Shown here: one piece after another, positions 1 to 55,239 of the stretch
Layout: every line of letters begins with the position of its first letter
Numbering within the stretch: the stretch's first letter is position 1
Virus record (IMG/VR): IMGVR_UViG_3300045109_000002
Location: 1-55,239 of that record
Length of the DNA: 55,239 nt
Source: a virus
Lineage: Duplodnaviria > Caudoviricetes
Direction: 5' to 3' (one strand)
Made by a program: the position numbers and the translations under genes
Notes under the pieces: generated by a model
Seen by the model: the letters and a program-made list of their open reading frames with translations, nothing else
Databases searched by the model: none
Told to the model about the DNA's origin: nothing

Positions 1-1317
1 CTCTCCGCTGCAAACCACGCAGAGGAGGGCCGTTCCATCAGTGTTGTCCACGACGAATTTATTGGCATAGACAGGCCCTTGAATGTTTGCACCGCCATTG
101 GCTCTGATGGCTTGCAGGTGTACGTTATTTATTTCCGTTTCAGCAGTCGTCAGAAGGGCTGAATTCATTCCACCCTGGGTAACTGGAATGTATCCGCCGT
201 CAATCGTGAAATCTTCTAGGTACAGCGTCGTCATATTGCTGTTACTTATCCAGTAGCCATTACCTGTCATCGTTGATGTGGCATCGCAATTGTAGAGGAA
301 TGTCACATCGTAGCCGTCGCCCTTGATCTTGAAGCCCTTCCGACCCGTCGTGAAATTGAACATCGGCAATCCGCCGCTCGGAGTACAGACCATCCATCCG
401 CCAGCAGGAAGATAAATTGTTGGTACCGCTATTGGAGTCCCCGTGTTCGAGCGGACTTGCCCTTGCACTGCCGAGACCTGAGCGAGCGCGGCAGTGAAAG
501 CGGCAGCCAACGCGGCATCGTCGGGATGGCCCCAGGTACACTTTGCCGGTCCCGCAAAAGTCCTCACTGTACTCAACTGAGCGACATTTCCGCTAATGAT
601 GCTTTGGATTGTTGTACCGGCAGGGTAGAAGATGCCGTTAGTACCACTCCCAAGATTATCTGCACAGTTAAATCTCTTGCCTACATCGGCAGCGGTAAAT
701 GGCGTCACGCCAGCGATGGTCGTGCAGGTGACTTGGTTCCCTGTCGTCGTATTGTCGCAGCTTGCATTACTGCGTGTGTCATGGAAAGCCCCCGCATAGT
801 TGGCGACGTTGAATACCGGCCCTGGGCCTGACGTAGCCAATGGCAACGGTGAGTTGGGAGCGACCCCACCTCCAGGGCCACAGCCATTCGTACCGGCCCC
901 AAGGGATACGACTGCCTGACCGACGCCGCACGGTGGAGGGTTCGTCTCCGAGTTTTCCCAAAAGATGCGCGCTGCGTTGACGATGGACGCGGTGATGCTC
1001 TGGCTGGCGCCGGTGATGGTGACGGTTGATACGAAACCGTTCTCCCCATCGGAGGTAAAGAAGGCGAAGGTCCACTGGGTGCTGGTCAGGCCGCCGACGG
1101 TGATGGCGTTGGCGCCGGTGTTCGAGGGTAGGGTAGCGGAGAACGAACCGGTGCTATCAAGTGCCCCACCATAACTGGTCGGGAAGTTGGTGGTTCCTCC
1201 CCAGGTCGGCTGGAAGGAGGTCGGGTTGAATAAGTTGCAGACCCACGTGCCGTTGATATAGGGAGTCGTCTGGTTGTCGGTCGCGGTCCCGGTGACGTTG
1301 GTGTTGCTTCCCGCCAT
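1..1317 (-). CDS. Tailspike/receptor-binding protein with pectin-lyase-like beta-helix (3' end runs off the window; absent from the ORF track)
   Basis: Manual translation from ATG at 1317 (MAGSNTNVTGTATDNQTTPYINGTW...) stays open to base 1. It contains the beta-helix cap pattern DDAALAAAF...IYLPAGGW...KIKGDG, and its N-terminus resembles that of 1862-4564. Confidence 0.8.
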   Translation of the reverse strand, partial: MAGSNTNVTGTATDNQTTPYINGTWVCNLFNPTSFQPTWGGTTNFPTSYGGALDSTGSFSATLPSNTGANAITVGGLTSTQWTFAFFTSDGENGFVSTVTITGASQSITASIVNAARIFWENSETNPPPCGVGQAVVSLGAGTNGCGPGGGVAPNSPLPLATSGPGPVFNVANYAGAFHDTRSNASCDNTTTGNQVTCTTIAGVTPFTAADVGKRFNCADNLGSGTNGIFYPAGTTIQSIISGNVAQLSTVRTFAGPAKCTWGHPDDAALAAAFTAALAQVSAVQGQVRSNTGTPIAVPTIYLPAGGWMVCTPSGGLPMFNFTTGRKGFKIKGDGYDVTFLYNCDATSTMTGNGYWISNSNMTTLYLEDFTIDGGYIPVTQGGMNSALLTTAETEINNVHLQAIRANGGANIQGPVYANKFVVDNTDGTALLCVVCSGE

Positions 1318-1320
1318 TGG

Positions 1321-1650
1321 TCAACTCACATTCGTGAACTTGAACGGCACCGCTGGCGGGATGGTGCATTTGTCGCAGGGGAGGTATTTGTCACGCAGCA
1401 GGTACAGCACATGCCCGACCCCCGCAACCACGAGCATGCACCACGGATTATACACCTTTGCCACAAGCGAGACAGCAATTGTTGTCCACACTCCCAGGCA
1501 CAGGGGGCACGCTCGCAGCTCACCAAGCAGCTTGCCTCGGAACAGCCGGTCGAACACCTTTCCGTCATGCAGGAGCAACGTTAGGTGCGACTGGGCGGCT
1601 GCCAGGAACAGCACTTGCAATGCGCTCAAGTGTAGCGACATCGTTTCCAA
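1321..1650 (-). CDS. DUF1360-like small membrane protein with CPLC motif and a second CxxC
   Basis: Hydrophobic segments, LGELRACPLCLGVW pattern and C-terminal PCDKC; the start could be 1641. Confidence 0.65.
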   Translation of the reverse strand: METMSLHLSALQVLFLAAAQSHLTLLLHDGKVFDRLFRGKLLGELRACPLCLGVWTTIAVSLVAKVYNPWCMLVVAGVGHVLYLLRDKYLPCDKCTIPPAVPFKFTNVS

Positions 1651-1852
1651 CGGTGACCTCCTGGGTGGCGAATGAGATGATGATGGGCACCGGCAGCCCT
1701 TGCCCGTTGTTGGAAGCTCTGATGCCCGCTTGTAAGATGGGGTCGAAGCCGATTTCGATGGTCTCCACCGTCACCTTGCGGCTCAGCAGGAATTGCAGGG
1801 CAGCCTCGCAGTGCGGGCACCCCTTTTGTACGTACATGCGTATGTCGGCCAT
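1565..1852 (-). CDS. Glutaredoxin/thioredoxin-fold protein (CPHC)
   Basis: IRMYVQKGCPHCEAALQFL and cis-Pro loop LPVPII; GAGG RBS upstream. Confidence 0.85.
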   Translation of the reverse strand: MADIRMYVQKGCPHCEAALQFLLSRKVTVETIEIGFDPILQAGIRASNNGQGLPVPIIISFATQEVTVGNDVATLERIASAVPGSRPVAPNVAPA

Positions 1853-1861
1853 TGGCCCTCC

Positions 1862-4564
1862 TTAGTTGCATACCCAGATAGAGTTCAGACTTTTCGCCAG
1901 CGCTCCGGTACCACCACCGGCACAGGGGTTGGTAATGGTGCAGTCGGAGCAGCCGATGAAGGTTACTCCGATGGGGGCGGCGCCGAGGTTTGCAAACGTC
2001 GTTGTGCCGGGTCTAAAACGTTGATTCCCGAACATGGAGACCTCTCCAGCAGCGGCGGTAGACGAAAAAATGGATAGGTTGTTCGCTATCTCGAATAACT
2101 CGTTGTCGGACTTTGTACCAGTAGGAATTTTGATGAGCGTCGGCCCATAGAAGTCCATCACAGCAGGGTTTGTGACTGAAGCATTCAGGGTGATGCCAGC
2201 ATTGACTGGATTTGTGTAGACCTTGCAAAGCCCTGAGTTCCAAATCCATTGACCATCCCCGACTGTCTGCCCGAACAAGACTCCTCCGCTAGAAAGCCCT
2301 GGAAATGGGGCACAAGTATCGCCTGCGCCAAACCCGTTGGAGTTCAAGTTCAATTTTACATTGCCGCTGAGTGCTCCACTTGAATTGGAGCGTTCCCACA
2401 CTCCATAGACATAGGCATCCCCGATTGTCAGCGGCGTATTGTTGTTGACGTAGAAATCGACAATTGACGTGCCAGCGTTCGATGTGACTCGGCCTGCTCC
2501 GGTAGTGCCGTCAGGCGCAGTTATCCCTGCCGTGATTGTACCAGCTCCAACCTCAAATACCCAAGACGCAGGCGCCGTGTTCGCTAGATTCGGTGAAATC
2601 ACAGCTACTGGGGAAAATCCGCGACGCGCCACGTCAATGCCGCCACCGGTTGCGCGACCAAAAATTCCGTACCCAGCTTGCCCCGCTCGCAGTCCGCTGA
2701 CCAATGGGTCGTAAACCGGAGTGCCGCCTAATAGCAATGCCGCCCCTTTAACACCAGCATCAACACGGGACACAACAGCAAAAGGCACGGTCGCGTTGTC
2801 GACCTGCACGCCTGGGACGGGCACGACATTGTCGGCAACTTCTAAGTTTTCTACGTGTACGTTCATGCCTATTCCGCTGCTGGTCAAAACTGATGATGGA
2901 ACAAGTACTGGAGGCATGTGAGCGTCAACATTGTTGCCCTCAAAAGTTCCATTCCTGACATATACGCCACCGCCGCCAGTTCCAGCAACGAGGCGCACGC
3001 CGCCGCTATTGAAGTTCCACTCATCGATAAAAATCAATCCCGAACCGCCACCCTTACCAGTGCCACCTCCAGGGTCTATGTTGACTGCTGCTTGCTGATA
3101 AGTGATGACTTGTCCGTTACCGCTTGACGCGTTTGGACCTACTTGAGCATAGGTAAATTGTGTACCAGAAATGACTGAAGCGACTGCAAACGAGCCATTG
3201 AAGCTAGTATCTGCGGCATTTTGAATGGTGATAAACTGTGTCGCCCCAGCCGCAATTGCAGTTGATGTTGTGGTGGTAACCGTAACGACACCTGAACTCC
3301 GGCTGAGGCCGGGCGTACCGGGGGCAGCAATTGTGGGAGCACCCCCAGGAGCGCAGCCTGTACCTGTAACGCGTTGGATAAAAATCCAGAAGGAGTTTGT
3401 GCCGATGTCAATTCCAGGGCCGCCGCCAGAACCGCAAGTGCCATGATTCCAAGACACACCGTCGAGCACGATGCTTGATACACCACCAGCCGAGGTTGTG
3501 CGATTGTTGTTTGAATCGATGCCAATCTTAGCGTAAGTAGAGCGGAAATCGTTGAGGTAGATGTTCTTCAGAGATATAGTGTTGGCATTGCCCGAAAACC
3601 ATAACGCGGGATGGAGTAAGTCGGTGTTCCCACCTCCAGTCATCTTGCAACTTGTAGTATGCCCATTAGAGGGAACGCGGTTCTTGTTGACGCATTCGAT
3701 GTTGATAGGCCCGCTTCGTAGTAGCCATCCAGAAGGTGGATTCCCTGCATTTGGGTCTTGCCCTCCCATAATCCACATTCCTTGATTTGCCGCAGGACCT
3801 CCGTAAGCAACGTCGCCGCTTAGCAACACGGTCCCACTCCCGGCGGTCGTACTAGTGCCTCCCGGTAGAGATTGGAGTGCCTTATAGACAGTCAGTCGCG
3901 CGCTCCCCCAAGACAGCCCGTCGTTGGCGTCGTTGCCGTTCGATGATACGTATTGGACAGGGTCTCCTGGGAGGGTTGGTTTGAGCGCGGCGTTTAGTGG
4001 AACCCCTCCAGGCCCGACCTTGAACCAGGCGGTGGAGACGCAATCGTAGAGGTCGCCCGTCAAGGTGTTGACGGCGGTCTGGGCAGCGGCGCAGGGGCCG
4101 GTGGGAACGCCTGCGAATAGAGTTGGGGCGCCGGTGAAAACGCCGGTGGGGTTTGGCAGGAGTGCTGCGACGGCCTTCAACTGCGCGCTGATGTCGATGG
4201 TGGTACCGCTGCAAGTGTTCGGCGTATTGGTGACGCAGACGATGGGTGAGGTGTAGTTGAAACAGGGGACTGGTGCCCCCGCCGGGAGGCCGAGGATGTT
4301 GCCGTTGGCGCAGATGCTGAAGTACCAGCTTGTACCGGTGGCGCCGCTGGTGGCAGCAATGACGCCATTGTCCGCCAAGGGGACGCTGAAAAAGCCGAAA
4401 CTGTCCAGGCTGCCGCTGATGGACAGCTCGAAGCTCTGGCCGTTCGCAAGGGTAGGTTGCTTGCCGGTAGGGCCGTTGACGAACGAGAAGTTGAAGGCCC
4501 CGTTCTGGTACACCCTTCCTGTAGGGTCGAGGACAGTGCCTGTGACGGTGGTGTAACCGGCCAT
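1862..4564 (-). CDS. Tailspike/tail fibre, 900 aa, Cys-rich
   Basis: G/T/N-rich beta protein; YVSSNGNDANDGLSW...TVYKAL beta-helix start motif; C-terminal CSDCTITNPCAGGGTGALAK...WVCN. Confidence 0.8.
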   Translation of the reverse strand: MAGYTTVTGTVLDPTGRVYQNGAFNFSFVNGPTGKQPTLANGQSFELSISGSLDSFGFFSVPLADNGVIAATSGATGTSWYFSICANGNILGLPAGAPVPCFNYTSPIVCVTNTPNTCSGTTIDISAQLKAVAALLPNPTGVFTGAPTLFAGVPTGPCAAAQTAVNTLTGDLYDCVSTAWFKVGPGGVPLNAALKPTLPGDPVQYVSSNGNDANDGLSWGSARLTVYKALQSLPGGTSTTAGSGTVLLSGDVAYGGPAANQGMWIMGGQDPNAGNPPSGWLLRSGPINIECVNKNRVPSNGHTTSCKMTGGGNTDLLHPALWFSGNANTISLKNIYLNDFRSTYAKIGIDSNNNRTTSAGGVSSIVLDGVSWNHGTCGSGGGPGIDIGTNSFWIFIQRVTGTGCAPGGAPTIAAPGTPGLSRSSGVVTVTTTTSTAIAAGATQFITIQNAADTSFNGSFAVASVISGTQFTYAQVGPNASSGNGQVITYQQAAVNIDPGGGTGKGGGSGLIFIDEWNFNSGGVRLVAGTGGGGVYVRNGTFEGNNVDAHMPPVLVPSSVLTSSGIGMNVHVENLEVADNVVPVPGVQVDNATVPFAVVSRVDAGVKGAALLLGGTPVYDPLVSGLRAGQAGYGIFGRATGGGIDVARRGFSPVAVISPNLANTAPASWVFEVGAGTITAGITAPDGTTGAGRVTSNAGTSIVDFYVNNNTPLTIGDAYVYGVWERSNSSGALSGNVKLNLNSNGFGAGDTCAPFPGLSSGGVLFGQTVGDGQWIWNSGLCKVYTNPVNAGITLNASVTNPAVMDFYGPTLIKIPTGTKSDNELFEIANNLSIFSSTAAAGEVSMFGNQRFRPGTTTFANLGAAPIGVTFIGCSDCTITNPCAGGGTGALAKSLNSIWVCN

Positions 4565-4571
4565 GGAGGTC

Positions 4572-4967
4572 TTAGCGGACGGTGACAGTCAGGTCGGTGG
4601 CAGCAGCAGTGGTGATGCACAGACCGGTGTTGAATTGCAGGTCATAGTTTAGCGAGGTACCAAGGGGCACGGTGGCCGCAGCGATGCCGATGGTGATGCC
4701 GCCGGAGCAATTGGCCGCAGCGGTGTCGAACAGGGAGATGAGGCCAGCGGTGCCGCCATTGATGGTGACGTTGTGCAGGGTGCCGGGGGCGCCCTTGATG
4801 AGGGTGTTGGTAGCGGCTACGATGTGCGTGTAAGTGAATCCGGCTTCAGCCATTTTTGGCCTTCCTTTTGGGCTTCCTAGGTATGCGTGCGACCCCAGCG
4901 CCAGCAAGGCAGCGAGGAGGGCGATCTTGGTGATCTGGATGGTACGCTCGAATTGGCGATCATTCAC
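4572..4967 (-). CDS. Putative virion structural protein with N-terminal hydrophobic segment
   Basis: Beta-rich G/T/A domain (GTLHNVTING...LQFNTGLCIT); lies in the late operon. Confidence 0.55.
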   Translation of the reverse strand: MNDRQFERTIQITKIALLAALLALGSHAYLGSPKGRPKMAEAGFTYTHIVAATNTLIKGAPGTLHNVTINGGTAGLISLFDTAAANCSGGITIGIAAATVPLGTSLNYDLQFNTGLCITTAAATDLTVTVR

Positions 4968-5143
4968 CGGTGTCCCTTGCGCTTCTTATGCCGGTATACA
5001 CCATGTCGGCCTAATCTGCCAGACTTTTCCATGCCGTAGGCTTCGCCGATGGCCTGCTTCTGAGGCACACCTTCATGGCGCAGATAGTGAATCTTCTCAC
5101 TGATGCGAGTTTGTGAACCACTGCGTTTCTTCTTACGCGCCAC
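4964..5143 (-). CDS. Small basic protein (59 aa)
   Basis: GTG start overlapping the upstream gene; MARKKKRSGSQTRISEKIHYLRHEGVPQKQAIG. Confidence 0.6.
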   Translation of the reverse strand: MARKKKRSGSQTRISEKIHYLRHEGVPQKQAIGEAYGMEKSGRLGRHGVYRHKKRKGHR

Positions 5144-5276
5144 GTTTCTTTCCCCGCTTGCGTCCGGTGCGCTTTGCGTGGCGTTTCTTGCCACGCTGCA
5201 TGAGCGTGCCAGCGTTGGCCAGTTTGTTTGCGGCCAGGTCCTTGATGTCGTCTCCAGGTGAGTCATCTCTGCGCAT
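5133..5276 (-). CDS. Small basic protein (47 aa; not in the ORF track)
   Basis: ATG abuts the TAA of 5277-7841; MRRDDSPGDDIKDLAANKLANAGTLMQRGKKRHAKRTGRKRGKKRGA. Confidence 0.6.
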   Translation of the reverse strand: MRRDDSPGDDIKDLAANKLANAGTLMQRGKKRHAKRTGRKRGKKRGA

Positions 5277-7841
5277 TTATTGGTACCTCCTCTTCCATTC
5301 GCGGTCGCGTTGCTTTTTGAGTTCGTCGTTAGGTTCGCGGACGAGAGACTGAATACCATAACGGCGCGCCTGCTCGATAACCTGTCCACCAGGAGTCAGC
5401 ATTTGCAAAGTCACCTCGGCAGCTTCTTTCAAGTGCTTCTTGAAGCGCTGTTCGTCGTTCTTTTCGTAGGCTTTCCAGGCGGCCTGGAGTTGCTGGGTGG
5501 CGCGGTGCGCCATGTTGCCGATGACGTTCGAGGCATTGACGATGATGGGCGAGGCAAAGTGCAGGAGGTGCACACCGGTCTTGTACTGGATAAGGGCGGC
5601 GGTGATGAGGGCAGCGGTGAACTTGGCGGCCTTTACGGGGTCATTGCGGACGCCGCGCATGGCCTTGAAGTACTGGTACAGGATGGACGTGGGGATGTGC
5701 TTGAACTGGAGCGACATCTGCGAGATGGCTTCGGTGGCGCCGAAGCCTCCACCTTTACCATATAGTAATGGGGTGTGGGCTGGGCTGGACAGGAAGCTGA
5801 AATTCTTCGCGTCGATGGCGGCCTTTTTCATAGCGTCTTCGGGAGCTAGACCTTCGCGGAGGTAGCGATGGTACTGGCCTTCGTAAGCAACCGAACGGTC
5901 GATGAAGTCGGCCATGCCCAGGTAGTTGGCGAACAGGTCGAAACGCTGCATGCCGCTCATGTATTTTAGAGGTACTTGTTGCGGAAGGATACCTACGGTG
6001 GCGGCGCGCTCGTAGGCGGCTTTGGGATTTTGCGCTACCTTCGCTACGCCATAAGCAAAGTCACGCGAGTTCATTTGCGGCCAGACGGTGGTGAGCAGGC
6101 GTGCAAGGTGCAGTTCTTGCAGGCGCAAGCTGAATCCCAAGGTCGAACGGATGGCGCCGTTCATTAGGGTGCGTACCATGCGGTAGGCACGCTGGTCTTC
6201 GTAGCCCCGGCGCACTTTGCCGGTATATTTGTCGAGGTAGGAGTCGGCGAACTGGCGCCAAGTGCTGTTGGGTGGGAGTTCCTTGAGGGCCGCTTCGGCC
6301 TCGAAGATGGCCGGGCGGTCGAACAGGACGCGCGAGACACCCCTCAGGTAGCCGGGCAGAAGCTTGCGAATGTCGTATTCGAGACGGTCGGGAGCGATGC
6401 GCCCTTTGCGGCGCAGGACGTTGCTGAACAGGCCACGGCCCCTGCTTTCCGTGGTTGGTTCAAGTGCGAAGCCTGCCGGTTGAGGGTCGTATTCGGTGCC
6501 GAAGCCGCTGCGCAGGGCGTCGCGGACTCGCTCGGGCATGGGTATCTTTTCCAGGTGCGGCAGGTAATTCTCGATGAAGCCGAAGCGGAAGGGTGCAGGT
6601 TGGCGCCCGCTGGCAAGGTGAAGCTGTTCCCAAATGCGCAGCAGTTGGATGCGCAGGTGCGTGGCTGCGGCAATCTCTTCAGTTGAGAACATGCGGCCGG
6701 TGCGGTTGGAAGTTTGCCCCATGGCCTGGTTGGGGATGGCCCAGCGGTCGAGAATCTCGCCAAGATGGTTGATGTTGCGGCCCCTGTTGAGCAGGTCACG
6801 GTCGAAGCCCTTGATGACTTGGTCGACCTGTTCGATGGCGCCCTTGAACCAGCGGGATTTGTTGACCTCGGCTTCGCTGATGAGTTCACCGACCTTGGAT
6901 GTTTCAGGGTATGGAGACTCGCGCAGGGTCTCAACAGGGTTCGAAAGCCAGTGGCGAACGCGGCCAACGATGGGGGGCATGCGGTTGTAGTACTGGATGC
7001 GCCAGTCTTCGTTCAGTTTTTGCTGGCGGGCGCGGTGTTCGCGGATGAGGGGGTCGTCGGTCGAGAGGTCTCCCTGGCCTGCGAAACTTTCACGGTGAGC
7101 CTGGACGCGCCTCTCGATGGCTGCTGGGTCAGTCATCTCGGCTGTCTTCATGCCTACAGTGCCACCCGTCGAGGGGTCCTTGAACAGGGTCAGGCCGCCA
7201 GCCTCGCCAGCGGGCAGGAGATTGTTCTGGTAGGCGACATGGTCCTGTTGCGTGAGCGGCCCTTTGGCGTTTTGAGCTTCACGTTGTGCTGCTGCGGCCT
7301 TGTGGCCTTTGACATAACCACGTCCACCGGCACCGGTCATGATGAGGCCGCCTACGAGGCCAGCAAGGGCAGCGGAGCGTTCGGTGGCGGACATGCGGTC
7401 CCAGTTTTCGTACAGGTCGTGGGCCTGCATGGTGGTGAAACCTGCGCCAGCGGCTGTGCTTACCGCTGGGCCTCCCAAGCGCATGGCGAGCTGGCCCGGT
7501 GAATAGAAGTCGGTGAGGGACTTTAGCGAGGCGCGGTTGAGGGTTGCGAGGCTTTCGGCCCAGTCGGCGCCTGCGGTGTATGGGTTGGGTGCGCCTGCGT
7601 GTTTGCCTTGGGCGCGTTCTTGCTCGAATTGTTGGTACTTCTCGTGGGCCTCGCCGGGGCGCAGAGTGGGGATTTTCTCGACCTCTTCGGCCTTCAGGGG
7701 TTCCCACAGGCGAGACCAGATTTTGTGGGCCAGGCCCTCCTGTGGTGAGGCTGCCGCTTTGACAGGGAAGAAGTCAGGCACCTTGGTGGCAGGTATGAAG
7801 TCAGGCTGCGCAGGAATGAACGATGGAGTATCTTCGGCCAT
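5277..7841 (-). CDS. Large internal virion/ejection protein
   Basis: 854 aa, predicted helical; last and largest of the gene series after the nozzle, as in podoviruses. Confidence 0.6.
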   Translation of the reverse strand: MAEDTPSFIPAQPDFIPATKVPDFFPVKAAASPQEGLAHKIWSRLWEPLKAEEVEKIPTLRPGEAHEKYQQFEQERAQGKHAGAPNPYTAGADWAESLATLNRASLKSLTDFYSPGQLAMRLGGPAVSTAAGAGFTTMQAHDLYENWDRMSATERSAALAGLVGGLIMTGAGGRGYVKGHKAAAAQREAQNAKGPLTQQDHVAYQNNLLPAGEAGGLTLFKDPSTGGTVGMKTAEMTDPAAIERRVQAHRESFAGQGDLSTDDPLIREHRARQQKLNEDWRIQYYNRMPPIVGRVRHWLSNPVETLRESPYPETSKVGELISEAEVNKSRWFKGAIEQVDQVIKGFDRDLLNRGRNINHLGEILDRWAIPNQAMGQTSNRTGRMFSTEEIAAATHLRIQLLRIWEQLHLASGRQPAPFRFGFIENYLPHLEKIPMPERVRDALRSGFGTEYDPQPAGFALEPTTESRGRGLFSNVLRRKGRIAPDRLEYDIRKLLPGYLRGVSRVLFDRPAIFEAEAALKELPPNSTWRQFADSYLDKYTGKVRRGYEDQRAYRMVRTLMNGAIRSTLGFSLRLQELHLARLLTTVWPQMNSRDFAYGVAKVAQNPKAAYERAATVGILPQQVPLKYMSGMQRFDLFANYLGMADFIDRSVAYEGQYHRYLREGLAPEDAMKKAAIDAKNFSFLSSPAHTPLLYGKGGGFGATEAISQMSLQFKHIPTSILYQYFKAMRGVRNDPVKAAKFTAALITAALIQYKTGVHLLHFASPIIVNASNVIGNMAHRATQQLQAAWKAYEKNDEQRFKKHLKEAAEVTLQMLTPGGQVIEQARRYGIQSLVREPNDELKKQRDREWKRRYQ

Positions 7842-8704
7842 TAGTTAGTACCGGGTGCGTACCAGCCTTTACCTTTGGAACCGTTCTCGCGGTAGATGTA
7901 GTTACCAGGGACATCTTTGGGCCGCTCAGGTCCGACGCCTATGCCGACCAAATCTTTCAAGTCACTGATAGCCCGCGAACCGGAACCACCGCCGGTCTTG
8001 AAGCGGATGCGGTTGCGGACCTGCTCAGCGGTGTCGCTCGACTGCTTGAGGCGCTGTTCGACTTCTTGGAGTTGCTGGTTGAGCTGCTTCATCTGGTCGG
8101 GCGTCGGTGGGTTGGTTGGTGAATACATGCGTGACAGAATCATGTTGCGTTCGGCGAGGGCATTTTTCATCCCAGAGACGGCACCGATGTAGCCAGGGTC
8201 GGTCTTGAGGGCGTTCCAGTCTTCCTTTTTCAGCTTACCTTGGGCGGCAATCTCGGCCCACTTGGTGTGCCAGCGGCCGGATGCGGCGATTTGTTCGAGC
8301 TTGTCCTTGCTCTTGAGCTTTTCGAGGTCGAGGGCTTGGTCACCTTTGAGGTCCTGGATGGCTGCTGCCTTGGGTGTGCCGACCTGGAGTTCGCGCTTCT
8401 CGCCGGTGGCGGGGTTGTACCAGATGGTGGTCCAAGTGCCGTCGGGGTTTTGATAGTCTTGGCCGACCTTGCTCCAACCGGCGTTCTTCAGGCGTTCCTG
8501 CTCGGCGGCATAGCGGCCTTGCTCGGCAATCTCGCGGGCCTTTTCCAGTTGCAGGCGCATCATCTCCATTTGCAACTGCTTGGCCAGCGCGCCTTGGCGC
8601 AAGGCGAGTTCGGAGGCTGCCTGCTTTTCGGCAATGTTCTTCGAGCGGGCGTCCTCAAATTGCTGACCTGCGCTGCCGAGCGTTTGTGCGAAGCTGCTTC
8701 CCAT
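7841..8704 (-). CDS. Internal virion/ejection protein
   Basis: Q/K/A-rich coiled-coil sequence; position. Confidence 0.55.
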   Translation of the reverse strand: MGSSFAQTLGSAGQQFEDARSKNIAEKQAASELALRQGALAKQLQMEMMRLQLEKAREIAEQGRYAAEQERLKNAGWSKVGQDYQNPDGTWTTIWYNPATGEKRELQVGTPKAAAIQDLKGDQALDLEKLKSKDKLEQIAASGRWHTKWAEIAAQGKLKKEDWNALKTDPGYIGAVSGMKNALAERNMILSRMYSPTNPPTPDQMKQLNQQLQEVEQRLKQSSDTAEQVRNRIRFKTGGGSGSRAISDLKDLVGIGVGPERPKDVPGNYIYRENGSKGKGWYAPGTN

Positions 8705-8714
8705 GTGGTGTCCT

Positions 8715-9344
8715 TTATGCGGTGGCTTGGCCGGGAGTCAGACCCCAGTTGAAAAGGTCACCGGCGCCGGAGCTGTCGGCAGGGGTGGTTGTGGGGAAGA
8801 AGATGTTGTCGAGTCCGGGAAGGGTGCCGGTGCCGGGAGAGCCTTCGCGGTTGGGGTTCTGGAAGCCACGAATGAGCATGGCGAACAGGGGGTTCATGTT
8901 TGCCTGGCCGGGCATGGGTGGCGGCTGGCCATGGATGGATTGCCACAGTTGGCTGGCTTGCTGCATGTTTTGCTGGTTGTAAGGAGCCAGCGCTTGGGCC
9001 ATCACTGAGGCCATGATGTTGGGGGATTCCGCGAGACCTTGGGAGCCGAGGTTGCCCTGGACTTGGTTCGACACGGCGGCGACAAGGTTCTGGTCGAGCG
9101 GCTGGGTCATGCGGGTGATTTCGTTTTGCGCGAGTTGCGGGTTCTTCTGGTACTTGAGCTGCTGGTTGATGTAATCGTTCTGCTTGCGCTGTCCGAGCCA
9201 GTTGGTGATGAATTGGTCCCCCAGGCCAGCGACGCCCAGGACCTTGCCGATGTTGCCCCAGTTGGCGCCGCCCGAGAAACCTCCTGCGGGACTGTTGGTC
9301 AGGTAGCCGCCGATGTTGGAAATCAGGTTGGTGATGGCTTCCAT
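8715..9344 (-). CDS. Internal virion/ejection protein
   Basis: G/Q/N-rich with amphipathic N-terminus; position. Confidence 0.55.
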   Translation of the reverse strand: MEAITNLISNIGGYLTNSPAGGFSGGANWGNIGKVLGVAGLGDQFITNWLGQRKQNDYINQQLKYQKNPQLAQNEITRMTQPLDQNLVAAVSNQVQGNLGSQGLAESPNIMASVMAQALAPYNQQNMQQASQLWQSIHGQPPPMPGQANMNPLFAMLIRGFQNPNREGSPGTGTLPGLDNIFFPTTTPADSSGAGDLFNWGLTPGQATA

Positions 9345-9844
9345 TATGCGTTCGCGCCTCCTTGCTGCAACTGCCCGAGCCAGTCGCTGATGTTGAACCC
9401 ACCCGAGCTGGGCGTGGCCAGCCCGGTGGTGTTGAGACCCCCCGACGAAGCGTTACCAAATGGTATACCTGAGCCGAAGCTGGGGGTGGTGCCAGGGCTG
9501 GAGGGACCGGTGGTACTGGTAGTACCGAAACTGCCTCCCCACTGCTGAGCGCTTTGTTGGCCGACGACACCAGGGTTGCCAGCGTTGGAGCCGTATTGGG
9601 ATTGTATCAGTTGCGAGAGGTAATCGGGGGCCACGCTGCCGCTGGTTTGGGTTTGCACGTCGCCCTTGGCTTGGCGGACGGCGTTGGCGAGTTGCGCTGG
9701 GTTGAGCTGGTTGGACTGGCGAAGTTGCTCGGGGGTCGGAGGCTTTGGGGAGCCGGGCTTGCTCACCTGAGAGTAAGCGAACTCACCGGCACTCGCTAGA
9801 GCGCTGATGATGGCGATGATAGCTGTAGCGCCCAGGTCAGGCAT
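9344..9844 (-). CDS. Small ejection protein
   Basis: Hydrophobic N-terminus followed by PxP and G/S/Q-rich tail; position. Confidence 0.55.
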   Translation of the reverse strand: MPDLGATAIIAIISALASAGEFAYSQVSKPGSPKPPTPEQLRQSNQLNPAQLANAVRQAKGDVQTQTSGSVAPDYLSQLIQSQYGSNAGNPGVVGQQSAQQWGGSFGTTSTTGPSSPGTTPSFGSGIPFGNASSGGLNTTGLATPSSGGFNISDWLGQLQQGGANA

Positions 9845-10238
9845 GAGCTGGCTCCAACACTCCGGGGTTGACGCCGTAGAACATCACGGTGGGTTCGAGT
9901 ATCTGAGTGCCGCCGATGCGGCGCACCATCTTGATGAAGCGGCGTTCCTTCTCTCTCATGGGGCCTAGCAGGATGATGTAACCTTTGTAGCCGCGCGCGT
10001 TGCAGTCTTCAAACATGGTGCGCAAGAGGCGGCGCAGGGTATAAGGAGGCGCGGACTCGTGGATGACTAGGCGGAATAGAATCACCACCCCGTGGCAAGG
10101 GCAGCAGACCAAGGTGCCAACAATCACGCCGTCCATGACGGCATGCCAGCACCAGTTCTCGTCCATGGGCATGCTCTCGAAGCCAGTCACGACCACTGAA
10201 GCCAAGCGCTCGCCCGGTAGTTGGTTGCGGACGATCAT
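9837..10238 (-). CDS. GNAT-fold-like protein between nozzle and ejection genes
   Basis: ATGA overlap with the nozzle stop; the pattern (IVGTL...LRRLLRTMFEDCNARGY...FIKMVRRIGG) and position recall T7 gp13-like proteins. Confidence 0.5.
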   Translation of the reverse strand: MIVRNQLPGERLASVVVTGFESMPMDENWCWHAVMDGVIVGTLVCCPCHGVVILFRLVIHESAPPYTLRRLLRTMFEDCNARGYKGYIILLGPMREKERRFIKMVRRIGGTQILEPTVMFYGVNPGVLEPAHA

Positions 10239-12862
10239 GAGATGCGCACCAGAGAACCGGCGGGTCGCGGCGTGACGTGCCAATCGATGCTGTCGAACTG
10301 CACATATGGGGCGAAGCTGAACCCTCCCGGTGCGATGGCCACATGCGTGCCGGTGAAGTTGATGTAGGCGTCTAGGCCGACTTGGTTCACGTCCACAACA
10401 TACTCGAAGGAGGTGTCGGAGGTCGAGGGTAATGTTTGCAGAATGAGCTGCAAAGGGGGCGCTTTCAGGGAAGGGTCGATCTTGTTCACCACCACGTCGC
10501 AGCCCACAGCGATGGGAGCCATGGCACTGGCGCCGATGACGCCCTTGATGATAGCGCGCCTGATGTACAGGCGGTCGGTAGGGTTCTCCTGGATGGCCGA
10601 ATTGGTGCGCCAGCCGAAGGGGATGTTGGCGCCGAGGGTAACTACGCCCGAGGGAGCGGTCCAAGCGTCGAAACCTTGGTCGTCACCGGCTTGCCAGCGC
10701 GAAACCATGCCGTTGGACATGCCTCCCCAGATGGTGACGGGGATGGTGCCTGGGGAGTAAATTTGCTTGAGAACGCTGATGCCTTGGGTGGGCAGGTCGG
10801 TGATGGACCAGGCCTTGAGGACCAGGTCGAAACAGAGGATGCGTGTCAGGCGTCCGTCGCTGCCCTGGCCAAGCACTGGTATGGCCATGCAGTACATGGG
10901 AGGATTGGCGGTCATGTCGCCCTTTGCGAAGTAGGCGAATGACAGGTCCATTGGGGAGATGTCGCTCAAGCCGCCGAACAGGTAAGGGCGGATTTCCTCG
11001 CTGATGATGCGGTCGCGGACGCCGTCGAAGACGGCGACACCCAAGTGCGTCAGGCGGATGATGCCGAAGCCAGGGACGAACTTTATCGTCCGTGGCGCAA
11101 TGCAGCCAAGTTCGGTCTGGGCGCGTTGGATGGTGAAGTTGGACGAACCGAAGACGCCGGTTACTTGGTAGGTTGAGAACTCTTTGAATAACACGAGTGA
11201 GCCTTGCGGCGGGATGCCTGACTCCGCAATGGTGAAGGTGGCCATACCCATGCCTTGTTGGCCGTCGTCCTTGCCTACGAAGGCGGTGTTGACGGGGTTC
11301 CACGAGTTCGGGTTGTTAACGTCGGACATTTTCAGGCACGAAGGGCCGTCGAGGAGGTCGGTCGTCGTTGTGGGTTGCGTGTTCCACAGCCACAGCGAAC
11401 CGGCATGGACGATGGCATGAGCGGCACCACGAGGGGCGGGCGTGCTGGTGCTACCTGCTTCCTGCCAAGTGATGGTGCCTGGCGTGGACTCAGAGACGAC
11501 AGCACCAGCGGCAGTTGGAAAAGTAGGTTGGACAGTACCAGTATTGCCCCCTTGGATGGCTTTGTAGAGATGCCCATTGGGGGCGGTGGGCACAATGATG
11601 CTACCTGCGATGAGCGCAGTAGAAGCAACCCAGGTCGGAAAGGAAGAGGTGAAACCGTTCGTCAGGGCCGACGCGGTAGCGTTGTCCCACTGTTGAGGCG
11701 GGTAACCATTGCCAAGCGCGAGAATCATTTTCTTGACGAAAGGGACGAGCAAGGGGGTGGGGCTGGTGGTCCCGACGAACCCTCCGGCAGAAGCGCCTCC
11801 ACCGATGGTGCCGCCACCGCCGACACCGCCCCCACCCGAGCCGCTGCCACCGGAGCCACCACCGGTGCCATCTTCGCGAGGGACAGGGTCGGCAGGAAAG
11901 GAAGCTAGAACGCTGCCGGGGCGAGTGTAGCTGCCGCTGTTGGTGATTTTTAGCAGGGCTATCGTCTGCGTGGTGTTGGTGCTAGGTGGAGTGGCGATGA
12001 CGGTTATCGTGCCACCGCCCCCACTGCGCCTGCTCACTATCGGGAGGGTTGAGATGGGTACGCAGTTGATTTGACTGAGCAGTCCGTTGAAACCTATGGA
12101 CACGCTTTGCACTGTGAAGTTGTTATTGAAAAAGGCAGGCAAGCAACCCGTTACAGTTAAGCTGGCACCTGCTGGGGCGCTGACGGCCGTCGTCGCGGTA
12201 AAGGTGTAGTACCCATTGCCGTTTCCGTCGTTGAAATTGAAAGCGCCGTTTGGAGCTGGTGCGATGGTGTAGGAGGTGCCGGAAGGCGCTGCGCTGCCGT
12301 TGTCGGTATAGGCGTTTGTAGGTGCAGGCAGACCTGTCCCGGCAAGCAGCACCTCGGTACCGGTGGTTGTGCTGCGGTAAACGTTGTAGCCTCCGACCGC
12401 GAGAGGGACGGAGGTCCACGTTAGGTTGATGAGGTGGTTCACTGCAATGGTTACGCTGGCTTCGGTGGAGGCGGTGGTCTCGCCGCCTGCGCCGTCGAGG
12501 GCTGTTACTTTGTAGAAATAGGTGCCTGCTGCGAGGGTGCCACCAGCACCACCATCGACGGCAGCGAGGCCGGTCGGCACGGCGAGCTTGGTCGTCAAGT
12601 CTTTTTGCAGGGCTAGGTAATATTTGACCGTGTTAGAAAACTGGTACAGGTTGATGTCTTCAAAGTTGCCTTGGCCGGTAGTGGGACCGGCACCGTTGAG
12701 AGTGGCGAACCCCAAGTTGCCATCGATCACCCGGAGCGAACCACGGATGAAGTAGGTCATGTTGCTGATGCGCGCGAGGGAGCCTTTGGGCTGGGCGGTG
12801 TCCGCCACCGACACGTTGAGACCTTTGAAGAGTGCTTTCTGGTTGAGCACTTTTACTGTCAT
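10235..12862 (-). CDS. Tail nozzle/stabilization protein (P22 gp10/T7 gp12-like) with inserted accessory domains
   Basis: Propeller-type motifs (LVLFKEFSTYQVTG, LGCIAPRTI, IISEEIRPY); start at 12862 by TGATG overlap. Confidence 0.7.
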   Translation of the reverse strand: MTVKVLNQKALFKGLNVSVADTAQPKGSLARISNMTYFIRGSLRVIDGNLGFATLNGAGPTTGQGNFEDINLYQFSNTVKYYLALQKDLTTKLAVPTGLAAVDGGAGGTLAAGTYFYKVTALDGAGGETTASTEASVTIAVNHLINLTWTSVPLAVGGYNVYRSTTTGTEVLLAGTGLPAPTNAYTDNGSAAPSGTSYTIAPAPNGAFNFNDGNGNGYYTFTATTAVSAPAGASLTVTGCLPAFFNNNFTVQSVSIGFNGLLSQINCVPISTLPIVSRRSGGGGTITVIATPPSTNTTQTIALLKITNSGSYTRPGSVLASFPADPVPREDGTGGGSGGSGSGGGGVGGGGTIGGGASAGGFVGTTSPTPLLVPFVKKMILALGNGYPPQQWDNATASALTNGFTSSFPTWVASTALIAGSIIVPTAPNGHLYKAIQGGNTGTVQPTFPTAAGAVVSESTPGTITWQEAGSTSTPAPRGAAHAIVHAGSLWLWNTQPTTTTDLLDGPSCLKMSDVNNPNSWNPVNTAFVGKDDGQQGMGMATFTIAESGIPPQGSLVLFKEFSTYQVTGVFGSSNFTIQRAQTELGCIAPRTIKFVPGFGIIRLTHLGVAVFDGVRDRIISEEIRPYLFGGLSDISPMDLSFAYFAKGDMTANPPMYCMAIPVLGQGSDGRLTRILCFDLVLKAWSITDLPTQGISVLKQIYSPGTIPVTIWGGMSNGMVSRWQAGDDQGFDAWTAPSGVVTLGANIPFGWRTNSAIQENPTDRLYIRRAIIKGVIGASAMAPIAVGCDVVVNKIDPSLKAPPLQLILQTLPSTSDTSFEYVVDVNQVGLDAYINFTGTHVAIAPGGFSFAPYVQFDSIDWHVTPRPAGSLVRIS

Positions 12863-13398
12863 CAGGCAACCCATTCCAAGCGCTGCAACTGGTGCGGACA
12901 ATAACCCATACGGAACTTCGCCCAGTCGCAATTCTTACAAAGTAGTTGATACTTATCCTTCGGGAATCCCTCGTGCTTCACAATGCTTAACCAGTGGCCA
13001 TTGTTGATTTCCCGCCTGTGCTGAGTTCCTCCACCTTTTACATGGTCCAAAACCAAGAACACTTCTTCAATCTCACCACAACAAACACATTTTCGGCCAT
13101 ACGCGGACAGGACTTCTTCTCGCAACCTACGCTGTTTCTCCTTGCCACGCTTGCGGTCGTTCTCGCGCACTTCTTCAACGTTCTCCTGTCTCCACTGCCG
13201 AGCACGAGAGTTGTTACAAGTGCGGCAAATGCGTTCAGGACCTGTAGCACGCTGGCGCATGAGCACGTTGTCACCAACGAGTTCATGGCCGAACTCGCAA
13301 TGAGCTTTGCCGGTGTGCTGATTGCCAAAACCTTCTACAAACTGTCCCTTGTCGTTGCGCATGGTAGATAGCATACCGGCATCCATTATGGGCGTCAA
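12862..13398 (-). CDS. Free-standing HNH homing endonuclease
   Basis: RNDKGQF, HCEFGHE...CRTC, then YGRKCVCCGE...LDHV...LLCKNC; lower GC than neighbours. Confidence 0.8.
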   Translation of the reverse strand: MTPIMDAGMLSTMRNDKGQFVEGFGNQHTGKAHCEFGHELVGDNVLMRQRATGPERICRTCNNSRARQWRQENVEEVRENDRKRGKEKQRRLREEVLSAYGRKCVCCGEIEEVFLVLDHVKGGGTQHRREINNGHWLSIVKHEGFPKDKYQLLCKNCDWAKFRMGYCPHQLQRLEWVA

Positions 13399-14666
13399 GG
13401 CAAAACTGTTCCACCAAATGGGTGAGGATTCGCAATCGAGAAGGAGTCATCGCGCAATTGCACCTGGCGCGGACCAGCAAGCTGACGGTTAGTCCTGGCC
13501 CAGCCGGTGATTTGTTCGTCGAAGGCTTTCTTCAAGCGGGCCGCTTCGGTGAAGTCCTGTTCGGCCTGCTTGGCCTTGCTGAGCATGAAGTTGACGAGGA
13601 GGTCGTCCCATCCAGCGGGTACTGGTATGACGGTAGCGCTCTGGCCCGGTACATAGGGAGTGGTGAAGATGCGCTTGCCGTTCATGAACAGGTTGAGTTC
13701 TTTGACGGGGACGCCACTGGCGGCAGCGCTGATGGCTACACCGCCCGAAAGGGCGCGGACGCATCCGGCCAGGGAGGTGCCGCTGGCCAAGGATGAGTAG
13801 CTGACGACTTCGGTCAAGGTCGAAGGGGAGACTGGTCCGAGTTGTGCGAATCCAAAGGGCAGGACGAAACCGGCCGTGGAGGTCACGTTGATGGAGGTGT
13901 CGGTGGTGGTGAAACTGGCTGTGGTGGTAGTGGACACGGCGGTGCGCGCTGGCTGGGGCCAGACTTCGAGGATGACACGGTTGTCGCGGACAGAACAAGC
14001 CACTGCGCCGAGGATGCTGGAGGTGACGGCACTCCGGCGGAACATGGTGGAACGTCCGATTTCCGATACCGGGTAACCGTCATACCAGACATCGGCGAAG
14101 GCTTGCCATTCACCGGGCATGACGTAGAGAGGCTGGCCTTGGACGGTACCCACGCCGGTGTAGTCCATGATGCCACCAGCGATGCGGGAGCATTCGGTGA
14201 GACCTTGTGAGAGCCACCTGAATAGCGAGCCTGCGCTGAAGGCGCCACCATCGGTGTCGGGCAGGTAGGCGCTGCTGTGGATGGGTGGCGTGCCGTAAGC
14301 GAGTGTGGCCACCGGCCCGAGGATGGTGAAAGTTGCGGAGGTGCTCTCGAAGTAGAATTGTTCGGCTCCGGCCGCGCCACCGACGCTAGTGATGTAAACA
14401 CGATATTTGATGACGTTGGGGGATACTGGCAAGGTAACGGCAACTTGGATGGACTGGTTGGCGCCGACAGTGAGCGCGCTCGATTCCGCCGAGGGGCTGG
14501 ATTCTCCCCATGGTGTGAAGGCTGTCACTACCAAGAAGTAGGTGCCAAGAGCGAGAAAGTTACCGGCTGGGCTGACCACCGTGGGCGTGATGGTGGGTGC
14601 GCCGACAGCTTGGGGCACATCGGTGATTAATTCGCGGACCATCATCACGACATCCCCTACTAGCAT
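13395..14666 (-). CDS. Head-tail adaptor/tail tubular A-like protein with FN3-like insert
   Basis: Position after capsid genes; helical ends (LVGDVVMMVRELI, WDDLLVNFMLSKAK); GAGGT RBS before ATG 14666. Confidence 0.6.
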   Translation of the reverse strand: MLVGDVVMMVRELITDVPQAVGAPTITPTVVSPAGNFLALGTYFLVVTAFTPWGESSPSAESSALTVGANQSIQVAVTLPVSPNVIKYRVYITSVGGAAGAEQFYFESTSATFTILGPVATLAYGTPPIHSSAYLPDTDGGAFSAGSLFRWLSQGLTECSRIAGGIMDYTGVGTVQGQPLYVMPGEWQAFADVWYDGYPVSEIGRSTMFRRSAVTSSILGAVACSVRDNRVILEVWPQPARTAVSTTTTASFTTTDTSINVTSTAGFVLPFGFAQLGPVSPSTLTEVVSYSSLASGTSLAGCVRALSGGVAISAAASGVPVKELNLFMNGKRIFTTPYVPGQSATVIPVPAGWDDLLVNFMLSKAKQAEQDFTEAARLKKAFDEQITGWARTNRQLAGPRQVQLRDDSFSIANPHPFGGTVLP

Positions 14667-14685
14667 GAGCACCTCGTGTGCTAAC

Positions 14686-14725
14686 AAAAAGTGGCGGAGC
14701 AGGGTGTTTGCCCCGACCCGCCACT
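14686..14725 (-). terminator. Intrinsic terminator after the capsid genes
   Basis: Stem AGTGGCGG/CCGCCACT followed by a U-run on the minus strand. Confidence 0.65.
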
Positions 14726-14806
14726 CAGGAGGAACAACAGCAGGGCCGCCACCCCGCTGCGCCTATCCGCTGCTGTATCAGGGCAACGGAAATTTTTACT
14801 TCAAAG

Positions 14807-15220
14807 TTACGGCCCGGCGACCAGTTCGAGGTCCTGCGAAGCTGTAAGGGTGCCGACGCTCAAGGTCACAATGACGTTGACCTGCGTGAAGGAGATGTCC
14901 ACCCCTGAGTCGATGTAGTAATCGAGGCCGCTGTTAGCTGCGTTGGCGATGGTGAAGGCCGGTGCGTTGAAGATGCAGTAGGTGTTGGTGCCGTCGCTGA
15001 CCGTCACTACGACAGCGGCCGCTGTGGTGGCGCTGCCACCGTTGTAGATTTTTACCCGCACGAGCGCCTTGGTCATGCCTTGCGACAGACCTTTGGTATT
15101 GGCGGTGGTGAACGAGGTGGTCGTCGAGGCAGCGGCAAGGGCGGTACCGTTAATCACGCCATAGATGGATGGCTGACCGTAGCCGGGGTAGAGTGTTTGG
15201 TACGTGTTTACGATTGCCAA
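14807..15220 (-). CDS. Capsid decoration/minor head protein
   Basis: 137 aa, T/A/V-rich beta protein downstream of the MCP; AAGGAG RBS. Confidence 0.55.
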   Translation of the reverse strand: MAIVNTYQTLYPGYGQPSIYGVINGTALAAASTTTSFTTANTKGLSQGMTKALVRVKIYNGGSATTAAAVVVTVSDGTNTYCIFNAPAFTIANAANSGLDYYIDSGVDISFTQVNVIVTLSVGTLTASQDLELVAGP

Positions 15221-15231
15221 AGGGTGGCTCC

Positions 15232-15711
15232 TTACATCACGAGCGCTTCAGTTTGAGCCGAAGGAAGTCTGCGGCTACCACGAAGCGTCCGAAGTGAATT
15301 TACTTTATCCATAAGCTCAGCTCGCTTGGCTCTGAGTTCTGGAGAAATTTGATAGTCCCCACGATGCACAGTCGCCCTGAATTCCAGTGCAAGTTCAGCC
15401 TGGACGCGCTTGATGACCATGTAAGGCAGACAAGCGGCCAACAACTTTTCTGCTTTGACACTGGATACCTGCCAATGCCAACAGTCAGCCCAGTGAGGTT
15501 TACTAGGAGGGCGCCACTGTTTCGTGATTTTGCCTCCAGGGAAGTTGAGCATGAGCCACTGCATCAGTTCCTGACTTGTATTAGTGACGACAACTCGCAA
15601 GCTGTGGGACCTATGACGGCGTCGAGCACCACCGCCAATGTCGTTAAGCAAGATACAACCTTCACCGTCGATGTAGGCTGCGAGCTGCACGTATTGGAGT
15701 TCAGTCGGCAT
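15232..15711 (-). CDS. Free-standing LAGLIDADG homing endonuclease
   Basis: QLAAYIDGEGCI motif, LRVVVTNTS, LPYMVIKRVQAELAL. Confidence 0.88.
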   Translation of the reverse strand: MPTELQYVQLAAYIDGEGCILLNDIGGGARRRHRSHSLRVVVTNTSQELMQWLMLNFPGGKITKQWRPPSKPHWADCWHWQVSSVKAEKLLAACLPYMVIKRVQAELALEFRATVHRGDYQISPELRAKRAELMDKVNSLRTLRGSRRLPSAQTEALVM

Positions 15712-15719
15712 GGTATCAA

Positions 15720-16697
15720 TTATGGCATACCTGTAATGCAGACCTGCATCCTGGGGGAGGTACAGGATATTTGCCACTGGAGATATATCTTGGTAACTAC
15801 TACTCTTTGGTTACTAGGCTGCATCCAAGGGTCGAGGGTGAAGTAATCGTTGCCGTTGAAGACCGGGAAGAGGTACTTGCTGTTCAGCAGGTAGCCACGG
15901 GTCGCAGGGCAGAAGGGGTCGGCAATCACGACGGCGTTGTTGTACACGAAGTGATAGCGGAATCCGGCCTGGAGCGCTTCGGTGTCTTGCTCCAGGTTCA
16001 CGAAACGGATGAGAGAGGTGAACTGGTTCTTGAAGCCTGCGAAGTCGGTGTTGGTGAGAACGAAGACATCGGGTTCGTCGTAGCCTAGGACGACAGTTTG
16101 GTAAGCAAGTTCGGCGTTGGCCGGGGTCAGGGTGCCACCAGCGGCGAAGTTGGCTGCGGGCTGCCATGCGGTGGTGACGGTACGGTCGATACCGGCGATC
16201 ACGTTGTTGGTCAGGCGGACCCACGAGTCAATGTCGTCCACGTCGATGGTGGTGTTCTGCGGGGCGGTGTGCCAGACGGCGCGGGCGAGCTTTTGGAGGA
16301 AGGATGCGCCCCCGATTTCCAGCTTGACTTCGACGAGGTCCAGACCAGCGCTGCCACCACGGCCGAGGATGATGTCGGTTACCGGGATGGAGACGTTCTG
16401 GTAGTAAGGGCGCCAGACTTGGTTGGCCGGGACTACCGAGTCGACGACGGTGGTGTTTAGCAACTGGTCGCCGTAGTAGGGGCCACCGGTGGTCTCTTCG
16501 GCGGTTACGAGCGGGAAGACCAGTTCCGCTCCGTAGCGGATGTCCTTACCGTTGCGCATGAGCGCCCAGAAGACCGGCGAGGGCTTGAAGACGATGTCGC
16601 CGATTTCGCCGTGGATATATTTTTGCGCAATGGCATCAAGGGTGTTGATGAGCTGCGCTGTAGGTTGCTGTACGCCAGTTCCGACTATGCCTGCCAT
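15720..16697 (-). CDS. Major capsid protein
   Basis: 325 aa after the scaffold; strong GAGGAG RBS; HK97-fold-like patterns (IAGIDR, PDVFVLT, YLLNSKYL). Confidence 0.8.
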   Translation of the reverse strand: MAGIVGTGVQQPTAQLINTLDAIAQKYIHGEIGDIVFKPSPVFWALMRNGKDIRYGAELVFPLVTAEETTGGPYYGDQLLNTTVVDSVVPANQVWRPYYQNVSIPVTDIILGRGGSAGLDLVEVKLEIGGASFLQKLARAVWHTAPQNTTIDVDDIDSWVRLTNNVIAGIDRTVTTAWQPAANFAAGGTLTPANAELAYQTVVLGYDEPDVFVLTNTDFAGFKNQFTSLIRFVNLEQDTEALQAGFRYHFVYNNAVVIADPFCPATRGYLLNSKYLFPVFNGNDYFTLDPWMQPSNQRVVVTKIYLQWQISCTSPRMQVCITGMP

Positions 16698-16713
16698 ATG
16701 TGCTCCTCAATAG

Positions 16714-17499
16714 TTACTGCTCTACTCCTCCAGCAGCGATGCGCTGAATCTCGGGGTCCTGCATGGCCTTGTACAGGAGTTCTTTCATCGACTTGGGCTT
16801 GTCCTTAGGGTCGATAGGCGCCCTACGGGCGTCGGGCGCTAGGGCGCCAGGACGGGCAGCGCCTGCTGCTCGCGCGGCACGTTCGCCTTCTTTGCGGCCT
16901 TCTTCGCGGGCTTTCTTTTCGATGGCCGCTTGACGGTCGTTTTCCGTCAGCATGCGGGCCGCCTTGACGGGGTCGGGCAGGCCCCACTTGTCGGTAATTT
17001 TTTGTTCGCTGGCGTAGCGGACGAGGTCTTCAAGTTTCTTGTCTTTGGGGCGCGAGAGGTCGTCGAGTGCATCGTAGCCGCGTTGCCAGACGTAGTCGGT
17101 GACGAAACTGAAGCCGGAAGCGATGGCCGCTTCGAGTTGCTTGGACTTGGTCTCGAAGTTTTTGGTCGCAGTGTCGTAGGCGTCCAGCTTCTTCTTGAGG
17201 GCCTTCATGACCGGGTCGTTCCAGTCGATTTCACCTTCGGCGTCAATCGGTGGCTTGCCGTCCACGCCCTTGTCTTTTACCGACTCGTATAGGGCGAGTG
17301 CGTCGGCGCCGAGCTTTTGAGCTTTCTGGAATTCGGCTTCGGCCTCTTCTTGCCTGCGCTTTGCGGCGGCAGTGGTTTCACTGCCCTGCTTGTGGAAGGC
17401 ACGCAGGTCCGCTACTGACACCTCGTCGTCGCCGATTTTGAACTTCATGTCGTCAGTGTATTTTGCATTCGCTACGAGGTCGCTTAGAGAGATTGGCAT
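16714..17499 (-). CDS. Scaffolding protein
   Basis: Charged helical protein with KFKIGDDEVSVADL pattern, directly upstream of the MCP. Confidence 0.65.
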   Translation of the reverse strand: MPISLSDLVANAKYTDDMKFKIGDDEVSVADLRAFHKQGSETTAAAKRRQEEAEAEFQKAQKLGADALALYESVKDKGVDGKPPIDAEGEIDWNDPVMKALKKKLDAYDTATKNFETKSKQLEAAIASGFSFVTDYVWQRGYDALDDLSRPKDKKLEDLVRYASEQKITDKWGLPDPVKAARMLTENDRQAAIEKKAREEGRKEGERAARAAGAARPGALAPDARRAPIDPKDKPKSMKELLYKAMQDPEIQRIAAGGVEQ

Positions 17500-17912
17500 T
17501 AGGCTGGCCCTCCTATGGCCGGTCCTTGACCTGCGGCGGCGCTACCGGAGCCAGCGGCACTGAAGCCGATTTGCGGGCGGGTTGCTGACTGGGTGGCGGC
17601 GGCGGACTGGATTTCCTTGATGGCTTTGTCCCACTGTTTCATGGCACCGGCGATTTGACCGGCGACGTTCGGGAGGCGCATGCCCGAACGGACAAAGAGC
17701 TGCATCATGGCTTGTTTGAGTTGCTGCATTTCGCGCATCATAAAGCCAGGGTCGGCGCCTTGGAGTTCGCTGCTGAGCTGGCTGACTTGCCCGCCAGCGT
17801 CACCTGATGCGCTGTCTGCACCGCTAGGTGCAGAGCCTGGCATGCCTGGAGGCGCACCTGCACCCATGCGGGACATGAGCATGGCTGCGAGCGGGTTGCC
17901 TCCAGATGCCAT
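17499..17912 (-). CDS. Hypothetical head-module protein (G/A/M/Q-rich)
   Basis: TAATG coupling on both sides. Confidence 0.65.
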   Translation of the reverse strand: MASGGNPLAAMLMSRMGAGAPPGMPGSAPSGADSASGDAGGQVSQLSSELQGADPGFMMREMQQLKQAMMQLFVRSGMRLPNVAGQIAGAMKQWDKAIKEIQSAAATQSATRPQIGFSAAGSGSAAAGQGPAIGGPA

Positions 17913-18169
17913 TACTTCTTGCCGCCTTTACGGGCGAGAGACTTGTCGTGCATGGCTTGTTCGCCCTTGGGGAACTTGGCACCGATGCTGCTGAATGGTT
18001 TGAGAATTCCAATCGGGTCGGGGACTGGGCCGCCCTTGGCGAAGCCGTCGCCCTCTTCGTGGTAGATGCCGGGGCGCGGGTCGGGACCAGCAGCGGTTAC
18101 CTGCAAGGGGGTGGAGATGTCCGGGTAGTGGCCAGTGTCCAGAGGATTCTTTTCTGCGTGTGCTCCCAT
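17912..18169 (-). CDS. Small hypothetical head-module protein
   Basis: AAGGAG RBS; basic C-terminus. Confidence 0.65.
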   Translation of the reverse strand: MGAHAEKNPLDTGHYPDISTPLQVTAAGPDPRPGIYHEEGDGFAKGGPVPDPIGILKPFSSIGAKFPKGEQAMHDKSLARKGGKK

Positions 18170-18184
18170 GATTTTGGTGCTCCT

Positions 18185-18394
18185 TTATTTGCCAGGTGTT
18201 GACCTGGCGTTGTATTGCTGAATGGCGTTGACGACATCGGTGGCGGCGCCGGGCGCGTTGTTGGTCATGCCGTTGGCTTTGAGAATAGCGGTGACGACTT
18301 CTACCAGCGAGGGGACTGGCTTGGCGTTACGCTGCTCGACCATTTGAATGTCGAAGAACAGCGTTGGGAAGCGGTCTGCCAACGGGTCGGCCAT
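18185..18394 (-). CDS. Small hypothetical protein
   Basis: Packs tightly in the operon. Confidence 0.6.
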   Translation of the reverse strand: MADPLADRFPTLFFDIQMVEQRNAKPVPSLVEVVTAILKANGMTNNAPGAATDVVNAIQQYNARSTPGK

Positions 18395-18400
18395 GATGAT

Positions 18401-18661
18401 TTAGCGGTTGCCGCCTTTCTTGGGATTGCGCTTGCCGGAGTCGTCGTATTGAGTCGAAGGATGTGTCTTATGGACAGAGGTCACACTCGGCGAAGGGTCA
18501 ACTCGCCGACTGCCACCACGGGCTTGAGACTGCTTGGGGAAGTCGGGAAGGCGGACCTCGCCAGGAGTGCCGATTTGACGGTTGCGGAACATGTCAGGAG
18601 TGATAGGGTCCTTGAGCCAAGGGCCGTCTTCGTAGAGAGGTGAGTTTAGGCGAACTGCCAT
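18401..18661 (-). CDS. Small basic hypothetical protein
   Basis: AAAGGGG RBS; ends KRNPKKGGNR. Confidence 0.6.
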   Translation of the reverse strand: MAVRLNSPLYEDGPWLKDPITPDMFRNRQIGTPGEVRLPDFPKQSQARGGSRRVDPSPSVTSVHKTHPSTQYDDSGKRNPKKGGNR

Positions 18662-18756
18662 GTTGTTCCCCTTTCGGCAACTGGTGCGAAGGGGCGCCGG
18701 TCTGTCTTCCCCCCAGTGCCCCCCTCGCGATTCAGTTGTGTGCTGCCTTGGTTCAG

Positions 18757-18807
18757 TTACTTCCGGCCATGCTTACGACCACGCCGACGGTTCTTTTCTG
18801 TGAACAT
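18757..18807 (-). CDS. 16-aa basic micropeptide MFTEKNRRRGRKHGRK
   Basis: AAAGGAG RBS 5 nt before the ATG; paralogous to 18880-18933. Confidence 0.65.
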   Translation of the reverse strand: MFTEKNRRRGRKHGRK

Positions 18808-18879
18808 CTGGTCTCCTTTCTCGGCAGCGCACCCAGTTTTGCAACCAGAGAGACCTGCTGCCGGGCACTTCTACAAAAG

Positions 18880-18933
18880 TCAGTAGCGGCCGTGCTTGCG
18901 GCCGCCTTTGCGGCGTTTATTCTTTTCGCGCAC
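18880..18933 (-). CDS. 17-aa basic micropeptide MREKNKRRKGGRKHGRY
   Basis: GTG overlapping the upstream TAG; shares EKN-RR-GRKHGR with its neighbour. Confidence 0.55.
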   Translation of the reverse strand: MREKNKRRKGGRKHGRY

Positions 18934-19193
18934 TAGTTCACCCTCTTGTCGCTTGGGCCGTACATGTCGAGCATCTCAACAGCTTTCTGTTCGACGAAGT
19001 GCAGGAATGAGGCTTCGTCACGGAACTGACGGCGGGTCGATTCGTGGACGTAGAAGGGGACACAGAGATGGCCGTCGATGGCGTATTGGGCAATCCAGCA
19101 TTCGTCTTGTTTGGTTAGACAGAGGCGGACGCGTTCGGTGGTTGTAGAGGTGCTCACGTTGTGAGGTTGGGGGTACTGGTACGGTGGTGTCAA
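18933..19193 (-). CDS. Hypothetical protein
   Basis: TTGA overlap with the upstream gene. Confidence 0.55.
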   Translation of the reverse strand: MTPPYQYPQPHNVSTSTTTERVRLCLTKQDECWIAQYAIDGHLCVPFYVHESTRRQFRDEASFLHFVEQKAVEMLDMYGPSDKRVN

Positions 19194-19429
19194 GAGATTT
19201 CAGCGAGGTGCTGCGCGTCCTGCGTGGGGACACCTATCCAGAGGCGACCAGTAAGGTCTCTATACACACGGTTACCGGCGGCGATGAGGGTGCCGTTCTC
19301 ACACCAGACTTGGATGGTGCGCTTGCTGCGGCGCCACTCGATGGCGGCTTCTTTCACGGAAAGCCAACGGATGCCGACACAGATGTGCCACGGAGGCGCG
19401 GGTGAGAGGGTGTGTTGAGGGGTGCTCAT
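19190..19429 (-). CDS. Excisionase/MerR-like HTH DNA-binding protein
   Basis: WLSVKEAAIEWRRSKRTIQVWCENGTL. Confidence 0.7.
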   Translation of the reverse strand: MSTPQHTLSPAPPWHICVGIRWLSVKEAAIEWRRSKRTIQVWCENGTLIAAGNRVYRDLTGRLWIGVPTQDAQHLAEIS

Positions 19430-19872
19430 CGTTCGCGCTCATGAGGGCAGTAACCAAGAATTCCACGAGCACAATTGCAATTGAAACACAGACAACGGAA
19501 CTCATCTTGTGGATACCCGTGCCGCTCTAACCAGCGGTAGAGCGTCCACCCTGTAATATGCCTCTTATGGGTAGCATCTTTACGACCATTCACATGGTCG
19601 ATGGTGAGGAACCATTTGCCAGTCTCACCACAACATTTACACCTGTACCCATATGCCGCAAACACCCGGTCCCTCAGAGCTTCGTGCCAAGCCTTTTGCC
19701 TCCGCTGAACTTTTTTTGCATTTTTGGCATACCACTTACGTTGGTACACTTTTAGCTTTTCAGGGTGGGCTTTATGCCAAGCTGTATTGCGCGCAAGAAT
19801 CGTTTTGCGGTGTGCCACGTCAGTGTGGTACTTCACACGTTTGCGTTGTGCGTACTCTGCGGACTTGTCCAT
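19426..19872 (-). CDS. Free-standing HNH homing endonuclease
   Basis: YGYRCKCCGE...LTIDHVNG...CLCFNCN; lower GC than neighbours. Confidence 0.85.
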   Translation of the reverse strand: MDKSAEYAQRKRVKYHTDVAHRKTILARNTAWHKAHPEKLKVYQRKWYAKNAKKVQRRQKAWHEALRDRVFAAYGYRCKCCGETGKWFLTIDHVNGRKDATHKRHITGWTLYRWLERHGYPQDEFRCLCFNCNCARGILGYCPHERER

Positions 19873-21575
19873 CAGCGCGGCCTTTTCAGTTTCGTCAAAG
19901 CGGACAACTGCATTTGTTGCTCTTGGACCTCACTTATTTCTTGGTGACCAGGAATGTCTAGCATCTCCAGCGCATATTTCAATGGCAGATGGCCCTTGTC
20001 CAGCAGGGCCAGGACCAATCGCCGCATGCTCGAAGCGCTGATGGCTTGGGTTGATGCGGGGTCCAGGTAGATGTCGTAGTCATCGTAGATGGTGGCTATC
20101 GAGGACCAGGTGATGAGGTCACTGCCGCCTTTGTTGTCGAACTTCGGGAAGCGGTAATCGTCGTAGTAGCGGGCCATGGTGTAGAAGACCATCTCCGAGA
20201 GGTCTTGTACGGACTCGCTCAGGATGCGCATGCGCAGGCGGGTCATGCGCGAGGATTCGCTGGCGGTGTAGTCGGCCAGGTCGGCAGAGGTGTTGCCTTG
20301 TCCTTGCTGGCCGCCACGGGCGCCTTGCATGCCCAGGAGTTCTTTTTGCTTGGTGAGCAACATTTCGGGCAGCGCGGTCATGTGTTGCGGCATGGCGTTG
20401 GGCCACTTTACTTCTGGAAATTGACTGCCTCGGTTGATTACGCGGATTTCAGCAGGGATGCCCCCGAAGTCGTCAGCCGAGATGCCGGTGTCTTCGTGAA
20501 TGAACCAGATACCGTTGTTCAGGCGGACAGCGTTCTCGAAGGTTTGTGTGAGCATGCGCTCAGCCAGGAACTGCAAGCCGCGAGTATAGCGGATGCCCGG
20601 CGGCGCCCAAAAGCTGCCCAGAGAAGGCATGCCATGAAAAGGCACAATAGGAAAACGGCCCATGGGATAAGGGTTCTCACCGTCGGCAAGCAGTACCTCC
20701 TCGCAGTCGATCAGGTAGCGGCCGTTGGGCCACTTGGGTTTGTGCTTTGGAGGCGTTACGAGCGGGCCGAGTTGTTCGGCCATGCGTTCTCGTTCTTCTT
20801 TGGAGATTTCCTCGGTGGTGAAGTCGCGGATGAAGGTGTGACGGACGGTGACAAGAGGGTTCGGTTCGGGCTGGCGGTTGCCGCCATAGGCGGAGGCGTA
20901 GCGCATTGCGCCGGGGGTCATTCGGAAGCTGGGTGAGACCTCAGAGGTCCCTATCGAGAAGGTGGAACCTTTGCGGGGGCGGACGGACCAACCACGCTCG
21001 GGCCAGCGCTTGCGTACTTCGTCGATGTACATGATGTCGACGTATTGGACGTAGAGCCACTTTTTCGGGTCGCGGCTGGCAGGGTCGGGATAGACAGTGT
21101 CGGGGTCGCGCGATTCTATCCAGACTTCACCACGGCCTCGGCGGGCGTCCGGGTCGAAGCCTACTTGTGCGAAGCCGGTGCCTGCGAACAAGGCCCAGAT
21201 GTCTATTTCCATCAGGCGGTTGTTGAAGTGCATTTGCTTCCAATGTTCTTGGAAGGCGGTTTCGCGAGGTGCGTCACGCTTGCCGTCCTTGAGCAGGAAG
21301 ATGCGTGGTGAGGCGTCGCTGATGTCCGTGGCTTCGTTCAGCAAGGCGATTTGCAGGTCGGGGATTTGGATGCGCGGGCGGAAGTTGGGGCTGGTCCAGG
21401 CTTGCGTGGCAGAGTCCATGGCGAAGAAGCGGCGCAGGTCGCCGAAGAATCCTGTGCCGAGTTGTTTGTCACGCTCCTCTTGGGAGAGGCGCGTCAGTTC
21501 GTCGAGCTGGCGGATGATGACGAGGTCGGGGTTTTCTTCGGCGGTCTTGCGCCTGACGAAGGTGGTAACGGCCAT
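19872..21575 (-). CDS. Portal protein
   Basis: 567 aa between TerL and scaffold; GTGFAQVGFD, DPDTVYPDP and FPIVPF patterns typical of P22-like portals. Confidence 0.82.
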   Translation of the reverse strand: MAVTTFVRRKTAEENPDLVIIRQLDELTRLSQEERDKQLGTGFFGDLRRFFAMDSATQAWTSPNFRPRIQIPDLQIALLNEATDISDASPRIFLLKDGKRDAPRETAFQEHWKQMHFNNRLMEIDIWALFAGTGFAQVGFDPDARRGRGEVWIESRDPDTVYPDPASRDPKKWLYVQYVDIMYIDEVRKRWPERGWSVRPRKGSTFSIGTSEVSPSFRMTPGAMRYASAYGGNRQPEPNPLVTVRHTFIRDFTTEEISKEERERMAEQLGPLVTPPKHKPKWPNGRYLIDCEEVLLADGENPYPMGRFPIVPFHGMPSLGSFWAPPGIRYTRGLQFLAERMLTQTFENAVRLNNGIWFIHEDTGISADDFGGIPAEIRVINRGSQFPEVKWPNAMPQHMTALPEMLLTKQKELLGMQGARGGQQGQGNTSADLADYTASESSRMTRLRMRILSESVQDLSEMVFYTMARYYDDYRFPKFDNKGGSDLITWSSIATIYDDYDIYLDPASTQAISASSMRRLVLALLDKGHLPLKYALEMLDIPGHQEISEVQEQQMQLSALTKLKRPR

Positions 21576-22021
21576 TAGTTAACCTTCTTCGGCAGAGGTG
21601 CTTTGTCGGGGCTGTCTAGGAACTTGCGGAACACTTCGAGAGGTTCTTCGGTGGTGGTGCCGGTGTCGGACTTGATGAAGGATTCGATGTCGATGCTGAG
21701 GCCGATGAAGTCCTTTAGGGTGACCGTCGAAGGGACGAGCACGTCGACATGTGCCCACAACTTTTTCTGCAATGAGCCGAACGCGGTGGTGCGAGAACCC
21801 TCGCGTAGACGGTTGAACTCGTCGCCAATTTCCTTCAGGACTGAAGCGGCTCGTTCGCTGGTCTCGGTTGGACTGAGCGCCTGAAGGGCTTCCTCATCAG
21901 CCTCTCTTCCAATGCTGCCAGCTCGTCGTCCGTCTTTATCGAGGAACGAGCTGCTGCGGCTGCTGCGTCCGCGCTCTTGTTCTGGTCTATCCATTGTGCT
22001 GCCTCTGGTCGGACCTGCCAC
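21575..22021 (-). CDS. Hypothetical protein
   Basis: Coupled to the portal by TAATG; start uncertain. Confidence 0.55.
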   Translation of the reverse strand: MAGPTRGSTMDRPEQERGRSSRSSSFLDKDGRRAGSIGREADEEALQALSPTETSERAASVLKEIGDEFNRLREGSRTTAFGSLQKKLWAHVDVLVPSTVTLKDFIGLSIDIESFIKSDTGTTTEEPLEVFRKFLDSPDKAPLPKKVN

Positions 22022-22210
22022 ACTTCTGTGAAACGGCCACAGGAGCGCAGCACGATGGCGTTGGCGGACGCATCGTAATCTTTCACTAGGTGTTCGTCGT
22101 TGTCAACTGAATCTATTGTGCTACAGGGGATGCTGAGAGAGCCACCGGCGGCCTTGACGGCGGCGAGCAGAAGGCGGCCCAGGTAGGCATCGAGCGGAGC
22201 GCGTCCCCGG

Positions 22211-22384
22211 TCATGGGCTGGAATGGCGGTCCTCCTTTGGTGGTGAGGGTGGTAAGGGTTGACAGTTGATGCAGCGCCATTGTTTTTGTGGTTCGTCGTG
22301 GGTAACGAGGTACATGTCGCTGTGGCAGTGGATGCATTGGGGTGCCGAGGATGGTGCGGGGGATGCGGGCCAAGCTAAGGTCAT
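22211..22384 (-). CDS. Small zinc-ribbon protein
   Basis: ATGA overlap with the TerL stop; CIHC...WRCINC. Confidence 0.5.
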   Translation of the reverse strand: MTLAWPASPAPSSAPQCIHCHSDMYLVTHDEPQKQWRCINCQPLPPSPPKEDRHSSP

Positions 22385-24126
22385 ATACCTTCCAGTCCTG
22401 ACGGGCGGCCGGAGCGGGAACGCATGGCTCGCATCGTCAATTGATAGTGGCGGCGCAGGCTCAGTTCGACAGGTTCTTGCGGGCGAATGCCCATGGCGCC
22501 GAGCGGGGAGTAGGCGGCACTGTCGTCGATGTCGGGTTTGCGGGAACGGTTGGTGACGCGTGGCGGGGGCCATTGGGACATGGCGATGACACCCAGCATA
22601 GCGGCGAATAGGATGTCGTCGTTGCCGCGTTCGACTTCCCACATGAAGCCTTCATAAAAAGTGGCATTGTCCATCTGTTGCACGAGGGCATCGTCGTAGA
22701 TCGCTAGACCTCCTTCTTCGTTGCGCATGCCTGAGCGGACCCCGGCCCTGAAGGTGTCGAATAGTTTGCGGCGTGAGGCGGATGTGGTTTCCCAGCCGAT
22801 CAAGGGGAGGCCGGTGCGCGCGCCAGGCTTGCGGTCGTCTTTACCTTTCCAGATATAGAAGTTATTGTAACGGTAATCATCGCGCAGCACTTTCAAGGCG
22901 TGACGGCCCAGGTTGCCGGTCAGTTCGATGTTTACCATCGCTTTGTTGTAGTACTGGCCGATGAGGTTGAGTTGGTCGGCTAGGTGCTCAGGGTGGATGC
23001 GGTCGGCGTAGCGGGCTACTTGTTCGCCAGTGGTGCCGTCGAAGACTACGTAAGCGGCAAAGTCGCCGTCTTCGATACCGGTGGCGGCGTCGGCTCCTAC
23101 GTAGTAGTAGTGGCGCAGCTCAGGGGGGCGCCATATGTGGAGCAGGCCGTTCCTGACTTCCTCGAAGGTGACACGGTTTAGAGCGGGGTCCCAGCGGACT
23201 CGCCCACGCTTGAGGGGCTTCTCGCAGGTCGAGCGAACGTAGATGATTTCTTCGCGGGGGAAGGCCGGGTCGCCTGAAGCGACGAAGGCTACTTCGGGAG
23301 TGTGTGGATATTCCTGCATCATTTTCGGCAGCAGACCTTGGCACTTGTCCTCTAGTGTGCGGCGGAACCAGGCAATTTGTGGTTTGGTGGCGTGGAAGTC
23401 GCGCATGAGTTCCCGTTCGATGTCGCTTGCAGGAGCGTCGGCGGCTTCGTCGGCGGGTCGGATACAGGCGGGGTCGTCGAGCCAGGGGAGAAAGATGGGG
23501 ACGTAGCCGTTCTTGCCAGCGACTGCGCTATTCCAGAAGTCATAAAACGCTTTACCAGGGCCGACACGGCCGTTTGCAGTTGATTCAATCGCGACAAAGG
23601 TGTCGTCGCCGTCTGACACAGCAGGCAGCAGCGACAAGAAGGAGTCTTCCCCAGGGAAGAAAGCGGCTTCGGACAGGTGCACAAATGATAGCGTAAGGCC
23701 ACGTCCGCCGATGACAGAACCTGCTGTTGAAATGTCAAGGATAGAATCGCCGTCGGGGTGCGGGACGATGATGCGCCGGGTGCGGACATCTACGACTGTA
23801 TTACCATAAGGGAGGCCGGAAACCAAGTCGCGCGGGACGCGGAAGAGGCCCTCGGCGGTGGACTGGAGGTGGGCGACGATTTTGGCGTGGGCCTGAGGGC
23901 GGGCGAGGCAGTGGAGAAGGCCGAGAGAGTCCATCAGTGAGGACATGCCCACGCGTCGAGCTTTGAGGATGATGGTGCGGCACATGCCGATGTCATCGTA
24001 TTGTTCTTCCAGCATGCGCATGGATTTTTGCTGGTTGGCGTTCAGTTTGAACCTGATTGTTCTACCCGTGTCACGGTCTTTGATGGGCAGCTTGGCGAGT
24101 AGTGTTATAGCATTCGTGAGGTTCAC
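22381..24126 (-). CDS. terL: Terminase large subunit
   Basis: Walker A ILKARRVGMS, Walker B VHLSEAAF, coupling motif ESTANG, RNase H-like nuclease residues YVGADAATG and NDDILFA. Confidence 0.95.
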   Translation of the reverse strand: MNLTNAITLLAKLPIKDRDTGRTIRFKLNANQQKSMRMLEEQYDDIGMCRTIILKARRVGMSSLMDSLGLLHCLARPQAHAKIVAHLQSTAEGLFRVPRDLVSGLPYGNTVVDVRTRRIIVPHPDGDSILDISTAGSVIGGRGLTLSFVHLSEAAFFPGEDSFLSLLPAVSDGDDTFVAIESTANGRVGPGKAFYDFWNSAVAGKNGYVPIFLPWLDDPACIRPADEAADAPASDIERELMRDFHATKPQIAWFRRTLEDKCQGLLPKMMQEYPHTPEVAFVASGDPAFPREEIIYVRSTCEKPLKRGRVRWDPALNRVTFEEVRNGLLHIWRPPELRHYYYVGADAATGIEDGDFAAYVVFDGTTGEQVARYADRIHPEHLADQLNLIGQYYNKAMVNIELTGNLGRHALKVLRDDYRYNNFYIWKGKDDRKPGARTGLPLIGWETTSASRRKLFDTFRAGVRSGMRNEEGGLAIYDDALVQQMDNATFYEGFMWEVERGNDDILFAAMLGVIAMSQWPPPRVTNRSRKPDIDDSAAYSPLGAMGIRPQEPVELSLRRHYQLTMRAMRSRSGRPSGLEGI

Positions 24127-24668
24127 GACACACCCTTAGCGCGGTCCATATAGAATTTCACGTTGTTGCTGAAGCGTTCGTGGCAGATTTGCGAGCAGAG
24201 CACGTCGCTGGTGTACATGTTAGTTAAGGGGTCGCGGCGGTCGTTTTTCCATATCCAACGTCCGTCGGGGACGAGTTTGCGGCAGACGATGCAGTGGTAG
24301 ACGTTGCCGATGTGTTCGTCGGCTCGGCGCTGGGTGACGAGGTTGGAGCCGCGTTCGCGGTCGGCGGTGAGGTCCCGGAGGCGTTGCATGGCTTGGTCGA
24401 AGGGGGCGGCGCGCCAGTCGTCGTCGGACCAGACGGTGAAGGTGCTGGCGGGGGTCAATGTCTCATTCGCGAGGTTCTGCGGTTTTGGTTTAGGCGAGCG
24501 GGTTGGCCTTTTTAGCAGGCCAGCTTTGGCCATTTCGCTGCGCTTGACGCGGGCCACATCGAGGCGTTTGCGCAGGACTTCTTTCTGTTCTTCGGTGAGC
24601 GGTGCGCGCTTGGGCTTGACGGCGTCAGCGGCGATGTTTGCGGCGGTGGCGGTGAAGGTGTCGTTCAT
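24123..24668 (-). CDS. Hypothetical protein with C-terminal Zn finger (in the small terminase position)
   Basis: GTGA overlap with TerL; CIVC...LCSQIC. Confidence 0.55.
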   Translation of the reverse strand: MNDTFTATAANIAADAVKPKRAPLTEEQKEVLRKRLDVARVKRSEMAKAGLLKRPTRSPKPKPQNLANETLTPASTFTVWSDDDWRAAPFDQAMQRLRDLTADRERGSNLVTQRRADEHIGNVYHCIVCRKLVPDGRWIWKNDRRDPLTNMYTSDVLCSQICHERFSNNVKFYMDRAKGVS

Positions 24669-24724
24669 GGTTTAGGCCAAGTACTTTGTCGGGCAAAGTC
24701 CAACTCGCGCGAGTGTCGGTGTCG

Positions 24725-24973
24725 TCATGCGGCCCAACCTTTGCGTGGGGCGTAGAAGATTTTCTTGTCGCGAGGGGTCATAGCGAGTTCTTTGCGGCGT
24801 TTTAGTTCCAGTTCCCATTGAGCACGGCCTTTGCCGACCGGCTTGGTGACCACATAACCACAGCGGCAGGTGCGGCAGCCAAATTGCCAGTGGTCGCCTG
24901 AGTCGCTGAGAATCACCGGGTCGTTGCGTTCGCAGGTGCCCCTTTTATAATTTGGGCAGCGGGGTGGTTCCAT
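24725..24973 (-). CDS. Small zinc-ribbon protein
   Basis: CPN...C and CRTC motifs. Confidence 0.55.
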   Translation of the reverse strand: MEPPRCPNYKRGTCERNDPVILSDSGDHWQFGCRTCRCGYVVTKPVGKGRAQWELELKRRKELAMTPRDKKIFYAPRKGWAA

Positions 24974-24980
24974 GGTGCGA

Positions 24981-25010
24981 AAGGTACTCCCTTCTCTATA
25001 TGCCTGTCAA
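24981..25010 (-). promoter_or_regulatory. sigma70-like promoter, possibly leaderless
   Basis: TTGACA-N18-TACCTT with the ATG 7 nt downstream. Confidence 0.45.
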
Positions 25011-25427
25011 GTTTCCTTGCGAGGCGCGGGCCTTGGTGGTGCGCGGAGTGAAGCCGGTGCGGTCCATGGGATTGCGAATGTGCTTCGAGGGGTCAAGCAC
25101 CATGAGGGCGTTATGACGTTTCTGGTGGTGGTCCCAACGTCGGTGAGTCATGCGGCAGTTCAGAATCCAATCGACCACGTTGCCGACCAGTGAAGCATAC
25201 TTGCCTTGTGATGGGCCGTGGCCGTGTTCATGCCAGTATTTGTTGATTAGGTAGTTCAAGCGAGCTTGCGCTTCAGGGTGCCACTTCTCTGGGAACTGGC
25301 GCCATAAAGGTTTGCCGGTGCGCTGGCGACCGCCGCCTTTGGCCCTTTGCCAACCACGCTTGTGAGAGCGGACTTCAGCGAGGTAACGTTCAGCAGCTTC
25401 GACTTTTTCCCTTGACGGGGTAAACAT
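24996..25427 (-). CDS. Basic hypothetical protein, first gene of the late arm
   Basis: 143-aa ORF directly after a promoter. Confidence 0.6.
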   Translation of the reverse strand: MFTPSREKVEAAERYLAEVRSHKRGWQRAKGGGRQRTGKPLWRQFPEKWHPEAQARLNYLINKYWHEHGHGPSQGKYASLVGNVVDWILNCRMTHRRWDHHQKRHNALMVLDPSKHIRNPMDRTGFTPRTTKARASQGNLTGI

Positions 25428-25463
25428 GCGGGCATACTATCTCGCAAAGCAGGAGGTTGTCAA
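25412..25463. promoter_or_regulatory. Overlapping divergent sigma70-like promoters
   Basis: Plus strand: TTGACG(25412)-N17-TACTAT. Minus strand: TTGACA(25463)-N18-TAGTAT. The two -10 boxes overlap. Confidence 0.6.
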
Positions 25464-25464
25464 C

Positions 25465-25680
25465 ATGGTTCGCATGGATGAACGGCAACTTCCGCTCATC
25501 AAAGAGGTCATCGACGACCGCATCGCCCTGCGCAAGGCCAAGATGAGCGCTCTAGGTGCCAAGGGCGGGAGGAGCAAAAGTGACCGAAAACTCCGAGCGT
25601 GCCGAGAGAATCTCGCACGCGCTCAAGCAGCGCGATGGCCGGGACGACCCCGAGCAGGGCAGCCCAATAACCAAGGCTGA
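25465..25680 (+). CDS. Small basic protein (LGAKGGRSKS...RENLARA type)
   Basis: AGGAGG RBS; motif common in small phage DNA-binding proteins. Confidence 0.65.
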   Translation: MVRMDERQLPLIKEVIDDRIALRKAKMSALGAKGGRSKSDRKLRACRENLARAQAARWPGRPRAGQPNNQG

Positions 25681-25936
25681 CTATGATGAGATGATGGCCG
25701 ACCGGCCTGAGAAATTCAACGCTAATGAGGTCGGCTATCGCAAAGCACCCCGTGGCTCGGAGTACCGGTGCGAGAATTGTCTGCACTTTTATTCACGTCA
25801 AGTCGACGGCTTTGGTGTGTGCGAGATATTCAGGTCACCTCAAACCGACATCTCCGGGGTGGACCCAAAGTGGTTATGTGACTGGTGGACCCAAGATGGT
25901 GAAAACTTCCCGCTAGTCAGAAAGGAGGCCGAGTGA
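25580..25936 (+). CDS. HiPIP-like four-Cys protein
   Basis: GGAGG RBS and GTG start; VGY...RCENCLHF...CEIF...VDPKWLCDWW. Confidence 0.65.
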   Translation: MTENSERAERISHALKQRDGRDDPEQGSPITKADYDEMMADRPEKFNANEVGYRKAPRGSEYRCENCLHFYSRQVDGFGVCEIFRSPQTDISGVDPKWLCDWWTQDGENFPLVRKEAE

Positions 25937-26438
25937 ATGACACTAAAGGAGTTGGCCCTACTTACAGGGCGAGCTATCTTGTACATTCTAACCTTGATAG
26001 GGACCGTGATCGGACTACTCATGTGGCCCTACATTGAACACCTTCGGGCTAAGTAACGCCACCAACTAAGTAACACCACCTCAACAACTTACGCTTAGCT
26101 AGATATTCCCAGAGAATTTTTACGTAGACCAGGATAGAAAATTCGCCGCAAGCTCGCGTGTGCGTGCGTGGGTCGCGTGTGAGGTGATGGGGTGCCCTGG
26201 TGGGGTGAACGTTTGCGAGAGGGTGTGGTCAGGTGGGCACACTGTGTGGCACATAGTGTGCGTGTACGCGCGGGCGCGCGAGCGGGTAATGAGAGTACTG
26301 AGCGTACTAGCGAAATTGTACTAGTACTCACAAACTTTGGAAAAGGGTTGCACATTTGTGGCACTTTTGTTCCGCAAAGTGGCAAAAGTTTTCGTGGACA
26401 CTTTTTGTTAACTTGCGCGTTTTGAACGACTTGCGTTT

Positions 26439-26454
26439 TGGCATGCGCTTTGCA
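26439..26454 (+). promoter_or_regulatory. sigma54 (-24/-12) promoter
   Basis: TGGCATG-CGCT-TTGCA matches the consensus TGGCACG-N4-TTGCW with exact spacing. Confidence 0.6.
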
Positions 26455-26542
26455 AGAGGCATTTGCGTTCGTGTTTTTCACGGACGGGGAATTTCAGGCA
26501 TGCGGGACAGCCAAGTCGGCGCCCTGACAAAGGAGAATCACC

Positions 26543-26725
26543 ATGGTTTGCGTTATCGACAAAGCGAAGGGTACACTCACAGTGACGATTCCGTTGCAGG
26601 AAGCAAAAGCATCGGCATCTGGAAAGACTCTGGTCATCGCCAGCACTCATGGCAATCAGGCGACGGGCATCAACATGGACGGGCGGCCTGTGATTCTTGG
26701 GCTGAACGCCTATCTGCGTGTCTGA
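26543..26725 (+). CDS. Small early protein (60 aa)
   Basis: AAGGAG RBS; SASGKTLVIASTHGN pattern seen in small conserved beta proteins. Confidence 0.8.
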   Translation: MVCVIDKAKGTLTVTIPLQEAKASASGKTLVIASTHGNQATGINMDGRPVILGLNAYLRV

Positions 26726-26754
26726 AATACCACAGGGTGTGTCCATTCTGCCAC

Positions 26755-26780
26755 AGGGGCAGCCTGCACGGTTGCCCCCT
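26755..26780 (+). terminator. Hairpin (terminator or processing site)
   Basis: GGGGCAGCC/GGTTGCCCC stem with a weak U-tract. Confidence 0.4.
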
Positions 26781-26836
26781 TGATGTTACCTTTTCACCCA
26801 TTCTGTAACCTTTTGAACCATTCGCAAAGCGTGCGA

Positions 26837-27750
26837 GAGCGTGCACGGGAGGGCATGGGCGGTTGACGTGCTTCTCCGCGTGCGCTCCCCTGAGCGGGAC
26901 GCTGGCATGGTTGGGTTGGCTCGATAAGCGGCCCTAGATTGCCAGTGACGTGTAGGGTTAGGTTGGAGCGTCGTGAGGTAACAGAGACTCGTCACTGCCG
27001 GGGTGAGTGCTAGACTTGGCTCACCAGGTGAACGGCCCTAGACAAGCCGTGAGAGTGGCAGACAAGATGGTAGCGGCAACTGTTGTGAGGGTCATGGACG
27101 CGCTTGAATAGCAAGCGCACGACACCATACAAGCCCCTGAGCAGGACTGGACAGGCGGCACCACACAACAAGACCCCCGCGCTAACGGAAACTCGATGGC
27201 TGTGAACAGCCGATGGTATGGTGCTTCGGGGACGCAAAACGTCCCCGTTTGGGAGCATAGCTCCCATGTGTTCAGGTGTGCCCTCTCGGGCGCATTGGCG
27301 AACAAAAGCCCCTACGATGGAGAGTCAATCAGGAAGTGGACCTGTGTCCGTCATCTGTGCGGCCTACTCCCTGTGATGCAGCAGGGCAGGCGACAGACCG
27401 TACACAGCACTCCACATTAGCGTGCGTGTCTGTAGTTGCCAACAAACGAGAGACGCATTGCGGTTCCTGTAGGCCGATAACCCTAGGTGAGCGTTGCTAG
27501 CGGGCGCGCTGTTGAAGGCGCCTGTGAGGCCGTGACCGATGTGTGTCGTGGGTTTGACCTGTAGTTCATGCAACACACGCAGTAACGGGACGCACTCCAT
27601 GGCGGGGTACGCAACACCATACAAGTCTGAGAATGGACATGACCTCATAACTGTCAAGGTTGTGCGAGGACCTGGTGAGTGTGTGCTCTTGTGGCAACCT
27701 GAGCGTACCGATACCGGCGAGCGCAATACAATGGTGTAGAGGCATGGTGT
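26837..27750 (+). ncRNA. Candidate large structured ncRNA, family unknown
   Basis: No credible ORF; many consecutive hairpins and a long-range helix with G-U pairs on the plus strand. Boundaries approximate. Confidence 0.55.
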
Positions 27751-28133
27751 ATATCAGGCGATTTTTGTGGATTGTGTTGTGTGATGAGAGTGCGAGCCGG
27801 GAGCATACAGACACGTATGACTTCTCAACCTGTGTCGTTGGACGCGAGACAGGCGCGACAAGCGTTACGGCTCTCATCCGCAGCATTGATGGCATGTGCC
27901 CCTGTGAGGGTAGGTGTTATGAATGGTGCGCGATTTTGGCTAGATTTTTCAGCAATTTGCGTTTCGGTAGCGGGCTAGGATGTGCTTTGCTGGCAAGGGG
28001 ATGCGTTTTGTGAGGCTTTTGCAGGCTTTTTGGTGCTGAGAGTAGCAAAGCAGAGTTTTGCACAGCGCAAATGGGCTAAACTCATGAGAGTACTGGTACT
28101 GTGTTGAATCTGAACGAAAGGAGGACATCGGTC

Positions 28134-28262
28134 ATGATGTTTAGGACTAGCATACGCAAGTTGGTGCGCCAGTCTGTGGCTCAGGCGCTGGCAGCAGCGA
28201 AGGCGTCGGTGCATCCGAAGATTAGGCGCATCGAAGGGTTTGCACTCGTCAGGACCTTCTGA
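28134..28262 (+). CDS. 42-aa early peptide (not in the ORF track)
   Basis: AAAGGAGG RBS; MMFRTSIRKLVRQSVAQALAAAKASVHPKIRRIEGFALVRTF. Confidence 0.6.
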   Translation: MMFRTSIRKLVRQSVAQALAAAKASVHPKIRRIEGFALVRTF

Positions 28263-28422
28263 AGTTGTGAGGTTCGTGAAGTGCTGACGGTAGGGCTGAT
28301 TGCGATGCACGCCGGTCTGTGTAGCATACGGTGCACAGAAGGTAGCTAAAGGGACGCGGTCAGCCTGTCCGTGAGCACTTTTGAGGGTGTGCTAGAGGGT
28401 GCTCACAGAGGGAGACATATGT

Positions 28423-28617
28423 ATGACACGTAAGGTCAAGTGGTTGCTGTTGGGCATGCTGGTGGTTGTGAGTACTGCGGTGGCCGACCGGGTACCTGCT
28501 TTCTATAAGACGGTCAGGCTCAGCCCGAGGGAGGTGCTCATCAGTTGTAAGGAAGATGCCAGTCCGAAGGTCGATGTGAAGGGAGAGTTTGTGGTGGTCT
28601 CCTGTCCAGCACCGTGA
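28423..28617 (+). CDS. Small secreted protein
   Basis: GGAG RBS; signal peptide MTRKVKWLLLGMLVVVSTAVA; two Cys in the mature part. Confidence 0.6.
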   Translation: MTRKVKWLLLGMLVVVSTAVADRVPAFYKTVRLSPREVLISCKEDASPKVDVKGEFVVVSCPAP

Positions 28618-28712
28618 TGAAGTGAGTGTTGACAGTGGGCCTGGTGACAGGGGTTCGCTGTGAGCGCTCGCTGGTCAACCGCTAGTCAATGGTGCTCAAA
28701 AGGAGGACGTGC

Positions 28713-28955
28713 ATGTCACTCACATGGTCAGGTGGTTCACCAGAAACGCCACAGAGACACAGCAACACGGTTGTGGCGGTGGATGAGATTCCGCAGTGTT
28801 GTTTGTGCGAGGATGGTACGCTGGCTGAGTTTGACGCCAAGTTGGTCGAGCTTTATGGAGGCCAGTGGGGGTTTGTGTGTGCGAGACACTTTAAGAGGTA
28901 TGGTGCGTATAGCACTCTGGGCATTGGGAAGGCTCAGAGGTTGGTGCTGAGGTGA
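28713..28955 (+). CDS. Small Zn-binding phage protein
   Basis: AGGAGG RBS; CCLC...FDAK...GQWGFVC..HF...LGIGKAQRL. Confidence 0.7.
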   Translation: MSLTWSGGSPETPQRHSNTVVAVDEIPQCCLCEDGTLAEFDAKLVELYGGQWGFVCARHFKRYGAYSTLGIGKAQRLVLR

Positions 28956-29070
28956 CGGTCACGAATGTGAACATGTGGACCATCGTGGGGTTTGCGGTGG
29001 CTGCCTTGGTTGGGGTGTTGTGGGAGTGGTTGTTGACCGTCAGGGGCCGAGGTGTCAGGAGGTGACGGCA

Positions 29071-29334
29071 GTGGATAACGTTCTAACGGTGACGAAGTGC
29101 ATGAGGGCTGAGGTCAATAGGAATCAGCATCAGTGTGAACAGTGTGGAAGGGTGCCCGACACACTCTATCGGTTTTGGCACCTGTTGCCTGGTGAGGATG
29201 GGCTGCATGAGGCGGTGGTGCGGTTGTTGCCTGCCTTTTGTGGGCATGCGTGCTGGCGGGTATTTGTCAATGGTAAGCAGTTTTCGGACCGCTCAGGAGT
29301 GCGTGAGAATGTGGGGGTGGCGAATGGCCGCTAA
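29071..29334 (+). CDS. Zn-finger hypothetical protein
   Basis: AGGAGGT RBS; CEQC...FCGHAC. Confidence 0.55.
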   Translation: MDNVLTVTKCMRAEVNRNQHQCEQCGRVPDTLYRFWHLLPGEDGLHEAVVRLLPAFCGHACWRVFVNGKQFSDRSGVRENVGVANGR

Positions 29335-29758
29335 GACAGGCATGCTGCCGGTGGCTGGCAACCTTAGTGCGGGATTGCTGGATAGTTTTGCGCCTGCGTT
29401 TATTGAGGACATGGTCAGATGGCTTGGTGAGCAGGGTGGTGAGGAGCCTAAGGTGTTGTTCGAGGCCCTTGGGGGGAGTAAGGAGTTCAGGCATGTGATC
29501 GAGGCTGGTCTGGAAGCGGCGCGGAAGGCTGACCTTGGTGAGGGCCTTGGTGAGGGCAAGGGTACGGATGGAGCAGCTTGCTGGACAGAAGGTGACATGA
29601 TGTGGGGCTTGAGATTTAGTGGTCCGCCGCGCGGGATGGATGCTGACGAGGCACTGAGGTGGGCATTGGCAGCCCTGTTTGGGTACTGGGTGTGGTCGGT
29701 GGCCTATCCGTGGTTTGGCAGTGAGGTGCAGAGGATTCTGTGGCAGCAGGGGTGGTGA
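29324..29758 (+). CDS. Hypothetical protein with hydrophobic C-terminus
   Basis: Overlap-coupled ORF. Confidence 0.5.
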   Translation: MAAKTGMLPVAGNLSAGLLDSFAPAFIEDMVRWLGEQGGEEPKVLFEALGGSKEFRHVIEAGLEAARKADLGEGLGEGKGTDGAACWTEGDMMWGLRFSGPPRGMDADEALRWALAALFGYWVWSVAYPWFGSEVQRILWQQGW

Positions 29759-29858
29759 GTGGTGTTGCCTCCTGTGCATCGCTAATGTCGAGTACCTCAC
29801 TCACGAAATGGTAATCGGGTGTGAGGGGTGGTGAGCGCAGGGGTGAAGGGGGTGAAGC

Positions 29859-30116
29859 ATGGTTCTGCCAGTGGAGTGCGAGTGCGGTGAGATCATTCCC
29901 GTGGAGCTAGTGAGCGAGGACGATGTTTGTGTGGCGGTAGGCAGACCTTGGACGGGACATGGGCACCATCCTGGGCGGGTGACGTTTTTGTGTCCCTGCG
30001 GGAGCAGGCATGTGACCGGACCTGCTGTTTATCCTGACTGGAGAGCGGCAGAGAGGCTGCTCAGGAAGTGGTGGGGTGAGCATAAGGAGCATGTGCGGGG
30101 GAATGTGGCTAACTAG
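29859..30116 (+). CDS. Zn-binding hypothetical protein
   Basis: CECG and CPCG motifs. Confidence 0.55.
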   Translation: MVLPVECECGEIIPVELVSEDDVCVAVGRPWTGHGHHPGRVTFLCPCGSRHVTGPAVYPDWRAAERLLRKWWGEHKEHVRGNVAN

Positions 30117-30132
30117 TTTGCAAGGGTGAATC

Positions 30133-30366
30133 ATGGACAGCGAAGCACACAGCATTTGTGAGTTTTGTGTTCAGGTGTTTGTTAAGCATGGTACGGTATT
30201 TACTGGTACTGTGCATGTGCAGGAGTGCTGTTTTTGTGGTCATGAGCACAAGACGGGACAGTTCATGAGGCTGGACGATGGGCCTGATGGAGTGAGAGTG
30301 AGGCCGTGGTGGTGTGCCGACAAACTTGGCATTCACAGGCAGCGAGGGATGGTGATGCATGCCTAA
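30133..30366 (+). CDS. Zn-binding hypothetical protein
   Basis: CEFC and CCFC motifs. Confidence 0.55.
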   Translation: MDSEAHSICEFCVQVFVKHGTVFTGTVHVQECCFCGHEHKTGQFMRLDDGPDGVRVRPWWCADKLGIHRQRGMVMHA

Positions 30367-30434
30367 GAAGGTGCGCAAGCTACCTAAGTGTGGTACGAGA
30401 TTGTGTCTTGCAAGGTACATATGGAGGATGGTGA

Positions 30435-30707
30435 GTGATGCCAAAAAAGATGGGCAAGGGCGGTACAAGAAAGCACGGAAGGGGTAAGCGCAAAGCTGAG
30501 AGGTCTCGCTGGCACTCGTATGCGGGCATCCTGGGGAACAGTGAGGCGCGTAAGATGGCCAGGGGGGAGCGCAGGCAGGAGCGCTTGCAGGTCAGGAGGG
30601 AAGCGAGAGTGTGCGGGAGGTGTGGGATGAGGGGGTTTGGTGACAGGCGGGCGCTTGTGAGGCACGTGCGGGGTTGTGATGGTCGGGAGGTGAGCCATGA
30701 AAAGTGA
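30435..30707 (+). CDS. Very basic protein with C2HC-type finger
   Basis: R/K-rich; CGRC...LVRHVRGC. Confidence 0.55.
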   Translation: MMPKKMGKGGTRKHGRGKRKAERSRWHSYAGILGNSEARKMARGERRQERLQVRREARVCGRCGMRGFGDRRALVRHVRGCDGREVSHEK

Positions 30708-31341
30708 ACAGATTGGCGATTGTCTCTTTGAGTACGTAAGCGAGCTTGGGAATCCCACGAAACAGTGTGGGAGTGTCGAGCAGATGCACGATGACTGTGT
30801 GGAGACGGCACGGGGGATGCTGGTCAGGACGGCCGCCGATGGGAGGGATTTCGTGCCGCTGGCCATGGTGTATATGCCCTTAGAGAAGGGGCCGAAGCTG
30901 GCCATGTGTATGGTGATGGGCTGGAACCAGAAGTCCAAGCATGAGGTCGGGAAGGGTCTGGCGGCCTTTGCGGCCAAGCAAAATGCTGCTGCGTTGGTGC
31001 TGGTGACTGATGGGTGGGCTGTCAAAGGGTTGAGGGATACGGCTGAGGCCCGGAGAATCAGGCCGTCGCTGCATCCCGACAGGGTTGAGGTGTTGAGCGC
31101 CAACCTTATCTATCCCGATGGGCAGTGTGTGGGGGTGCTCATGGAGTACAAGAGGGTGCCTATTGTTGGTGCGGCGAGTGGGGAGGGTGCTGGTGCTAGT
31201 GAGCAGGCTGGTGAGCCGGATGGTGAGGGTGTCGAGAAAGCAACCATCGAGTGGGGCGAGATGCTCGATGGGCGGATTATGGGTGGGCATCGAGTGGAGC
31301 AGGGGATTGTACCGGCGTGGCAGGTGGGAGGTACGCAGTGA
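30697..31341 (+). CDS. Hypothetical protein
   Basis: GGAGGT RBS; VTDGW...RPSLHPDRVE pattern. Confidence 0.7.
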   Translation: MKSEQIGDCLFEYVSELGNPTKQCGSVEQMHDDCVETARGMLVRTAADGRDFVPLAMVYMPLEKGPKLAMCMVMGWNQKSKHEVGKGLAAFAAKQNAAALVLVTDGWAVKGLRDTAEARRIRPSLHPDRVEVLSANLIYPDGQCVGVLMEYKRVPIVGAASGEGAGASEQAGEPDGEGVEKATIEWGEMLDGRIMGGHRVEQGIVPAWQVGGTQ

Positions 31342-31598
31342 GCGGCAACTGGCAACCATTTGTGGGGTACCGTGGTCAGGCTGAGGGGGCGCTGAAGAAT
31401 GGCAGCACCATCGAGAAGGTGGGCAGTTTGGATGGCGACACACACCGGGATGGCGCGTTAGGGACGGTCATCGGCAGCATGGGGCCGTTGAGCGACAGTG
31501 CACCGGATAGGTTTGTATATTGCGTCGAATTTATGGATGCGCCGCATGTGCCGGTGTGGATTGTGGGCCATCGCATTCGCGAGGTGGTTGCGAGTTGA
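31338..31598 (+). CDS. Hypothetical protein (possible SH3-like fold)
   Basis: GTGA overlap and GGAGGT RBS. Confidence 0.65.
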   Translation: MSGNWQPFVGYRGQAEGALKNGSTIEKVGSLDGDTHRDGALGTVIGSMGPLSDSAPDRFVYCVEFMDAPHVPVWIVGHRIREVVAS

Positions 31599-31710
31599 CC
31601 TGCTGGCTGGGCTGTCTAAGGTCGACCTGTGCCGACTTGGTCGGCATTTCGCTACAGTGTCTATACAGTATTTACCATATAGTACCAATCTAACATAAAG
31701 GAGTGAACAC

Positions 31711-31953
31711 ATGCCTGACAAGGTGTGGACTGTGGTGCGCATGAACGCCGAGGGTGTGGACGATGTGACCATCACGTCTGACCTGTCCAGGTTGGAGCGC
31801 ATGAATGAGAAGACCTTCTGGGTGGCTGTGTATCGAGGTGACAAAAGGGTGACCTTCGCCATCAGCAGCGAGACGCTCATAACCGTCACTGTCACTGAAG
31901 ACGAGCTTGGCTGTGTGGACGACACAACGTCAATGGAGGAAGCCGATGTCTGA
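31711..31953 (+). CDS. Hypothetical protein, first gene of the ATPase operon
   Basis: AAGGAG RBS after an AT-rich intergenic stretch. Confidence 0.7.
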   Translation: MPDKVWTVVRMNAEGVDDVTITSDLSRLERMNEKTFWVAVYRGDKRVTFAISSETLITVTVTEDELGCVDDTTSMEEADV

Positions 31954-33349
31954 CCAAGATGTGGAAGTGTTGTTGCGAGAAGCCCAGGAGACCATCAAGC
32001 GGCAGCAGCAGATGCTGGAGGAGTTGACTGCCATACCTGCGAAGGTGGCCAGTGTGGTGGGCATCAAAGGGGAGCAGGTGCTCTTGAGCAATGGGAGCGT
32101 GGTGCCCATGCCTGCCGAGAAGGTGAAGGCTGGTGAGATGGTGCAGGTGGCGCCTACGGGGATGGTGGTCGCCAAGCTGCCCTTCGAGAGCTATGGGCAG
32201 TCGGGGACGGTGGTCAGGATTGAAGGGGGAGTGTTTCAGGTGGCTGCTGAACAGGGGGTGTTGACCATTGGGGCCTCAAGGGTGCCGGTCGAGGTGGGCG
32301 ACGAGGTGGTGCTCGATGGGACAGGGTTGGTGATTGCGCACAAGTTCACGAGACCTCCGCAGCATGCCTTTACGGCTGACACCCATGTGGGGTGGGACGA
32401 TATTGGTGGGCTTGAAGAGGCCAAGTTGGCCCTCAGGGAGGCAGTCGAGATGCCTTATACGCATGCTGCCCTGTTTAAGCACTTTGGGAAGCGTCACCCC
32501 CGTGGGGTACTGCTCCACGGGTTGCCTGGTAACGGGAAGACCATGCTTGGGAAGGCGACGGCGACGGCGATTGCTAAGGCACATGGTAAGACCACCGTAC
32601 CAGGTGCCTTCATTTACATCAAGGGACCTGAGCTGTTGAGCAAGTGGGTGGGTGAGAGCGAGAGCATGATAAGGGGGCTGTTTGAAGGTGCACGAAAGCA
32701 TCGTGCGCGCCATGGGTATCCGGCCGTGATCTTCATTGATGAAGCAGACTCGCTACTGACGGCGCGCGGCACGCGCACCGCAGGCGGGATGGAGCACACC
32801 ATTGTGCCTCAGTTTTTGAGCGAGATGGACGGGTTAGAGGAGTCAGGGGCGATTGTGTTGCTGGCCACCAACAGGGCGGACATGCTGGATAGCGCGGTCA
32901 CGCGTCCTGGGCGGATAGACCGTAAGGTCTACGTCGCCCCGCCTGACCTGAATGCCGTCATTCGCATCTTTGCCATCCACCTGAAGGGGGTGCCGGTGGT
33001 GGGCGAGAACCTCCCTGGGTATGGGGCGAATGTGCTGTTTAGCGATGCCTTTCCGTTGTATCAGTTGCGGACCTCGAAGGGGACCATGGTGTTCCATGTG
33101 CACCATGCGGTGTCGGGGGCGATGGTGGCTGGGTTGGTGGAGCAAGCGAGTGCGAAGGCCATTCACAGGTGCGTGGCGGCCAAGGTGAAGACCGGCGGAG
33201 TGTGCGAAGGAGATGTTGATGAGGCGTTCCGTTCGGTCTACATGGAGCACTTGAGAGGAACGCACCAGGCTGAGTTGGAGGATTATGCGGACAGGCATGG
33301 GTGCACCATTGAAGCGGTAGCCAAGGTGCAGGGGGTGGTGCAGGGATGA
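31946..33349 (+). CDS. ARC/Mpa-like proteasomal AAA+ ATPase
   Basis: N-terminal coiled coil, two OB-like segments, Walker A GLPGNGKT, pore loop KWVGESE, Walker B IFIDEAD, TIVPQFLSEMDG, SRH ATNR...RPGRID, and VSGAMV typical of ARC. Confidence 0.85.
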   Translation: MSDQDVEVLLREAQETIKRQQQMLEELTAIPAKVASVVGIKGEQVLLSNGSVVPMPAEKVKAGEMVQVAPTGMVVAKLPFESYGQSGTVVRIEGGVFQVAAEQGVLTIGASRVPVEVGDEVVLDGTGLVIAHKFTRPPQHAFTADTHVGWDDIGGLEEAKLALREAVEMPYTHAALFKHFGKRHPRGVLLHGLPGNGKTMLGKATATAIAKAHGKTTVPGAFIYIKGPELLSKWVGESESMIRGLFEGARKHRARHGYPAVIFIDEADSLLTARGTRTAGGMEHTIVPQFLSEMDGLEESGAIVLLATNRADMLDSAVTRPGRIDRKVYVAPPDLNAVIRIFAIHLKGVPVVGENLPGYGANVLFSDAFPLYQLRTSKGTMVFHVHHAVSGAMVAGLVEQASAKAIHRCVAAKVKTGGVCEGDVDEAFRSVYMEHLRGTHQAELEDYADRHGCTIEAVAKVQGVVQG

Positions 33350-33383
33350 CTTTGACTGGGCAGGTGTGGAAGGCAGGTGAGTC

Positions 33384-33656
33384 TTGCCAATACGCAAGTA
33401 CCGTCCTAGCGGTGACACAGGCAAGGGCGAGGGTGAGGGTGATGCGGAGTTCACGACAGTAGAGGTACCTCCGGTGAGCGAGGTAAGTGAGAGGCTGGCA
33501 CAGGCGCTCCAGCAGCAACCGAGACCTTGCGGGGTGGGATGTTGGTGTGACGAATGCCTGTATCGGGGGTGTGAGGGGCATGTTGGGCTAATTTTGACCA
33601 GGGCAGAGTACCTGTCAGGTGTGCGCAGGAATGTGAAAAAGGAAGGTGAAAAATGA
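33384..33656 (+). CDS. Small protein with disordered Pup/UBact-like N-terminus and Cys-rich C-half
   Basis: MPIRKYRPSGDTGKGEGEGD...VPPVSEVSERL...CGVGCWCDEC. Confidence 0.5.
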   Translation: MPIRKYRPSGDTGKGEGEGDAEFTTVEVPPVSEVSERLAQALQQQPRPCGVGCWCDECLYRGCEGHVGLILTRAEYLSGVRRNVKKEGEK

Positions 33657-33886
33657 GCGAACAGGTTGGTGGCGGCCGAGGTGGACAGGAGAGGGTGAAG
33701 AGGCCGGTTGGCCCTGACGTGGGTGACATAGACACTGACGATGAAGTGGTCAGGGTCGACCCTGGGTCTACTGTGGACATGGAACGCAAGCTCAAAGAGG
33801 CTGCTGACAGGGTGGCGAAGGAGAAAGCGCGAGAGGCCGCAACAATCGCCGCCAGAAAGAAGAGGCGCGCATGTTGCTGTTGCTGA
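33653..33886 (+). CDS. Small protein, Pup/UBact-like, ending in CCCC
   Basis: AAGGAAGG RBS; GGGRGGQERVKRP, acidic linker, helix, RRACCCC. Confidence 0.55.
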   Translation: MSEQVGGGRGGQERVKRPVGPDVGDIDTDDEVVRVDPGSTVDMERKLKEAADRVAKEKAREAATIAARKKRRACCCC

Positions 33887-34263
33887 AGTTGGGTATAGAG
33901 AGTCTCGCGGTGGGTAGCATCAGCATGACCCTCACCCGTAGCCGCCTGTTTCGCGAGACACGCTGGTGGCTGGCGCGGGAACGCAAACATTGGCCTCATG
34001 AGGTCGTTTGGGACCTGGTTAAGTGCCCCTGGTGCCTCAGCCATTGGCTAGGATGGGTCGTAGTGGCCCTTGCGGGGCCGCTAGACGTGACATCGCACTG
34101 GTGGCTGGATTTTGTACTCAACTGGTTCACTATCGTCGCTCTGGCACCTGTGAGCGCGTTTCTCATTCATCGCATTTATGGTGCCCTCCCACCTGTCCCT
34201 AGCGAAGCCGAGTGGCACGAGGTCCCCGACACAGTCAACGCAGCAGAGGAGATTCACCAATGA
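33871..34263 (+). CDS. DUF1360-like membrane protein (CPWC)
   Basis: LTRSRLFRETR...DLVKCPWCLSHW; hydrophobic helices. Confidence 0.75.
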   Translation: MLLLLKLGIESLAVGSISMTLTRSRLFRETRWWLARERKHWPHEVVWDLVKCPWCLSHWLGWVVVALAGPLDVTSHWWLDFVLNWFTIVALAPVSAFLIHRIYGALPPVPSEAEWHEVPDTVNAAEEIHQ

Positions 34264-34463
34264 TGGGTCCAGGCAAGTACGACGACTTGTGTACTTACGT
34301 CCGTACTAGTACTTCATCCAAAGGGTGCATCGTCATCGCCATCCAAGGCAGCCAAGGCTCGGGCATGTCCTGTCAGGCCACACCAGAAATCACCAACATC
34401 CTACCGGCCATCCTGCGCCGCGTAGCCGACAACATCGAAGAGAAAGGAGCAGCAAACGCATGA
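34260..34463 (+). CDS. Small phage protein
   Basis: ATGA overlap; GPGKYDDLCTYVR...LPAILRRVADNIE. Confidence 0.65.
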   Translation: MMGPGKYDDLCTYVRTSTSSKGCIVIAIQGSQGSGMSCQATPEITNILPAILRRVADNIEEKGAANA

Positions 34464-34810
34464 TACCCAAATTCGGCCCCGACGAGCCTTTTTCCCACGA
34501 CTCACCTGAGCCTCGCTCACCCTACAGTGGTAAAGCCTACGAGCCAACCGGCAAGACAGTAACCACCCAAATCGAATGCTCAGCGGCCGACCTTGTAAAC
34601 CCAGACGGCAAAAGCACCCTCATCCTGGCCATCCGCTTGGGCTTCGACCCGACAGGAGACGCCGACCTCGTCCTCGCCCAAGCCATCCCTCGTGACTTCC
34701 TAGACTTCCTGCGCACCAAGGATGTCGATGCCAAGCTGCGCAACCACATTGCCGACTACCTTCACGATGTTGCGGAACAGTGGAGGTCTGGTACCATCTT
34801 TAAGAGCTAG
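34460..34810 (+). CDS. Hypothetical protein
   Basis: ATGA overlap and AAGGAG RBS. Confidence 0.6.
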   Translation: MIPKFGPDEPFSHDSPEPRSPYSGKAYEPTGKTVTTQIECSAADLVNPDGKSTLILAIRLGFDPTGDADLVLAQAIPRDFLDFLRTKDVDAKLRNHIADYLHDVAEQWRSGTIFKS

Positions 34811-35076
34811 TCGTCCTTGTCTGGCATGACGCGCAACGCTGCCACCTTCCGAATAGGCACCACATACTCCGGGCCTGGTTCGGCGGTGAACACTACGCAC
34901 ATTTCGTTGAAGAACGCATGTTGCTCGAATCGAGTAAGTTTTTGGTTTTCTGGGGCGATGTTGTGCCACTTCGCACCTACCTGTACACTCGTAATCCTCT
35001 CCCGCAGGCTACGCGACGGCCAACCTTCAGTACTCCCTAACTCGTCGAGAAGTTCTTGCAAAGACCTGTCGCTCAT
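34807..35076 (-). CDS. Hypothetical protein
   Basis: GAGGT RBS; convergent with the plus-strand operon. Confidence 0.55.
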   Translation of the reverse strand: MSDRSLQELLDELGSTEGWPSRSLRERITSVQVGAKWHNIAPENQKLTRFEQHAFFNEMCVVFTAEPGPEYVVPIRKVAALRVMPDKDD

Positions 35077-35094
35077 TTTCCACCTCTACAGACT

Positions 35095-35260
35095 TGCGAA
35101 TTTTGATACAAACTGTCTGTAAATATATATAAACACACATACTTACTTAATGTCGCATGTTGTCTCAGGCAGTCTCACGCACCAAACCAAATGCGACATC
35201 GTGCGACATTGGTTAAGTCTAATGTTATCAGTCGCGTAGTGGCGATTTGTCGCAAAAGTG
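35095..35260. other. Candidate replication origin
   Basis: AT-rich tract plus four TGTCGCA/TGCGACA copies next to the helicase gene. Confidence 0.45.
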
Positions 35261-35265
35261 AGCAC

Positions 35266-36165
35266 TTAGACCACCCTATTTACACGATAATGCCCTTGAG
35301 CGACTCTGGTGAGCGCGCCGTCGCTGACTGCCTGCTCTACATAGCGCATAACAGTAGCGCGGGACATGGCACCGGTGAGGGCGCCCAGCAGTTGTTCGGT
35401 CTTGAAGGTGCCGCCTGGCCCGACGTTGCTGATGAACGCAGTCCAGAGGGCAAAGTTAATGTCGGCGTCGGCCTCTACCAGCCTGCCAGAGGTGTTGAAT
35501 TGCAGGTCGATGTATTTGTCGCTGGAGTTGCGTGGGAGCACCCACAAGCGACGCTGTGGTATGGATTCCACGTCACCAGGTTTGAGTGGCTCAATCATGA
35601 ACACGGTATCGAGGAAGCCGCCCCAGCCAGCGCTGCCTAAGATGCGCTCTCGCGGGCTGAGGTAGAACGAATCGCTCTTGGCCTTCGGTGAATGGCCCGA
35701 CCCCATGATGGTGATGTCTTGTTCTTTGCAGGTAGCAGTTAGGCCGGTGAGAAACCACGACACGTCCTTGTAGTCGTTCTTCAAGCCACCTGCCTGCATA
35801 AGTGAAATAAAGCCCTCGAAGAAGAAGAATTGCGGCGGAACAGGTGCTTCCAGGGCCTTCTTGATGATGGTGCCGATGTTGAAGATGCGCGTGTCTACGC
35901 AACTGAAGATGCTGACCTTGGCGCGCGGGATGCCTATGCGCCTGAGGGTGCGCTCGCAGCTCTCCATGGACCTGTCGCCTGACACGTACAGCCATGGGAC
36001 AGGAAAGCTACGGTAGCCCAATACATCCTTCCGCTCCTGCCATTGCTCTACGAACGTCTGGAGGAACCAAGTGGTCTTACCGGCACCGCTAGGGCCAGCC
36101 AACATGTGCACTTCGCGGCGCGGAAGTATCTGGTCTATAAGGTACTCAGGTCTTAGGTCTGCCAT
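35266..36165 (-). CDS. RepA/AAA_25-type RecA-fold helicase with C-terminal wHTH
   Basis: YLIDQILP, Walker A AGPSGAGKT, GHSPK, ILGSAGW; CAGGAG RBS. Confidence 0.8.
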   Translation of the reverse strand: MADLRPEYLIDQILPRREVHMLAGPSGAGKTTWFLQTFVEQWQERKDVLGYRSFPVPWLYVSGDRSMESCERTLRRIGIPRAKVSIFSCVDTRIFNIGTIIKKALEAPVPPQFFFFEGFISLMQAGGLKNDYKDVSWFLTGLTATCKEQDITIMGSGHSPKAKSDSFYLSPRERILGSAGWGGFLDTVFMIEPLKPGDVESIPQRRLWVLPRNSSDKYIDLQFNTSGRLVEADADINFALWTAFISNVGPGGTFKTEQLLGALTGAMSRATVMRYVEQAVSDGALTRVAQGHYRVNRVV

Positions 36166-36252
36166 ACCGCTCTCCTGCAAAGAGTTGGGGAGGGGCGTTG
36201 CAGGCGCCCCTGGCCCCGGTGGGTTCACACTACTGTACTGCCTGACGGGGGT

Positions 36253-36323
36253 GTTTTAGCACCGGTACCACCGTTTGTCAACGGATTTTGGTACTTGACA
36301 GCACCTCAGTACCTTGTTAGACG
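36253..36323. promoter_or_regulatory. Back-to-back sigma70-like promoters
   Basis: Minus strand: TTGACA(36281)-N17-TAAAAC. Plus strand: TTGACA(36295)-N17-TAGACG. Both have an extended TG. Confidence 0.6.
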
Positions 36324-36346
36324 TTACAGGCCGAGGTGCTGCTGCT

Positions 36347-36731
36347 ATGCCTAAAGGCCCGACAAAAGAAGAATTGCGTAAGTGGAGAGGTGGGCACTTC
36401 GGGGGCCCTCGCTCCAAGTTCGCTACATTGAGCGAACAACGCAAGAACCTAGAGAACTCCCGGAGACGCGGGGCGCTGCGTAAGTATGCTGCTCCGATGT
36501 TGGACTTCGATGCATTGGTGGCCCTTGTAAGGGAATGCTCGATATGCAGCGTCAACTTTGCAGAGCTGCCCAAAAAATAAAGTACACATCGACCATGACC
36601 ACAAGACAGGCAAGTTCCGAGGTTTACTATGTTTTAACTGCAATGTTCTGTTGGGCCGTGCCCGAGACAGCGTCGAGATACTACTCAAGGCAGTCAAGTA
36701 CCTTAATGACTCGAAGGGAGTGACATCATGA
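36347..36731 (+). pseudogene. Endonuclease VII-family endonuclease split by a +1 frameshift
   Basis: CSIC...LPKK* in one frame; the +1 frame continues KVHIDHDHKTGKFRGLLCFNCNVLLG...AVKYL to an ATGA overlap with the next gene. Confidence 0.8.
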
Positions 36732-37099
36732 AAAAACGCATCACCCTGAAGGAACACATGACCGGCAAGGAGTTGGCGAAGTTGCTGCATCGGTCGCACT
36801 TGCGGTGGAACAATGGGGCGGTCATCGAACGCTTGTCAAGCGGGCGCCATAGCTACTGCATGATTGAGCAGATTGCCCGGTTGGCGGGGGTCAGCAACCA
36901 GACTCTAGACAGGCGCATAAGCAACGCACCCTACATCATCCCCGCCACGAACGACAAGTGCAGCACCAAGGCAGAATGCGTCCAAGCGTTCTGTGACCTG
37001 GGCGACATGAAGATTCCCGTTAAGGAATGGGTCGAAGAGATGCTGCAAAAGCAGCGGGAGCGTAATGAAGAAGAAACTGAACAATACCCGAAATCATGA
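36728..37099 (+). CDS. Paralog family A member 1
   Basis: MTGKELAKLL...YCMIEQIARLAGVSNQTL. Confidence 0.75.
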   Translation: MKKRITLKEHMTGKELAKLLHRSHLRWNNGAVIERLSSGRHSYCMIEQIARLAGVSNQTLDRRISNAPYIIPATNDKCSTKAECVQAFCDLGDMKIPVKEWVEEMLQKQRERNEEETEQYPKS

Positions 37100-37446
37100 C
37101 CGGCAAGCAGATAGCTGAGCTGCTCAGCAAGGTGCGCAGGCTCAAGTGGCGCCGGTATAAGCTGGGCAGTGGCCCCCGCAATGGATACTGTGCGCTTGGG
37201 CAGATAGCGAGGCTGGCTGGAGTGTCCAATGAGACCTTGGCTGAGGTGGACTGCGATGGTGGCAGATACGCTAACGCGGGCGGCGCATACGCCGCATGTA
37301 GACCAGTGACCGCTGTTAACGACCAAACCCTCTCCAAAGAGGACATGCTCAAGGGCTTGTGCGCCCTTGGTGAGCGCGAGGTGCCGGTAGGCAAGCTTGT
37401 AGCGAAGCTGCAAGCCCATGACCGTGTGAAAGGGAGGAGTAAGTGA
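37096..37446 (+). CDS. Paralog family A member 2
   Basis: MTGKQIAELL...YCALGQIARLAGVSNETL. Confidence 0.75.
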   Translation: MTGKQIAELLSKVRRLKWRRYKLGSGPRNGYCALGQIARLAGVSNETLAEVDCDGGRYANAGGAYAACRPVTAVNDQTLSKEDMLKGLCALGEREVPVGKLVAKLQAHDRVKGRSK

Positions 37447-37889
37447 GCACCATGGCCAACACACCTAAGCTGAATAACAAACTCATCAACTGCGTGCTCG
37501 AACATATCGAGCGCGAAGTCGAGAAAGGGTCGGGGGCCTACGACCAGAACAGGTGGGCCGAGATTGCCACTGGCTCTCGTCAACAGCCGGTCAAGTGCGG
37601 GACGACAGGATGTTTTGCGGGATGGGCCTGCCTGTTGTCGACCCCCCTCACGAAGTGGCGCGAGACCTTCGCTCCTGATGGGGACATCGAGGAGGTCAAC
37701 GAAACCTATGACTGGTCCAGTGTGGCAGCGAAAAAGCTGGGCCTCACCAGGGATGAAAGTGTTTACCTGTTCCATAGCGCCGAAGGTGGGCCTAGTAGGC
37801 AACTGAACACCATAAAGGACCGCCTCGCCAGCATTTGCAAGGCGCGTAGGTTGAAGGTAGACCTGAGCACTGTGCTGGCTGGTGAGTAG
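37443..37889 (+). CDS. Paralog family B member 1 (CGTxxCxAGWA)
   Basis: LNNKLINCVLEHIE...YDQN.W...CGTTGCFAGWA...LGLT..E..YLF. Confidence 0.8.
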   Translation: MSTMANTPKLNNKLINCVLEHIEREVEKGSGAYDQNRWAEIATGSRQQPVKCGTTGCFAGWACLLSTPLTKWRETFAPDGDIEEVNETYDWSSVAAKKLGLTRDESVYLFHSAEGGPSRQLNTIKDRLASICKARRLKVDLSTVLAGE

Positions 37890-37912
37890 GCTATACGCAA
37901 AGGAGAACATCA

Positions 37913-38359
37913 ATGGCCGAGTTGAACGAAAAGCTGCTCAGCTGTGTGTTGGAGCATATTGAGCGCGAGGTGCAGGAGGGCAGTGGCAAGTACAACCAGA
38001 ATAACTGGGGGAGGATCGACTGGACCCTGGTCGACAAGGCCCTCGCGGAAGGAGAAGACACAAGCATCGACCAGACCAAGTGCGGTACTGCTGCTTGTGT
38101 TGCGGGATGGGCTTGCATGCTGTCCACGCCGCTTGGGGAGTGGCGAAGGTTGATGTCGCACAATTACTTTGACTGGCCCACCGAAGGGCAGAAACGCCTA
38201 GGGTTGACAGCTCTCGAAGCTGACTACCTATTTACTGCTACTGACAGCGGTAGAGGGCATGAACAACTGGAGATCGTCAAGGGGCGCATAAGGGTCATTC
38301 GCGAGTGCCGCGAGAAGGGCGTTTTACTGTACGCACATAAGGACTTCTTTAAATACTGA
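37913..38359 (+). CDS. Paralog family B member 2
   Basis: MAELNEKLLSCVLEHIE...CGTAACVAGWA. Confidence 0.8.
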   Translation: MAELNEKLLSCVLEHIEREVQEGSGKYNQNNWGRIDWTLVDKALAEGEDTSIDQTKCGTAACVAGWACMLSTPLGEWRRLMSHNYFDWPTEGQKRLGLTALEADYLFTATDSGRGHEQLEIVKGRIRVIRECREKGVLLYAHKDFFKY

Positions 38360-38379
38360 GCCTGAAAGGAATGGACATC

Positions 38380-38538
38380 ATGGCCGAACTGAACGATAAA
38401 TGGGTCAATGAGGAGGTGCGGCGAATCGCCAAGCGCATCCTTGTCGAGATGCCTGGGCATTACCCTGCAATAGACCATGTTGCCCTGAAACAGGAGTTGC
38501 TCAAGTTCTCTGAGGAGGTTAAGAAATGGCCGAGCTGA
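38380..38538 (+). CDS. 52-aa ORF sharing only the MAELN.K leader with family B (not in the ORF track)
   Basis: MAELNDKWVNEEVRRIAKRIL...; AAGGA RBS. Confidence 0.55.
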   Translation: MAELNDKWVNEEVRRIAKRILVEMPGHYPAIDHVALKQELLKFSEEVKKWPS

Positions 38539-38924
38539 ACGAGAAGTTAATCGCTTGCGTGCTGGAGCATATTGAGCAGCACCCTGAGGAGTACGACCAG
38601 AACCTGTGGGCCCATGTCGAGGACCAAGAACAAGATGGCAACTACTGCGGCACTACCGCTTGCGTGGCGGGGTGGGCCTGCTTGCTGAGCACTCCGGTTG
38701 AGAAGTGGGGAGGGCCACACAATTATGGTTACTACTACTACTGCGAAGGCGCGAGGTTGCTGGGTCTTGATGTGACTGAGGCGTCCATGCTGTTCGGTGC
38801 GGCCGAAGGTGATTCGCCTGAGGCGAATGTGGTCATCATCAAGGGCAGGCTGGATTATATTCGCAAGCGGCGCGCGGAGTTGGCCCGTAAAGGTGGACAG
38901 GCGGGTGAGAAGGCGAAGGTTTGA
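38526..38924 (+). CDS. Paralog family B member 3
   Basis: MAELNEKLIACVLEHIE...CGTTACVAGWA. Confidence 0.8.
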   Translation: MAELNEKLIACVLEHIEQHPEEYDQNLWAHVEDQEQDGNYCGTTACVAGWACLLSTPVEKWGGPHNYGYYYYCEGARLLGLDVTEASMLFGAAEGDSPEANVVIIKGRLDYIRKRRAELARKGGQAGEKAKV

Positions 38925-38957
38925 GGCAGCAAAGGTCAACAAGAGAGGGTGGCGCAC

Positions 38958-39410
38958 ATGCCAGAACTAAACGAGAAACTGATAGCCTGTGTGTTGGAGC
39001 ACATTGAGAATCATCCCGAGGAATATGAGCAGAACGACTGGCTCAGCGTGCTCGACCTCCGAGAGGATGGTGAGTACTGCGGCACCAGAGGGTGTTTTGC
39101 AGGGTGGGCGGTGGCCCTGAGCACGCCTGTTGAGAAGTGAGGGGAGCTGCCGCCGACAATGGCTGTGAGCCAGAGCAACCGAGGCATCAGTTATTATCAC
39201 GAAAGGGCCGAGAAGTTGCTTGGTCTGACCCGTGTGGAGTCTCACGACCTGTTTGAAGGGGCTAACGGCGGCGACCCGGTGGGCAACCTCGCCATCATCA
39301 AAGAGAGGTTGCGGAGCATCCGTAGGGGCAGGGGGCTGGCGCCGGATGGGCCTGTGGTGGCCAGGGGCAAGAGCGAGAAAGGTAGGCCAGATGACGAGCA
39401 CACTAGCTGA
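38958..39410 (+). pseudogene. Paralog family B member 4 with in-frame TGA
   Basis: STPVEK-TGA(39138-39140) where the paralogs have Trp; the same frame continues through the conserved LLGLT..E..LF...IIKERL. Confidence 0.8.
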
Positions 39411-39496
39411 ATGGCGCACCAAGCCTTCTTATTTACCGCCGGGATGGCTCTCCCATCTGGTATGGCACCAGCGATGCCGCTTACCACAAGGCGCTC

Positions 39497-39832
39497 ATGG
39501 AGTGGGCCGAGTCGATGCAGGGGGACCGGCGCGTGGCCCAGACGTTCCTGCCCAACGGCATCTGCGTCTCGACAGTGTGGCTGGGGTTGGACCACTCCTT
39601 TGGGGACGATGGCCCGCCGCTCATCTTCGAGAGCATGGCCTTTGCTGCGTCGGTGAATGTGCACAAGGCTCGGGAGGGCAGCATCTTCACGGCAGACTTC
39701 GAGTACCACGAGGAGCTGGATTGCGAGAGGTATGAGACCGAAGCCCAGGCGGCGGTGGGCCATGTGATGATGTGCCTGAGGTGGTGTCCTGATACGACGA
39801 AACTCTTACCGGAGGTGGCGCATGACCAATGA
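39497..39832 (+). CDS. Conserved small phage protein
   Basis: VSTVWLGLDHSFG...PPLIFESM...RYETE..A..GH; true 5' end unclear. Confidence 0.7.
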   Translation: MEWAESMQGDRRVAQTFLPNGICVSTVWLGLDHSFGDDGPPLIFESMAFAASVNVHKAREGSIFTADFEYHEELDCERYETEAQAAVGHVMMCLRWCPDTTKLLPEVAHDQ

Positions 39833-40082
39833 GGAGCGTAACAGCGTCATCGAGGAGTGTTACGAGGCGGCCAGAGGTACCCACTTGCTCGACAAAGTAC
39901 ATACGTACCAGCAGTACTGGCGTGGCAGGGCGCAAGCAGCAGAAGATGTGCGCAAGCTGAAACATGATGCTTGCCAGGTCTGCCACGGCACCAAGGGCGG
40001 TGAGCCGGGCAACGAAAACATCGTCGATGGCATGGTGATGTGCGACTATTGCCACGCAGAAAAAGTGCGTCGTGGCCTCTAA
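39822..40082 (+). CDS. Zn-ribbon hypothetical protein
   Basis: CQVC...GNEN...CDYC. Confidence 0.65.
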   Translation: MTNEERNSVIEECYEAARGTHLLDKVHTYQQYWRGRAQAAEDVRKLKHDACQVCHGTKGGEPGNENIVDGMVMCDYCHAEKVRRGL

Positions 40083-40257
40083 AAGAAGATTGCGCCGCAA
40101 AGCCTGTAGTGGTAAAGTCGCGCACGCCACCAAGGCAGCAGCAATAGCAGCATCTCGGGTTCTGTACCGAAAGAGCGGTGGCTACGTCCAGGCGTATCAT
40201 TGCAAATATTGTTCGATGTGGCACTGTGGACACTGGCGAGCAGGTACGAAATGGTAA
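40072..40257 (+). CDS. Small Zn-finger phage protein
   Basis: CSGK...AYHCKYCSMWH. Confidence 0.7.
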   Translation: MASKRRLRRKACSGKVAHATKAAAIAASRVLYRKSGGYVQAYHCKYCSMWHCGHWRAGTKW

Positions 40258-40286
40258 ACAGACGGGATGCGCGAGGAGGTAAGGAC

Positions 40287-40649
40287 ATGAAAGGCAAGCG
40301 CGAACAAGGGCTGCTCATCTGCATGCCCATCGGGAGGTGCCCGGATGGGGAGCACCTTGAAAGGGAATGCTTTGTGTGCCACGGGAAGGTAGGGGTCAAC
40401 CCTGGGACCTTCAAGAGCAAGGGTGTGCCGAGCGATCTGGTGCCTGTCTGCGGAGCCTGTGCCATCGACCTCATCGACAGCGACAGCGAGAAGCATGAGT
40501 TCAGGTTGACCGAGACGCAGCAGGAGTTGGGTAAGGTGCTCAAGGCCCTCAAGGGCGAGAACTGGCCCGAGGCGGCAGTCGAGCATGTGCGCCAGCATCG
40601 GGCGCTCTATGATGCCAGGCCGACGGCGCCGCCGGGGAAGGTGGTTTGA
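40287..40649 (+). CDS. Zn-binding hypothetical protein
   Basis: GGAGG RBS; CFVC and CGAC motifs. Confidence 0.6.
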   Translation: MKGKREQGLLICMPIGRCPDGEHLERECFVCHGKVGVNPGTFKSKGVPSDLVPVCGACAIDLIDSDSEKHEFRLTETQQELGKVLKALKGENWPEAAVEHVRQHRALYDARPTAPPGKVV

Positions 40650-40741
40650 CGTGGTTTGTTGGGCAGCAGGAACAGTTTAGCGAGGGGGGACGCGTACAGT
40701 GGCACAGTAACCATGGTGCAGACAAGCAAAGGTGAACAGAC

Positions 40742-41014
40742 ATGACCGACCATAACAAGCTGCGGGACTTTCTTGGCAAGCGCGAAGGGTTGTATCAGGG
40801 CGAGGTGAGCATCAAGGCGAGCGACCTGAACGAGGCTATTGCGGCTGCCGAGAGGTTGCTGGGGGTGCACATCTATCCTGGAGTGCAGGTACAGGGCGAC
40901 CAGAAGCAATGCCTGGCCTTCGCTGAAGATGTGGTCAAGGTGGTGCAGATGTTGCAGAAGCTCTTGGGGGCTATCGTGAACGGCAAGCCGGTGGATATGG
41001 GGGAGGTGAACTGA
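40742..41014 (+). CDS. Hypothetical protein
   Basis: AAGGTG RBS. Confidence 0.6.
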   Translation: MTDHNKLRDFLGKREGLYQGEVSIKASDLNEAIAAAERLLGVHIYPGVQVQGDQKQCLAFAEDVVKVVQMLQKLLGAIVNGKPVDMGEVN

Positions 41015-41135
41015 TGACGGTGAGGGTCGTCAATGCGTTCGTGAGTGCTGTCAACGGTATGGTGCGAGGAGCGGATACCGCGACGAGCACCTCTTGGTTT
41101 GTGGCGGGCAGGTGCAGCAGGTGTGGCAGGTGCGC

Positions 41136-42446
41136 ATGACTCTCCTCAAGACTGACCGGTCGCGCATCGAGAGGTATGAGAAGTGCGCGCGTCTCAGGTA
41201 TTGGTCTACCGAGTTTGACGGTACTGGGCTTGAACCATCTGACGAGCGGGGTCTCAAGCTGGATGCGCGCATCGGCACAGGGGTGCATGATGGCATCGAG
41301 TTTGCCCTGCGGGGTGAGGTCTTGCTTGCCAACGCGCGGTCTGAAGCGAACCTTGCAGCAACCTTTGGCGCCAACAAGTACCTGAAGGGCATAGCTGACG
41401 ATGGCATCAAGCTGGCTGACCTGCCTGAACAGCAACGCAACGAGGTCTATGAAGGGGCCAACATTGTCACTGCCCTGGTGTATGCATGGGTCAGGGTGCG
41501 CTTGCCTGCCTTGCTCGCCGAGGGCGGCATCCTGGCGGTCGAGCGCGAGATGGATGTGGACTTCACTGTGGGCGATGATGTTGTGAGGTTGATGACCCGG
41601 CCAGACATTGTGTGGCGCCGCAAAAGCGACGCGTCAGTGTTCATCAGGAACCTCAAAACGGTCAGGGAACCGCGCACCGTCTGGCGCGAACAGTGGGCCT
41701 TGGATATGCAGACCTTGACTGAGCCGTTAGCGGTGGACAAGTGGCTTGCCGACGCCACAGCAGCGTCGGAAGGCACACCAGAACGGCTGAAGTTTCCTAT
41801 CAACTATGACGACACGCCTGCGACATGTGCAGGCGTAATCATTGACGGCCTGGTGACCGGGTCAGTCCTCGACTACCCTCGCGGGTCAGGCAAGTTCTAT
41901 CACAACACCCCTTTGCTGTACGCTTGGGTCAAGAAAGGCGATGCGCCCTTTGGTGAGGATGAATTTTATCCTCGCTATGAGTGGACCTGTCAGGCGCCAC
42001 ACAAAATGGCCCGTGGCCGCTGTGAAGGCGGCCGTACCCATTCGCTCAAAGGCGCCCGCAAACAAGCCGTCGCCGACACCTACCCTGGCGGCATTCTCGC
42101 TTGGATTGACCACCTCCTCGAAGAGGACGAGAGCGTCGTCCAGGACCAGATCATCGAGTTGCCTCCCATCATGAGAGCGCCATATGCGATTGAGCGCTGG
42201 AAACGGCAGGTGCTGAACCGAGAGGTGGACATCGCCGCCGCCGCAAGGGTGTGCAACGAGGCAGCACCGGCAAACGACATCCTGCTGGACCGGCACTTTC
42301 CTATGTCCACCGCCTCGGGCAACTGTTTACGGCCTGGTAAATGTTCGATGTTCGACCTATGCTACGGAAGTGCTGCTGCTGACCCTTATGCGGCGAACTA
42401 CCGTACAAGGCGTCCACACCATCCACAGGAGGAGGAATCACAATGA
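41136..42446 (+). CDS. Cas4/RecB-like PD-(D/E)XK exonuclease
   Basis: SRIERYEKCARLRYW, GTGVH, VERE, RPDIV...NLKT, C-terminal C..C..C putative Fe-S ligands. Confidence 0.8.
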   Translation: MTLLKTDRSRIERYEKCARLRYWSTEFDGTGLEPSDERGLKLDARIGTGVHDGIEFALRGEVLLANARSEANLAATFGANKYLKGIADDGIKLADLPEQQRNEVYEGANIVTALVYAWVRVRLPALLAEGGILAVEREMDVDFTVGDDVVRLMTRPDIVWRRKSDASVFIRNLKTVREPRTVWREQWALDMQTLTEPLAVDKWLADATAASEGTPERLKFPINYDDTPATCAGVIIDGLVTGSVLDYPRGSGKFYHNTPLLYAWVKKGDAPFGEDEFYPRYEWTCQAPHKMARGRCEGGRTHSLKGARKQAVADTYPGGILAWIDHLLEEDESVVQDQIIELPPIMRAPYAIERWKRQVLNREVDIAAAARVCNEAAPANDILLDRHFPMSTASGNCLRPGKCSMFDLCYGSAAADPYAANYRTRRPHHPQEEESQ

Positions 42447-42940
42447 GCAAGCATGCAAAAATCACCGACGACATACGCACCCAAGTCATGCGATTGCGCG
42501 GCCAAGGGACCACCCACCAGGCCATCGCCGACCAGTTGGGTATCTCAAGGGGTGTTGTCGACGGCGTTCTGCGCCGCAAAGGCCAGCCGACGCCCACCTC
42601 CGTCGCCCGCCGCCAGCGCCTTCAGCGTATCCAGGAATTGCGCTCCAGAGGGCTGTCTTATGACGCGATAGGTGCAAAACTGGGCATCGTGGGGGCCACC
42701 GTTGGCTACTACCTCACCAAGACAGCTAAGAACCCTAAGTATCGCAGCGTCGCCGTCAACGGAGGGTCTGCCCGCCAGACTCGCACGCGCAGGCACATCG
42801 CCCCCATTGTGTTGGGGGCCGAGACGACGGTTGCTCAGGTAGACGAGAACCGCATGCGCTCCATCCTCGATTTCGTATGGCTCAACTTGCCTTATGACGA
42901 CAAGCTGAAGGCCATCGAAGCGGTCAGCAACAAGGGGTAA
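42443..42940 (+). CDS. Protein with two HTH domains
   Basis: LRGQGTTHQAIADQLGISRGVV and LRSRGLSYDAIGAKLGIVGATV. Confidence 0.8.
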   Translation: MSKHAKITDDIRTQVMRLRGQGTTHQAIADQLGISRGVVDGVLRRKGQPTPTSVARRQRLQRIQELRSRGLSYDAIGAKLGIVGATVGYYLTKTAKNPKYRSVAVNGGSARQTRTRRHIAPIVLGAETTVAQVDENRMRSILDFVWLNLPYDDKLKAIEAVSNKG

Positions 42941-43009
42941 CAAACGAGTCCCGGCCTGCGCACTTGAAATCGCGCACTCGCAGGTACTCGCACACAAAAA
43001 GGAGAACCA

Positions 43010-43477
43010 ATGATAGATGCTTTGCAGATTGTCCAGAAGTACTTCCCGAGCGTCACCGAGGTCCACGATGCCGACGACGACCTGCTCCTGGAGGTCAACG
43101 CCCAGGACTCCACCGAAGGCAAGTTGAAAGACCACTCACACTGTGCCTTCGCCCGTGCGTGCCAAAAGAAGTTCAAGGCTCGCGGGGTCATCGTGTCGAT
43201 CAACACCGTCTATGTCATCCAAAAGGAAGGTGCCACCCGCTACAAGCTCCCTGAGAGTGTGTCGCGCGAAATCATCTCTTTTGACCGCAAGGGTGGATTC
43301 GCGGAAGGTGAGTACATGCTCAAGGCGCCTCCCAAGTCGAATAGGCTTGGAGCACGGCATGAACGCCCCGACAACCGCACAGGCTCTCACGCAGGCAAGC
43401 GCAAGGGCAAGACGCGCTTCATGCACCTCACCACCGGCATCCGGGCCATGCTCAAGGGCGGAGAGAGGTTGGCCTGA
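43010..43477 (+). CDS. Hypothetical phage protein
   Basis: AAGGAG RBS; CAFARAC...RYKLP...FDR. Confidence 0.7.
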   Translation: MIDALQIVQKYFPSVTEVHDADDDLLLEVNAQDSTEGKLKDHSHCAFARACQKKFKARGVIVSINTVYVIQKEGATRYKLPESVSREIISFDRKGGFAEGEYMLKAPPKSNRLGARHERPDNRTGSHAGKRKGKTRFMHLTTGIRAMLKGGERLA

Positions 43478-43508
43478 GGTTGGTGAGCCTGCACTAAGGA
43501 GAGCACAA

Positions 43509-43823
43509 GTGACCATCCCCGACAAAGAGAAAGAACGCATCCATGAACTCCTCGGCGAATACCACCGCCTCGCCCATGCCATGCAGTCCGGCGTGAAGTG
43601 GGAACAGGAGCACGGGGTGGACGACGGCTCGCCTAAGCACATGCGTGTAGGAATCAACAACGCCATGCGCGACCATGGTTCGCTGGCGGCCCTGTTGATT
43701 CGTAAGGGCATCATCAGCGACCTTGAATACGCCGAAGCCATCGTTGTGGGCATGCGCGAGGAGGTGGCCATGTACGAAAGACGTATCAGCGAGAAGACCG
43801 GCCGGGAGGTGCATTTGGTATGA
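43509..43823 (+). CDS. Hypothetical phage protein
   Basis: AAGGAG RBS and GTG start; HAMQSGV...PKHMRVGIN. Confidence 0.65.
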   Translation: MTIPDKEKERIHELLGEYHRLAHAMQSGVKWEQEHGVDDGSPKHMRVGINNAMRDHGSLAALLIRKGIISDLEYAEAIVVGMREEVAMYERRISEKTGREVHLV

Positions 43824-44113
43824 CCATCACCCACGAACATGCTCTCCCCGAGAGCCACTGCCCCTGGTGCGGTTACACGATCGACGCCGTAACCTGCCTC
43901 GACGAACGAGGCAACGAGCACGACAAAATGCCCCAGCCGGGGAACTTGACCGTGTGTGTGAAATGCGCGCACATTTGTGCCTTCGCGGACGACCTGACCT
44001 TGCGTACCCCCACCGACACAGAGCTGGAGAGTATGCCCACCGCCCTCATGCGCCTGCTCTCCAAGGTGCAGGCGGCGGTGCGCTTGGCGAGAGCCAAGGA
44101 GGCACCTCAATGA
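43820..44113 (+). CDS. Zn-ribbon hypothetical protein
   Basis: CPWC...PQPGN..VCVKC. Confidence 0.65.
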   Translation: MTITHEHALPESHCPWCGYTIDAVTCLDERGNEHDKMPQPGNLTVCVKCAHICAFADDLTLRTPTDTELESMPTALMRLLSKVQAAVRLARAKEAPQ

Positions 44114-44682
44114 GCGAGTGCCGCTGCCTGTTGGTCGCACCTGAACGCCTGCCCGACGAGATGCTGTGGTCCATGGTGACCAATGGCAGGAAGGATGTAT
44201 GTGAAGGGGCCTTCGACGAAATCCTCAAACGCTACCTCAAATTGGTGCGCCATATCGTGTGGCGCATCCTGCGCAACGTGGTCAACAACCACAGCGACCT
44301 GGACGACGCTGTCCAGAACGTGTTCCTTGAGGTCTTCAGGGCGCGACACAAGTTCGATGCTTCGCGTGGCTCCTTCAAGGTCTGGCTAGTCGGGTATGCC
44401 TACACGCGGACCTTTAACTACCTGAGAGCGCTGGTACGCACCGAGATTCACAGCGCCCACCCCGTGGATGGCGCCTACGAGAGCCACCTCGACAAGCGCA
44501 TCTGGGCCAGGGAATTGTTCGCCATGCTCAACACTCGCCAGAAACAAGCGGTGAAGCTGGTCGCCCTGGCGGGCTTCACCCTGGAAGAAGCCGCGCGGGC
44601 CATGGGCCACACCCTAGCTGCCACCAGGCACTATTGCTACAAAGGACTCGCTAAGTTGCGGGCTACGGAGGCTGTCAAGTGA
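44110..44682 (+). CDS. ECF-type sigma70 factor
   Basis: Region 2 DDAVQNVFL..FR...FDASRGSFKVWL; region 4 GFTLEEAARAMG...TRHYCYKGLAKLR. Confidence 0.88.
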   Translation: MSECRCLLVAPERLPDEMLWSMVTNGRKDVCEGAFDEILKRYLKLVRHIVWRILRNVVNNHSDLDDAVQNVFLEVFRARHKFDASRGSFKVWLVGYAYTRTFNYLRALVRTEIHSAHPVDGAYESHLDKRIWARELFAMLNTRQKQAVKLVALAGFTLEEAARAMGHTLAATRHYCYKGLAKLRATEAVK

Positions 44683-45053
44683 ATCAAGGTCACCTTGAAG
44701 GTCAACAAGCAGGTCAACCTCAGGACATAGCACTAGAACGCATCACCTCGCAGGTACGCATGGAACTGTCGCACATCCTCGACCCGCGCCACGACCGCGA
44801 CCCTGACACCGTGCTGGCCGAGGTCCGCCAAATCTGCAACGTCATGGTCATGGCGGTGAATGCCATGGTCCAGGTGCAGCTTGAAATTGCAGATAATTCT
44901 CTTGACACGAATGCTGCTGCTATGGGATATTCGCGCCCTGCCGCTCAGGAGGACTCGCAAGATGCAGCCCATCAGGACACGCAGGATTCAGGACCTTCAA
45001 CGCCCGCATCCCCAAAGGACCGCAAGCGAACCCGTTCACAGATACCATTGTAA
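44679..45053 (+). CDS. Hypothetical protein
   Basis: GTGA overlap and GGAGG RBS. Confidence 0.5.
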   Translation: MNQGHLEGQQAGQPQDIALERITSQVRMELSHILDPRHDRDPDTVLAEVRQICNVMVMAVNAMVQVQLEIADNSLDTNAAAMGYSRPAAQEDSQDAAHQDTQDSGPSTPASPKDRKRTRSQIPL

Positions 45054-45206
45054 AGACTGCGGCGCTGAGGCCGTAAGCTACCACATGGAACTGCGGGTGT
45101 CACGTTACCTGGGGAGCGACGATGTGATGCCGACCGAGGTGCATGGCACTGGGCTAGGGACGTGGCGATGCCCTCGTGAGGGTAGAGTGGTGAAGGTGGT
45201 GCGCTC

Positions 45207-45392
45207 ATGAAGTTGCTGGGGACCGGTGAGACGGCACGGTTACTAGGTATCAGTGTCGATGCCGTCCAGCGCTTGTGCATCGCAGGCAAGTTAAAAGCCA
45301 AACGCATCAAGTTCGGCTCCAGCTACCGATGGCGCGTATCGAAACGCGACATTGCCGCGCGCATCAAATGGAAGGCTCGTAGGGCTGCCTAA
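45207..45392 (+). CDS. Excisionase-like (HTH_17) DNA-binding protein
   Basis: LLGTGETARLLGISVDAVQRLCIAGKLKAKR...WRVS. Confidence 0.8.
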   Translation: MKLLGTGETARLLGISVDAVQRLCIAGKLKAKRIKFGSSYRWRVSKRDIAARIKWKARRAA

Positions 45393-45395
45393 GAC

Positions 45396-46343
45396 ATGGC
45401 CGACCAGGGAAATCCACGACGCATTTCGCTAGGCCCCAAGTGTGACTGTATCTATGGAAAGTCCGGCGCGACCAAGACCACCAACGTGGGGCGCATGGCC
45501 GAATACATCCACGACAAATATGGTGAGAAGACCCGCCTCGTGACGGCAGACCCCGGTGGTTGGCAGTCAATAGAACACCTCGTAGAGGCAGGCATCGTCG
45601 AAGCGTACCAGCTAACCCAGTCTCACAAATTCCCACTCGAATCCATGATGCGCCTATCTCAAGGCTGGTGGCCTGACGCCAACGGCAAGCTGGCGCCAAA
45701 CTCCATGACCGGCATCGGGGGGTTCGCCTTCGAGGGTATGTCCACCTTCTCGACCATGATTATGTCTAACCTGGTCGGCAGACAGGACATTCATATCCCC
45801 GACACGCCCAAGGAATCCTTCGTGAAGGACGAGGAGCTACGTTGGGGCTTCAGCGGACGCGCTCACTTCGGATTTATCCAGCAGCGCATCTACGAGATTG
45901 TCGCCACCTCAAACCACTTGCCCGTACACAAGGTCTTGTGGACCGCCCACGAAACTGATGCTCAGGACGCCACCAAGAAGGCCATCTATGGTCCGTACAT
46001 CATAGGCGCCGCCATGACCGGATTATGCGGCGCTTGGTTCGGTGCCATGTTGCACTTATTCAGTACGCCGCGACAGGTGACCATCGACGACCCGGTGGAC
46101 AAAACTAAAAAAGTGAGCGTGGTGCGTCGCGTCCCAATGATGTACCTACGTGAGCACATCGACCCTGACGACCCTTACAAGGTGCCGTATCTCGCGAAAC
46201 CTAGAGGTCCCTACACCATGTGGGCGGACTGGCCGGACGTGATGCCGCCTGATATGCATTTGTTTTACACCAAACTTGACGACATGGGAGCGCGGGCTAT
46301 CGCTGCCATCCGCGCCAAGCAAGCTCAAGGAGGAACCAAGTGA
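45396..46343 (+). CDS. Sak4/AAA_24-like recombination ATPase
   Basis: IYGKSGATKT Walker A, LWTAHE, YGP; lies near the Cas4-like nuclease and SSB-like gene. Confidence 0.75.
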   Translation: MADQGNPRRISLGPKCDCIYGKSGATKTTNVGRMAEYIHDKYGEKTRLVTADPGGWQSIEHLVEAGIVEAYQLTQSHKFPLESMMRLSQGWWPDANGKLAPNSMTGIGGFAFEGMSTFSTMIMSNLVGRQDIHIPDTPKESFVKDEELRWGFSGRAHFGFIQQRIYEIVATSNHLPVHKVLWTAHETDAQDATKKAIYGPYIIGAAMTGLCGAWFGAMLHLFSTPRQVTIDDPVDKTKKVSVVRRVPMMYLREHIDPDDPYKVPYLAKPRGPYTMWADWPDVMPPDMHLFYTKLDDMGARAIAAIRAKQAQGGTK

Positions 46344-46543
46344 GTAGCGCACTAGCAGGAACAAGAGCTAACTACAAATGGTCGCTGATAAGGAAGTGGG
46401 TCACGTTGATGCGGCTGGATGTTGTGGAAGCAGCCACCAAAGAAGCGTTCAAAAAGTATCCGCTTCCCGAGTCCGAAGGTGGGGACAAAAGACGCGGCCC
46501 GGCACTGACCCTGCCGGAATCGTTGCGTAATATCAAACAGTAA
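46340..46543 (+). CDS. Hypothetical protein
   Basis: GGAGG RBS and GTGA overlap. Confidence 0.55.
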   Translation: MSSALAGTRANYKWSLIRKWVTLMRLDVVEAATKEAFKKYPLPESEGGDKRRGPALTLPESLRNIKQ

Positions 46544-46599
46544 ATATATAGGAGGCCCTTAGGGCGAGGGGGCAGGATGTACGCAAAATGGAGGAACAA

Positions 46600-46830
46600 A
46601 TGAGCGAAGTGTTACGAGGTAAGCTGTTTGAGTATGTCGTGCTTTTTCATCCCAAGCAGACCAGAGAACAGAACGACCGCAACGAAAGCCCGAAGTCGGA
46701 AATTGTCATCAAGCCGACCCAAGTGCTGGCGACCAGCGAAGCGCAAGTGTCTATCCTGGCGGCCAAGGCCATCCCCGATACGCACCTTGACCACTTGGAG
46801 GACATCGAGATCGCTGTCCGCCCTTTCTAG
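46600..46830 (+). CDS. Small phage protein ending VRPF, with predicted -1 frameshift extension to 47108
   Basis: GGAGGA RBS; slippery C-CCT-TTC immediately before the TAG. Confidence 0.75.
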   Translation: MSEVLRGKLFEYVVLFHPKQTREQNDRNESPKSEIVIKPTQVLATSEAQVSILAAKAIPDTHLDHLEDIEIAVRPF

Positions 46831-47104
46831 CACCGCGCGCTGGTGCTGGTGTCGGCTCCGCGTCAAGCTCAGGCGCAAGCGCACCAGCAAAAAGGCCAGC
46901 CGCGACGGTGCGCCGAAGTGACTTGAGCAGGGAGCTGGAGGAGTACAAGAAGTTAAGCGCTATAGGTGGTGCGCCGTGGGCTGGCGCCGCTACTATGACT
47001 GGTAACAGCACCAGCTTCACCAGTTCACCGTCGGTGACTTTCAGCAACACGTCGACTTCCAATGTCTACAATGCAGCCGCAGTGCTGCGGAAAGGGGCCA
47101 TCAA

Positions 47105-47317
47105 GTGAAGCTCGGCCCACAAGGTACTCACAGCGACGGCAAGTTGCGGCCTGACGACAAAGGTGACTTGAGGATTGCTGTCAGCCACACAGAGAAGTAC
47201 GTTGAGGTGCATTTCGGCGCCAGCGTGGGATGGCTGGCCATGCCGCCGCATCAGGCAAGAGACATTGCAGCAGCGTTGGTGAAGCACGCCGACGAAATCG
47301 AAAGGAAGGTAGCATGA
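47105..47317 (+). CDS. Small phage protein
   Basis: GKLRPDDKGDLRIAV...VHFG..V.WLAM. Confidence 0.7.
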   Translation: MKLGPQGTHSDGKLRPDDKGDLRIAVSHTEKYVEVHFGASVGWLAMPPHQARDIAAALVKHADEIERKVA

Positions 47318-47955
47318 GCGACATGAGTCTTGAGCAGTTGCTGGCCGAGTTGAGTCACGAGGATGCCCCGCCAGAGTTTGACTGGGCGGCTCCTGAAGCC
47401 GGAGCATTCGCACCCGCCATCCAGCCCGGCACCTACGAGTTTATCGCCAGCGTGCGCACCGACGCTGACGTGCAAGGGTTCGGGAAGATGGAGTATCAGG
47501 GTCATAAGTACCTGACAGCCGTCTTAGACTTCGAGGTGCTGGTGCCTGGCAAGGACCCTGTCAAGGTGACTTATCAGCGCGTCAACACCTTCAAACACGA
47601 AAAGGTGGCCATCAGTTCGATGGGCGAGTTGCTCAGGTCGCTGTCGCTGCATACACAGCTTCCTGACCGGCCCACCGATGCCGACATCGTCAGGACTCTT
47701 CAGGCCAACAGCGGACGCGCCAGGGGCAGGGGTGAAGCGGCTTGGCGCTTCTACTGCAAGGCGCACCAGCTCACCATCTCCACCGCACCGCGCAAACGCA
47801 AGGGCATCAAGGACACGCCGTGGCCCCGGCGGGCGGATGGCTCGCTCGAATTGACAGTGTCGTGCCCCCAAGATGGCGCGAGCGCCAACAAGAGCTATGG
47901 GCAGGTGGAGTTTATTCGCTACTTTACCGCGAAGAGTGAAGCAGCGTCATCTTAG
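47314..47955 (+). CDS. Putative single-stranded DNA-binding protein (DUF669-like)
   Basis: APAIQPGTYEF pattern; position between the Sak4-like gene and the polymerase. Confidence 0.5.
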   Translation: MSDMSLEQLLAELSHEDAPPEFDWAAPEAGAFAPAIQPGTYEFIASVRTDADVQGFGKMEYQGHKYLTAVLDFEVLVPGKDPVKVTYQRVNTFKHEKVAISSMGELLRSLSLHTQLPDRPTDADIVRTLQANSGRARGRGEAAWRFYCKAHQLTISTAPRKRKGIKDTPWPRRADGSLELTVSCPQDGASANKSYGQVEFIRYFTAKSEAASS

Positions 47956-47977
47956 TCGGAAGTCTCGGCTAAGCACC

Positions 47978-48017
47978 GGGGACGGCGTGTCAGGAGGAGC
48001 GCTGTCCCTTCTGTTTT
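47978..48017 (+). terminator. Intrinsic terminator
   Basis: GGGACGGCG/CGCTGTCCC stem followed by TTCTGTTTT. Confidence 0.6.
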
Positions 48018-48026
48018 GGAGGCCGC

Positions 48027-48281
48027 ATGCACAAAGTAATGCGAAACTACTGGATTGGCGTGGCGCTGATGGTTGGCAACACGCTGCTGTTGGCTCTCAA
48101 CGTTTATAGGCACAACTGGTGGGCAGTAGCGGTGAATGGCGCCACCGCCATCGGCGTAGCGCTAGGCATGAAATGGCTGATCGAGACGGCCCATTTTGTC
48201 GGCTACGGTGATGGGCTCGACTGGGCCAAAGACACGTTGCGAGAGACTATGAATGCAGCCACAAGGTCCACATTGCGGTAG
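48027..48281 (+). CDS. Two-TM small membrane protein
   Basis: Two hydrophobic segments; GGAGG RBS. Confidence 0.6.
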   Translation: MHKVMRNYWIGVALMVGNTLLLALNVYRHNWWAVAVNGATAIGVALGMKWLIETAHFVGYGDGLDWAKDTLRETMNAATRSTLR

Positions 48282-51200
48282 TTGCCCTTACAGCTCAGGC
48301 GAACGCTTCATCCCTGCCGATGGCAGTGGCAGCAGTGGCATCCTGCTGGTTGGCGACAGCCCATGGGTTGACGAAATAGCCGCTGGGCGCCCTTTCGCTG
48401 GCGCCGCTGGCCGCACCCTCGACCGCATCCTCTCGCTCATGCCTGGCGGTGGGATGGCTCGTGGCGACCTCACTGTTGCCAACACCATCTGGTGCAAGCC
48501 TCCATACCTGCGCTGGATGGACAAGCCCCATCGTGACGCTGTTGCGGCCATCGAACACTGCCGCCCCAACCTGGACGAGCTTATCTACGCACGCAAGCCC
48601 AAGGTCATCGTCCCCATGGGCAACGTGGCACTGAGGAGGGTTTGTGGCGTATCGGGCATTGAAGAACGCGCTGGCTACGTCCTACCAACGCCTTATGGCA
48701 TCCCTGCGGTGCCTACGTATCATCCGGCTTATATTCAGCGTGGTAAGCAAAACCTCGTACCAGTTGTCCTTTGGGCGCTCCAGCGGGCGGGGCAGATTGC
48801 CGATGGTTCATTCACTCCATCTGTATATTCGCTGCTGGTGGACGCTCCTCCCGAAAGTGTGCGCGATTACCTGGCGTCATCGGGAAGCCATATACCAAGC
48901 CTCTTCGTTGACATTGAAACTCCCGAATCCGCTGCCCTAGACGAGGAGGACCTGGAGGAGGATGGCCCATCGTATACCATCGTCCGTGCAGGTTTCTCGG
49001 TGCGTGCTGGGACGGCCTGTTCATTCCCGTGGGAGCAGCCTTACATAGACATCATGCGTGAGGCCCTCTCGCGCGCTGAGGAGGTCGTAGAATGGGCGGA
49101 CCATCACTTCGATACCCGAAGACTTGCTGCGGCGGGCCTCGCGATGCCTGCCAGGATTGTATCGGCCATGTGGGCGTGGCACTGGTTGCAAAGCGATTTG
49201 CGGAAAGGGTTAGGTCTGGTGGCGCCATTTTTCTATGCCGGGCCGCCTTGGAAGCACTTGAGCGCAGCCGAGCCGGGGCGCTACAACGCCTTAGACAACG
49301 CGATTGGATTCGACTGCTACTCAGGTACACGGGCAGCGTTACAATCCCAGGGAAGGTGGGACGCCTTTAACAGGCACTGCGTAGACTTCGCTCCTGTCCT
49401 CCAAGCGATGGGCCGCAAAGGCTTGCGTATCGACCGTGCTTACCAGACGGCCTTCATGGCTCAACTTGAGACTGAGTGGGACGTATCGAACACCAAGTTG
49501 CAGACCTTCGTCCCTGACGCCATCAAACCACGCAAACAGTGGAAACGCCCCCCGAAGGACTTGACCGGCGTCACCGAACTGCCTGTGCCTTCACCAGAGC
49601 AACAAATGATTCTCACCGGCGCCGCAGATAAACTAGGTGAGCTACTGGCCGACCTGTCTGCACCTGGTGCTGGTCGCTCGTCGTCCTACCCGGACGACTC
49701 GCTCCATATAACTGAGAGTGCTCACAAGCGCCTGACCGTCACACCTTACCGTTACGAACGCATCGAGCCTTTCAATCCCGACAGTTGGCCGCAAGTGACG
49801 GCCCTCGCGAAGCACTTAGGTATCAAACTGCCACCGCGTGAATCGGCCAAGGAGAGCGACGAAGAAGCCCTCGCAACGGACAAGAAAACTCTAGGCAAGT
49901 ACGCCAAAAAGTACCCCGCCATCGCCTGCATCCTGAAGTGCCGCGAACGCTGGAAGCTCATTTCGACTTATAAGTGGAAGCTCGACGCAGACGACCGCGT
50001 CCACTATGTGCTGGGGTACCACCCGTCGACATGGCGTTTATGTATCGCTGAAGGCACTCCCGTGGAGATTGCCAGAAACCTACGGACTAACCCTGACGCA
50101 CCACCTATTGAAAAGGTGAAGCCTGGTGATTGGGCTTACACCTATGATAACGCTGGTAGGCTTACCGTTCGTAAGGTTGCATGGGTCAAAAAGACCGGCA
50201 TCCGTAAAGTGGTCCGTGTCCATTGGGAGGCAGGGTACGGGCCGACAATGCGGCAGGGTTATACTGACATGACGCCGGACCACCTTGTGCGGCTTGCCGA
50301 CGGTTCATGGAAAGAGGCTCAACGATTAACCCCCTATAATAAAGGGACGTGGAAGCACCGAGGTTATCCTAAAGGCGGCAAAGGTGATTCTTTGACGGCC
50401 ATGAAGCGTGGTGTCACGACTGCTCTAGGATATTCCATACTGCACACCACAGGGCGTCGTGAAGCCGTTAGAGACAACCGCGTCGTCTACGAAGGAGCTA
50501 CCGGTAAATACGCGGAGCACGTCCACCATATAGACGGTGACAAACTGAACAATCTACCAGACAACCTGCAAGGGTTGGACCGTGACGAACATGGGCACTT
50601 AACAGGGTCGGAGAGGTGGGCAAGGGAGGTAACAACAGCCAAGCGCGTAGGCCCAATGCAGGCACAAGCCCGTAAAGAGCTGCGAGAGCATCTGGAGCGT
50701 ACAAAGTATCCGAAGCCAGTACCATACTGCCGGTACGTACCGAACAACCATCGCGTCATGAGAGTCGAGAAGTTGGATACCCCTGTTCCGGTGTACGATT
50801 TGGAGGTAGAAGAGACTCATAACTTCATTGCTGGAGAAATATGCGTACACAACAGTTGCCGAAACGCAAACCTGCAAACCATCCCCAAGCGCAGCGACCT
50901 AGCGCGCCTCTTCAGGCGCATGATCGTCGCGACACCGGGCCACAAACTGATCGAGGGAGACTCGGCGGCGATAGAGGCAGTCTTGGTTGGCTACTTCGCC
51001 GGGTCGGCACGATACAGGCGGCTGGCCAAGTGTGGCGTACATGGGTGGCTTACAGCGAAACTGCACGGATTGGAAATCCCCCTGACCCTGGAGGACTCCG
51101 AGTTGCAGAGGCAATCGAAGCTCTCGAAGAAACAGTGGCCCGAGGATTACGAGAAGATGAAACGCGTGGTGCACCTGTCAAATTACCTCGGCACAAAAAG

Positions 51201-51741
51201 GCGCATCCATGAGGAATATCCTGACGACTTCCCGACTGAGCGCGAAGCCGCTAAGCTACAGCAATTCTACCTTGGCAGCGACCCCGGCCAAGACGTGCGC
51301 GCCTGGCAAAAAGCCACCGTCGAACTGGCCCATGCCTCGAAAGCGCTCGAAAACAACTTCGGCCTGCGCCACCGTTTTTATAGCCTGTATGCCTGGAACG
51401 CCCGCCGCTCGACGTGGGAATTCGGCGACGACGCCAAGCGGGCTGTTGCGTTCCGCCCACAGTCTGCTGCTGCGGCCATCCAGCGCATCATCGTGCAACG
51501 CCTGCTGGAACGCATGCCTCAAGCGCTCCAATGGCTCTGCCTGCTGGTCCACGACTCCATCATCGCCGACGTGCCGGACGCTCATGTCGATGAGTACTGT
51601 ACAGCCCTCTACGAAGCGATGACCTCGCCCATCGACGAACTCGAAGGGCTGACCATTGGCGCTGAGATGCTGATGGGCGACAACGCCGCGCCAGCCGACC
51701 AGGACAACGAAAAGGGCATGCGCGAGTGGCTGCCACGTTAG
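48253..51741 (+). CDS. polA: Family A DNA polymerase with N-terminal family-4 uracil-DNA-glycosylase domain and 3'-5' exonuclease; contains an intein
   Basis: UDG: CGSC, GDSP...GRPFAGAAG, TYHPAY. Exonuclease: DIET, HFD, YNALD. Polymerase: motif A EGDSAAIE, motif B KRVVHLSNY, motif C VHDS. Confidence 0.92.
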   Translation: MQPQGPHCGSCPYSSGERFIPADGSGSSGILLVGDSPWVDEIAAGRPFAGAAGRTLDRILSLMPGGGMARGDLTVANTIWCKPPYLRWMDKPHRDAVAAIEHCRPNLDELIYARKPKVIVPMGNVALRRVCGVSGIEERAGYVLPTPYGIPAVPTYHPAYIQRGKQNLVPVVLWALQRAGQIADGSFTPSVYSLLVDAPPESVRDYLASSGSHIPSLFVDIETPESAALDEEDLEEDGPSYTIVRAGFSVRAGTACSFPWEQPYIDIMREALSRAEEVVEWADHHFDTRRLAAAGLAMPARIVSAMWAWHWLQSDLRKGLGLVAPFFYAGPPWKHLSAAEPGRYNALDNAIGFDCYSGTRAALQSQGRWDAFNRHCVDFAPVLQAMGRKGLRIDRAYQTAFMAQLETEWDVSNTKLQTFVPDAIKPRKQWKRPPKDLTGVTELPVPSPEQQMILTGAADKLGELLADLSAPGAGRSSSYPDDSLHITESAHKRLTVTPYRYERIEPFNPDSWPQVTALAKHLGIKLPPRESAKESDEEALATDKKTLGKYAKKYPAIACILKCRERWKLISTYKWKLDADDRVHYVLGYHPSTWRLCIAEGTPVEIARNLRTNPDAPPIEKVKPGDWAYTYDNAGRLTVRKVAWVKKTGIRKVVRVHWEAGYGPTMRQGYTDMTPDHLVRLADGSWKEAQRLTPYNKGTWKHRGYPKGGKGDSLTAMKRGVTTALGYSILHTTGRREAVRDNRVVYEGATGKYAEHVHHIDGDKLNNLPDNLQGLDRDEHGHLTGSERWAREVTTAKRVGPMQAQARKELREHLERTKYPKPVPYCRYVPNNHRVMRVEKLDTPVPVYDLEVEETHNFIAGEICVHNSCRNANLQTIPKRSDLARLFRRMIVATPGHKLIEGDSAAIEAVLVGYFAGSARYRRLAKCGVHGWLTAKLHGLEIPLTLEDSELQRQSKLSKKQWPEDYEKMKRVVHLSNYLGTKRRIHEEYPDDFPTEREAAKLQQFYLGSDPGQDVRAWQKATVELAHASKALENNFGLRHRFYSLYAWNARRSTWEFGDDAKRAVAFRPQSAAAAIQRIIVQRLLERMPQALQWLCLLVHDSIIADVPDAHVDEYCTALYEAMTSPIDELEGLTIGAEMLMGDNAAPADQDNEKGMREWLPR
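50041..50853 (+). mobile_element. Intein (271 aa) with HNH endonuclease domain
   Basis: Starts CIAEGTPV, block B TPDH, HVHHIDGDKLNN...NL, ends VYDLEV..THNF...VHN/S; interrupts the conserved RL|SxxxxNLQxIP motif. Confidence 0.92.
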
Positions 51742-51779
51742 TTACTGACGGGTATACTTGTGCCGAAAGGTGTTCACCG

Positions 51780-52001
51780 ATGAAGTTCAAGGACGCTGAC
51801 GAGGAAGAGTTCGCTACACAAATCTGCATCGTACATGACGACAAAGGCCAGCCCCATGTCATCACCTACGACATGATGGACAAGCCCGACCAGATAGCTG
51901 AGTTGCTCAACCTTAAGACAGGCGAAATGTTTAGCATTGGTGTGTACCAGTTGCTGGGTACGCCGCGCTTCGTGAAAAGAGGGAAAGGTTCCCTGCAATG
52001 A
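51780..52001 (+). CDS. Hypothetical protein
   Basis: AAAGGTG RBS; MKFKDADEEEF. Confidence 0.55.
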   Translation: MKFKDADEEEFATQICIVHDDKGQPHVITYDMMDKPDQIAELLNLKTGEMFSIGVYQLLGTPRFVKRGKGSLQ

Positions 52002-52060
52002 GGGGGAAATCGCTTGACAACTAGGCCACGGGGGGCGCAGCATTCACAGGTGAGGCCCGC

Positions 52061-52504
52061 ATGCGACCGAAACATCCCGTCAAGGTACTGATTCTCGCCA
52101 TAGCGCTTACTAGTGCCACCTTCTACCCCAGCGCCTGCGTCAAAGGCTCTGTTACTCACAAAGCTACCGTCGGCCAGCACACCCTGCGCGAAGCTGTTGG
52201 TGCCTTCCAAGACGCTGAAATAGCCGAGTTCCACCAAGGTTTCGTGCCCCCTGACACGCACCTGCGCATCCAAACGGTCATCCAAAAGATCGCCATGGCC
52301 GCCGTGGACCTTGACAACTCCCTCGCCAGTGGCGCCACCGCTGCCTCCTTCAAGGCCAAGTTCGACGCCATCTACACTCTGCTCGACTCCCTCAACACTG
52401 ACGGCATCTTGGGCATCAAAAATCCCACCACCAAGCAGACCCTCGAAGTCGCCCTAGACGGCATCCGCGCCATCGTCGATAACATTCTCGTCGGGGTAAA
52501 GTGA
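52061..52504 (+). CDS. Putative lipoprotein
   Basis: Basic N-terminus, hydrophobic stretch, lipobox-like PSAC, helical body. Confidence 0.6.
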   Translation: MRPKHPVKVLILAIALTSATFYPSACVKGSVTHKATVGQHTLREAVGAFQDAEIAEFHQGFVPPDTHLRIQTVIQKIAMAAVDLDNSLASGATAASFKAKFDAIYTLLDSLNTDGILGIKNPTTKQTLEVALDGIRAIVDNILVGVK

Positions 52505-52511
52505 GCTAAAC

Positions 52512-52718
52512 ATGCCCGAAATGATACTGAAGATTCTGCAAATGCTGCTGATCGCCGAGCCTGCGGTCGTCAGCGCCATACATAACCTGATGACCGGCAC
52601 CGGCACCGCCGACGACCTAGCCGTCCTGAAGGCCGACGCCATCGCTTGGCAGGCTATTGCCGACAAGGCGGCGGCGGAGATTGCCAAGGGTAAGCCTCCA
52701 GCGCCAGTTACACAGTGA
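52512..52718 (+). CDS. Small hydrophobic/amphipathic protein
   Basis: Follows the lipoprotein gene. Confidence 0.6.
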   Translation: MPEMILKILQMLLIAEPAVVSAIHNLMTGTGTADDLAVLKADAIAWQAIADKAAAEIAKGKPPAPVTQ

Positions 52719-52916
52719 CTTTGGCTGTCTGCGGTTTCACCCACAACCGCACGTAGTTAGCGAATTCGCGGGTATGTCTGCACCGCCGCAAGAGCGTGGA
52801 ATGACAGGCAGCCAAACAACTTTGACGGTGCGCCTAGCCAGCGCTAACGAACCAGAAGGGCGTGCCAGCGGCAATGGCCAAGGTTGCAAGACGCTCCTCT
52901 CGCCGTCAAAACCATT

Positions 52917-52990
52917 GGCCTTGTAGCTCAACCGGATAGAGCAGCGGAGTTCTAACCCGCCGGTAGCGAGTTCGACTCTCGCCAGGGCCA
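52917..52990 (+). tRNA. tRNA-Arg (anticodon UCU), CCA not encoded
   Basis: Acceptor GGCCTTG/CAGGGCC, D arm GCTC/GAGC with A20, anticodon loop GTTCTAA, T arm GCGAG-TTCGACT-CTCGC. Confidence 0.88.
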
Positions 52991-53048
52991 CTAGTTTTCA
53001 CGGTGAGCCTCCCGTGACAAGAAGGAGGCAGGTTAGCCACGATGGCTT

Positions 53049-53089
53049 GAAGGGGCTGCGCCTCCTCGACTGGTGCGGCCCTTTCTTTT
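53049..53089 (+). terminator. Terminator between convergent units
   Basis: GGGCTGCGCC/GGTGCGGCCC stem followed by TTTCTTTT. Confidence 0.7.
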
Positions 53090-53594
53090 ATCCAGTGAAC
53101 GAAGCAAGGCGCTTGTCGATGAGTTCAAACACTGCTGCCATCCCACCCTCTTTGAAGGTGTAGCGCATCTCGTCATCCGGCGTAGCAGGCAGTTCGCGCA
53201 GATAAAAATGTGCCCGGTCGGGGAACATCCTCCACTCTGCGCCCTCGGCCAACTGACAATCTTTGGCTAGCAACAGCACCCACTTCCAGCTTACATCCAG
53301 GGCGTCCCAGTCCGGCGTGAATGCGGGCATGCCTTCCTTGCCAGGCACGATGTCCACCGCATAAGCCATATTGTGTGCCGAATGCCCGCCTTGCGCGTTG
53401 GTCACTATTGCCCCTGGGAGGGTACGCCCCTTGGCGTAGAGCAAGTCTTGTTCCGCCCAGGTGCGCAGCCCACATGTCACTCGCAGGGGCACACCATTCG
53501 CTTCACACTTGTCGTTGAGTGACCTGATGCGGCGCGCCAGCTCAGGGTGGACCTCGTTCAATCTAGCTTCTGAGATGTTGTCGAGCATGCTCAA
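53088..53594 (-). CDS. Endolysin, peptidase M15 (L-Ala-D-Glu peptidase type)
   Basis: GLRTWAEQDLLYAKGRT.PG.IVTNA.GGHSAHN..AVD...DRAHF. Confidence 0.92.
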   Translation of the reverse strand: MSMLDNISEARLNEVHPELARRIRSLNDKCEANGVPLRVTCGLRTWAEQDLLYAKGRTLPGAIVTNAQGGHSAHNMAYAVDIVPGKEGMPAFTPDWDALDVSWKWVLLLAKDCQLAEGAEWRMFPDRAHFYLRELPATPDDEMRYTFKEGGMAAVFELIDKRLASFTG

Positions 53595-53597
53595 GCC

Positions 53598-53849
53598 TCA
53601 CCGTTTCGGCAAATTCGTGATGACCACGTCGAGTTTAGTTTCGAGCTTGTCCAGTCGGCGGGAAATCTCTTCCTTGATTTCGCGGAACCCCTGCGTGGCC
53701 TCTTCGAGCTTCTGGAGGCGCCGTTCATGGTCTTCCACGGTGAATTTGATGGTCCCGTAGACGATACCGAAGCCGACGAGTTGCAGTGCCAACCACAGAA
53801 GGACGTGGACCCATTTGAGGGTGATGCCAGGCTTCCCATTTTCGTTCAT
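53598..53849 (-). CDS. Single-TM coiled-coil protein, candidate holin/lysis accessory
   Basis: TM segment followed by a heptad coiled coil, directly upstream of the endolysin. Confidence 0.55.
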   Translation of the reverse strand: MNENGKPGITLKWVHVLLWLALQLVGFGIVYGTIKFTVEDHERRLQKLEEATQGFREIKEEISRRLDKLETKLDVVITNLPKR

Positions 53850-54130
53850 GCTTTAGGCGCTCCAAGAGGTGGTATCGCTGGGGATGTGGCATTCGTTTGC
53901 GAAATACCCTTGTAGACTTCTGATGTTGTGTCGGCATTTTTCCTCCAGCACAGGGCACAGTCTGGTCCACAAGCGTGGTCTGCTGTTTCGCCTTCGCCCT
54001 CCATCACCAGGGCTTTGTATAGGCTCAGGTCGGGCACCATGTAGGTCTCCTTGAACATGTTGCGGGCCGTCCACATCAGATACCCGTATTCGTACTCGTC
54101 TTTGGGCCAGTGTCGACCTTCTGTAAGCAT
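53846..54130 (-). CDS. Hypothetical protein
   Basis: Operon position; ATGA overlap with the next gene. Confidence 0.5.
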   Translation of the reverse strand: MLTEGRHWPKDEYEYGYLMWTARNMFKETYMVPDLSLYKALVMEGEGETADHACGPDCALCWRKNADTTSEVYKGISQTNATSPAIPPLGAPKA

Positions 54131-54150
54131 CTATCCCCTAAAGCTGCAAC

Positions 54151-55059
54151 TCATTGCGTCGGCTGGACCCAGCCCCAATTCAGCCCGCCAGTTTCGAGCA
54201 TGAAACGGACAGTGCTCTGACCGGCGGGGAGCGCCACGCTGGCCGTGGTCCTTTGCTGCTGATAGACGCCCCATCCTCCAGTGCCGCTCGCAACGAGCGA
54301 AGCGCCGATCTTCGTTCCGAAAGGGAATTCGTAGTGATACAGGGCATTCGCGCCGGAAGCGTTCGCAAAGCAAGTCGTAAGGAAATAATTCCCAGCCGTA
54401 GGGACGCTGACGCTGATATCTACGGTCAGGCCGGGCACGGTCCAGCCCAAAGGGCCGCGCGGGTCAGAAGGCACGCAGGACGCTAAAGTGAAGTGCGGAC
54501 CATTGGGGCCGATGAGTGGATTCGACGTGATGATAGAACTGGTGCCGAATGTTACCGGGCCGTTCGTTCCCGTTCCTGCTGGGCCTGCTGGCCCTTGAGG
54601 ACCTATACTCCCTTGCGGTCCCTGCGGGCCGACGTTGCCCTGAGGTCCTTGCGCCCCTTGAGCGCCAGTGCCGCCTTGCGCTCCCGTAGCTCCTGGTGGA
54701 CCTTGAGGGCCTGGCGCTCCATCTTTGCCTGTTGGCCCCTGCGGACCCGCTGGCCCTGTAGCGCCTGTAACGCCAATCGGTCCTTGTAGACCAGTATCGC
54801 CCTGTGGACCTTGAGGACCTGCGGGAATCTTACCGATGGCCGTCGCTACACTTCCGGTCGGTGAATACAAGTCAGCGTCATGCTTCATTAGCAAGTCCGT
54901 ATAGACCTTCACGTTGGCGTTGACGTTGGTCATCAACTGCGCTGAGTTGCCAAGATCGGTGAGGTTGAAGATTGGCGGCAAAACTGGCGGCACATATGGC
55001 GTCTGAGCGGCAAGCCCGGCAGGGACGAAAAGTACAGCGATGGCAAGCAGTTTCTTCAC
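54151..55059 (-). CDS. Signal-peptide-bearing collagen-like protein with C-terminal CBM6/35-like module
   Basis: GAGGAG RBS and GTG start; [19 protein letters not shown]; long uninterrupted G-X-Y run; VSVPTAGNY...TGGWG...[12 protein letters not shown]...GGLNW. Confidence 0.8.
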
Positions 55060-55238
55060 TTTCGCTCCTCGCACAGAAACTCAACTTTTGCCCCTATCGG
55101 CGTAAGTATCTGCACATAGTTCTTGTCCACGCTCTCGATTACCGCATGGTCACCGTAGACGAAGCAGCGCGGCGCCCTGGCGTAAGGCGCTGCAAAATAA
55201 TATTGCACTCCTACGATCTGTCCGCTCGAAGCGAAGAC
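55056..55238 (-). CDS. C-terminal fragment of a late gene entering from the window edge
   Basis: Open frame [26 protein letters not shown]...FLCEERK* with GTGA overlap onto the collagen gene. Confidence 0.6.
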
Positions 55239-55239
55239 G

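What the first reader, a model, noticed from the sequence alone, without database searches (positions are those of the whole stretch)
26837..27750. About 0.9 kb non-coding region that looks like a large structured RNA
Seen: in a gene-dense genome this stretch has no RBS-supported ORF but has back-to-back helices: 26837-26887 (long, G-U rich), CAGTGACG/CGTCACTG (26943/26990), GGTGAG/CTCACC (27002/27020), ACGGC/GCCGT (27032/27046), GCGCTTG/CAAGCGC (27100/27112), CGGGGACG/CGTCCCCG (27227/27240), TGGGAGC/GCTCCCA (27250/27260) and GTGTGCCC/GGGCGCAT (27276/27288). A long-range pairing of 27082-27096 with 27638-27651 closes a ~550-nt domain. Known: phages carry large ncRNAs of this size (GOLLD, ROOL). 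I could not find group I/II intron, RNase P or tmRNA signatures. Inference: a possibly new large phage ncRNA expressed early.
Basis: partly seen in the sequence, partly recalled or inferred. Interest (0 to 1): 0.8.

Follow-up and report, generated by a model that had tools for sequence, protein, structure and literature searches.

The report
New large structured phage RNA
This gene-free stretch of an uncultured bacterial virus encodes a roughly 930-base, intricately folded non-coding RNA that matches no catalogued RNA family and is kept in its closest relatives, adding a new example to the very short list of giant structured RNAs whose jobs are still unknown.

Summary
The finding holds. Window 26837-27766 (+ strand) is a non-coding, highly structured RNA gene of about 930 nt in a 55-kb IMG/VR phage record.

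Homologous stretches exist in three further contigs. These represent two more phage lineages plus a near-copy of one of them.

On the 4-sequence alignment, RNAalifold gives 216 pairs in 39 helices:
- 96.1% of cells are paired.
- 72 pairs changed on both sides. Column-shuffled alignments give 22.6±3.6, and slid-partner controls give 2-12.
- Consensus energy is -217.9 kcal/mol, against -132±7 when shuffled and -126 on the opposite strand.
- G·U outnumbers A·C by 30-39 to 0-4 per sequence, so the + strand is the RNA.

There is no codon periodicity and no conserved ORF. Nothing in Rfam 15 matches, including GOLLD, ROOL, introns, RNase P and tmRNA.

Two, including the long-range closure, are replaced by better-supported pairings.

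In all lineages the RNA follows a 60-aa gene behind a sigma54-like promoter.

Function is not shown. My best guess is a trans-acting folded RNA of the "ornate" GOLLD/ROOL kind. The family is narrow and expression is untested. The scan also flagged a look-alike on another genome (e1-6308350).

The parts
26439..26454 (+). sigma54-like -24/-12 promoter element TGGCATGCGCTTTGCA, about 90 nt upstream of the small gene
   Evidence: Pattern hit with 1 mismatch. Such hits are not enriched in the window (7 found, 7.05 expected), so the case rests on conservation. L002/L011 have TGGCAAGCGCTTTGCA, and by eye the L004 contig has a GG/GC element at the same spacing in a shifted register. Function is inferred.
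26543..26725 (+). 60-aa gene directly upstream of the RNA (all-beta protein with an SGKTLVIASTHGNQ motif, no known family)
   Evidence: Codon periodicity 36/25/11. 27 homologues; relatives in 130 viral stretches and at least 585 genome stretches. No Pfam or PHROG hit. AF2 pLDDT 93, with no PDB fold match at E<=0.001.
26756..26778 (+). terminator-like hairpin between the small gene and the RNA, with a weak T tail
   Evidence: L002 has a hairpin plus TCTTTTT at the same place (alignment). In the L004 contig the RNA begins within about 10 nt of the stop codon.
26837..27766 (+). the structured non-coding RNA (whole consensus model, 216 pairs in 39 helices)
26843..26881 (+). 5' hairpin (12 bp, G-U rich)
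   Evidence: Helices 2-3; 4 pairs changed on both sides.
26882..26971 (+). long irregular stem domain (7+14+5 bp); its apex carries a 40-nt insertion in L002/L011
   Evidence: Helices 4-8; 9 pairs changed on both sides.
26975..27059 (+). most sequence-conserved core: a small hairpin with the loop GGUAACAGAGAC, then a three-way junction (26991-26996/27054-27059; hairpins 27003-27024 and 27032-27050)
   Evidence: Helices 9-13. 80.6% identity to L002 over window 26930-27217, against 68.8% for the packaging genes. Model R1.
27070..27211 (+). branched domain (27070-27076/27177-27182; 27081-27093/27159-27170 with 7 compensatory pairs; inner hairpins) plus two small hairpins
   Evidence: Helices 14-20.
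27216..27622 (+). central domain closed by long-range helices 27216-27224/27614-27622, 27308-27312/27604-27608, 27317-27322/27595-27600 and 27324-27333/27466-27474
   Evidence: Helices 21-32; helix 21 has 5 of 9 pairs changed on both sides.
   Evidence: Gap in L002, L011 and L004 at alignment columns 458-499.
27625..27759 (+). 3' domain: one long irregular hairpin of five helical segments with the apex GUGGCAAC
   Evidence: Helices 33-39; 12 pairs changed on both sides. Model R2.
26977..26982 (+). GGYAAC tag 1 (hairpin loop; GGCAAC in L004)
27075..27080 (+). GGCAAC tag 2 (junction)
27693..27698 (+). GGCAAC tag 3 (apex of the 3' domain)
27435..27442 (+). invariant hairpin loop GUUGCCAA, complementary to the GGYAAC tags (6 bp with tag 1, 7 bp with tag 3): candidate tertiary or inter-molecular contact
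   Evidence: A U-to-C change in L004 keeps the pair with tag 1. Complementarity of this length is common by chance, so this is a lead only.

Best explanation
Window 26837-27766 (+ strand) is the gene for a roughly 930-nt non-coding RNA of a family not in Rfam.

**Architecture.** It folds into a multi-domain structure:
- a 5' hairpin;
- a long stem domain;
- a highly conserved three-way-junction core;
- a branched domain;
- a large central domain closed by three long-range helices;
- a long 3' hairpin.

Lineage-specific hairpin inserts sit at the periphery.

**Transcription (inferred).** It is most likely made as the 3' part of, or by read-through from, the transcript of the 60-aa gene just upstream, which starts at a conserved sigma54-like promoter.

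**Mode of action (analogy only, about 0.35-0.45 within this explanation).** The folded RNA probably works in trans during infection as a compact 'ornate' RNA of the GOLLD/ROOL kind. That means binding, holding or imitating some host or phage macromolecule, possibly as a multimer. The three conserved GGYAAC tags and the complementary GUUGCCA loop would serve as tertiary or inter-molecular contacts, or as protein sites.

**Shown:** non-coding, conserved, covarying structure, strand, no known family. **Inferred:** promoter, co-transcription, trans action, the contacts.
For: **Homologues.** L002 (same contig also as L003/L005/L010/L036), L011, and L004 (same contig also as L013).

**Alignment A4.** 216 pairs in 39 helices, 96.1% of 853 cells paired.
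- 72 pairs changed on both sides, against 27.8±3.7 in 500 partner shuffles (0/500 reach it) and 2-12 with partners slid by 1-3 columns.
- 40 column shuffles that keep gap and conservation patterns give consensus energy -132.1±7.3 (minimum -149.7) against -217.9 observed, and 22.6±3.6 compensatory pairs (maximum 30) against 72.

**Strand.** The reverse-complement alignment folds to -126.4. G·U counts are 37/39/39/30 against A·C 2/0/0/4 in the four sequences.

**Not coding.**

**Selection.** The RNA aligns along its whole length, while most of the flanking non-coding DNA does not. The 5' core is 80.6% identical to L002, against 68.8% for the packaging genes.

**No known family.**. No blastn match in 50,697 phage records.

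**Synteny.** Promoter, 60-aa gene, then RNA in all lineages.

**Analogy.** ROOL and GOLLD are large phage/prophage RNAs of unknown function that form RNA-only cages held by kissing loops and A-minor contacts (passages of bioRxiv 10.1101/2024.12.08.627333).
Against: - Only three independent lineages, from closely related phages (TerL 83-91% identical). Event counts are therefore small and an R-scape-type test has no power.
- The structure was predicted on the same alignment on which pairs were counted. The column-shuffle control addresses this circularity but does not remove it.
- Single-sequence folding excess is weak (z -1.29 to -2.49).
- No expression data.
- The sigma54-like match is at chance frequency in the window.
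- A terminator-like hairpin lies between the small gene and the RNA in two lineages, so co-transcription is uncertain.
- No invariant unpaired run contains a self-complementary 4- or 6-mer that would point to homo-oligomers.
- 7-nt complementarity between loosely unpaired windows is expected by chance: mean 7.4 per shuffle.
- Unlike what the paper says of GOLLD and ROOL, the RNA is not next to tRNA genes. The only tRNA is 25 kb away.
Confidence: 0.85

Rival explanations
1. A giant cis-acting element. The structure is the 3' UTR of the 60-aa gene's mRNA, or the leader of the early genes downstream. It would control stability, termination/antitermination or translation of that transcript rather than act in trans.
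For: It sits directly behind the small gene in all three lineages, within about 10 nt of the stop codon in the L004 contig. It is on the same strand as the downstream genes. Terminator-like hairpins lie at its 5' side.
Against: - About 930 nt with 39 helices, invariant loops and long-range closures is far more than known bacterial cis-regulators need (my knowledge).
- About 350 nt of unconserved spacer follows the RNA before the next RBS-supported ORF at 28135. This spacer carries the same GAGAGTACTG word as the region upstream of the first promoter (D13).
- The 60-aa gene occurs in hundreds of phages and prophages with no recognisable copy of this RNA.
Confidence: 0.12
2. A replication-related transcript. 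This would be a structured primer or origin RNA (ColE1 RNA II-like logic) made at the junction between the divergent packaging and early modules.
For: It lies in the largest non-coding region of the genome, between divergent gene blocks. The phage encodes its own family A DNA polymerase.
Against: No iterons or AT-rich unwinding region were seen in the repeat and composition scans. GC skew shows no switch here. Invariant loops and multi-way junctions along 900 nt are not needed for priming (my knowledge).
Confidence: 0.05
3. A highly diverged member of a known class: GOLLD, ROOL, a group I/II intron, RNase P RNA, tmRNA or a known ribozyme.
For: Its size and phage origin resemble GOLLD and ROOL. 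By recall only, a few short words resemble RNase P RNA.
Against: - cmscan of all 4227 Rfam 15 families finds nothing inside the RNA at E<=10 in the window. Nothing consistent appears in the homologues; the one weak hit is manA at 16.2 bits against a gathering score of 55.2, in L036 only.
- RF00010 searched alone gives 0 matches at E<=10, while the control genomes ring in 11 of 14.
- ARAGORN finds no tmRNA.
- The flanks are not exons of one gene.
Confidence: 0.03
4. Not an RNA at all: a conserved DNA element (pac/cos site, operator array) or an overlooked protein gene.
For: It lies near the terminase genes. GTACT repeats nearby suggest protein-binding DNA.
Against: - The G·U versus A·C asymmetry and the strand-specific consensus energy make sense only for RNA.
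- There is no codon periodicity and no conserved ORF.
- Indels of 40-42 nt fall in helix tips.
Confidence: 0.02

Closest known systems
[quoted passage not shown]
   Same: A phage-encoded non-coding RNA of 800 nt or more. It has dozens of covarying helices, variable peripheral parts and no known function (passages of bioRxiv 10.1101/2024.12.08.627333).
   Different: There is no sequence or structure match to the Rfam model; all families were scanned. This RNA is not beside tRNA genes. It follows a small protein gene and a sigma54-like promoter. Multimer formation is untested.
ROOL RNA (Rumen-Originating, Ornate, Large)
   Same: A large ornate RNA of phages and prophages. It is thought to act without a dedicated protein, and its 5' and 3' parts are intertwined by long-range pairings. 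Here the central domain is closed by long-range helices.
   Different: This RNA is about 350 nt longer than ROOL (my recollection of ROOL's size, about 580 nt). There is no Rfam match. No covariation-supported pseudoknot was found, only one candidate loop-loop contact.
Other undescribed large viral RNAs noted by this scan (e1-3418048, e1-5868726; AI notes)
   Same: ORF-free stretches of about 1 kb in viral genomes with covarying structure and no Rfam family. One note describes short sequence tags that occur twice.
   Different: Apart from e1-6308350, no sequence relationship was found. These notes are unchecked by me.

Membership tests
GOLLD / ROOL / OLE / HEARO / raiA and all other Rfam 15 families | Match to the family's covariance model at or near its gathering score | tested here: not met
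   - Window at gathering scores: only the tRNA at 52917-52990.
- 25900-28700 at E<=10: two hits of 19 bits or less, both outside 26837-27766.
- Homologous loci: nothing at gathering and nothing consistent at E<=10.

That GOLLD, ROOL and OLE profiles are in Rfam is stated. For HEARO and raiA it is my recollection.
GOLLD / ROOL | Genomic association with tRNA genes or tRNA islands in phages (as described) | tested here: not met
   The only tRNA (Arg-TCT) is at 52917-52991, 25 kb away.
GOLLD / ROOL | RNA-only homo-oligomeric cage held by kissing loops and A-minor contacts | not testable with these tools
   Only leads exist. An invariant GUUGCCA loop is complementary to the GGYAAC tags. No invariant unpaired run contains a self-complementary 4- or 6-mer.
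Group I / group II self-splicing introns | Catalytic-core match (Rfam intron models) and flanking exons that join into one gene | tested here: not met
   No Rfam match. The upstream flank is the end of a complete 60-aa gene, and the downstream flank is unconserved spacer.
RNase P RNA (bacterial type A) | Match to RF00010 | tested here: not met
   0 matches at E<=10 in the whole record, with 4 candidates scored. The control genomes ring in 11 of 14.
tmRNA | tRNA-like domain plus tag reading frame | tested here: not met
   ARAGORN finds one tRNA and no tmRNA in the window.
Generic class 'large structured non-coding RNA' | Conserved secondary structure with compensatory changes, strand-specific, non-coding | tested here: met

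The most novel reading that the evidence does not exclude
This would be a new class of self-organising 'ornate' RNA machine. The ~930-nt RNA would assemble, alone or with the small all-beta protein encoded just upstream, into a defined higher-order particle. The three invariant GGYAAC tags and the single complementary GUUGCCA loop would provide one intramolecular and one or two intermolecular contacts. The phage would use the particle early in infection to trap or imitate a host component. Alternatively, it could be a new large ribozyme.
Probability: 0.15. Interest if true: 0.85.

Novelty: new variant of a known kind. Interest (0 to 1): 0.64.

Why it matters
To my knowledge, bacterial and phage non-coding RNAs longer than about 500 nt with conserved, elaborate structure form a very short list: rRNAs, group II introns, OLE, GOLLD, ROOL and a few others. 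Those examined by cryo-EM turned out to form unprecedented RNA-only assemblies.

A further class of about 930 nt, with a clear domain structure and a defined genomic setting (small gene plus sigma54-like promoter), offers three things:
- another test case for what such RNAs do in phage infection;
- a ready substrate for in-vitro structure work, since the sequence alone suffices, as it did for the metagenomic GOLLD env-38 in that paper;
- a sign that uncultured phages hold more such classes than current RNA family libraries list.

Its narrow distribution and unknown host limit immediate biological testing.

Tried and rejected
**Widening the family**
- Exact and degenerate DNA patterns in viral contigs re-found only the contigs of L002 and L004. 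The 14 new stretches (L172-L185) did not match R2 at E<=1. One (L176) gave 13.8 bits with R1, E 0.22, which I take as chance.
- The metagenome scan gave 4 stretches: L010 (same contig as L002), L011 (a new near-relative), and L009 and L012. By blastn, the last two share only the 21-23-nt pattern.
- The genome scan gave 0.
- An nhmmer profile of A4 against all 171 loci held then, also run with --max at E<=50, found only the known copies.
- Models R1 and R2 were run over 86, 79 and 14 sources. Only the window, L036 and L013 matched strongly.
- The R1 hits in L156 (19.5 bits) and L019/L021 (15.2 bits) lie inside 466-aa and 206-aa ORFs. I rejected them as chance.
- R1 and R2 over the whole records behind L006, L007, L008, L014 and L015 found nothing. 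An empty answer there shows little.
The contigs that encode the closest small-protein relatives (P0002 97%, P0004 80%, P0003 76%, P0006 68%) could therefore not be fetched. They probably hold further copies.

**Expression**
- The look-up of sequencing runs, kind rna: no RNA holder was listed.

**Is the RNA linked to the 60-aa gene in general?**
- No. In most of the loci with that gene, an ORF of 90 aa or more starts within a few hundred bases downstream.
- An Rfam scan of 20 such loci found only 3 tRNAs.

**The small protein**
- No Pfam or PHROG family.
- The Atlas gave only 'hypothetical protein' clusters.
- A confident AF2 model has no PDB fold match at E<=0.001.
- A resemblance to CsrA that I recalled was not borne out: Pfam returned no family at all for this protein.

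**Features inside the RNA**
- Conserved palindromic loops as a dimerisation signal: none.
- Seven-nucleotide loop complementarity is not rarer than chance.
- Repeats found only in the window (CCCCTGAGCGGGAC twice, ACACCATACAAG twice) and the alternative pairing of GTATGGTG with 27123-27130 are, by eye on A4, not conserved in L002 or L004.

**Literature**
- Searches turned up no description of this RNA. They are word searches and cannot exclude one.
- I read only passages of bioRxiv 10.1101/2024.12.08.627333. For the other papers I saw search listings and abstract starts only. Supplements were not opened.

Full report
**What the window is.** It is a complete IMG/VR virus record of 55,239 bp, estimated 95% complete.
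- Head, portal and terminase genes lie on the minus strand up to about 24.7 kb.
- Non-structural genes lie on the plus strand from about 25.4 kb. They include an AAA ATPase, a sigma factor, and a family A DNA polymerase with UDG, HNH and intein parts.
- The large terminase is only 26% identical to its best match among 50,697 deposited phage records. This is a phage far from cultured ones.

**The observation.**
- Between the 60-aa gene at 26543-26725 and the next RBS-supported ORFs (28135-28262 and 28424-28617, read) there is no credible gene.
- Substitutions between the window and its three homologues show no codon periodicity (96/92/87, 86/81/86, 98/82/96). The 60-aa gene next door shows 36/25/11 and 37/18/11.
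- The largest ORF inside, 120 aa on the minus strand, has no similarity to the ORF at the same place in L002. The L004 copy has no ORF above 84 aa.
- Folded alone, the sequence has a modest energy excess: z -2.43 on the plus strand and -1.67 on the minus strand, with 20 shuffles. The homologues give -2.49 and -1.29.

**Homologues.**
- A neighbouring 126-aa protein led to one related contig, L002. The terminase led to two: the same contig with TerL 91% identical, and L004 with 83%. Three more distant contigs (38-40%) lack any similarity to the region.
- A degenerate 21-nt pattern found one further short metagenome contig, L011, a near-relative of L002.
- Against L002, the 5' core of the RNA (window 26930-27217) is 80.6% identical, compared with 68.8% for the packaging genes. 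Most of the non-coding DNA on either side does not align.
- Against L004, the similarity runs in blocks from 26946 to 27658.
- The multiple alignment shows conserved blocks along the whole 0.9 kb, interrupted by indels of 40-60 nt that are not multiples of three.

**Structure and covariation.** RNAalifold on the four sequences (three independent lineages) predicts 216 pairs in 39 helices.
- Counted on that alignment, 96.1% of 853 cells are standard pairs, and 72 pairs show a change on both sides.
- Shuffling the 3' partners among sequences gives 27.8±3.7 such pairs (0 of 500 reach 72). Sliding the partners by 1-3 columns gives 2-12.
- The structure was derived from the same alignment, so I added a control that repeats the whole procedure on 40 alignments. 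Their columns were shuffled within classes of equal gap and conservation pattern. Consensus energy was -132.1±7.3 kcal/mol (best -149.7) against -217.9 observed. Compensatory pairs were 22.6±3.6 (maximum 30) against 72.
- The reverse-complemented alignment folds to only -126.4, no better than the shuffled alignments.
- In the consensus pairs, G·U occurs 37, 39, 39 and 30 times in the four sequences, while A·C, its image on the other strand, occurs 2, 0, 0 and 4 times. The RNA is therefore read from the plus strand.

**Architecture** (window coordinates).
- A weak 3-bp closing helix at 26837-26839/27765-27766.
- A 5' hairpin at 26843-26881.
- A long irregular stem at 26882-26971, whose tip carries a 40-nt insertion in L002.
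- A small hairpin with the conserved loop GGUAACAGAGAC.
- A three-way junction at 26991-27059. This is the most conserved part.
- A branched domain at 27070-27182, whose 12-bp helix has 7 compensatory pairs.
- Two small hairpins.
- A central domain at 27216-27622, closed by a 9-bp long-range helix (5 compensatory pairs) and two further long-range helices. It holds lineage-specific inserts at 27225-27266, about 27338-27415 and about 27522-27581.
- A long 3' hairpin at 27625-27759.

Two are not kept in the homologues and are replaced by pairings that covary: CAGTGACG/CGTCACTG and the 27082-27096/27638-27651 closure.

**Known families.**
- Nothing in Rfam 15 matches. At gathering scores the only hit in the window is a tRNA.
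- At E<=10 the two weak hits in 25900-28700 lie outside the RNA.
- The homologous loci give nothing at gathering and nothing consistent at E<=10.
- RNase P type A, searched alone, gives no match at E<=10, while 11 of 14 control genomes ring.
- ARAGORN finds no tmRNA.
- blastn finds no similar DNA in the deposited phage records.
- Word searches of the literature found no description. Such searches cannot exclude one.

**Distribution.** All further attempts to widen the family failed: nhmmer, two partial covariance models, five viral pattern scans, one metagenome scan and one genome scan. Details are under Tried and rejected. The family is known from three closely related phage lineages only.

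**Context.**
- In all lineages the RNA follows the 60-aa gene. It lies within about 10 nt of the stop codon in the L004 contig. In the window and in L002 it follows a terminator-like hairpin.
- About 90 nt upstream of that gene is TGGCATGCGCTTTGCA, a near-consensus sigma54 -24/-12 element. It is conserved in L002 and L011 and, in a shifted register, in the L004 contig. The match alone is at chance frequency in the window.
- The 60-aa protein is a real, widespread phage and prophage protein. It has 27 relatives in the protein database, and relatives in 130 viral stretches and at least 585 genome stretches.
- It has a confident all-beta model but no known family or fold match.
- It mostly occurs without any recognisable copy of this RNA or a long ORF-free stretch behind it. 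It is therefore unlikely to be a dedicated partner.

**Internal signals.**
- Invariant unpaired runs include GUUGCCAA (27435-27442), GAUAACC, AACAGA, UAGAU and the apex GGCA.
- GGYAAC occurs at three homologous places in every sequence (four in L004), against about 0.55 expected (P about 0.02 per sequence).
- Its complement GUUGCC occurs once, in an invariant hairpin loop. That loop can pair 6 bp with the first tag, where a U-to-C change in L004 keeps the pair, or 7 bp with the apex of the 3' domain.
- Complementarity of this length is common by chance. These are leads for tertiary or inter-molecular contacts, not findings.

**Interpretation.**
- With high confidence, the region is the gene of a large structured RNA of a family not yet catalogued.
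- What it does is not shown. By size, ornateness, phage origin and lack of an obvious partner, it resembles GOLLD and ROOL. These form RNA-only cages and have unknown functions. It is not a member of either family.
- I therefore favour a trans-acting folded RNA made with or just after the small early gene.
- The rivals, in falling order of likelihood, are a giant cis-regulatory UTR, a replication-related transcript and a diverged known ribozyme.

**Limits.**
- Three lineages only.
- No expression data: no RNA holder was listed.
- Full-length covariance models could not be built.
- Supplements of papers were not available.

Noticed in passing
window 26543-26725: The 60-aa all-beta protein (motif SGKTLVIASTHGNQ) belongs to a very widespread phage and prophage family. 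It has relatives in 130 viral stretches and at least 585 genome stretches across many phyla. It has no Pfam or PHROG family, and its confident AF2 model (pLDDT 93) has no PDB fold match.
   Followed up: partly
window 26289-26330 and 28084-28100: GTACT-containing repeats (GAGAGTACTG and others) lie upstream of the sigma54-like promoter and again upstream of the next small gene. The related contigs have GTACT..GAGTACT at the same place. They may be operator or enhancer sites of a phage regulator.
   Followed up: no
window 28135-28262: An ORF of about 42 codons with a strong AGGAGG ribosome-binding site lies in the otherwise empty spacer after the RNA (read). It falls below usual gene-caller limits.
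   Followed up: no
window 26087-26197: A non-coding stretch upstream of the promoter region is 76.5% identical to the L004 contig but was not found in L002. Its role is unknown.
   Followed up: no
window 48253-51741: A 1162-aa protein combines a UDG-superfamily domain, a family A DNA polymerase, an HNH endonuclease and an intein splicing domain. It is a polymerase interrupted by an intein.
   Followed up: no
window 43723-44682: A phage-encoded sigma-factor-like protein (PHROG 1740, E 3.4e-16). Beside the sigma54-like early promoter, it suggests staged use of the host RNA polymerase.
   Followed up: no
L036 4715-4838 (RNA homologue of the L002 contig): A weak manA-RNA match (16.2 bits against a gathering score of 55.2, E 2.1) falls inside the RNA in this lineage only. 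I take it as chance.
   Followed up: no

What the first reader, a model, noticed from the sequence alone, without database searches (positions are those of the whole stretch)
31711..34263. Phage-encoded proteasome-ATPase module with two Pup/UBact-like, Cys-tailed small proteins and a CxxC membrane protein
Seen: a compact operon with an AAA+ ATPase of coiled coil-OB-OB-AAA layout and ARC/Mpa-like motifs (FIYIKGPELLSKWVGESE, TIVPQFLSEMDG, VSGAMV). It is followed by 90- and 77-aa proteins and then a DUF1360-like CPWC protein. Each small protein has a basic RxRP start, a Gly/acidic disordered linker and a short helix. Known: ARC/Mpa binds Pup through its coiled coil, and Pup and UBact have this disordered-then-helix design but end in Glu/Gln for PafA ligation. 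These two carry Cys clusters instead (CGVGCWCDEC; RRACCCC), and I see no PafA, Dop or 20S genes in the window. Inference: a ligase-independent system in which Pup-like adaptors or decoys deliver host targets to a phage unfoldase, or jam the host Pup/UBact-proteasome. The Cys tails may bind targets through metal or disulfides with help from the CxxC membrane partner. The Pup/UBact resemblance is by eye and only moderate.
Basis: partly seen in the sequence, partly recalled or inferred. Interest (0 to 1): 0.88.

Follow-up and report, generated by a model that had tools for sequence, protein, structure and literature searches.

The report
Phage Mpa-like unfoldase, Cys-tailed microproteins, membrane partner
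This phage carries a widely conserved but undescribed gene cassette: a motor protein built like the bacterial proteasome ATPase, one or two tiny proteins that end in a cysteine pair, and a small membrane protein with a matching cysteine pair, all without any proteasome or tagging enzyme.

Summary
The window is a roughly 95%-complete phage record. At 31946-34263 it encodes an AAA+ ATPase, two small paralogous proteins and a DUF1360-like membrane protein.

- **ATPase:** its best family and fold match is Mpa/ARC, but it falls below the family cut-off.
- **Missing partners:** the record has no Pup, Pup ligase or 20S gene.
- **Cassette:** ATPase, Cys-tailed microprotein and CPxC membrane protein recur in 43 loci (phages and candidate-phyla MAG contigs).
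- **Invariant residues:** across 36 microproteins only Met1 and C-x-C are invariant. Across 31 membrane proteins only C-x-x-C is invariant.
- **CCCC:** it is not a by-product of gene overlap.
- **Pup and UBact:** similarity to Pup is sub-threshold but falls on Pup's Mpa-binding helix. UBact similarity is not supported.

My best reading, which is inferred, is a ligase-free, Pup-like adaptor. Its front half works with the unfoldase and its Cys tail couples, through a metal or a disulfide, to the membrane protein.

Earlier agents of this scan described the same cassette on other DNA. My four literature searches found nothing on it in print.

The parts
31711..31953 (+). 80-aa ORF just upstream of the ATPase, overlapping its start. 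No family match. It is conserved only in the closest relative and is not part of the widely conserved cassette.
   Evidence: ORF; no Pfam or PHROG hit; phmmer hit only in L001 (E 1e-24).
31946..33349 (+). Mpa/ARC-like single-ring AAA+ ATPase, 467 aa (the longest ORF starts at 31907). It has an N-terminal helix, two small beta (OB-like) units, a classical AAA domain with Walker A GLPGNGKT, Walker B VIFIDE and pore loop KWVG, and a C-terminal domain. It ends in ...VVQG, with no aromatic docking motif.
   Evidence: PF00004 at 112 bits. TIGR03689 at 260.6 bits over positions 22-509 of 512, against a cut-off of 504.75; model with pLDDT 82.4. Mpa chains at TM 0.64-0.72 and 25-27% identity; motifs.
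33384..33656 (+). Small protein 1, 90 aa, which I call class Z. It has a basic N-terminus (RKYRP), a Gly/acidic linker and a short helix, then C-x4-C-x-C-x2-C-x4-C-x-H, then a 23-residue basic tail. It is a paralogue of small protein 2, and its CWC aligns with the family's C-x-C.
   Evidence: 24.5 bits against a family HMM built without the window and L001 sequences; the best of 200 shuffles scored 5.2. Orthologues keep the Cys/His pattern: L001 and P0188.
33653..33886 (+). Small protein 2, 77 aa, which I call class T. It has a basic/Gly N-terminus (VKRPVG), an acidic stretch, a long helix and a polybasic KKRR, and it ends in CCCC at the very C-terminus. It belongs to an unannotated microprotein family defined by a terminal C-x-C.
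   Evidence: 17.1 bits in the leave-out test; the best shuffle scored 5.4. P0152, 96% identical, keeps CCCC; 201 clusters at E<=1e-3; 141 of the 150 listed have at least 2 Cys in the last 10 residues.
33871..34263 (+). DUF1360-like membrane protein, 130 aa, with three predicted transmembrane helices. CPWC sits at the start of helix 2, after a Lys/Arg-rich loop that is predicted to be cytoplasmic. The C-terminus is acidic.
   Evidence: PF07098 at 16.5 bits, below the cut-off of 21; 30 of 31 family members hit DUF1360, best E 3.9e-9; the only invariant residues are the two Cys; hydropathy and charge profile; model pLDDT 90.6, with no PDB fold match at E<=0.001.

Best explanation
The locus is one member of a conserved, self-contained three-part module found in phages and candidate-phyla (CPR) MAG contigs. 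The parts are an Mpa/ARC-like hexameric unfoldase, one or more Pup-like microproteins, and a DUF1360-type membrane protein.

**Shown**
- The three genes travel together in variable surroundings.
- The only invariant residues of the microprotein are its terminal C-x-C.
- The only invariant residues of the membrane protein are its C-x-x-C.
- The module occurs without Pup ligase, deamidase or 20S genes.

**Inferred**
- The microprotein is a non-covalent, ligase-free adaptor. Its basic disordered N-terminus and acidic helix engage the unfoldase, as Pup engages Mpa.
- Its C-terminal cysteine pair is clasped to the cytoplasm-facing CPxC of the membrane protein. The clasp would be a shared metal ion (a zinc clasp like Lck CxxC with CD4/CD8 CxCP) or a disulfide.
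- The motor is therefore tethered at the membrane, or pulls on the membrane protein. With no protease present, the outcome would be unfolding or remodelling rather than degradation.
- In this phage the adaptor is duplicated. One copy ends in CCCC. The other carries extra Cys/His ligands and may form its own metal site.
For: **1. Co-conservation**
- Starting from the ATPase: 17 of 31 viral loci and 15 of the 80 kept genome loci have the DUF1360 gene just downstream.
- The Cys-tailed ORF lies between the two genes in 16 of 18 viral loci (window included) and 15 of 15 genome loci.
- Starting from the membrane protein: 18 of 53 viral loci have the ATPase upstream, and all 18 carry a Cys microprotein.
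- No other gene is shared across the 33 loci clustered.

**2. Complementary invariance**
- Only M1, C and C are invariant in A2 (36 sequences).
- Only C52 and C55 are invariant in A3 (31 sequences).

**3. Modular co-variation**
- 17 of 18 Bacteroidales loci keep the ATPase plus a microprotein with the same basic start and helix, but lack both the Cys tail and the membrane gene.
- Loci without the membrane gene that still have a Cys microprotein carry versions with three or more Cys (L024-26, L028, L011, L019, L046).

**4. ATPase**
- Mpa is the best fold match and TIGR03689 the best family.

**5. Pup-like front half**
-. These matches are sub-threshold, but they fall on the Mpa-binding helix.

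**6. Topology**
- Loop 1 is net positive in 27 of 31 membrane proteins, which places CPxC on the cytoplasmic side.
- The microproteins have no hydrophobic segment.

**7. Precedent**
- A passage in PMC7355011 describes the CxxC plus CxCP zinc clasp.
Against: - No binding was shown by any method.
- The Pup similarity is not significant on its own (best E 0.046 and 0.28). The window's small 2, once its Cys part is removed, scores no better than shuffles (6.7 against a maximum of 6.7).
- The ATPase N-helix is net acidic in 17 of 20 family members, and the microprotein helix region is acidic too. Simple charge complementarity therefore favours the basic membrane loop over the coiled coil.
- In 16 of the 35 phage loci where the DUF1360 gene has no ATPase, it instead follows a membrane-anchored thioredoxin-like gene. 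In this window a second DUF1360-like gene follows a glutaredoxin gene. This points to redox chemistry rather than a static clasp, and the thioredoxin-like domain is probably periplasmic, which clouds the topology.
- The Bacteroidales loci form one clade, so their loss of both the tail and the membrane gene counts as a single event.
Confidence: 0.42

Rival explanations
1. Catalytic thiol-disulfide relay. The DUF1360 protein is a membrane thiol oxidoreductase. The C-x-C tail of the microprotein is a mobile shuttle pair, in the way CXC motifs mimic protein disulfide isomerase. The unfoldase presents or unfolds client proteins for oxidation or reduction during infection.
For: - DUF1360-like genes in phages sit repeatedly next to thiol-redox genes. 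This window has a glutaredoxin (PF00462, 31.9 bits, CPHC) directly upstream of its second DUF1360-like gene.
- A thioredoxin-like WCxxC gene lies immediately upstream in 16 of the 35 loci without an ATPase. Pfam Thioredoxin passed its cut-off in 2 of the 3 tested.
- CGC is the commonest tail, in 95 of 150.
- The redox activity of CXC has precedent. I saw the abstract start of bioRxiv 10.64898/2026.01.27.701630 and the title of Woycechowsky and Raines 2003 in a reference list.
Against: - No cofactor or quinone site is evident. The membrane protein model matches neither DsbB nor VKOR nor any other solved fold.
- The cytoplasm is reducing.
- Class Z microproteins have Cys/His patterns typical of metal sites.
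- This reading does not explain the Pup-like front half, or why an unfoldase is needed.
Confidence: 0.2
2. Sequestered regulator or substrate. The microprotein is a built-in substrate, or a plug or activator of the ATPase. The membrane protein only holds it away from, or releases it to, the motor as a timing switch, for example for membrane permeabilisation late in infection.
For: - The co-conservation and Cys complementarity cited for the best explanation apply here too.
- The basic, disordered N-terminus looks like a pore-entry segment.
- Two adaptor paralogues in one operon suggest regulation.
Against: - The cassette lies among early and replication genes, not next to lysis genes.
- There is no direct evidence for a switch.
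Confidence: 0.15
3. The small proteins are Pup/UBact-like decoys or adaptors that feed host targets to the phage unfoldase, or jam the host Pup/UBact-proteasome.
For: - The ATPase is Mpa-like.
- There are sub-threshold Pup matches on the Mpa-binding helix.
- No ligase is present in the phage.
Against: - There is no UBact similarity.
- The window proteins give no Pup family hit.
- Relatives of this ATPase lie in a Bacteroidales genome and a Saccharibacteria genome without a Pup ligase. The Saccharibacteria one carries the full cassette. A host Pup system is therefore not required.
- The phage brings its own ATPase.
- This reading does not explain the invariant pairing with the CPxC membrane protein.
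Confidence: 0.1
4. The small ORFs are not functional partners. Their adjacency is incidental, and the Cys tail is a by-product of overlap with the next gene.
For: In the window the CCCC codons overlap the MLLLL start of the membrane gene.
Against: - L001 keeps CCCC although its membrane gene starts about 85 nt later. P0152 keeps it too.
- C-x-C is invariant in 36 of 36 aligned sequences and present in 150 of 150 listed representatives, within the last 12 residues in 140 of them.
- The background for such tails is 5.2%.
Confidence: 0.03

Closest known systems
Mpa/ARC with Pup (Pup-proteasome system of Actinobacteria; TIGR03689, PF05639; PDB 3m9d, 5kwa, 7px9)
   Same: - The ATPase has the same overall layout and fold: an N-terminal helix, two beta units, an AAA ring and a C-terminal domain.
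- A small, largely disordered partner is encoded next to it. Its helix aligns, below threshold, with Pup's Mpa-binding helix.
   Different: - The ATPase scores 260.6 bits against a cut-off of 504.75, is only 25-27% identical to Mpa, and lacks a penultimate-Tyr docking tail (the motif is recalled, not from a call).
- The partner ends in C-x-C or CCCC, not Gly-Gly-Gln/Glu.
- There is no PafA, Dop or 20S.
- An obligatory CPxC membrane protein is added.
UBact-proteasome operons of Nitrospina and Nitrospira (seen here in L078-L085)
   Same: An Mpa-like ATPase is encoded with a small disordered tag protein.
   Different: - Those operons carry two Pup-ligase homologues and proteasome subunits beside the ATPase, and their tag ends in ...RTG[QE].
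- Their ATPases form a separate clade, about 31% identical to the window's.
- The tag shows no profile similarity to the microproteins.
Zinc clasp of Lck (CxxC) with CD4/CD8 tails (CxCP)
   Same: A C-x-C at the end of one chain is paired with a C-x-x-C of another chain at the cytoplasmic face of a membrane (passage in PMC7355011).
   Different: That system is eukaryotic and its proteins are unrelated. Metal binding here is only inferred from motifs.
CXC redox motifs and thiol relays (CXC as a PDI mimic; the C-terminal Cys-Gly-Cys shuttle of Erv2 and the poxvirus cytoplasmic disulfide relay, both recalled)
   Same: - A flexible terminal Cys-Gly-Cys works with a CxxC active site.
- Viruses are known to encode their own thiol relays.
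- DUF1360 genes pair here with glutaredoxin-like or thioredoxin-like genes.
   Different: - No flavin or quinone domain was recognised.
- The fold of the membrane protein matches no solved oxidoreductase.
- An AAA+ unfoldase is part of the unit.
FtsH and other membrane-anchored AAA+ machines
   Same: A classical-clade AAA ring would be held at the membrane.
   Different: Here the anchor would be a separate protein linked through an adaptor. There is no protease domain, and the N-domain is Mpa-like.

Membership tests
Mpa/ARC proteasome ATPase (TIGR03689 equivalog) | Full-length HMM score at or above the curated cut-off | tested here: not met
   260.6 bits against a cut-off of 504.75. It is nevertheless the best-scoring family and the only one aligned end to end (positions 22-509 of 512).
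Mpa/ARC proteasome ATPase (TIGR03689 equivalog) | Architecture of coiled-coil helix, two OB domains, one AAA domain and a C-terminal domain | tested here: met
   helix 3-28, beta units 33-78 and 83-133, then AAA; the best PDB matches are Mpa chains over about 470-490 columns at TM 0.64-0.72. The N-domain alone gives no sequence hit, and the C-terminal 115 aa hit TIGR03689 at E 0.0011.
Mpa/ARC proteasome ATPase (TIGR03689 equivalog) | C-terminal 20S-docking motif with a penultimate aromatic residue (recalled: GQYL / HbYX) | tested here: not met
   the protein ends in ...AKVQGVVQG.
Mpa/ARC proteasome ATPase (TIGR03689 equivalog) | Genomic association with Pup ligase/deamidase and 20S subunits | tested here: not met
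   none in the 55-kb record; none is co-conserved across 33 cassette loci; present beside the Nitrospina/Nitrospira ATPases, and absent from genomes G004 and G005.
Mpa/ARC proteasome ATPase (TIGR03689 equivalog) | Falls in the same clade as ATPases of bona fide Pup/UBact operons | tested here: inconclusive
   FastTree on 110 sequences and 328 profile columns. The 7 Nitrospina/Nitrospira ATPases form their own clade apart from all 33 cassette ATPases. No actinobacterial ARC could be included, the root is uncertain, and support values were not assessed.
Pup (PF05639) | HMM match at or above 27 bits | tested here: not met
   no hit for the window proteins; 3 of 36 family members hit at E<=10, best 0.046; the family profile finds Pup chains at E 0.28-2.1.
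Pup (PF05639) | C-terminal Gly-Gly-Gln/Glu for ligation | tested here: not met
   the ends are ...RRACCCC and ...KKEGEK; the family ends in C-x-C.
Pup (PF05639) | Disordered protein whose helix binds the ATPase coiled coil | not testable with these tools
   the Atlas model has pLDDT 0.54 and the aligned helix covers about residues 33-77, which fits disorder followed by a helix. Binding needs an experiment or a multimer model of the N-domain ring.
UBact | Sequence-profile similarity to UBact, and a C-terminal ...R-x-G-[EQ] | tested here: not met
   hhalign of A2 against the UBact alignment A4 gives probability 0.4% and E 0.15. The tails differ.
DUF1360 (PF07098) | HMM match at or above 21 bits | tested here: inconclusive
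   the window protein scores 16.5 bits (E 0.0087), below the cut-off; 30 of 31 members of its alignment match at E<=0.01, best 3.9e-9; phrog_781 at E 1.4e-5.
Classical AAA (PF00004) | AAA domain with Walker A, Walker B and an aromatic pore loop | tested here: met
   112.1 bits. GLPGNGKT, VIFIDE, KWVG.
Intermolecular zinc clasp | C-x-C on one chain and C-x-x-C on the other, both on the same side of the membrane, sharing one metal ion | not testable with these tools
   The motifs are present and invariant, and both are predicted to be cytoplasmic. Metal content cannot be computed.

The most novel reading that the evidence does not exclude
This would be a ligase-free, cysteine-coupled counterpart of pupylation. 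Pup-like microproteins attach reversibly through their terminal Cys pair, by a shared metal or a disulfide, to a CxxC-bearing membrane protein and possibly to other targets. They then hand those targets to an Mpa-like unfoldase that works without a proteasome. Phages and ultra-small bacteria would use this to remodel or extract membrane proteins.
Probability: 0.22. Interest if true: 0.9.

Novelty: new variant of a known kind. Interest (0 to 1): 0.72.

Why it matters
- **A new way to couple proteins to an unfoldase.** The known routes are enzymatic tagging (ubiquitin, Pup, UBact) and degron recognition. A genetically compact module may replace the ligase with a cysteine clasp. It would give a new principle for targeting proteins, and a small three-gene system that could be reconstituted.
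- **A first functional handle on DUF1360.** In phages its CxxC is always partnered with a soluble Cys-pair protein.
- **An unannotated microprotein family.** It has about 200 clusters at 50% identity, and annotation pipelines leave it unnamed.
- **A correction to annotation.** Genes labelled 'proteasome-associated ATPase' in phage, CPR and Bacteroidales records do not imply a Pup-proteasome pathway.

Tried and rejected
- **Complex prediction.** Membrane protein (A3), zinc and microprotein (A2, the scored partner) gave 'no answer', score 0.00 twice. This is evidence neither for nor against binding.
Neighbourhoods were taken from the search for related loci instead.
- **tblastn of the membrane protein** against 50,697 phage records found no match.
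- **tblastn of the ATPase** against the same collection matched 89 records, none covering 80% or more of the query. The Brevundimonas phage genes annotated 'proteasome-associated ATPase' have a different N-domain and no cassette.
- **PADLOC** gave only generic AAA hits (IetA, TRIP13) and nothing for the other genes. I dropped a defence-system reading.
- **Fold search of the membrane model:** 0 matches at E<=0.001.
- **ESM Atlas on small 2:** only generic single-helix neighbours.
- **Promoter and terminator scan:** nothing above shuffles that defines the operon.
- **UBact comparison:** negative.
- **Pup HMM six-frame search in five cassette genomes:** one weak hit on the microprotein ORF of L035 (E 0.17), one hit elsewhere, and three genomes with none.
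- **Literature.** The searches were 'DUF1360' (2 papers, neither on this cassette), 'proteasome-associated ATPase' plus 'phage' (3 papers, irrelevant), 'AAA ATPase forming ring-shaped' plus 'bacteriophage' (0), 'UBact' plus 'proteasome' plus 'Mpa' (0) and 'UBact' alone (41 papers, none of the 10 listed relevant). Supplementary files were not consulted.
- **RiPP-precursor reading of the Cys tails:** rejected, because no modifying enzyme is co-conserved.
- **Tree:** no actinobacterial ARC, PAN or FtsH references could be added, because I held no such sequences from a tool.


Full report
**What the window is.** The window is a complete virus record of 55,239 bases, estimated about 95% complete. 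Structural genes lie on the minus strand at about 1-24 kb: large terminase 22381-24126, portal 19872-21575 and major head protein 15720-16697. Small early genes and replication genes lie on the plus strand. The finding sits in the plus-strand block.

**The observation.** All ORFs and quoted motifs are present.
- The ATPase most likely starts at ATG 31946 and is 467 aa, as in the database entry P0001.
- Small protein 1 (33384-33656) uses a TTG start behind a GGTGAG box.
- Small protein 2 (33653-33886) starts in an ATGA overlap with the stop of small 1, behind AAGGAAGGTGA.
- The membrane gene (33871-34263) overlaps the end of small 2 by 16 nt.
- The whole record has no Pup_ligase, Proteasome or Pup match, and control genomes did give matches.

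**The ATPase.**
- *Family matches.* Pfam sees only a classical AAA domain (112 bits). Among NCBIfam models the best hit, and the only end-to-end one, is TIGR03689 (proteasome ATPase): 260.6 bits over positions 22-509 of 512. That is far below the cut-off of 504.75. CDC48, PAN and FtsH models match the AAA core only.
- *Structure.* An AlphaFold model built on 20 homologues has pLDDT 82.4. It shows a helix at 3-28, two five-stranded beta units at 33-78 and 83-133, the AAA domain and a C-terminal domain. Its best PDB matches are M. tuberculosis Mpa chains over about 470-490 columns, at TM 0.64-0.72 and 25-27% identity. Eukaryotic Rpt subunits come next.
- *Domains tested alone.* The N-domain gives no sequence-family hit, and the C-terminal 115 residues hit TIGR03689 at E 0.0011.
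- *Motifs.* Walker A, Walker B and the KWVG pore loop are intact. The protein ends in ...VVQG.
- *Relatives.* The ATPase belongs to a coherent family 40-76% identical over its full length. The family is found in 31 viral contigs of 13-530 kb and in MAG contigs labelled Saccharibacteria, other candidate phyla, Bacteroidales and others.
- *Tree.* In a FastTree of 110 sequences, the seven Nitrospina/Nitrospira ATPases form a separate clade from all 33 cassette ATPases. Those seven sit beside Pup-ligase homologues, proteasome subunits and a UBact-like gene. No actinobacterial ARC could be included and the root is uncertain. The family is therefore Mpa-like in build, but it is not shown to be an Mpa orthologue.

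**The cassette.**
- *Starting from the ATPase.* A DUF1360-like gene lies just downstream in 17 of 31 viral loci and in 15 of the 80 genome loci kept.
- *The ORF in between.* A 56-104 aa ORF lies between the ATPase and the membrane gene. In 16 of 18 viral loci (window included) it has at least 2 Cys in its last 10 residues. The two exceptions, L003 and L013, carry the Cys pair further from the end. All 15 genome loci have such a tail. The background is 5.2% of 1744 ORFs of similar size in all frames, and 1.9% of 429 ORFs of 150 aa or more.
- *Starting from the membrane protein.* Of 53 viral loci, 18 have the ATPase upstream, and all 18 have a Cys microprotein. The filter found 14; L159 and L160 were found on inspection; L126 has an inserted gene; L127 is the same contig as L013. 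Ten of these contigs were new, so the total is 43 cassette loci.
- *No other shared gene.* All-against-all clustering of 33 loci found no other shared gene. The module is self-contained and moves between contexts.

**The microproteins.**
- *Alignment.* Thirty-six sequences align with a basic start followed by P-x-G-x-G, an acidic stretch with a helix (consensus like vPevDdvLxeiDxAL), a variable spacer, and C-x-C. Apart from Met1, the two Cys are the only invariant columns.
- *Two forms.* I distinguish class T, with C-x-C at the very end (window small 2, with CCCC), from class Z, with C-x-C followed by further Cys/His (window small 1; also L001, L003, L129, L024-26, L028).
- *The window proteins are true members.* Against a family HMM built without the window and L001 sequences, small 2 scores 17.1 bits and small 1 scores 24.5 bits. 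The best of 200 shuffles scored 5.4 and 5.2. With the Cys part removed, small 1 still scores 16.5. Small 2 scores only 6.7, equal to the best shuffle.
- *CCCC is not an overlap artefact.* L001 keeps it although its membrane gene starts about 85 nt later. A 96%-identical protein from another contig keeps it too.
- *Family size.* A full HMMER scan of 1.84 billion representatives finds 201 clusters at E<=1e-3. Of the 150 listed, 141 have at least 2 Cys in the last 10 residues, the other nine carry the pair further in, and Cys-Gly-Cys is the commonest form (95).
- *Annotation.* None of 36 matches a Pfam family at E<=0.01 apart from one spurious hit. All 33 database relatives are unnamed or called 'hypothetical'.

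**How Pup-like are they?**
- The window proteins give no Pup hit.
- At a permissive threshold, Pup is the only Pfam family hit by more than one of the 36 members (3 members, best E 0.046).
- The family profile searched against 177,635 PDB sequences returns 12 hits at E<=10. Four are Pup chains (E 0.28, 0.45, 0.73 and 2.1). They align on the part of Pup that is co-crystallised with Mpa's coiled coil, and on the Gly-rich N-terminus.
- In one 0.7-Mb cassette genome, the only six-frame Pup-HMM hit falls on the microprotein ORF (E 0.17). In four others it does not.
- This is suggestive given the Mpa-like neighbour, but it does not prove homology.
- UBact taken from the Nitrospina/Nitrospira operons shows no similarity (probability 0.4%).

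**The membrane protein.**
- *Family.* Thirty of 31 family members match DUF1360, best E 3.9e-9. The window protein is sub-threshold at 16.5 bits.
- *Invariant residues.* The only invariant residues are the two Cys of C-P-[YW]-C.
- *Topology.* Hydropathy shows three helices. The loop before the motif is Lys/Arg-rich and net positive in 27 of 31 sequences, which places the motif at the cytoplasmic end of helix 2.
- *Fold.* The model is confident (pLDDT 90.6) but matches no solved fold at E<=0.001.

**Evidence on who pairs with whom.**
- *Front half with the ATPase.* Seventeen of 18 Bacteroidales loci, some on contigs of 0.2-1.1 Mb, encode a microprotein right after the ATPase. It has the same basic start and helix motif, but no cysteine, and no DUF1360 gene follows. 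So the front half goes with the ATPase, and the Cys tail goes with the membrane protein. These loci are one clade, so this is one evolutionary event.
- *Extra cysteines where the membrane gene is absent.* Loci without the membrane gene that keep cysteines have three or more of them. This fits a need for four ligands, supplied either in trans or in cis.
- *DUF1360 with other thiol proteins.* DUF1360 genes that lack an ATPase follow a membrane-anchored thioredoxin-like gene in 16 of 35 loci. Pfam Thioredoxin passed its cut-off in 2 of the 3 tested. The window's second DUF1360-like gene (1321-1650, minus strand) follows a glutaredoxin gene (1565-1852; PF00462, 31.9 bits). DUF1360 is therefore repeatedly the partner of a soluble Cys-pair protein. 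This can be read as metal sharing or as thiol-disulfide exchange.

**Mechanism.**
- *Most likely reading (confidence 0.42).* The microprotein is a ligase-free adaptor between an Mpa-like unfoldase and the membrane protein. The basic tail and helix face the motor. The C-x-C is clasped to CPxC by a metal, as in the Lck-CD4/CD8 zinc clasp (passage in PMC7355011), or by a disulfide.
- *Inferred steps.* Which surface of the ATPase is used, the chemistry of the clasp, and the consequence (tethering or pulling) are all inferred.
- *Cautions.* Both the ATPase N-helix and the microprotein helix are acidic. The thioredoxin-like partner of the other DUF1360 branch is probably periplasmic.

**Novelty.** My searches found nothing on the cassette in print. 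Earlier agents of this scan described the same cassette on other DNA. One of their notes led me to test the Pup helix, and I confirmed that only at sub-threshold level.
- the tandem class T and class Z pair in one operon;
- the Cys-less, membrane-less Bacteroidales variant;
- the thioredoxin- and glutaredoxin-coupled DUF1360 loci;
- the count of the family (201 clusters).

Noticed in passing
window 1321-1852 (- strand): A glutaredoxin gene (1565-1852; PF00462, 31.9 bits; CPHC) lies directly upstream of, and overlaps, a second DUF1360-like gene (1321-1650; CPLC). The pair sits between two large tail-fibre-like genes.
   Followed up: partly
L121, L131, L132, L134, L140, L146, L148-L150, L153, L155, L156, L158, L161, L162, L164: In 16 of the 35 phage loci with a DUF1360-like gene but no ATPase, the gene immediately upstream encodes a thioredoxin-like WCxxC protein with an N-terminal anchor. 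In the locus I checked (L121) a GpA-type large terminase follows downstream.
   Followed up: partly
L049, L053-L057, L059-L069 (Bacteroidales MAG contigs, up to 1.1 Mb): These loci carry a chromosomal-looking variant: an ATPase of about 600 aa, plus a 55-70 aa microprotein with the same basic start and helix. It has no cysteine, and no DUF1360 gene follows. The one genome tested (G004) has no Pup ligase.
   Followed up: partly
L001 6325-6627: The closest relative has an extra 100-aa ORF between the ATPase and small protein 1. The window has no counterpart.
   Followed up: no
ATPase C-termini in L004, L009, L012, L013, L018, L020, L029, L032, L037, L038: Many family ATPases end in Ala-Ala, Val-Ala or Thr-Ala. 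The window's ATPase ends in Val-Gln-Gly. The meaning is unknown.
   Followed up: no
L005 8295-9854 and 6325-6731: This 125-kb phage contig has a second ATPase-family ORF about 2 kb downstream, and two tandem class T microproteins (ending in CTCW and CGCF).
   Followed up: no
L084 4857-11228: This is a complete Nitrospina operon: Mpa-like ATPase, Pup-ligase homologue, proteasome-like subunit, a 58-aa UBact-like protein ending in RTGQ, a proteasome subunit, and a second ligase homologue. I used it as the UBact reference.
   Followed up: yes
window 48253-51741: The 1162-aa DNA polymerase ORF carries HNH endonuclease matches at residues of about 700-795, ahead of the polymerase match at 868-1144. 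This could be an inserted homing-endonuclease or intein-like segment.
   Followed up: no
window 52917-52991: A tRNA-Arg (anticodon TCT) is encoded by the phage.
   Followed up: no
L145-L148, L158: Short ORFs of about 35 aa lie 100-200 nt upstream of the DUF1360 gene, and three of them end in a shared P-x-R-C-x-[FY]-x-x-C pattern. They could be chance ORFs or another Cys partner.
   Followed up: no
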